From: a virus
Taxonomy: Duplodnaviria > Heunggongvirae > Uroviricota > Caudoviricetes
Reading direction: 5' to 3' (one strand)
DNA: 4,969 bases
IMG/VR virus record: IMGVR_UViG_2690316166_000007
In this document: positions 1 through 4,969 of the stretch, piece after piece
How the letters are laid out: each line of letters starts with the position of its first letter
Position numbering within the stretch: the first letter of the stretch is position 1
Notes under the pieces: model-generated
What the model saw: the letters and a program-made list of their open reading frames with translations, nothing else
The model's database searches: none
What the model was told of the DNA's origin: nothing
Translations under genes and position numbers: made by a program

Positions 1-107
1 TACACTAAATCAGTAAGTTGGCAGCATCACCGAAGTGGTAAAGAAGATAATAAAGAATAATATTTAGGGTTATAGGTCTTAGCCCATTTTAAATGGAAGG
101 CAGACAT

Positions 108-462
108 NNNNNNNNNNNNNNNNNNNNNNNNNNNNNNNNNNNNNNNNNNNNNNNNNNNNNNNNNNNNNNNNNNNNNNNNNNNNNNNNNNNNNNNNNNNNN
201 NNNNNNNNNNNNNNNNNNNNNNNNNNNNNNNNNNNNNNNNNNNNNNNNNNNNNNNNNNNNNNNNNNNNNNNNNNNNNNNNNNNNNNNNNNNNNNNNNNNN
301 NNNNNNNNNNNNNNNNNNNNNNNNNNNNNNNNNNNNNNNNNNNNNNNNNNNNNNNNNNNNNNNNNNNNNNNNNNNNNNNNNNNNNNNNNNNNNNNNNNNN
401 NNNNNNNNNNNNNNNNNNNNNNNNNNNNNNNNNNNNNNNNNNNNNNNNNNNNNNNNNNNNNN
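108..462. other. Run of 355 N (assembly gap or masked sequence); content unknown
   Basis: Continuous n characters; flanks are AT-rich. Any ORF read through it is uninterpretable. Confidence 0.95.
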
Positions 463-513
463 CATGCTCCAGTGTGTATCTTTTTTGGGAGGGATTGGCT
501 GCAAATAATCAGA

Positions 514-954
514 NNNNNNNNNNNNNNNNNNNNNNNNNNNNNNNNNNNNNNNNNNNNNNNNNNNNNNNNNNNNNNNNNNNNNNNNNNNNNNNNNNNNNNN
601 NNNNNNNNNNNNNNNNNNNNNNNNNNNNNNNNNNNNNNNNNNNNNNNNNNNNNNNNNNNNNNNNNNNNNNNNNNNNNNNNNNNNNNNNNNNNNNNNNNNN
701 NNNNNNNNNNNNNNNNNNNNNNNNNNNNNNNNNNNNNNNNNNNNNNNNNNNNNNNNNNNNNNNNNNNNNNNNNNNNNNNNNNNNNNNNNNNNNNNNNNNN
801 NNNNNNNNNNNNNNNNNNNNNNNNNNNNNNNNNNNNNNNNNNNNNNNNNNNNNNNNNNNNNNNNNNNNNNNNNNNNNNNNNNNNNNNNNNNNNNNNNNNN
901 NNNNNNNNNNNNNNNNNNNNNNNNNNNNNNNNNNNNNNNNNNNNNNNNNNNNNN
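514..954. other. Run of 441 N (assembly gap or masked sequence); content unknown
   Basis: Continuous n characters. Separated from the first N run by a readable island of exactly 51 nt (463-513). Confidence 0.95.
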
Positions 955-1068
955 ACCATCCTTAGAGTTAAATAATTGAATGTCCACTCCAGCAGTTGGT
1001 TGTATATATTTTGAAAGCTCTTTCTTGAACTTGTTAATATATTTATCTTTGTTTTCTTTGTTGGTCAT
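955..1068 (-). CDS. Visible N-terminal 38 codons of an AT-rich gene of unknown function that runs leftward into the N runs; true length and stop unknown
   Basis: ATG at 1068-1066 on the - strand opens a frame (MTNKENKDKYINKFKKELSKYIQPTAGVDIQLFNSKDG) that stays open to the gap edge. The 51-nt island and the left flank are also open in this frame if gap lengths are taken literally, but gap lengths in scaffolds are estimates. Lys/Asn-rich, low-GC composition contrasts with the nin genes to the right. No obvious Shine-Dalgarno sequence. Confidence 0.4.
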
Positions 1069-1155
1069 TGGTTAGATCCATAGTTCTGGCTGTGATTAGG
1101 TGAAAGTATACAAGGTTTTTAAAGCGAAGATCACTGTTTTGGCTTCAAGATAGTT

Positions 1156-1184
1156 TTGATTTATCGTAATCAATCCGCCATAAT
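1156..1184 (+). promoter_or_regulatory. Candidate sigma70 promoter reading rightward into the nin operon
   Basis: TTGATT (1156-1161), 17-bp spacer, CATAAT (1179-1184); 4/6 and 5/6 matches to consensus. Lies in the divergent intergenic region about 50 bp upstream of the small-ORF start. Sequence match only. Confidence 0.3.
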
Positions 1185-1221
1185 CCTCTCATCGGAGCCT
1201 GAACAACTCCGGTGACTTCTG

Positions 1222-1245
1222 CGCATTTAAGGGGACTTAAATGCG
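1222..1245. promoter_or_regulatory. Perfect 10-bp inverted repeat with 4-nt loop (CGCATTTAAG-GGGA-CTTAAATGCG); candidate operator or RNA hairpin covering the small-ORF start codon
   Basis: Arms 1222-1231 and 1236-1245 are exact reverse complements. The right arm contains the ATG at 1241-1243 and the loop contains the purine-rich candidate RBS. No U-tract follows on either strand, so it is not a typical intrinsic terminator. Confidence 0.35.
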
Positions 1246-1336
1246 ACCACAATCTGAACTCATCACCTTGTCACAGATGCAGAAATGCACCTGCGATTTT
1301 CTGCATTCTGCGGTTTCCGTTAGGGAGGCCGTATGA
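1241..1336 (+). CDS. ylcH: Small ORF (31 aa, MRPQSELITLSQMQKCTCDFLHSAVSVREAV), positional equivalent of DLP12 ylcH; stop overlaps the ybcN start (ATGA)
   Basis: ATG at 1241 preceded by AAGGGGA 5 nt upstream; in-frame TAA immediately upstream limits the ORF to 31 codons. TGA at 1334-1336 overlaps the ybcN ATG at 1333-1335. Assigned by position; I do not remember the ylcH sequence. Below the length cutoff of the supplied ORF track. Confidence 0.4.
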   Translation: MRPQSELITLSQMQKCTCDFLHSAVSVREAV

Positions 1337-1788
1337 CTCTGCCAGTAGACGGCATCAAACTCCATCGCGGTAACTTCGCGGCCATCGGCCAGCAGATTCA
1401 GCCATTGCTGGATGCCGGGCAATGCTTACGCCTGCAGGTTAAGCCGTGGCGCGAGAAGCGCAGCCTGTCGCAGAACGCGCTCAGCCACATGTGGTACACG
1501 GAGATCAGCGAATATCTCATCGCCCGCGGCAAGACCTTCGCTACGCCTGAGTGGGTCAAAGACGCGATGAAGCACACCTATCTCGGCTACGAAAGCAAAG
1601 ACCGTGTAGATGTCGTGTCCGGCGAGGTCACCACCGTCCAATCCCTCCGCCATACGTCAGAGCTGGAAACCGGCGAGATGTACATCTTCCTGTGCAAAGT
1701 CGAAGCCTGGGCGATGAATATCGGCTGCCACCTGACAATTCCGCAGAGCTGTGAATACCAGCAGCTGCGCGATAAGCAGGAGGCGTAA
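1333..1788 (+). CDS. ybcN: YbcN, DLP12-type prophage protein (151 aa); recalled as an Orf/NinB-family recombination mediator with reported DNA base-flipping activity
   Basis: ORF 1333..1788 from the track; strong SD GGGAGG (1323-1328) 4 nt before the ATG. Protein matches my recollection of E. coli K-12 YbcN, and the downstream gene order ninE-ybcO-rusA-ylcG-quuD-nmpC matches DLP12. Confidence 0.85.
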   Translation: MTLPVDGIKLHRGNFAAIGQQIQPLLDAGQCLRLQVKPWREKRSLSQNALSHMWYTEISEYLIARGKTFATPEWVKDAMKHTYLGYESKDRVDVVSGEVTTVQSLRHTSELETGEMYIFLCKVEAWAMNIGCHLTIPQSCEYQQLRDKQEA

Positions 1789-1958
1789 TGGCTACACCGC
1801 TTATTCGTGTCATGAACGGGCACATCTACAGAGTATCAAATCGTCGTAAGCGTAAGCCTGAGCTGAAGCCATCCGAAATACCAACACTGCTCGGATATAC
1901 CGCTAGCCTGGTTGATAAAAAATGGTTGCGACTGGCAGCAAGGAGGAATCATGGCTGA
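1788..1958 (+). CDS. ninE: NinE-family small prophage protein (56 aa, [56 protein letters not shown])
   Basis: ATG at 1788 overlaps the ybcN stop (TAATG); SD AGGAGG at 1778-1783. Hand translation runs to TGA at 1956-1958. Basic, nin-region position. Too short for the ORF track. Confidence 0.8.
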   Translation: MATPLIRVMNGHIYRVSNRRKRKPELKPSEIPTLLGYTASLVDKKWLRLAARRNHG

Positions 1959-2241
1959 TTTGAGAAAAGCAGCGCGTGGTCGGGAATGCCAGGTAAGAAT
2001 CCCTGGCGTATGTAATGGCAATCCTGAAACGTCAGTACTGGCACATATCCGGCTGGCTGGATTGTGCGGTACCGGTATCAAACCGCCAGACCTGATTGCC
2101 ACCATTGCATGTTCTGCCTGTCACGACGAAATCGACCGCCGCACATATTTTGTCGATGCTGAGTATGCAAAAGAATGCGCGCTGGAAGGTATGGCGAGAA
2201 CGCAGGTTATCTGGCTGAAAGAGGGGGTTATTAAGGCGTGA
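1951..2241 (+). CDS. ybcO: YbcO (DUF1364), Cys-rich putative zinc-binding nuclease of the prophage nin region (96 aa)
   Basis: Track ORF 1912..2241 begins at a TTG. I prefer the ATG at 1951 ([14 protein letters not shown]...) because AGGAGG at 1941-1946 sits 4 nt upstream and the ATG overlaps the ninE stop (ATGGCTGA). Conserved Cys/His positions; matches recalled K-12 YbcO. Confidence 0.85.
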
Positions 2242-2600
2242 ATACCTACAGCATCACATTACCCTGGCCTCCGAGCAATAACCGCTATTACCGCCATAAT
2301 CGCGGGCGCACACACATCAGCGCAGAAGGGCAGGCATACCGCGATAACGTCACCCGAATCATTAAAAACGCAATGCTGGATATCGGCCTGGCTATGCCAG
2401 TGAAAATCCGTATTGAGTGCCACATGCCGGATCGCCGTCGCCGTGACCTGGATAATCTGCAAAAAGCCGCTTTTGACGCACTCACCAAAGCAGGTTTCTG
2501 GCTGGATGATGCTCAGGTCGTTGATTACCGCGTTGTGAAGATGCCTGTTACCAAAGGTGGGAGGCTGGAACTGACCATCACCGAAATGGGGAATGAATGA
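2238..2600 (+). CDS. rusA: RusA Holliday-junction resolvase (endodeoxyribonuclease RusA, 120 aa)
   Basis: Track ORF 2238..2600 with GTG start overlapping the ybcO stop (GTGA). Protein [24 protein letters not shown]...[25 protein letters not shown]... matches recalled E. coli RusA, including the acidic catalytic region. Confidence 0.9.
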
Positions 2601-2737
2601 TGTTTGAGTTTTATATGGCAGAACTTCTTCGCCACCGCTGGGGGCATCTGCGCTTATATCGTTTCCCCGGTTCTGTTTTGACCGATTACCGAATACTGAA
2701 GAATTACGCCAAAACCCTGACAGGAGCAGGAGTATGA
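2597..2737 (+). CDS. ylcG: YlcG-like small prophage protein (46 aa, [46 protein letters not shown])
   Basis: ATG at 2597 overlaps the rusA stop (ATGA). Hand translation ends at TGA 2735-2737. Position matches ylcG of DLP12; too short for the ORF track. Confidence 0.6.
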
Positions 2738-2822
2738 AGTCAGAGATAACAATCAACTAATACTGTTTTGTTGATTTTTGCTTGTAATTGGCGTTCTGGT
2801 CTGATTTTTGTGGAGTAAGTTG

Positions 2823-3206
2823 ATGCGTGATATTCAGATGGTTCTTGAGCGTTGGGGAGCGTGGGCGGCTAATAATCATGAAGATGTGACCTGGTCGTCC
2901 ATTGCCGCCGGTTTTAAGGGATTAATTACTTCAAAAGTAAAATCTCGCCCGCAATGTTGTGACGATGACGCGATGATTATTTGCGGGTGCATGGCCCGTC
3001 TGAAAAAGAACAACAGCGATTTGCACGATTTATTAGTAGATTATTATGTAGTCGGTATGACATTCATGTCACTGGCAGGTAAGCATTGCTGCTCTGATGG
3101 TTATATCGGGAAAAGGTTACAGAAGGCTGAGGGCATAATTGAAGGGATGTTAATGGCATTAGATATCCGGTTAGAGATGGATATCGTTGTTAATAACTCT
3201 AATTAA
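2823..3206 (+). CDS. quuD: Late-gene antiterminator Q of a lambdoid prophage (127 aa), DLP12 QuuD-type
   Basis: Track ORF 2808..3206 starts at a TTG. I prefer the ATG at 2823 ([22 protein letters not shown]...) with GGAG at 2812-2815, 7 nt upstream. Cys-rich segments ([21 protein letters not shown]). Position is immediately before the porin moron and terminator structures. Confidence 0.85.
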
Positions 3207-3239
3207 TATGCCAATTGTTTACTAAAAATTATTAAAAAT

Positions 3240-3257
3240 GGGGCGTTGCAACGCCCC
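3240..3257 (-). terminator. GC-rich perfect hairpin (GGGGCG-TTGCAA-CGCCCC) flanked by A/T runs; candidate intrinsic terminator for leftward (porin) transcription
   Basis: The 18-nt palindrome is preceded on + by ATTAAAAAT, so on the - strand the hairpin is followed by AUUUUUAAU. On the + strand it is followed by CAAAAAUAAA, which is not a U-tract. Confidence 0.4.
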
Positions 3258-3323
3258 CAAAAATAAAGGGTAATATATAACAGAAGGTTTATATAGTTAG
3301 AAGCAAGGTTGTGCTCCTAAAGG

Positions 3324-3379
3324 AAGTGGCTTGAGGGAGCCACTTATATGTTGGGGAGGCAAAGCCTCCCGCAACATAT
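3324..3379. terminator. Two adjacent stem-loops just downstream of the porin stop; candidate bidirectional terminator (tR'-like for the + strand, porin terminator for the - strand)
   Basis: Hairpin A: 3324-3331 / 3338-3345 (AAGTGGCT / AGCCACTT, 6-nt loop). Hairpin B: 3346-3360 / 3364-3379 (about 15 bp, one bulged G, AAA loop), followed on + by CUUUUAG. On the - strand the same structures follow the porin TAA (3397-3395) and precede CCUUUAGG. Confidence 0.45.
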
Positions 3380-3394
3380 CTTTTAGTAATCAAA

Positions 3395-4599
3395 TTAGAA
3401 CTGGTAAACCATACCTACAGCAACGATATCATCGGTAGCAACGCCAGATGCTTTCGTGAAATCGCTCTTATCAATCAGGTTGATTTTGTAATCAACAAAA
3501 GTGGACATATTTTTGTTGAAGTAATAGGTTGCACCTACATCAATATATTCAACCAGGTCCTGATCACCCCACGCACCCAAGTCTTTTCCTTTAGATTGCA
3601 GGTAAGCAACGGACGGACGCAGACCGAAGTCGAACTGATATTGTGCAACTACTTCGAAGTTTTGTGCTTTGTTGGCAATATGGTTATTACCAAAAACAGT
3701 CATGTTCTGGGTTTCAGAATAGGTGGTAGCCAGATAGATGTTGTTCGCATCATATTTCAGACCAGCTGCCCATACTTCAGCATTTTGACCAGATGCATTC
3801 AGGCTGTTGTTACCGTAGATAACCTGATTATTAGTGCGGTCAGATTTAGCATAGGTTGCACCTACACCGAATCCTTCATACTCATAAGTAGTGGAGAAAC
3901 CGAAACCATCACCATTAGCTTCAGTTACGTCAGTGCGGTCATTTTTACCCTGATACTGAGCAGCAAAGTTCAGACCATCAACCAGACCAAAGAAGTCGTT
4001 GTTACGATAAGTTGCAACACCAGTGGTGCGACCAGTCATGAACACATCTGTTTGAGTCCAAGTGTCACCACCGAATTCTGGCAGGACGTCAGTCCACGCA
4101 CCGATGTCGTATGCTACACCGTAGTTACGGCCGTAATCGATGGAGCCGTAGTCACCGAATTTCAGGCCAGCGAAGGCAAGACGGGTTTTATCTTTGGANN
4201 NNNNNNNNNNNNNNNNNNNNNNNNNNNNNNNNNNNNNNNNNNNNNNNNNNNNNNNNNNNNNNNNNNNNNGTAGTCACCGAATTTCAGGCCAGCGAAGGCA
4301 AGACGGGTTTTATCTTTGGAGGAACCTTGAGATTCAGCGCGGTTGCCTTTGAATTCATATTCCCACTGACCGAAACCAGTCAGTTGATCGTTGATTTGGG
4401 TTTCACCTTTGAAGCCAAGACGGGCATAAGTAGTATCACCATCATCTGCATCATTAGAGGAGAAGTAGTGCTTAGCATTAACTTTCCCGTACAGATCCAG
4501 CTTGTTACTGTCTTTATTATAAATTTCAGCTGCCTGAGCAGACATCGCCATCAGTACTGATGCAGCTACAGCAGAAATTGCCACTGTTAATTTTTTCAT
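3395..4599 (-). CDS. nmpC: General outer-membrane porin of the OmpC/OmpD/NmpC family (prophage moron); reading frame split in this assembly by an N gap plus a duplicated 51-mer
   Basis: ATG at 4599-4597 gives [23 protein letters not shown] / [17 protein letters not shown]..., a signal peptide with AQA cleavage motif. The C-terminal part (track ORF 3395..4045) ends ...VGMVYQF with the terminal Phe typical of beta-barrel OMPs. Removing the 122-nt gap-plus-duplicate joins ...[14 protein letters not shown] to [27 protein letters not shown]... in frame, giving 361 codons including the stop. Confidence 0.8.
4148..4320. repeat. Perfect 51-bp direct repeat (4148-4198 and 4270-4320) abutting both edges of a 71-nt N run (4199-4269); most likely an unmerged contig-end overlap
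   Basis: GTAGTCACCGAATTTCAGGCCAGCGAAGGCAAGACGGGTTTTATCTTTGGA occurs twice, ending exactly at the gap start and beginning exactly at the gap end. 51 + 71 = 122 nt, not a multiple of 3, which accounts for the apparent frameshift in the porin. Confidence 0.85.
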
Positions 4600-4969
4600 C
4601 GTGAGCCCTTTTTTTGAACTATTATTAAAAAATGATGTCACTGCGCGATAAATATTCATCTAATCAATGTGATTATTTCAAGATGTAAGTTTTGGTTTCT
4701 CGTTTGATTTGTGAAGTAGATCTCTATTTTTATCTGAACTTTTTTCTATCGAATCCTATTCATGGCTCTTGGCTGAATAAAAATAAATCTATTAGCCAAT
4801 TTATATTAACGGCTGTTATTTATAAGTGCTCTATAATTTGAAGGTTCAATTTAAACCGGCTAAAAATAACACTGGAAATTATTTGTTGGTTATTTGTTGG
4901 GATTTGCTTATGTATTTGTAGTGGTGTTTTCAATACTCGGTAGCATTCTCGCAAATATCATTTAGTGGT
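4600..4969 (-). promoter_or_regulatory. AT-rich upstream region of the porin gene; promoter and regulator sites presumably here but not confidently located
   Basis: About 370 bp with no ORF of meaningful length. Contains an exact tandem 11-bp repeat TTATTTGTTGG x2 (4879-4900) and a TATAAT hexamer on the + strand (4832-4837) without a convincing -35. Confidence 0.3.

Follow-up and report, generated by a model that had tools for sequence, protein, structure and literature searches.

The window, which is the whole stretch of 4,969 nucleotides that was analysed, comes from a DLP12-like lambdoid prophage of Escherichia coli or Shigella. Its left boundary (positions 1-31) is the terminal inverted repeat of an IS1 element that itself lies to the left, and these 31 nucleotides match, in reverse complement, the end of IS1A in locus L001. 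The last 29 nt of the replication gene P follow at 32-60, with the stop codon at 58-60, and positions 31-107 map onto an annotated "replication protein P". The junction between IS1 and gene P was found in 0 of 5426 complete E. coli genomes. Further to the right, the plus strand carries a ylcH-like open reading frame (1241-1336) and ybcN (1333-1788), followed by ninE, ybcO, rusA, ylcG and quuD. A porin gene of the nmpC/ompC type is located on the minus strand.

Between gene P and ybcN, two translationally coupled genes on the minus strand are present in the uropathogenic E. coli 536 and in 45 other complete genomes. They are called A and B here. The gene structure was read from these complete genomes, whose flanks are identical to the window, and the window itself shows parts of it only. 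The two annotated coding sequences of 378 and 429 nt overlap by the four nucleotides ATGA, and RefSeq lists both products as hypothetical proteins. Gene A (691-1068, minus strand) encodes 125 amino acid residues in 378 nt (WP_000182282.1, ECP_RS05855 in E. coli 536) and starts at position 1068. Its 3' end was placed by anchoring the right flank, where the window coordinate equals the coordinate in the E. coli 536 locus (L002) minus 5046. Only positions 955-1068 of the gene are readable, corresponding to the amino-terminal residues 1-38 (MTNKENKDKYINKFKKELSKYIQPTAGVDIQLFNSKDG). Gene B lies nominally at 139-694 on the minus strand, a span that is inflated by about 127 nt due to over-long runs of N. 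Its true length is 429 nt, encoding 142 residues (WP_000608370.1, ECP_RS05850). The readable part is restricted to 463-513, corresponding to residues 31-47 (SDYLQPIPPKKDTHWSM). The Shine-Dalgarno sequence of B, GGAGGG, is found inside the end of gene A. A non-coding spacer (61-107) extends from the stop codon of gene P to the 3' end of gene B and contains a terminator-like hairpin at 67-85 on the plus strand, followed by ATTTT. Upstream of A, the region 1069-1154 is private to the cassette.

The initial annotation had taken the stretch 79-1068 for one mostly masked accessory gene, which would encode about 329 residues. A formal open reading frame with these coordinates is indeed present on the minus strand in the mechanical list, which gives an open frame through the runs of N. 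However, it is kept open solely by N from scaffold gaps, which make up 796 of the 990 nt. The first gap (108-462) is given as 355 N and measures 319 nt in the complete genomes; the second (514-954) is given as 441 N and measures 350 nt, with the junction between A and B inside. The lengths of the two N runs are thus off by 36 and 91 nt, respectively. When the readable pieces were mapped to E. coli 536, all three were 100% identical to the genome, each with a different offset: 955-1297 of the window corresponds to 6001-6343 of L002, 463-513 to 5600-5650 and 61-107 to 5234-5280. Since the gap offsets are wrong and differ from each other, a frame carried across the gaps is meaningless. This mapping to the complete genomes bore out the possibility, raised at the outset, that the readable pieces stem from separate short reading frames. 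The pieces are three separate features, namely the start of A (955-1068), an internal part of B (463-513) and non-coding sequence (79-107), where the stop codon that closed the artefactual frame (79-81, minus strand) falls into the spacer. The 329-residue gene does not exist in the complete genomes, which show two genes and a non-coding tail instead, and the 46 complete genomes and at least 40 other loci all have two genes, of 125 and 142 residues in the cassette. We therefore see virtually no chance for a single gene, and from the aligned sequences the slot almost certainly holds two.

A third run of N at 4199-4269 has identical 51-mers on both sides. In E. coli 536 these flanks overlap by 51 nt, and hence this "gap" does not exist. 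With exactly 51 nt, the readable island (463-513) has the same length as this overlap. Compared with the stated counts of N, the gap lengths in this window are off by −51 to +91 nt, and reading frames drawn across N runs in scaffolded drafts are unreliable. Poor coverage of AT-rich DNA, offered initially as a possible cause of the breaks in the assembly, is no more than a guess. A copy of IS1 hidden in the second gap, as it occurs within gene A of the strain CV839-06, was considered and is unlikely. The right contig begins 31 nt past the insertion site, and the estimated gap of 441 is far from the 1127 nt found with IS1. Sequence of IS1 is confined to positions 1-31 of the window, and the slot contains neither ybcL/ybcM nor an IS transposase, the ordinary occupants that the initial annotation had named as possible outcomes of gap closure.

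The cassette is a low-GC segment of about 0.97 kb on the opposite strand at the junction between the replication region (gene P) and the nin region (ylcH/ybcN). Since homology of the phages HK639 and CobraSix to the window starts only at about 1155, the cassette spans approximately positions 61-1154. The low GC content noticed earlier in the readable parts holds for every piece: 0.30 for 955-1068, 0.37 for 1069-1154, 0.43 for the island and 0.36 for 61-107, versus 0.50 for the nin region (1333-3206). In E. coli 536, the complete cassette has a GC content of 0.35 between flanks of 0.50-0.60, and in E. coli generally the cassette is 10-20 points below its flanks. The opposite orientation was likewise confirmed, as both genes run against ybcN, ninE, ybcO, rusA, ylcG and quuD.

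Both genes are under strong purifying selection. Between alleles with dS values of 0.6-2.5, dN/dS was 0.07-0.13 (0.07-0.08 for A, 0.09-0.13 for B), and many invariant residues are kept in the full-length homologues. These values bear on whether A and B are pseudogenes, the debris of a decaying, defective DLP12-like element. The prophage is ridden with IS elements, gene A is interrupted by IS1 in CV839-06, and in one further locus B is frameshifted. Nevertheless, low dN/dS ratios between divergent alleles, the full length and intactness of both genes in nearly all copies and their conservation across phyla make decay a very improbable explanation.

The region 1069-1154 is probably the promoter region of the cassette. 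A −10-like hexamer, TATACT, occupies positions 1105-1110 (minus strand) and precedes the start codon of A by about 36 nt. In divergent cassettes, the hexamer is conserved as TATACT, TATGAT or TATAAT at about 35 nt upstream of A. Downstream of the stop codon of B, a stable double hairpin (z = −3.3) without a U tract is found. Scans of the cassette with promoter and terminator consensus sequences gave scores no better than those of shuffled sequences. From these signals, an independent transcription unit is plausible.

The cassette was found in 46 of the 5426 complete E. coli genomes at an identity of at least 99%, whereas the adjacent upstream region of ybcN is present in 2778. In enterobacteria, the pair always lies where the replication and nin regions meet, on the opposite strand, and the host prophages are otherwise mosaic, with O/P, DnaB-type or DnaC-type replication genes and different Q antiterminators. 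The same variable slot before ninB/ybcN is filled by other morons, such as ren in lambda, ybcL/ybcM in DLP12 and the genes of HK639. Like A-B, these differ in composition from their flanks and occur in a minority of related prophages. When the occupancy was compared, lambda, HK639 and CobraSix contained unrelated genes on the same strand (ren, an eae-like gene and a gene for the theta subunit of pol III), and phi80, like HK639 and CobraSix, resembles the window only from about 1155 onwards. Neither Ren, for which a homology comparison was negative, nor the occupants of HK639 and CobraSix are related to A-B. In contrast to these same-strand morons, A-B lies on the opposite strand and also occurs far beyond the lambdoid phages. 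A GC content unlike that of the flanks and the presence in some but not in other related phages are marks of a moron; for a further mark, a promoter and terminator of its own, the hexamer and the hairpins are candidates. The proposal that a DLP12-like lambdoid prophage has horizontally acquired low-GC cargo on the opposite strand, between its replication and nin genes, is upheld.

The protein A is soluble, with neither a signal peptide nor a transmembrane segment. It matches PHROG 18061 with an E value of 9e-85, a family of "unknown function". An AlphaFold2 model of A was computed from an alignment of just 8 close relatives and came out poor (pLDDT 55); the fold that it suggests is a sandwich of the order alpha-beta-beta-(alpha)-beta-beta-alpha. 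When an A profile was used for an exhaustive HMMER search, at least 109 representatives of the family were recovered, of which 30 had E ≤ 1e-10. Almost all of the representatives have 120-135 residues and were matched over their full length. Invariant or almost invariant residues are Y10, G39, F84, G86, T87, K100, W107 and D115. One member is a fusion protein of 447 residues in which the A domain is joined to an HNH nuclease and which has no transmembrane segment. It is represented by a single cluster on a contig of 1.7 kb, and it is the sole family member without B, with the contig ending 77 nt past the gene. The fusion suggests a regulatory or sensing role for A, as a module that may be joined to various effectors.

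In the protein B, a soluble amino-terminal domain of some 40 residues precedes three predicted transmembrane helices (46-68, 71-100 and 103-141). The helices were modelled by AlphaFold2 with pLDDT values of 83-91, and the hydropathy agrees. The amino-terminal domain was modelled with low confidence as a hairpin plus a helix. B matches PHROG 16940 (E 2e-96), again a family of "unknown function". Two assignments for B were not supported. For the automatic annotation in IMG as a VIT1/CCC1-type transporter, Pfam gave only sub-threshold transmembrane noise. A class I holin with three transmembrane segments is contradicted by the lack of any holin match in Pfam or PHROGs, and the lysis genes essD, rrrD and rzpD are located elsewhere, away from the cassette.

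The suspicion that the slot carries something uncharacterised was confirmed by the databases, as A and B match nothing in Pfam, NCBIfam, PADLOC and the PDB, and only families of "unknown function" in PHROGs. Profile searches of the PDB with A and with B came back empty. When 84 relatives of A and 11 relatives of B were scanned against family libraries, the only hits were the HNH fusion and sub-threshold noise in transmembrane segments, and in these family scans A had no recognisable DNA-binding or antitoxin domain. None of the 5027 PADLOC models matched A, B or the same 84 and 11 relatives, the HNH part of the fusion excepted. The cassette matched none of 50,697 GenBank phage records at the DNA or protein level, and no Rfam family was found in the window or in the complete cassette. 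Neither protein appears in the supplements of the DefensePredictor and Vassallo screens, which searched E. coli for defence genes. In the papers that were searched, neither A nor B was mentioned.

Word-indexed searches recovered 13 clusters for A and 17 for B, all from Enterobacteriaceae and all "hypothetical". With a subfamily of 14 A sequences, related genome loci were found in Deltaproteobacteria, Acidobacteriota, Myxococcota, Bacteroidota and Betaproteobacteria, and four further relatives were on non-enterobacterial viral contigs of IMG/VR. In all 47 loci that have a stand-alone A gene with downstream sequence, a homologue of B directly follows on the same strand. Ten of these loci had played no part in building the B model. 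The spacing between the two genes in the loci examined ranges from an overlap of 17 nt to a gap of 45 nt. The distant partners are homologous to the enterobacterial B with an hhalign probability of 96% (E 2e-9 over 118 columns). Among the four distant viral contigs, three have a pair whose GC content is 10-13 points lower than that of the contig itself. Taken together, our results show that the cassette is a conserved two-gene module and not a strain-specific ORFan, and that A-B is an ancient, self-contained and horizontally mobile unit.

The neighbourhoods of the distant pairs were then considered. In one locus, the pair is positioned directly upstream of BrxA/BrxB. In another, it is inserted between Mod and Res of a Type III restriction-modification system, in an island that begins with an HKD plus Snf2 helicase. 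One pair lies beside genes for a PIN protein and for DUF4160/DUF2442 proteins, and one has a LeoBC-like gene as a neighbour, although this match is weak. Further pairs are flanked by two transposases, adjoin a prophage integrase, are enclosed by a C5 methylase and a GIY-YIG protein, or reside on a small mobilisable plasmid with the order Rep-A-B-MobC-relaxase. Among about 10 non-enterobacterial chromosomal loci, defence or toxin-antitoxin-like neighbours occur in 4, a raw count from a small sample. Three of these approximately 10 loci have housekeeping neighbours only (ValRS; YceD/EAL; a CLC channel). A defence-type role, put forward initially on the basis of strand and composition, is plausible from this context, in particular from the BrxA/BrxB, Type III restriction-modification, HKD plus Snf2 and LeoBC-like neighbours.

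The loci with housekeeping neighbours could also point to a membrane function other than defence, for instance in lysogenic conversion, envelope or ion homeostasis, stress or the regulation of neighbouring genes, so that the travel with mobile elements would be incidental. Such a function would be consistent with the absence of A-B from the defence catalogues and with the transporter label that B received in IMG. However, this label has no support from Pfam, and for a transporter, a protein of 125-150 residues with three transmembrane helices is small. The strict pairing, the low GC content, the presence in only 46 of 5426 genomes and the placement in mobile elements and defence islands argue for selfish or immune cargo. 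We consider a non-defence function unlikely.

The reading of A-B as defence or addiction cargo is based on its architecture, strict coupling, mobility, low GC content, patchy distribution and neighbourhoods, all of which are as expected for such cargo. We propose that A and B form a mobile two-gene module for defence or exclusion, or for abortive infection, with B as the membrane effector. Judged from the genes and their contexts, we give this proposal an even chance of being correct.

Within the same features, an addiction function may be primary. A-B would then be a toxin-antitoxin module that stabilises the mobile element, with B as the toxin and A as the antitoxin encoded upstream and coupled to it, and exclusion would be secondary or absent. 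Two small genes in this order with a 4-nt ATGA overlap and a putative neutraliser upstream resemble type II toxin-antitoxin operons, here one with a membrane-acting toxin. The patchy distribution over prophages and plasmids is similar as well. The carriage on a small mobilisable plasmid, the location next to the PIN and DUF4160/DUF2442 genes, which are toxin-antitoxin-like, and the occurrence on prophages and between transposases fit this scheme. On the other hand, A-B has no known toxin or antitoxin domain and no DNA-binding fold is evident in A, and both the fusion of A to HNH and the embedding in restriction-modification and BREX loci suit a defence sensor better than pure addiction. A module devoted to addiction is therefore rather unlikely in our view. 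The two readings overlap, since many toxin-antitoxin systems act as abortive-infection systems.

For the defence or exclusion module, the closest functional analogue would be RexA/RexB of lambda, and the resemblance is in logic only. In the Rex system, a cytosolic sensor activates a membrane effector, and the membrane is depolarised, which shuts out superinfecting phages. A-B similarly comprises two adjacent prophage genes for a cytosolic protein and a small polytopic inner membrane protein, and B with 142 residues is close in size to RexB with 144. Sensor precedes effector in the gene order of both, the genes of A-B overlapping each other. Expression in the lysogen as accessory cargo outside the lytic operons is a further likeness, which for A-B is proposed, and the same sensor-to-effector logic is what we infer for A-B. 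The two systems differ in that A has 125 residues whereas RexA has 279, that B has three predicted transmembrane helices plus an amino-terminal soluble domain, and that A-B occupies the replication/nin junction whereas the lambda genes are in the immunity region. When the profiles were compared with hhalign, B and RexB reached a probability of 1.4% and A and RexA 0.3%, and hence no homology was detected.

A working model for the module can be drawn along these lines. In the lysogen, the cassette would be transcribed from its own promoter, apart from the early operon of pR. A would reside in the cytoplasm as a sensor or regulator of B, or as an antitoxin-like inhibitor, and would probably act by binding to the amino-terminal domain of B. 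Infection by a phage would release or activate B. As a small oligomerising effector in the inner membrane, B might then damage or depolarise this membrane, or it might block the entry of DNA. The superinfecting phage would be aborted or excluded as with RexA/RexB, with unrelated proteins.

Systems with exchangeable effectors, such as CBASS, Thoeris, retrons and Kiwa, offer another comparison. As in these systems, the small conserved domain A is combined with a transmembrane protein in most members of its family, and in one member it is fused to an HNH nuclease instead. The positions of A-B beside BREX and inside a Type III restriction-modification operon are further parallels. However, A-B contains no signalling enzyme (cyclase, TIR or RT) and consists of only two very small proteins, with no homology to PADLOC models except for the HNH part. 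More tentatively than the module itself, we suggest that A-B may represent an undescribed anti-phage system of two genes with a wide phylogenetic distribution, made up of a small cytosolic sensor, alternatively fused to HNH, and an effector with three transmembrane helices. Lambdoid prophages would carry it as a moron, and BREX and Type III restriction-modification islands would contain it as an accessory module.

If A-B indeed serves defence or exclusion, the immune repertoire of prophages would gain a very compact system, with 267 residues in total, from two protein families that have no entry in Pfam, NCBIfam, PADLOC or the PDB. The junction between the replication and nin regions of lambdoid prophages would then be a cargo slot worth mining. 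The prophage that carries the cassette is rich in IS elements, with IS1 at positions 1-31 of the window and within gene A of CV839-06. Partial copies of the cassette are also seen at contig ends in many draft genomes of Shigella sonnei.

The A-B pair, a soluble protein gene followed by a gene for a protein with three predicted TM helices, was also found outside lambdoid prophages. In a Bacteroides locus (L017 51-8922), all genes lie on one strand in the order HKD+Snf2 helicase, two unknown genes, Type III Mod, A, B and Type III Res. The A-B pair is embedded within a restriction-modification operon. A pair that is 43% identical is carried by a small plasmid-like metagenome contig (L024 3-3080), where it lies between a replication-protein-like ORF and the MobC/relaxase genes.

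The A-family domain also occurs in a fusion protein. P0105 (L022 246-1589) is a protein of 447 aa that combines an A-family domain at residues 7-119 with an HNH nuclease and an additional soluble region of about 200 aa; no TM segment was found in it. In the 77 nt of contig that follow P0105, there is no B gene. For B itself, the automatic IMG label 'VIT1/CCC1 family transporter' finds no support in Pfam.

In a prophage of assembly GCA_030132385.1, the slot occupied by the A-B cassette contains further cargo besides the cassette. Two genes, one colicin-like (377 aa, with a weak match to PF01024) and the other colicin-immunity-like (174 aa), are located there between NinB and the cassette (L008 3665-5348).

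Natural knock-outs of the cassette exist. In E. coli CV839-06, gene A is split by an IS1 after codon 49 (L001 5202-5969), and one IMG/VR contig has gene B broken up as two ORFs (L032 6309-6799). The A and B protein clusters further included hundreds of Shigella sonnei draft assemblies that have only a partial A or B, located at contig ends, as exemplified by contigs of 331 nt. This indicates that assemblers often break inside the A-B cassette. The breaks in the Shigella sonnei drafts parallel those of the window.

A 71-N run is present at 4199-4269 within the nmpC/ompC-type porin gene. When the region 4148-4320 was examined, identical 51-mers were observed on both sides of the run, and in E. 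coli 536 the corresponding flanking sequences share an overlap of 51 nt, showing that the gap is spurious. The run separates two contig ends that were left unmerged despite their k=51 overlap.

At the left edge of the window, an IS1 terminal inverted repeat (1-31) abuts the final 29 nt of the replication gene P. Gene P of the source genome is therefore either truncated or interrupted. Among 5426 complete E. coli genomes, not one has this exact junction (window 1-60).

An inverted repeat of 10 bp without mismatches, CGCATTTAAG nnnn CTTAAATGCG, is located at 1222-1245, immediately before the ylcH-like ORF and ybcN. RNA folding of the repeat gave a z of about -2.5 on either strand. In phi80, the region that matches carries the annotation 'IR4', and record X92588 of phage 82 labels it 'possible regulator-binding site'.

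Follow-up and report, generated by a model that had tools for sequence, protein, structure and literature searches.

The window, the whole 4,969-nt stretch of DNA that was analyzed, carries the nin operon ybcN-ninE-ybcO-rusA-ylcG of a DLP12-like lambdoid prophage, in which stop and start codons overlap throughout (ybcN/ninE, ninE/ybcO, ybcO/rusA, and rusA/ylcG). The first long gene of the operon, ybcN (1333–1788, + strand), belongs to the NinB/Orf family (Pfam NinB, PF05772). Ahead of it on the same strand lie a promoter-like site (1156–1184), a hairpin that we call HP0 (1189–1215), the previously reported palindrome, here HP1 (1222–1245), and a 31-codon leader ORF (1241–1336) that contains two further predicted hairpins, HP2 (1277–1306) and HP3 (1309–1333). 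Judged from its sequence, the segment 1156–1336 is a conserved promoter and structured leader of the nin operon in many lambdoid prophages.

Matches to the element, with homology setting in at ~1154, occur in 2778 of 5426 complete E. coli genomes. In >130 related prophage loci, homology begins abruptly at the promoter-like site and extends through HP0 and HP1; these loci are linked by descent and recombination, so that the counts are not independent events, and they were retrieved by exact anchors inside the element, so that conservation of the anchors themselves is by construction. Carriers include phages 82, phi80, HK639, and HK225, Enterobacter and Klebsiella phages, Stx-phage-bearing O157 strains, and species representatives of approximately ten Enterobacteriaceae genera.

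Promoter-like site and leader ORF

A promoter scan and sequence conservation both point to TTGATT (1156–1161), a 17-nt spacer, and CATAAT (1179–1184) on the + strand. Among 85 unique upstream flanks, homology begins abruptly at TTGATT; the two hexamers and AATCAA are rich in information, the spacer poor. The site has the arrangement sought for a sigma-70 promoter: hexamers 16–18 nt apart, here TTGATT-17-CATAAT, that are conserved against variable surroundings. A conserved inverted repeat, TTGATT-N6-AATCAA (1156–1173), takes in the −35 hexamer as its first half. Rare versions in which the site has been replaced remain promoter-like (TGnTATAAT or TTGAAA-17-CAATAT), and the phage 82 record (X92588) annotates the same hexamers as a putative −35 and −10. 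As candidates for the −35 inverted repeat, an FNR site (consensus TTGAT-N4-ATCAA; the spacing here is N8) and sites for IHF, DnaA, LexA, Fur, and CII all fit their consensus poorly.

In this strain, the element is preceded by IS1 and a truncated minus-strand gene, and the "divergent intergenic region" of the original prediction is an accident of that arrangement: Other phages have unrelated genes upstream, which run in the same direction as the element. A tR2-like terminator lies just upstream of the module in 8 of 108 distinct flanks and is therefore not a general feature.

The leader ORF (1241–1336, + strand), identified from the ORF list and from annotated relatives, comprises 31 codons plus a stop and would encode a 31-aa product, MRPQSELITLSQMQKCTCDFLHSAVSVREAV. 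As had been proposed, its TGA (1334–1336) overlaps the ybcN ATG (1333–1335) in an ATGA at 1333–1336. It is the local member of the ylcH/orf33 family by three features: its position upstream of a NinB-family gene, the shared core SQMQKCTC..LH, and the stop/start overlap. The locus aligns with those of K-12-like and O157 genomes, which, like phage 82, have an annotated ORF at this position, the K-12 leader peptide being UniProt YLCH_ECOLI, and the phi80 record (JX871397) labels the palindrome IR4. No function is assigned in any of these records. Both objects singled out by the original prediction thus already bore names (ylcH, orf33, IR4), a link that it lacked. The exact 31-aa peptide of this window is absent from the protein collection and is not annotated in strain CV839-06; a Pfam search gave no match for the leader ORF, and the literature that we found on ylcH consists of incidental mentions, with no functional study.

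The ORF is built as a mosaic of a variable, C-rich, G-poor N-terminal cassette (1244–1270), a nucleotide-conserved core (1271–1297), and a C-terminal cassette that also encodes the Shine–Dalgarno (SD) sequence of the next gene. Four unrelated N-terminal and four unrelated C-terminal cassettes occur; the lengths of all are multiples of 3, and none contains an in-frame stop except the terminal TGA. Of 100 unique variants, 99 have an intact frame, and in ~94% of the 100 its end overlaps the next gene as A/GTGA. That gene may belong to any of three very divergent NinB subfamilies and is once, directly, the gene for antiterminator Q. The small ORF is therefore kept, and its overlap is almost always kept with it, even when the gene that follows differs.

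Variable sites at the first, second, and third positions number [10,11,11], [6,4,6], and [8,7,7] in three classes of leader ORF, a pattern that rests on few substitutions (16–32 variable sites per class), as against [20,12,70] for ybcN at the same loci. Conservation of the core, SQMQKCTCDFLH, which recurs, likewise spans all three codon positions; as a Chi site, the core fits the consensus poorly. Flat variation across codon positions, together with a frame that tolerates exchange of cassettes, suggests that translation, not the peptide, is what matters, and "regulatory leader ORF" describes ylcH better than "protein-coding gene" does.

Predicted hairpins of the leader RNA

The palindrome is as it had been described: The arms CGCATTTAAG (1222–1231) and CTTAAATGCG (1236–1245) are 100% complementary and form a 10-bp stem around a 4-nt GGGA loop (1232–1235), and the ATG of the small ORF (1241–1243) lies inside the 3′ arm. 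Of 300 dinucleotide-preserving shuffles of the whole window, 6 produced a perfect 10-bp inverted repeat with a 3–8 nt loop, so that the palindrome is unlikely to be due to chance. As + strand RNA, HP1 has a predicted energy of −13.3 kcal/mol. Its loop is of the GNRA type and holds an SD-like GGGG(A), the purine run AAGGGGA making up the top of the stem and the loop. The proposal that both the ribosome-binding site and the start are sequestered accordingly stands for the AUG, which is buried, and falls for the SD, which is displayed in the loop. Folding of 1200–1345, a check suggested with that proposal, gave −48.3 kcal/mol against −34.9 ± 3.7 kcal/mol for shuffled sequences (z = −3.67; 0 of 200 as stable).

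Comparison across related loci supports a hairpin in the + strand RNA whose stem is maintained by compensatory substitutions. Approximately 11 versions of the HP1 stem occur, and all keep the hairpin, a purine-rich loop, and an AUG or GUG in the 3′ arm, with the exception of one Leclercia locus in which the AUG falls 2 nt past the stem. A whole-leader MAFFT alignment placed HP1 variants out of register, and we used loop-centered segments instead. At the inner six pairs, 92.6% of cells are paired, compared with 65% in shuffles (0 of 500 as high), and five of the six pairs show two-sided changes. The GGGA loop is kept across these stem changes and is replaced by GAAA in one divergent member. Some versions contain G·U pairs or a bulged U that are compatible only with + strand RNA, which favors an RNA element over a DNA operator.

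HP0 (1189–1215, + strand) pairs 1189–1197 with 1207–1215 around a 9-nt loop, CCUGAACAA (1198–1206), with a predicted energy of −12.5 kcal/mol. It begins 3–5 nt past the −10 hexamer, a distance that stays fixed while stem length varies, so that a transcript from the predicted promoter would open with HP0. Pairing reaches 88.4% of cells across 44 distinct sequences and 68.2% after shuffling (0 of 500 shuffles as high), two-sided changes occur in 9 of 10 pairs, and slid registers all score much lower. Compensatory substitution keeps the base pairs of HP0, as it does those of HP1, and finds no support in HP2. The HP0 loop is nearly invariant across loci. In a Franconibacter locus (L182) and in locus L319, two to three tandem copies of HP0 have different stems and the same loop; L319 was the one true addition from a scan of viral contigs for tandem CCTGAACAA, in which nearly all other matches were unrelated coding repeats. 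The X92588 record calls the HP0 repeat a "possible regulator-binding site." The complement of the loop has no match above chance elsewhere in the window. A likeness of CUGAACA to the tRNA-Phe anticodon loop and an 8-mer match to 16S rRNA in one HP0 variant were set aside as unsupported speculation.

HP2 (1277–1306, + strand), inside the leader ORF, would pair ATGCAGAAA (1277–1285) with TTTCTGCAT (1298–1306), 12 nt apart, at a predicted −11.4 kcal/mol. A second inverted repeat had been reported here as imperfect; the repeat is real, and in the window it is perfect and one base longer on each side. Perfect 9-bp repeats with a 3–14 nt loop appear in 47 of 300 dinucleotide-preserving shuffles of the whole window, which makes HP2 unremarkable when taken alone, and covariation lends it no support (86.0% of cells paired vs. 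86.3% in shuffles; 35 alleles). Covariation is no better for an alternative 5-bp terminator-like stem.

HP3 (1309–1333, + strand) is a third hairpin that the original prediction had missed. In it, the last leader codons (1309–1318) are predicted to pair with the ybcN SD, GGAGG, and the A of its AUG (1324–1333). HP3 is part of the minimum-free-energy fold, at a predicted −15.3 kcal/mol, and the same type of arrangement is predicted in 4 of 4 unrelated 3′ cassettes, at −12 to −22 kcal/mol.

A proposed two-step translational lock

The leader ORF has its own SD and start and ends at the next start codon, and the downstream ribosome-binding site is predicted to be sequestered in HP3. Because HP3 would bury the ybcN SD with the last codons of the leader ORF, translational coupling of the leader ORF to ybcN is mechanistically plausible. 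We propose that the promoter and leader at 1156–1336 place a two-step translational lock on the nin operon, a reading to which we assign a probability of roughly 0.6; the leader probably keeps ybcN translation low by holding two successive start sites in RNA hairpins.

The proposed sequence of events runs as follows. Transcription from the sigma-70-type promoter TTGATT-17-CATAAT, recognized by its conservation, would start at ~1190, at the foot of HP0. The palindrome in the mRNA would then fold into the stable, GNRA-capped HP1, which displays a weak SD in its loop and buries the AUG, so that few ribosomes should initiate on the leader ORF; covariation speaks for the structure, and the effect on initiation is deduced from it. 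The feature kept by selection would be an open frame that ends as A/GTGA on the next start, and the leader peptide itself would not be selected. The SD and start of ybcN would be locked in HP3, whose 5′ arm consists of the last leader codons, and only a ribosome that finishes the leader ORF would open HP3 and reinitiate, in classical coupling as the anatomy suggests. With two locks in series, translation of the operon would be low, and the opening of HP1 would set its level. More speculatively, a poorly translated leader that is C-rich and G-poor may expose the operon to Rho-dependent polarity; a literature search joining bicyclomycin or Rho with DLP12 returned nothing usable. In K-12, rusA is insufficiently expressed from this operon unless an insertion brings in a promoter, as would fit a locked leader and equally an inactive promoter.

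The lock leaves unexplained the nucleotide conservation of the core (1271–1297) and the invariant loop of HP0. A 10-bp GNRA hairpin over the AUG could also mean that the ORF is hardly translated, a point that counts against the lock. An RNA thermometer was considered and discarded, the stem being too stable.

Burial of a start codon in a hairpin has precedents. In the MS2 replicase operator hairpin and in IS10 fold-back inhibition, the start codon is occluded and initiation awaits opening; such operators are run by a known protein or by alternative 5′ ends of the transcript. The window leader likewise holds its start in a hairpin, and both arms lie downstream of the predicted transcription start.

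A closer counterpart in organization is IsrK-orf45-anrP of the Salmonella prophage Gifsy-1, which combines a sequestered ribosome-binding site, an AUGA overlap, and proven coupling with a uORF conserved in its nucleotides and not in its amino acids (PMC4825925). IsrK and the window leader share a prophage promoter, a highly structured leader, and a uORF whose stop meets the next start as AUGA, and in both the initiation region is buried, through the ribosome-binding site in IsrK and through the AUG in the window leader. By this analogy, the window leader is best read as functionally like IsrK-orf45-anrP and inactive by default. The two differ in context and in their key: The IsrK locus adjoins antQ and controls the antirepressor-like anrP (PMC4825925), whereas the window leader precedes NinB-family genes, and IsrK is unlocked in trans by a terminated, short version of its own RNA, whereas neither a terminator nor a short form is evident in the window. 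They share no sequence homology, and an Rfam search of the whole window at E ≤ 1 gave no match, IsrK included.

Alternative readings and operon context

Several other readings accommodate part of the same evidence. HP0 and HP1 might be recognition hairpins for a trans-acting factor, such as a host or phage RNA-binding protein, RNA polymerase itself, or a small RNA, in a module like boxB/nut, HK022 put, or IsrK; burial of the start would then be a factor-operated switch rather than a fixed throttle. We consider this unlikely, even though the loops CCUGAACAA and GGGA are kept while the stems change freely, the tandem HP0 copies (L182, L319) combine different stems with the same loop, GGGA and the GAAA of the divergent member are GNRA loops like N-peptide targets, the element occupies the lambda tR2 map position, and IsrK provides a precedent. 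The same loops recur across phages of different immunity types, which makes an immunity-specific N protein improbable. Compared with nut boxB and HK022 put, the window has the GNRA-type GGGA loop and two hairpins after the promoter, but no boxA-like sequence was seen in the leader; Rfam gave no match, the HP0 loop has no partner in the window, and GGGA is explained simply as an SD. That promoter, HP0, and HP1 form a widespread riboregulatory module, with invariant loops read by a trans-acting RNA or by a conserved factor of host or phage, is a tentative proposal that we regard as unlikely. If true, the factor would unlock translation and, via polarity, transcription of the nin genes and ultimately of Q, an N-independent gate on the early-to-late switch with IsrK-like logic. 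It is quite improbable that the hairpins mainly stabilize or process the mRNA, as a 5′ stem-loop acting against RNase E or RppH would, with the ORF as a coupling spacer and no gating. HP0 lies at a fixed 3–5 nt from the −10, as a 5′-terminal protective hairpin should, and all the hairpins are stable; this reading nevertheless leaves unexplained why the start codon falls in the 3′ arm of HP1 in nearly every stem version and why four unrelated cassettes all bury the SD of the gene that follows.

The remaining alternatives concern the ORF, transcription termination, and the DNA palindrome. A functional small protein YlcH, with the ORF conserved for its peptide, could account for the 99 of 100 intact frames, the recurring core SQMQKCTCDFLH, and the annotation in K-12 and UniProt. 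We find it very doubtful: The N-terminal third is swapped among four unrelated sequences, the C-terminal third tracks the next SD, third positions show no excess of variation, unlike those of ybcN, the core is kept at all codon positions, and no Pfam family matches. An attenuator or terminator of the tR2 or pyrBI type, at which a ribosome translating through would prevent RNA polymerase from stopping, is suggested by a scan that flags a terminator-like stem at 1278–1295 followed by ATTTTCTGCA, by 6–7 consecutive U at that point in many alleles, and by a position that matches lambda tR2. That stem is weak, however (5 pairs including U·G, with an 8-nt loop), and neither it nor the 9-bp HP2 covaries; nor does a U tract follow HP1, where ACCACAAUC comes next, or HP0, where ACUUCUGC does. 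A G+C-rich hairpin with an adjoining U tract, the mark of an intrinsic terminator, was not seen, and lambda tR2, at the equivalent position, looks quite different. Attenuation is accordingly very improbable. The original prediction had offered, as its own alternative, an operator for a phage regulator; more broadly, a regulator of phage or host might recognize the palindrome as DNA, and a perfect palindrome near a promoter-like site, next to an HP0 named as a possible regulator-binding site in X92588, invites that idea. Its arms, however, covary and are swapped for unrelated complementary sequences, so that no half-site is conserved; some versions pair only on the + strand, via G·U or a bulge; the predicted start lies ~30–55 nt upstream of the palindrome; and phages that differ in immunity type have the same versions. 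We regard an operator at this position as extremely unlikely, and the −35 inverted repeat (1156–1173) is the better operator candidate.

The closest counterparts of the window leader, ylcH in the K-12 prophage DLP12, orf33 in phage 82 (X92588), and IR4 in phi80, occupy the same position, directly upstream of ybcN/orf151. With the window, ylcH and orf33 have in common the promoter-like hexamers, HP0, and the core SQMQKCTC..LH, and the arms of phi80 IR4 are those of the palindrome. In the window, the hairpin is of an "A" version (ATTTAAG/CTTAAAT), and the ORF, of 31 aa, differs in its N- and C-terminal cassettes from that of K-12 and phage 82, whose hairpin is of a "B" version (TAAACG/CGTTTA with a bulged U) and whose ORF has 33 aa; the 4-base stop/start overlap is ATGA in the window and GTGA in K-12 and phage 82.

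The nin operon, which leads into the late-gene antiterminator Q, supplies recombination functions (Orf/NinB, and RusA or Rap). Its K-12 copy had previously been described as just "poorly expressed," without a mechanism, and a leader with two locks would offer a testable reason for this silence. Since the cassette is matched in 2778 of 5426 complete E. coli genomes, opening of the lock, by whatever means, would act on many prophages together. Phage lambda has an intrinsic terminator, tR2, and an exposed SD between ren and ninB, and no such leader. The lambda ninR region was reportedly called a "chain of interlinked genes" by Kroeger and Hobom in 1982; to an overlap chain of the ninR type, the leader ORF adds one upstream link.

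Genomic context and a promoter-like module start

The chromosome of E. coli CV839-06 is 100% identical to window 960–1400, and its counterpart of the region sits inside a DLP12-like lambdoid prophage. Gene order there runs from immunity genes and the O and P replication genes through IS1—which accounts for the N runs at window 109–462 and 515–954—and a truncated minus-strand hypothetical gene to ybcN, ninE, ybcO, rusA, ylcG, and quuD; a porin gene comes next, on the opposite strand. The palindrome and leader ORF fall within a 264-nt gap between the end of the truncated gene (1068) and ybcN (1333–1788), the first long gene after the leader. The original prediction described this gap as divergent; that arrangement is strain-specific, the upstream gene (window 1–1068) being a minus-strand hypothetical ORF interrupted by the N-masked IS1.

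Of 5426 complete E. coli genomes, about half (2778) contain a match, and nearly all of these matches begin at query 193–210 (window 1152–1169). Phages 82, phi80, HK639, HK225, and a number of phages of Enterobacter and Klebsiella match as well. IMG/VR was scanned with two exact patterns, one anchored on the 3′ arm of the hairpin HP0 plus linker and the other on the promoter-like hexamers, which gave >130 loci. A single scan of species-representative genomes placed the module in Lelliottia, Enterobacter, Huaxiibacter, Franconibacter, Escherichia, Leclercia, Scandinavium, Citrobacter, Pseudescherichia, and Trabulsiella. Locus counts do not represent independent events, because retrieval by an anchor makes that sequence constant and because descent and recombination link the loci. 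Two IMG/VR contigs (L034, 7795–9835, and L030) carry two module copies ~2 kb apart. The L034 copies enclose one ORF of 41 aa that includes a hydrophobic stretch and two others of 202 and 169 aa. The leader ORF of the first copy reads on into foreign DNA, as would happen had genes been inserted by recombination at the module.

For promoter conservation, loci were collected from the downstream anchor only, leaving the promoter unconstrained. In the 85 unique flanks so obtained, information content starts at approximately zero upstream, rises to near its maximum exactly at TTGATT, falls in the spacer, and is high at AATCAA and CCATAAT. Promoter scanning and conservation both locate hexamers at 1156–1161 (TTGATT) and 1179–1184, 17 nt apart. 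The few loci with other upstream sequence have TGnTATAAT or TTGAAA-17-CAATAT in this position; hexamers that are replaced yet stay promoter-like match the expectation for a functional promoter, and the module start appears promoter-like. The −35 hexamer also belongs, as one arm, to an inverted repeat that is conserved except for its variable center, TTGATT-N6-AATCAA (1156–1173). The repeat fits no consensus site compared; it is a plausible operator and a better candidate than the palindrome.

Conserved hairpins in the leader RNA

The palindrome is perfect, as originally described: arms at 1222–1231 and 1236–1245 are fully complementary around a GGGA loop, with the ATG (1241) in the 3′ arm. The second repeat, described as imperfect, exists but is perfect and extends one base further on each side (HP2, 1277–1285/1298–1306). 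Dinucleotide-preserving shuffles of the window (n = 300) yielded a perfect 10-bp, short-loop repeat in 6 cases and a 9-bp repeat with a loop of ≤14 nt in 47; the palindrome is therefore unlikely to be a chance occurrence, whereas the second repeat could be one. Folding of the leader RNA, which the original prediction had called for, gave −48.3 kcal/mol for 1200–1345 (shuffles, −34.9 ± 3.7), far more stable than expected, and added a third hairpin, HP3, over the ybcN Shine–Dalgarno (SD) sequence.

Two hairpins are kept in evolution as pairings. HP0 (1189–1197/1207–1215; loop CCUGAACAA; −12.5 kcal/mol) starts 3–5 nt past the −10 hexamer in all versions, independent of stem length. Across 44 distinct sequences, 88.4% of cells are paired (68.2% in shuffles), 9 of 10 pairs show changes on both sides, and slid registers all fall to 25–52%. 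Stems CGTCAG/CTGACG, GCCGTCGG/CCGGCGGT, and CGTGG/CCACG substitute for CATCGGAG/CTCCGGTG around a constant YYUGARCAM loop. HP1, the palindrome itself, occurs in ~11 stem versions. ATTTAAG/CTTAAAT is one; TAAACG/CGTTTA carries a bulged U, and TTTGAG/CTCAAA contains a G·U pair and starts with GUG. In more divergent versions, AUGGCGC forms the 3′ arm. Nearly all combine a purine-rich loop (GGGA, GAAA, AGAGAGA) with a start codon inside the 3′ arm; in one Leclercia locus, the AUG lies 2 nt past the stem. The inner six HP1 pairs are paired in 92.6% of cells (65% in shuffles), and five have changed on both sides.

The alternative offered originally, that the palindrome is a DNA operator, is disfavored: its arms covary rather than stay conserved, and the G·U pairs and bulge are workable only in plus-strand RNA. 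In class tests, the leader behaved as neither a DNA operator nor an intrinsic terminator. HP2 showed no covariation across 35 alleles (86.0% paired, 86.3% in shuffles; one double change), and a short terminator-like stem flagged by scanning covaried no better. The HP2 5′ arm and loop show conservation of their sequence.

The leader ORF and its proposed control of ybcN

The predicted small ORF (1241–1336) encodes 31 residues and ends in an ATGA on the ybcN start. The open frame is itself conserved: 99 of 100 unique leaders have an ORF of 29–33 codons starting in the HP1 3′ arm, and three further leaders with a different 3′ module have one of 40–53 codons. Each is a three-part mosaic. Four unrelated N-terminal cassettes (MRPQSELLTL, MRTYNPNSLLP, MQTTIRTPFNQ, and MRKHKEHRTTSL), all unstructured with 33–43% C and 3–12% G, precede a core, SQMQKCTCDFLH, and the C-terminal cassettes (..KEAV, ..GGGV, ..GGEA) are the translated SD region of the next gene. 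Cassette lengths are all multiples of three, the terminal TGA is the only in-frame stop, and in ~94% it overlaps an ATG or GTG. The genes that follow include three hard-to-align, divergent NinB subfamilies and, in one locus, antiterminator Q directly.

Variable sites by codon position number [10,11,11], [6,4,6], and [8,7,7] in the sequence classes; ybcN from the same loci gives [20,12,70]. Because of this even variation, the cassette lengths, and the stop/start overlap, the frame and termination point seem to be under selection, with amino acids not detectably so. Across loci, the nucleotides of core 1271–1297 (TCACAGATGCAGAAATGCACCTGCGAT) are conserved at first, second, and third codon positions alike, with covariation in neither proposed pairing. 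In certain remote relatives, a long gene (DUF1367 or a small membrane protein) begins directly at the HP1 start codon; the start-codon hairpin is therefore older than the leader ORF, which represents one use of it.

Burial of a downstream SD by the end of an upstream ORF is the standard layout for coupling by unwinding and reinitiation. HP3 (1309–1318/1324–1333, plus strand; −15.3 kcal/mol) encloses the ybcN SD, GGAGG, together with the A of the ybcN AUG. Four unrelated 3′ cassettes all have this layout: the final leader codons are predicted to pair with the next gene's SD, usually with part of the start codon too (−12 to −22 kcal/mol). Two features fit the originally proposed coupling, the stop/start overlap already described and the predicted burial of the ybcN SD; dependence of ybcN on leader translation would follow under the model below.

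We propose a two-lock leader. Transcription would start near 1190; HP1 (−13.3 kcal/mol, GNRA-capped) would admit few ribosomes to the leader ORF; only ribosomes arriving from it would open HP3 and translate ybcN; and the downstream chain of overlapping genes would follow. An untranslated C-rich, G-poor N-terminal cassette might, speculatively, serve as a Rho entry site or a ribosome standby site. By its published description, the K-12 operon expresses rusA poorly unless a promoter is inserted, which fits the two-lock model without proving it. Since lambda has terminator tR2 at the map position of this promoter-leader cassette, the cassette may be an alternative means of holding down nin and Q expression.

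A trans-acting factor may instead read the hairpin loops and open the lock. The HP0 loop is almost invariant while its stem varies freely, and Franconibacter helveticus (L182) and IMG/VR contig L319 carry two to three HP0 hairpins in tandem with the same loop and different stems, which together suggest a recognition motif. These features, nucleotide-level conservation of the ORF core, and the −35 inverted repeat lie outside the two-lock model and keep this reading in play.

Prior annotation, related leaders, and neighboring features

By sequence and position, the leader belongs to the ylcH/orf33 family. K-12-type genomes carry a 33-aa "hypothetical protein" at the same position with a 4-base overlap with ybcN, an exact match to UniProt YLCH_ECOLI ("Uncharacterized protein YlcH"); the O157:H7 version has 32 aa. 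The 1996 phage 82 record X92588 annotates orf33 with a ribosome-binding site, putative −35/−10 hexamers, and one site labeled "possible regulator-binding site," and IR4 of the phi80 annotation corresponds to the palindrome arms. The 31-aa version is unannotated in CV839-06 and absent from the protein collection. Our literature search found no dedicated study of these features, which were annotated decades ago. What is new is comparative support for these features as one conserved module, for the hairpins as RNA structures, for the ORF as a leader and not a protein-coding gene, and for a second hairpin predicted to lock ybcN. The Salmonella Gifsy-1 leader IsrK-orf45-anrP appears alike in logic but is not homologous (no Rfam match); for orf45, as here, selection is reported to act on something other than the amino acids (PMC4825925).

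In the porin gene (ompC/nmpC-like), an exact 51-bp direct repeat (4148–4198 = 4270–4320) flanks a 71-nt N run (4199–4269). CV839-06, the closest complete genome, lacks the duplication and the extra 122 nt, and several nearby bases differ; therefore either the window derives from another strain or assembly or masking has produced an artifact here. The quuD and porin genes converge, and the two strong palindromes between them, both G+C-rich, are likely terminators: GGGGCGTTGCAACGCCCC (3236–3260) and GGAGGCAAAGCCTCC (3338–3376, nested within a longer repeat). The K-12 small RNA IpeX maps close to the porin 3′ end; an Rfam scan of the whole window gave no match at E ≤ 1, IpeX and IsrK included.

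All junctions downstream of ybcN overlap (window 1785–2600): ybcN/ninE by TAATG, ninE/ybcO by 8 nt, ybcO/rusA by GTGA, and rusA/ylcG by ATGA. The leader ORF is one extra link at the head of this interlinked nin chain. Inside ybcO, CAGGTAAGAATCCCTG (1991–2006) is identical to one of two HusR (YnfL) boxes placed upstream of rusA in K-12 (PMC12844172, Table 1); rusA-ylcG may therefore have a separate stationary-phase expression route downstream of the leader.

Follow-up and report, generated by a model that had tools for sequence, protein, structure and literature searches.

In phages lambda, 933W and H-19B, the late promoter pR′ lies directly after the Q antiterminator gene or overlaps its end. 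The 4,969-nt stretch of DNA analysed here (the window) carries behind its Q gene a stem-loop-rich spacer and then a porin gene that runs in the opposite direction, which raises the question of what the spacer encodes. A preliminary description of the sequence had proposed that it contains a late promoter, a Q-utilisation site and the terminator tR′, together with a terminator for the porin gene. Taking all parts jointly, we consider it highly probable that the spacer is the small-RNA gene ipeX, that the porin gene and ipeX form a reverse-oriented moron between Q and pR′, and, as a proposal, that the RNA would act on ompC by antisense pairing.

Genetic context of the spacer

By its gene content, the window reads as a DLP12/PA-2-type lambdoid prophage of Escherichia coli. 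The open reading frames and their Pfam domains identify the plus strand as a lambdoid nin-to-late junction, and DLP12 of E. coli K-12 has the same gene order (ybcN, ninE, ybcO, rusA, ylcG, quuD, nmpC and essD). This order is common to many inducible lambdoid phages, including the qsr′-type substitution in phage 434B. The genes and the flanking region of the window are:

1333 to 1788, plus strand: NinB-like gene
1788 to 1958, plus strand: ninE
1951 to 2241, plus strand: ybcO
2238 to 2600, plus strand: rusA
2597 to 2737, plus strand: ylcG-like open reading frame
2823 to 3206, plus strand: Q antiterminator of the QuuD type, 127 aa (Pfam PF06530, E = 3.5e-53)
3395 to 4599, minus strand: prophage porin of the nmpC/lc family (Pfam Porin_1, E = 2.6e-92)
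4600 to 4968, minus strand: A/T-rich region upstream of the porin gene, probably the right part of a moron, conserved in 79 related loci

The window's Q protein is 78 to 81% identical to the Q proteins of the Stx phages 933W and H-19B, and distantly matches the phage 21 Q structures 6jnx and 6p18 (E = 7.6e-07). The porin gene, which phage records name lc, nmpC or OmpD, has CRP sites annotated upstream of it in the PA-2 record. The window's copy of the porin gene also contains a run of 71 N (4199 to 4269) with a 50-bp duplication on its flanks.

The spacer measures 188 bp between the Q stop (3206) and the porin stop codon (3395 to 3397), the length previously given for it. Its secondary structure is well beyond chance: the minus strand folds with a free energy of −63.2 kcal/mol, compared to −32.1 ± 3.4 kcal/mol for dinucleotide shuffles (z = −9.2), and the plus strand with −67.0 kcal/mol, compared to −42.8 ± 4.5 kcal/mol (z = −5.4). 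The sequence is also widespread. A 301-bp piece across the spacer is present in 2504 of 5426 complete E. coli genomes, and the spacer alone in 2510 of them, with one to three copies per genome and a median of one.

The spacer is an allele of ipeX

We identified the spacer by comparing it to the E. coli K-12 genome. The ipeX gene of MG1655 occupies positions 574365 to 574531 on the reverse strand and is 167 nt long (PMC8313858, supplementary file 1). The last base of quuD in NC_000913.3 is 574339, and the nmpC frame closes at 574529 to 574531; ipeX therefore begins with the porin stop codon and stops 26 nt from quuD. The corresponding interval of the window runs from 3397 down to 3232, a length of 166 nt, and the U-run of a terminator stands at its end. 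Compared with K-12 strains over 191 nt, the spacer shows 96.4% identity, and the value is again 96.4% for the sequence that follows lc in phage PA-2 (J02580.1), a phage in which the literature also places IpeX (PMC8065619). By sequence, then, the spacer is an allele of a small-RNA gene that has already been described.

As in DLP12 and PA-2, the window's ipeX immediately follows the nmpC/lc stop codon on the strand of the porin gene, faces quuD and ends at the same terminator. It differs by a few substitutions, by a 1-nt indel beside the first stem-loop, and by the loop of its terminator, which reads TGCA on the plus strand where K-12 and PA-2 have TGAG. The porin gene itself is interrupted by IS5 in K-12 and is without IS5 in the window.

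According to the literature, IpeX is a 167-nt DLP12 RNA that arises from the porin promoter within the porin transcript and controls OmpC (PMC12197685), and both ompC and ompF are repressed by it (PMC5069750). Reviews describe it as processed from the porin transcript and as lowering OmpC and OmpF (PMC12197685, PMC5069750, PMC3333887), and its action on ompC is described as independent of Hfq (PMC8313858). The function of the window's ipeX would follow from these secondary citations combined with the identity of its sequence. In the 2006 work of Castillo-Keller et al., OmpC and OmpF were reportedly inhibited by IpeX and OmpA was not. That IpeX begins at the porin stop codon may reflect how the gene was annotated and not an experimentally mapped 5′ end.

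Current annotation passes over this gene. RefSeq and phage annotations leave ipeX unmarked and label the prophage porin ‘ompC’, the complete window gave no Rfam match at E ≤ 1 (Rfam has no IpeX family), and the supplements of the Hfq-CLASH study hold no ipeX entry. We considered and rejected two other identities for the spacer. One table labels ipeX as ‘REP’, a dispersed repeat, which disagrees with its one to three copies per genome. The plus strand has been annotated with a small protein gene (‘ORF1’ in PA-2 and a ‘hypothetical protein’ in 434B), and the corresponding frame, from the ATG at 3348, stops after 12 codons in the window's allele.

Structure and variation of the RNA

The transcribed elements of ipeX, ordered from its 5′ end, are:

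3232 to 3397, minus strand: ipeX, the 166-nt 3′ untranslated tail of the porin mRNA, which opens with the stop codon and closes with the last base of the terminator U-run
3346 to 3379, minus strand: stem-loop 1, which immediately follows the porin stop codon and is the most stable of the hairpins (−22.2 kcal/mol)
3324 to 3345, minus strand: stem-loop 2, with arms AAGUGGCU and AGCCACUU (−10.4 kcal/mol)
3296 to 3320, minus strand: stem-loop 3, with arms UUAGGAGCA and UGCUUCUAA (−9.5 kcal/mol; −5.3 kcal/mol on the plus strand)
3273 to 3296, minus strand: weak A/U hairpin carrying the anti-Shine-Dalgarno sequence ACCUUCUG in its loop (−2.1 kcal/mol)
3232 to 3257, minus strand: Rho-independent terminator of the porin/IpeX transcript, a 7-bp GC stem with a 4-nt loop (3257 down to 3240) followed by AUUUUUAA (3239 down to 3232)

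Stem-loop 2 is a second perfect hairpin (3324 to 3331 paired with 3338 to 3345) that was absent from the preliminary description. Between the weak A/U hairpin and the terminator, the predicted minus-strand fold leaves a U-rich stretch open.

Across 23 distinct alleles from 84 loci, together with Escherichia albertii, the loops and flanks vary and most stems are kept; in stem-loop 3, for example, one pair is either G·U or A-U among alleles. The terminator stem is invariant among 17 alleles and its loop is variable. For the five hairpins, across 17 distinct alleles including E. albertii, the covariation score was −0.14 kcal/mol with two pairs doubly changed; formal covariation is absent because all copies are at least 90% identical. 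The asymmetry between G·U and A·C pairs, used as an indicator of the transcribed strand, showed no difference (824 versus 821 of 850 cells). We assign the RNA to the minus strand because of the polarity of the terminator's U-run, the published annotation and the complementarity to ompC.

The distribution of ipeX is narrow. We searched downstream of the porin genes in 80 representative species (Enterobacter, Citrobacter, Salmonella, Klebsiella, Serratia and others) with an nhmmer profile of IpeX. The only matches were behind the prophage porin in E. coli and in E. albertii, and the profile returned nothing for the chromosomal porin orthologues in representatives of about 75 further enterobacterial species.

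Transcription termination within the spacer

A terminator scan of the spacer called one site only, on the minus strand, consisting of the stem from 3257 down to 3240 followed by ATTTTTAATA. The stem contributes −12.5 kcal/mol and six of its seven pairs are G-C. Its U-run is present on the minus strand only; when the same stem is read on the plus strand, CAAAAATAAAGG comes next. The DNA of this stem is the palindrome GGGGCGTTGCAACGCCCC at 3240 to 3257, which is perfect over 18 nt, as had been noticed earlier. The perfection is peculiar to the window's allele, whose TGCA loop completes the palindrome; the K-12 allele, with its TGAG loop, has a stem of 7 bp.

The earlier proposal that the spacer holds the porin terminator is thus borne out for this hairpin. 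It does not extend to the other hairpin, at 3346 to 3379, which exists as described (arms 3346 to 3356 and 3369 to 3379, then CTTTTAG). That hairpin is not the porin terminator because AAGUGGCUCCCU comes next on the minus strand; its immediate flanks read AAGUGG on that strand and CUUUUAG on the plus strand, and the scan did not call it on either one.

An additional role of the same hairpin on the plus strand would be compatible with all other readings of the locus. Followed by CUUUUAG (CUUUUUCG in K-12), it might end unmodified transcription that reads through beyond Q, and, if so, the porin gene would be shielded from antisense transcription. The −22.2 kcal/mol stem and the four to five U next to it, both kept in the K-12 and E. 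albertii alleles, are what such a terminator would display. The base of the stem at the U-run, however, is A/U-rich and bulged, the U-run is short, the terminator scan is silent here, an N-modified polymerase would ignore the hairpin anyway, and its presence is explained equally well as the 5′ stem of IpeX. We therefore regard this extra role as unlikely.

Location of the late promoter

We now turn to the proposal that the spacer contains pR′, the Q-utilisation site and tR′, with late transcription reading antisense through the porin gene. The position is the expected one by analogy with lambda, 933W and H-19B, and the strings on which the proposal was built are indeed in place (TTGCAA at 3246 to 3251 and TAATAT at 3271 to 3276, 19 bp apart), as is the hairpin at 3346 to 3379 with CUUUU behind it on the plus strand. 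As a promoter, however, the two hexamers are no better than chance. A sigma-70 scan found zero sites in the spacer, and three in positions 2700 to 4969, compared to 6.0 ± 2.4 in shuffled sequences. The 19-bp gap is outside the 16 to 18 bp of a sigma-70 promoter. The putative −35 element falls in the allele-variable loop of the IpeX terminator, where the plus strand reads TTGAGA in K-12 and PA-2 and TTGAAA in others, and the putative −10 element sits within a block, at 3261 to 3289, that is antisense to ompC (see below).

The cognate promoter region is found elsewhere. In the 933W record, pR′ (TTTACG, 16 bp, TATCAT) overlaps the end of a longer Q gene (144 aa) and is followed by qut and terminators. 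For the Stx phages of strain Sakai, the pR′ start was mapped by dRNA-seq and a 3′ end 258 nt downstream by Term-seq (Sy et al., PMC7547250); in the 933W record, counting 258 nt from a start placed some 7 nt past the annotated −10 element leads to the end of the second annotated terminator. The spacer (3207 to 3394) contains no homologue of this 933W block (TTTACG, 16 bp, TATCAT, AAGAGTGGTTAC, and a GC hairpin with a T-run). In K-12, the DLP12 homologue of pR′ (577195 to 577275) lies beyond nmpC, about 130 bp upstream of the holin gene essD, and consists of TTTACG, 16 bp, TATGCT, the initial transcript AAGAGTGGTTAC and the hairpin AACCCGCCGTCGAGCGGGTTTTT. Among 84 loci, which include 80 viral contigs with a Q identical to that of the window, 80 have the block 1640 to 1658 bp after the Q stop or, when an IS element is present in the porin gene, farther away; it is present beyond the porin gene in each related locus long enough to include it.

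The window ends exactly where this block begins. Its last 69 bases align to positions 5128 to 5196 of the K-12 locus (L002). Position 5196 opens the pR′ block there, which makes base 4969 the initial T of the −35 hexamer:

4969, plus strand: first base of the −35 hexamer of pR′ (TTTACG); just outside the window follow the remainder of pR′, the initial transcribed block and the tR′-like hairpin

The DLP12-type pR′ shares with the pR′-qut-tR′ regions of 933W and H-19B, whose terminated transcript is the small RNA StxS, the same −35 hexamer, the 16-bp spacing, the initial transcribed sequence, and a homologous GC hairpin with a T-run. The two differ in that the mapped tR′ of 933W is the second terminator, 258 nt downstream; upstream of the K-12 holin gene, inspection of the L002 sequence by eye revealed no second terminator-like hairpin.

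In phages of this type, the porin gene thus appears to stand between Q and the late promoter, which begins about 1.64 kb after Q, and we consider a pR′ within the spacer to be very improbable. The collision between late and porin transcription that had been suggested falls with it: late transcription starts past the porin gene and heads away from it, so that, once modified by Q, it diverges from the porin and misses the spacer. The transcription that does converge on ipeX is read-through of the early operon leaving Q, and the spacer has no consensus plus-strand terminator to stop it. The DLP12 lysis operon is reportedly controlled by the prophage's Q-type antiterminator (PMC7918800).

A probable reverse-oriented moron downstream of Q

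Homology between the window's Q gene and that of 933W stops at about position 3181, and from there to about 4965 the window has no counterpart in 933W. By alignment, the inserted segment accordingly extends from about 3182 to about 4965, and the last approximately eight codons of Q belong to it. The segment contains a porin promoter region, the porin gene, ipeX and a terminator. Its distribution follows the type of Q: ipeX occurs in 36 phage records, namely 35 with a Q at least 95% identical to that of the window and the PA-2 fragment, and the Stx phages with a 77 to 81% identical Q are absent from the ipeX matches among phage records. In 933W and H-19B, pR′ directly abuts Q.

Phage morons are self-contained accessory cassettes in the late regions of lambdoid phages, with bor, lom and stx as examples. 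The alignments suggest that the porin gene and ipeX are such a self-contained moron, inserted in reverse orientation between Q and pR′. Like other morons, the segment has its own upstream region and terminator, is missing from the closest relatives with a similar Q, and has definable borders. Unlike them, it is reverse-oriented, it is located between Q and pR′ rather than downstream of pR′ and tR′, and it clips the C-terminus of Q.

IpeX is complementary to the ompC ribosome binding site

We quantified the interactions between IpeX and porin mRNAs by calculating duplex free energies. Full-length RNAduplex predictions of IpeX against 180-nt targets were loop-ridden and meaningless, and segment, window and opening-energy calculations were used instead. 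They single out one element:

3261 to 3289, minus strand: invariant core of IpeX, antisense to the ompC translation initiation region by duplex calculation

Two stretches of this core pair with the ompC leader. IpeX nucleotides 109 to 123 (AACCUUCUGUUAUAU, positions 3275 to 3289) form 15 contiguous pairs, one of them G·U, with ompC −21 to −7 (AUAUAACAGAGGGUU), a pairing that takes in the Shine-Dalgarno sequence GAGGG. Nucleotides 129 to 137 (CCUUUAUUU, positions 3261 to 3269) form 9 bp with ompC −31 to −23 (AAAUAAAGG). The duplex has a free energy of −26.7 kcal/mol, compared to −12.1 ± 3.0 kcal/mol for 1000 shuffled sequences, none of which equalled it, and it retains a net −14.8 kcal/mol once the costs of opening both RNAs are paid. 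When 29,234 enterobacterial segments of 60 nt were scored, 10 did equally well; two of these are ipeX's own complement, leaving 8 of about 29,232. Several of the next-best genomic segments are ompC-type leaders of other species. The number of contiguous pairs should be read with care, as A/U-rich sequence gives long chance runs and the shuffles reach 14 pairs compared to the 15 observed. The pairing stretches have zero substitutions among the aligned E. coli alleles; in E. albertii, a single C-to-U change in the 9-bp stretch retains pairing as G·U.

Read on the plus strand, positions 3261 to 3293 align to the ompC leader itself, which explains the TAATAT string that had been taken for a −10 element. 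The same comparison distinguishes among porin targets. The calculated duplex energies are −26.7 kcal/mol for ompC, −19.1 kcal/mol for ompF, −14.4 kcal/mol for the phage porin's own leader and −9.6 kcal/mol for ompA, a ranking that appears to match the order of reported effects (OmpC and OmpF lowered, OmpA reportedly not).

The mechanism that we propose combines these elements. By the reading we favour, the porin gene is transcribed leftwards, on the minus strand. Beyond the stop codon its transcript covers another 166 nt, with three stable stem-loops and then an open, A/U-rich segment, and it stops at the Rho-independent terminator, 26 nt from the stop codon of Q. Either alone or within the porin mRNA, this 3′ tail would be the published IpeX RNA, which lowers the host's OmpC and OmpF. 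Its invariant open stretch would pair with the ompC ribosome binding site (15 bp, plus 9 bp upstream) and block translation. The phage porin's own leader, not being complementary, would escape, and the lysogen would swap OmpC for the phage porin. Our confidence is evenly balanced on whether IpeX is a direct antisense regulator of ompC, whose core looks like a captured and inverted porin leader.

The proposed action resembles that of MicF and MicC on ompF and ompC, respectively, in its imperfect antisense pairing over a porin Shine-Dalgarno sequence, in the U-rich stretch beside a Rho-independent terminator, and in a genetic link to another porin gene; the likeness is one of mode of action (general facts on MicF and MicC, PMC5745476). 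IpeX differs in being derived from a 3′ UTR and carried on a phage moron, whereas MicF and MicC are chromosomal, independent genes, and in the Hfq independence described for its action on ompC (PMC8313858).

The competing explanation is that IpeX acts indirectly, through titration of a protein or through an envelope-stress response, and that its likeness to the ompC leader is a relic without function, for example an inverted leader fragment. Castillo-Keller et al. are said to have excluded complementarity in their 2006 study. A 2023 paper states that IpeX and ompC lack complementarity and that regulation is indirect (PMC10690425), another source that the mechanism does not rely solely on complementarity (PMC12197685), and the Hfq independence of IpeX points the same way. 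Contrary to PMC10690425, however, the complementarity to the ompC ribosome binding site exists and is beyond chance. A functionless relic also accounts poorly for the block at 3261 to 3289 being the least variable part of the spacer, for a match that lies over the Shine-Dalgarno sequence and is still favourable once both RNAs have been opened, for its rarity (below about 3 in 10,000 genomic segments), and for a ranking of ompC, ompF, the phage's own porin and ompA that fits the reported phenotypes. On this evidence, we judge an indirect action to be doubtful, though a serious contender.

Implications

The spacer is a known gene within a known type of cassette, and its novelty is low. Because ipeX is left unannotated in RefSeq and phage records and lacks an Rfam family, automated readers are likely to go on rediscovering this spacer. 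In DLP12/PA-2-type phages, a 1.6-kb reverse moron would part Q from its late promoter, which matters for mapping the Q-dependent control of the lysis cassette.

The match to the ompC ribosome binding site is the one point worth following up: earlier work has called the action of this RNA unexplained or indirect, and pairing would supply a simple mechanism that can be tested directly. If the direct antisense mechanism is true, the phage would silence the host's receptor porin by using a piece of that porin's own leader, while the phage's own porin escapes.

IpeX and the ompC leader

The E. coli ompC leader, from positions -31 to -3, aligns with the plus strand of the Q/porin spacer at window 3261-3293, which corresponds to nucleotides 105-137 of IpeX, the minus-strand small RNA that carries the porin's 3′ tail and terminator. 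Because it is the spacer's plus strand that aligns to the leader, IpeX is antisense to the ompC Shine-Dalgarno region, with matches of 15 and 9 bp. Such complementarity was said not to exist in a 2023 paper (PMC10690425). The best predicted IpeX partners include several ompC-type leaders from porin loci of other Enterobacteriaceae (L088-L166), so conservation of the target site extends far outside E. coli. At these same loci, an ipeX-like 3′ UTR was not found at the chromosomal porin orthologues, which are 60-84% identical to the phage porin.

The preliminary description reported a perfect palindrome at 3240-3257, within the IpeX terminator hairpin. The palindrome is present, but its perfection is specific to this allele, and only a 7-bp stem is conserved. 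When alleles are compared on the plus strand, the 4-nt terminator loop is TGCA in the window, TGAG in K-12 and PA-2, and TGAA or other sequences elsewhere.

Annotation of the porin region

In many E. coli RefSeq genomes (records H1-H25), PGAP labels the prophage porin 'ompC: porin OmpC' and ipeX is left unannotated; no family matching ipeX was found in Rfam 15. Existing records also annotate the following features around the porin.

Window 3348-3386 (L085 180-389; L001 3049-4457), plus strand: 'ORF1' of the PA-2 record and 'hypothetical protein' of 434B, antisense to the porin 3′ end
L085 1434-1454 and 1730-1750: two CRP-binding sites in the PA-2 record, between lc and the lysis genes

Both annotated reading frames begin inside stem-loop 1, the first hairpin of IpeX. 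Since the frame ends after 12 codons in the window allele, it is not conserved and the proposed gene is probably spurious. The first CRP site falls at about window 4705-4730 and the second lies past the window's end; the region containing them stands between pR′ and the porin promoter, which are divergent.

Within the porin gene, a run of 71 Ns (4199-4269) is flanked on both sides by an exact 50-bp duplication (4149-4198 = 4270-4319). Without the Ns and one duplicate copy, the distance from Q to pR′ is 1641-1642 bp, as in related loci, and the arrangement (4149-4320) seems to stem from masking or assembly rather than to be a biological feature. The window's left end is mostly masked by two long N-runs (109-462 and 514-954), and minus-strand ORF fragments adjoin both.

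Q and its late promoter

Q is 127 amino acids long in the window, compared to 144 in the Stx phages 933W and H-19B, and its homology to theirs ends at about 3181, leaving a remaining segment at 3182-3206. Insertion of the moron, the reversed porin and ipeX cassette, thus swapped the 17 C-terminal residues of Q for about eight unrelated ones. In 933W, the C-terminal tail of Q overlaps pR′.

Window 4969 (very last base) and beyond (L002 5196-5275): block of the true late promoter, with pR′ of 933W as its homologue
L002 5248-5270: first GC hairpin with a T-run, K-12 DLP12
L084 2983-3005 and 3186-3214: hairpin/terminator counterparts compared with L002 5248-5270

As the late promoter block starts at its last base, the window contains Q without the promoter on which Q acts. 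In Stx phages, mapping placed tR′ at a second terminator, 258 nt downstream of the transcription start, whereas a by-eye reading of K-12 DLP12 between pR′ and the holin gene reveals only the first hairpin. Consequently, the first GC hairpin may serve as tR′ in DLP12-type phages.

Follow-up and report, generated by a model that had tools for sequence, protein, structure and literature searches.

A 71-nt N run between two copies of a 51-mer in a prophage porin gene is very probably an assembly artefact

Background

Two described systems are closest to the locus reported here. The first is the Lc/NmpC porin of E. coli, which is known as Lc from phage PA-2 and as NmpC from the DLP12, or qsr', prophage. 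In the K-12 reference, the DLP12 copy of this porin is interrupted by IS5. Names for the protein vary: it is 'porin OmpC' in RefSeq and 'outer membrane porin protein LC' or 'OmpD' elsewhere. The second is a class of spurious or 'negative' gaps in de Bruijn-graph scaffolds, in which overlapping contig ends are left unmerged; related behaviour of SOAPdenovo2 has been described (PMC5368935). The -K parameter of SOAPdenovo2 is the overlap of adjacent contigs (PMC5368935).

Our analysis concerns a stretch of 4,969 nt, here called the window, from the IMG/VR virus record IMGVR_UViG_2690316166_000007. It carries a porin gene of the Lc/NmpC type that holds a run of Ns between two copies of one 51-mer. 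Very probably, the N run and the second copy of the 51-mer were introduced by assembly and scaffolding, and the real locus carries a single 51-mer within an intact gene of 1,083 nt. The porin gene itself is almost certainly intact and ordinary.

Results and discussion

The same 51-mer abuts both edges of the gap

The 51-mer GTAGTCACCGAATTTCAGGCCAGCGAAGGCAAGACGGGTTTTATCTTTGGA is present at 4148-4198 and again at 4270-4320, and the two copies are identical at 51/51 positions. The N run between them (4199-4269) is 71 nt long, which gives a start-to-start spacing of 122. A sequence-only reading of the window had reported the same 51-mer on both edges of a 71-nt N run, and a repeat search confirmed its coordinates and lengths. 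In window positions 955-4969, this pair is the only direct repeat of at least 20 nt that the search returned. The copies cannot be extended, because the inner side of each adjoins Ns. The chance of an exact 51-mer repeat is 4^-51 per position pair; an exact 51-nt repeat that abuts both gap edges cannot be chance.

The features of the interrupted gene are given below. They refer to five comparison loci, of which L001-L004 are from complete E. coli genomes and L065 is from CP049179.1, a complete chromosome of 4.88 Mb.

3395-4198, minus strand: 3' part of the porin gene, with codons 94-360 and the stop codon; 100% identical to L065
4148-4198: left copy of the 51-mer, probably the end of the left contig; porin residues 94-110, minus strand; maps to L065rc 4754-4804
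4199-4269: N run of 71 nt, very probably a spurious scaffold gap; the true inter-contig distance would be -51 nt (an overlap), as judged from the flanks in L001-L004 and L065
4270-4320: right copy of the 51-mer, probably the start of the right contig and redundant; maps to the same L065rc 4754-4804
4270-4599, minus strand: 5' part of the porin gene, with codons 1-110; predicted signal peptide at residues 1-23 and mature start at A24

Collapsing the duplicate restores a complete porin

Removal of 4199-4320 from the window yields what we term the collapsed sequence. It contains an uninterrupted minus-strand ORF of 1,083 nt that encodes 360 amino acids, with the stop at 3395 and the ATG at literal position 4599. 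The in-frame 360-aa porin precursor proposed from the letters alone was recovered in this way, and the peptide across the join was reproduced exactly. When the window is read literally, start to stop spans 1,205 nt, and the porin is frameshifted because of the extra 122 nt (122 mod 3 = 2). The 5' part continues in the wrong frame, and the 3' part becomes a separate ORF. The sequence-only reading had warned that the literal locus would be miscalled as a frameshifted pseudogene; the ORF list shows split, out-of-frame fragments.

The collapsed protein matches the Pfam family Porin_1 (PF00267) with 510.6 bits over profile positions 1-337 of 337. It also exceeds the cut-off of the NCBIfam OmpC subfamily model NF007841 (518.1 bits versus 484), and it falls under those of the equivalog models for PhoE (506 < 599) and OmpF (484 < 583). 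Residues 24-360 align unbroken to the solved chains of OmpC, OmpK36, PhoE and OmpF, from residue 1 to the end of each. Because residue 1 of the solved chains falls on query residue 24 in these alignments, residues 1-23 are taken to be a signal peptide, with cleavage predicted after residue 23. The C-terminus (...VYQF) ends in Phe. By its family profile, the solved-chain alignment and the terminal Phe, the collapsed product is a general porin of full length. A role as an outer-membrane channel, or an effect on phage susceptibility, would follow from the family literature.

The exact 360-aa protein is present on at least 1000 contigs in the protein collection (17,488 index blocks). Its source names include 'outer membrane porin protein LC' and 'porin OmpC/OmpD'. 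All ten places examined (10/10) have a context of Q antiterminator, porin and holin/lysozyme. The gene under the gap encodes a prophage porin that is already known and very common. Ten of the loci that we fetched (L061-L070) encode the identical 360-aa porin and show at most 16 nucleotide differences, all of them synonymous, which cluster in a patch of ~140 nt (window 4055-4190).

The gene resides in a lambdoid prophage late region

Window positions 955-3394 are 100% identical to three complete porcine ETEC chromosomes. Gene coordinates were transferred from the annotated relatives L003 and L004, which are 100% identical across the same interval:

1333-1788: ybcN
1788-1958: ninE
1951-2241: ybcO
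2238-2600: rusA
2597-2737: ylcG
2823-3206, plus strand: quuD, lambdoid Q-type antiterminator, convergent with the porin gene

The porin gene (3395-4599, minus strand) comes after quuD on the opposite strand. In relatives, essD, rrrD and rzpD are next, at positions that would fall outside the window. This gene content marks the locus as a prophage late region of the DLP12-like lambdoid kind. Its porin gene is a typical lambdoid "moron" of the Lc/NmpC type, situated between the Q antiterminator and the lysis genes.

A GC-rich hairpin, GGGGCGTTGCAACGCCCC, is found at 3240-3257 between the convergent quuD and porin genes, with A/T runs on either side. It looks like a bidirectional terminator, and it was the sole addition from a scan of 3200-4969 for promoters and terminators. 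More inverted repeats are visible by eye at ~3325-3385, just past the porin stop codon.

Positions 1-31 of the window hold the terminal inverted repeat of IS1 in reverse complement (GGTGATGCTGCCAACTTACTGATTTAGTGTA). The window start coincides exactly with the end of an IS1 remnant in CP049179.1, where a full IS1 is also present ~23 nt past the right end of the window. The window thus resembles a short scaffold with an IS1 copy at either border, of the kind expected in IS-rich drafts of E. coli or Shigella-like genomes.

Contiguous loci carry the 51-mer once

The left flank reaches 51 nt past the point at which the right flank starts in each of L001-L004 and L065. The overlap is exactly 51 nt in 5/5 loci. 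The collapsed gene is 100% identical to L065 over 1,083 nt with no gaps, and the collapsed region 955-4969 (3,893 nt) has 2 mismatches to this locus, both upstream of the gene. In terms of the literal window, CP049179.1 matches 1-107, 463-513 and 955-4198 at 100%, and 4270-4969 with 2 mismatches. The suggestion that the gap represents unmerged contig ends is supported by the 51-nt overlap of the flanks in five loci and by the 100% identity of the collapsed gene in CP049179.1.

The collapsed region of 1,278 nt is found as one piece in 24/25 top-listed complete E. coli genomes, with 99.0-99.5% identity; the exception is H19, in which the porin alignment is split by an annotated IS1. Most of the listed full-length alleles (21/25) align across all 1,083 nt without gap opening. 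In the set of complete E. coli genomes, the porin region is detected at 6,039 places in 3,736 genomes, with at most 5 per genome. The 51-mer is single-copy in 64/64 fetched loci that carry it. Exact scans found it in 54 metagenomic contigs and, among species-representative genomes, in 2 complete E. coli genomes, with one copy in each contig or genome.

In the cluster of this protein, several porin entries labelled 'partial' (283-356 aa), from Shigella sonnei and from E. coli drafts, are located on contigs of just 3.8-5.3 kb. Because these entries sit on such contigs, the porin region appears often to be fragmented or repeat-bounded in short-read assemblies.

A genuine duplication is very unlikely

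The main alternative is that a real 122-bp tandem duplication, consisting of the 51-mer and the next 71 nt, frameshifts and inactivates the prophage Lc/NmpC porin, and that the Ns hide part of it. The literal layout is compatible with such an event: 51 and 71 add up to 122, and 4321-4391 could equal the hidden 71 nt. Moreover, inactivation of prophage porins does occur, by IS1 in H19 and by premature stops or indels in some metagenomic alleles. A 122-bp tandem duplication should produce a junction in which CAGTCAGTTGATCGT is followed directly by GTAGTCACCGAATTT, which can also be written as GTTGATCGT followed by GTAGTCACC.

However, none of the 5,426 complete E. coli genomes gave a contiguous match to a 90-nt synthetic query of this junction at E<=1e-22, and the 30-nt core of the query was present in 0/70 fetched loci. 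A search at a laxer E-value is uninformative, as it merges two 45-nt halves in their normal order into one place. The absence of a contiguous junction from both the complete genomes and the fetched loci argues against a duplication. The other N runs of the scaffold are inexact, hence the value of 71 cannot be claimed as exact. In a k=51 graph, the contigs flanking a tandem duplication would presumably end on different 51-mers, namely the first and the last of the unit. Finally, a duplication at the scale of a read is normally assembled rather than gapped. We therefore regard a real duplication as very unlikely.

The collapsed gene is very unlikely to be a chimera

If the two contigs had come from two porin copies in different prophages, the collapsed gene would be a chimeric join that is absent from the source. 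Two observations are compatible with this explanation. Relative to L003 and L004, the closest E. coli neighbours, the allele type of the window switches at ~4055, which is ~100 nt before the gap, and the differences cluster at 4055-4190. Many genomes also hold 2-5 such porin genes. The window allele is a mosaic of L003-type and L002-type DNA sequences, and the protein that it encodes is very common.

The same mosaic is nonetheless contiguous in CP049179.1, with the gene at 100% and 2 mismatches in 3,893 nt. The match of L065 to the whole collapsed gene shows that this mosaic exists as a real haplotype in unbroken sequence and is not the product of a chimeric join. The allele switch also lies inside the left contig, away from the join. 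A chimera is very improbable. Comparison of the alleles suggests that porin genes of this type are recombinant mosaics under strong purifying selection.

Insertion and masking fit the gap poorly

It is barely conceivable that the N run hides a real insertion in the porin, such as an IS element, with the 51-mer as its target-site duplication. IS1 is known in the porin of H19, and the source appears rich in IS1, an end of which forms window positions 1-31. Target duplications of enterobacterial IS elements range from a few to ~14 bp, with 9 bp for IS1 and 4 bp for IS5. The repeat of 51 bp is far above these lengths. Next to the Ns, where IS terminal sequence would be expected, there is pure porin sequence on either side, in agreement with the references up to the final base. 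An IS insertion was rejected on these two grounds; the N run is also just 71 nt long.

Two other N runs in the window provide additional information about how its gaps were sized:

108-462: N run of 355 nt; CP049179.1 has 319 nt, and the gap size appears to be an estimate
463-513: island between the N runs, exactly 51 nt, outside the porin gene; 100% match to L065rc 1161-1211
514-954: N run of 441 nt; CP049179.1 has 349 nt, and the gap size appears to be an estimate

Compared with CP049179.1, the three N runs of the window exceed the true length by 36, 92 and 122 nt, respectively. Over-long runs of this kind resemble gap estimates from paired reads, unlike a mask that preserves length. A deliberate length-preserving database mask over real sequence is accordingly an extremely improbable source of the Ns: one collection used does, by its description, contain a few stretches masked to N, but the other two N runs are 36 and 92 nt too long between flanks 100% identical to CP049179.1, the 51-nt island and the 51-nt overlap are assembler-type signatures, and a mask would still need a real 122-bp duplication, which the junction search does not support.

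The sequence missing under 108-462 and 514-954 is AT-rich (33-36% GC). In L004 and L065, the sequence that corresponds to these N runs within 108-954 holds hypothetical prophage genes. In CV839-06, an IS1A is carried inside the interval that matches window 108-954.

A model for the origin of the gap

The reading that we prefer is that the N run and the second 51-mer arose from an unmerged overlap. Two contigs of a short-read de Bruijn-graph assembly, with k or an edge overlap of 51, would share one 51-nt end node. A scaffolder would have set these contigs in the correct order and orientation, and would have put in an estimated gap of 71 Ns rather than merging the 51-nt overlap. The number 51 recurs, in the island at 463-513 as well as in the overlap, and may well reflect the k, or the edge overlap, of the assembler. 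One counterpoint to this model is that the left end of the window extends just 31 nt into IS1, and not 50-51 nt. We infer both the k of the assembler and the reason for the graph break at the porin.

Porin paralogues had been proposed as the cause of the break. The 51-mer is matched in 1376/5426 complete E. coli genomes, at one place in the median genome and at no more than two places in any. The chromosomal genes ompC, ompF and phoE were rejected as the cause, given that the 51-mer is not common to them (1376/5426 genomes match). Because they are universal chromosomal porins that lack the 51-mer, they cannot fork a k=51 graph. The proposal thus fails for ompC, ompF and phoE, and a prophage gene of the nmpC/Lc type is left as a possible cause. 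Only another prophage-borne copy of the nmpC/Lc type could fork the graph here.

Allelic variation next to the 51-mer is relevant to this question. Among loci that carry the 51-mer, the base before it (window 4147) is invariant, while the base after it (window 4321) varies, with G in 51 loci and A in 13. On the minus strand, 4321 is the third position of a codon, and the change is synonymous. If an A-type allele were co-resident, the exact 51-mer would be the last k-mer common to both copies. The most likely cause of the break would be a different base at the synonymous position 4321, carried either by another prophage copy of the porin or by a variant population of reads. However, the A-type alleles seen differ at 4133 too, and a simple two-allele model then predicts a shared node of 65 nt and an overlap of 37 nt, not 51. 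A simple fork with A-4321 alleles was rejected on this basis as anything beyond a partial explanation. With ~6 polymorphic sites per 100 nt, the coincidence at 4321 is merely suggestive.

Conclusions

The meaning of this finding is practical rather than biological. A literal reading places a split or frameshifted porin pseudogene and a false 51-bp duplication in the record. If identity of length k is recognised on either side of a short N run, such gaps can be closed computationally, and fewer false pseudogenes would be called in draft genomes of the Escherichia/Shigella type.

The collapsed gene resembles that of the Lc/NmpC porin in encoding a 360-aa precursor with a full-length Porin_1 match. 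The gene position is likewise the same: the gene is downstream of ybcN-ninE-ybcO-rusA-ylcG, has quuD on one side and essD/rrrD/rzpD on the other, and is on the opposite strand. It differs from the DLP12 copy of K-12 in being intact; otherwise nothing substantive distinguishes it from Lc/NmpC. With the chromosomal porins OmpC, OmpF and PhoE it shares the fold family, as mature residues 24-360 align end to end. However, it is located in a prophage late region, its 51-mer is not shared with them at the DNA level, and the protein is under the equivalog cut-offs for both PhoE and OmpF.

The gap, in turn, resembles unmerged overlaps in de Bruijn-graph scaffolds, in that a short N run has identical sequence on either side. 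In the SOAPdenovo2 behaviour described previously, the gap is placed after the overlap and splits the second contig (PMC5368935), whereas here the overlap is explicitly duplicated. As in scaffolds with de Bruijn k-overlaps, the repeat length is odd and k-mer-like (51), and an island of 51 nt recurs in the scaffold. Two further likenesses to de Bruijn spurious gaps are that gap sizes are estimated and unequal to the true distances, and that collapse of the overlap restores perfect colinearity with finished genomes.

Follow-up and report, generated by a model that had tools for sequence, protein, structure and literature searches.

The window analyzed here, the whole 4,969-nt stretch of DNA, very probably carries a complete NmpC/Lc-type general-diffusion porin gene that is a moron of a DLP12-like lambdoid prophage of Escherichia coli, and the break in the reading frame of this gene is an assembly artefact. 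The identification draws directly on sequence identity, synteny, the lack of IS5, identity of the promoter, and an in-frame ORF that appears once the gap within the gene is collapsed. The gene occupies positions 3395–4599 on the minus strand, with its ATG on the reverse complement of 4597–4599 and its stop codon on the reverse complement of 3395–3397, and is convergent with quuD (2823–3206, plus strand). These coordinates agree with the preliminary description, which had placed the porin at 3395–4599 and the end of quuD at 3206. The product of quuD is a Q-type late antiterminator (PF06530, 179 bits), and WP_001204791.1 is found at the matching position in the closed genome of E. coli CV839-06. 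Nin-region genes of a DLP12-like prophage (ybcN, ninE, ybcO, rusA, and ylcG) occupy 1333–2737 on the plus strand. A convergent intergenic spacer of 188 nt (3207–3394) separates quuD from the porin gene, and an AT-rich upstream regulatory region containing PnmpC lies at 4600–4969 (minus strand). GC content is 53% in the nin genes, 44% in the porin gene, and 30% in the region upstream of it.

Gap structure and reading frame

As written, the porin span is 1205 nt, two more than a multiple of three, and is not an open frame. The gap in the gene had been noted previously, but the exact 51-bp direct duplicate at its edges had been missed. The gap is a run of 71 Ns (4199–4269) between a left copy of the duplicate at 4148–4198, which covers codons 94–110, and a right copy at 4270–4320. 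To the left of the Ns is the 3' segment of the gene, comprising codons 94–360 and the stop codon (3395–4198, minus strand), and to the right is the 5' segment with codons 1–110 (4270–4599, minus strand). When the Ns and one duplicate are deleted (122 nt in all), a continuous ORF of 1083 nt results, encoding 360 amino acids. The porin CDS is likewise 1083 nt in the closed genomes of B1-56, CV839-06, and A7 and in phage PhiR34_1, and the collapsed protein is identical at 360 of 360 residues to WP_000737275.1 from CV839-06. The earlier claim of an intact porin therefore holds for the collapsed sequence, where neither a frameshift nor a premature stop was found and the protein is 100% identical to those of closed genomes, but it cannot be read directly from the 1205-nt span.

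Comparison to closed genomes places the fault in the scaffold. The collapsed locus (1641 nt) gives a single ungapped alignment to closed genomes at 99.5% identity, which is the best match to the whole collapsed locus among complete E. coli genomes (none reaches 100%), and each of the best 25 genome matches is one ungapped piece. The collapsed junction occurs verbatim in B1-56 over window positions 4143–4464, with all eight B1-56 mismatches falling outside this interval, and in K-12 over 4055–4551, which identifies the gap as a scaffolding artefact. The 51-mer is single-copy in every closed relative examined (K-12, B1-56, CV839-06, and A7). Elsewhere in the window, the segment separating the two other N runs (463–513) likewise measures exactly 51 nt, and those N runs, of 355 and 441 nt, correspond to true distances of 319 and 350 nt in the IS1-free relative A7. 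They are too long by 36 and 91 nt, so the N-run lengths are estimates and not real sequence lengths. An exact k-mer-sized repeat at gap edges is a typical sign of unmerged contig ends from de Bruijn assemblers, and we infer that an assembly with k = 51 lies behind the duplicate. The true distance at the 71-N gap is most likely −51 nt, with the contig ends overlapping. The simplest reading of the frame break is a draft-assembly or scaffolding artefact, in which ends overlapping by 51 bp were joined by 71 Ns and left unmerged.

The N run might instead hide real sequence, such as a 122-bp tandem duplication that shifts the frame after codon 110 and leaves a pseudogene by a route unlike that of IS5. 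This reading takes the out-of-frame span and the direct repeat on both sides of the Ns at face value, and the 71 bases under the Ns could, formally, carry a lesion in this strain. We regard it as highly improbable because the 51-mer is single in all closed relatives examined, the best 25 genome matches are ungapped, the other N runs of the window have demonstrably wrong lengths and flank another 51-nt segment, and the repeat at the gap edges has the k-mer-like form generally expected of unmerged contig ends. With the frame break read as an artefact, the practical recommendation is to collapse the gap and to avoid annotating the gene as a pseudogene.

Porin family and relatives

The collapsed protein matches the Pfam Porin_1 profile (PF00267) over its full length (profile positions 1–337 of 337), with a score of 510.6 bits against a cut-off of 23.7. 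Matches to the solved porin structures of OmpK37, OmpC, PhoE, and OmpF have E values of 1e-137 to 1e-108, including 2e-137 for OmpK37. The mature chains of the PDB porins align from query residue 24, which indicates a Sec signal peptide of 23 residues (codons 1–23, 4531–4599), with cleavage between AQA and AEIY and a mature start of AEIYNK. A PEFGGD motif begins at residue 133 and, by analogy with solved porins, probably represents the loop-3, or constriction-loop, motif. The C-terminus reads AVGMVYQF and is followed by the stop codon, so that the terminal Phe, a sorting signal of porins, is present. By homology, the protein is predicted to form a 16-stranded trimeric beta-barrel with pore activity. 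The chromosomal porins OmpC, OmpF, PhoE, OmpK36, and OmpK37 share the Porin_1 fold family, the PEFGGD motif, and the C-terminal Phe, but chromosomal porins are found at the ompC, ompF, and phoE loci, whereas the window porin is in a prophage.

Automated names could suggest that this gene is the chromosomal housekeeping ompC. The protein scores 518 bits against the NCBIfam OmpC subfamily model (cut-off 484) and falls below the cut-offs of the NCBIfam PhoE and OmpF equivalog models, and identical proteins carry the PGAP/RefSeq name "porin OmpC". However, the OmpC model is a subfamily and not an equivalog model, and the RefSeq label reflects that model rather than orthology to chromosomal ompC. 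The protein is also 90% identical to NmpC and Lc, and every relative examined has the gene in a prophage, flanked by quuD and essD. Chromosomal ompC was rejected outright on synteny, as the gene has a prophage location and not that of the ompC locus, and we give this identity no credence.

Alignment to named references after collapse bears out the nmpC-type assignment that had been proposed. The closest well-known system is NmpC of the K-12 cryptic prophage DLP12 (qsr'), for which the reference is a reconstructed sequence with IS5 removed; 329 of 365 residues (90%) are identical to the window porin, and the first 148 residues are the same. K-12 NmpC is 365 amino acids long compared to 360 here, and the two differ by substitutions and two short deletions in three clusters, at about residues 181–188, 215–233, and 263–267. 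We assume that these three variable stretches are surface loops. The K-12 DLP12 locus has the same order (ybcN-ninE-ybcO-rusA-ylcG-quuD), followed by the porin on the opposite strand. The Lc porin (protein 2) of lambdoid phage PA-2 (GenBank J02580) is 90.1% identical over its full length and represents a different allele. The PA-2 gene is a lysogenic-conversion gene, and Blasband et al. 1986 is among the references of PMC11677980. NmpC of P7 is 82% identical to the window porin, and the only matches from Salmonella phages are 63–65% identical. A protein named "OmpD" in the plaque-forming temperate coliphages PhiR34_1 and PhiR68_2 (PV340559 and PV340576) is 100% identical to the window porin. 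These phages and the genomes encoding WP_000737275.1 have a Q-porin-S-R-Rz-Bor arrangement, and their porin gene differs from that of the window at a few synonymous sites within the 5' third. A literature search returned nothing directly usable on the PhiR/ECOR phage set.

Nucleotide comparisons revealed a mosaic allele. Positions 3395–4049 are identical to the allele of CV839-06 and B1-56, and from 4055 onward, through the 5' third and the promoter, the window has the K-12 haplotype. All differences between alleles in the 5' third are synonymous. This pattern suggests recombination between prophage porin alleles. It could also arise from a scaffold chimera, in which the 3' two-thirds of one nmpC-type gene were joined to the 5' third and promoter of a second copy from elsewhere in that genome. 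Several such prophage porins are present in many E. coli, with up to five matching places per genome and two nmpC genes in CFT073, and alleles hardly differ in the 5' third, where an assembly would naturally break. As a chimera would have it, the K-12 haplotype is found to the right of the gap and the CV839-06 allele at 3395–4049. The switch at 4055, however, falls within the left contig, 143 nt from the gap, so the haplotype is continuous across the junction, which argues against a chimera. We consider a chimera unlikely, and even in that case each parent copy would be an ordinary porin gene. Beyond the reading of the gene as a recombinant but otherwise typical allele, there is a slim chance that either the combination of a K-12-like 5' third with WP_000737275-type variable regions gives a phenotype of its own in permeability or in receptor specificity for phages or colicins, or the Ns hide an inactivating duplication of 122 bp. 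If true, either would amount to strain-level variation on a well-known theme.

Absence of IS5 and frequency of the intact gene

In K-12, nmpC carries IS5, whereas the window porin has neither IS5 nor a CTAA target at that site. No IS5 ends were identified anywhere in the window with up to three mismatches allowed. The 188-nt spacer between quuD and the porin aligns base for base with K-12 and CV839-06, and the spacer and the 3' end of the porin gene are colinear with K-12 up to the exact point of the K-12 IS5 insertion. At this site (window 3448–3453), the window has ACGAAA and K-12 has ACTAAA. The CTAA that is missing here is the target tetranucleotide of IS5 (PMC11677980). These alignments support two earlier observations, namely that no insertion sequence lies between the end of quuD (3206) and the porin stop (3395), and that the 3' end of the gene runs uninterrupted through the terminal YQF.

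The rarity of the intact form that the preliminary description implied was not borne out. Of 5426 complete E. coli genomes, 2463 contain at least 80% of the locus, a count that may include K-12-type copies split by IS5 because pieces less than ~1.3 kb apart were joined. The K-12 nmpC::IS5 junction is found in 295 of the 5426 genomes (about 5%). Among the matches listed, one is a full-length match to this junction and comes from ER1709, a laboratory derivative of K-12. The porin protein family occurs in 42 phage records. Taken against each other, the frequencies of the locus and of the IS5 junction indicate that an intact NmpC-type porin is the norm and that K-12 is the exception.

Prophage context

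Window positions 955–3400 are 100% identical to CV839-06. The Q side of the porin lies within the window (quuD on the plus strand, the porin on the minus strand), and the window ends before the lysis genes. Holin, lysozyme, and Rz genes are found about 570–590 bp beyond the porin start codon in CV839-06, A7, and PhiR34_1, and PhiR34_1, a viable phage with an identical porin protein, has the order Q-porin-S-R-Rz. The placement proposed earlier, between Q and the expected lysis cassette and convergent to Q, is thus matched by quuD in the window on one side and by the lysis genes of closed relatives and PhiR34_1 on the other.

The left end of the window contains additional features. A terminal inverted repeat of IS1 occupies positions 1–31 as its reverse complement (the same as CV839-06 L003 4202–4232). 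It is followed at 32–107 by a match to CV839-06 at the 3' end of the replication-protein-P gene region (L003 3428–3503), so an IS1 end abuts the P gene in the window. The IS1 of CV839-06 sits about 700 bp further right than this IS1 end. Between 108 and 954, the two N runs cover two small minus-strand hypothetical genes seen in A7; these runs and the 51-nt island between them are the signature of a short-read scaffold. On the lysis side, two relatives differ in layout. The rrrD lysozyme gene downstream of the porin in CV839-06, the closest of the closed relatives, is split by an IS3-family element (L003 9312–11145), which makes that prophage lysis-defective, though its porin is intact. In B1-56 (L001 7943–8342), which has an identical porin, genes for tRNA-Ile, tRNA-Arg, tRNA-Arg, and a SASA-family esterase lie between the porin and holin genes, and the layout of its late region differs from that of DLP12.

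Promoter and spacer structure

Upstream of the porin ATG, the sequence is the same as in K-12 for 290 nt (from −1 to about −290). In K-12, PnmpC is a sigma-70 promoter within −199 to −1 for which 5' RACE has given the start site; its activity in the lysogen is strong enough to drive the IS5 transposase gene (PMC11677980). CFT073 expresses RNA and protein from its nmpC copies, preferentially at 37°C, and an association between NmpC and heat resistance has been described for strain AW1.7 (PMC12890032). A simple promoter scan of 3207–3394 and 4600–4969 flagged neither PnmpC nor a late promoter, so the case for the promoter rests on identity to K-12 and the published mapping.

The spacer between quuD and the porin is highly structured, with three hairpins (3240–3257, 3324–3346, and 3346–3379) and z scores of −6.6 (plus strand) and −9.4 (minus strand). 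On the minus (porin) strand, a terminator-like GC hairpin (3257–3240) precedes a T run. On the plus strand, CTTTT follows the hairpin at 3346–3379, which could serve as a late terminator responsive to Q. Judged from the upstream identity to K-12 with its mapped PnmpC and from the minus-strand hairpin, autonomous expression of the porin, as had been suggested, appears well supported. The literature yielded no directly usable account of the position of the DLP12 late promoter relative to nmpC. The 434B hybrid carries the DLP12 late region (PMC9119081). The occurrence of the Q-porin arrangement in viable phages and in this hybrid indicates that late transcription in antisense past the porin works there.

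Implications

In this strain, the gene's own sigma-70 promoter, PnmpC, would drive transcription of the porin in the lysogen, and the 23-residue signal peptide would direct its export. The porin would then assemble in the outer membrane as a beta-barrel like those of OmpC, OmpF, and PhoE and act as a general diffusion pore. Q-dependent late transcription would pass the porin gene in antisense to reach the lysis genes. The gene is an apparently intact prophage porin, real and correctly interpreted, and it is ordinary and already known. NmpC/Lc prophage porins have long been known to alter outer-membrane permeability and sensitivity to phages and colicins. The finding has little importance beyond annotation. 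Natural E. coli commonly carry intact copies of such porins, and their expression has been documented.
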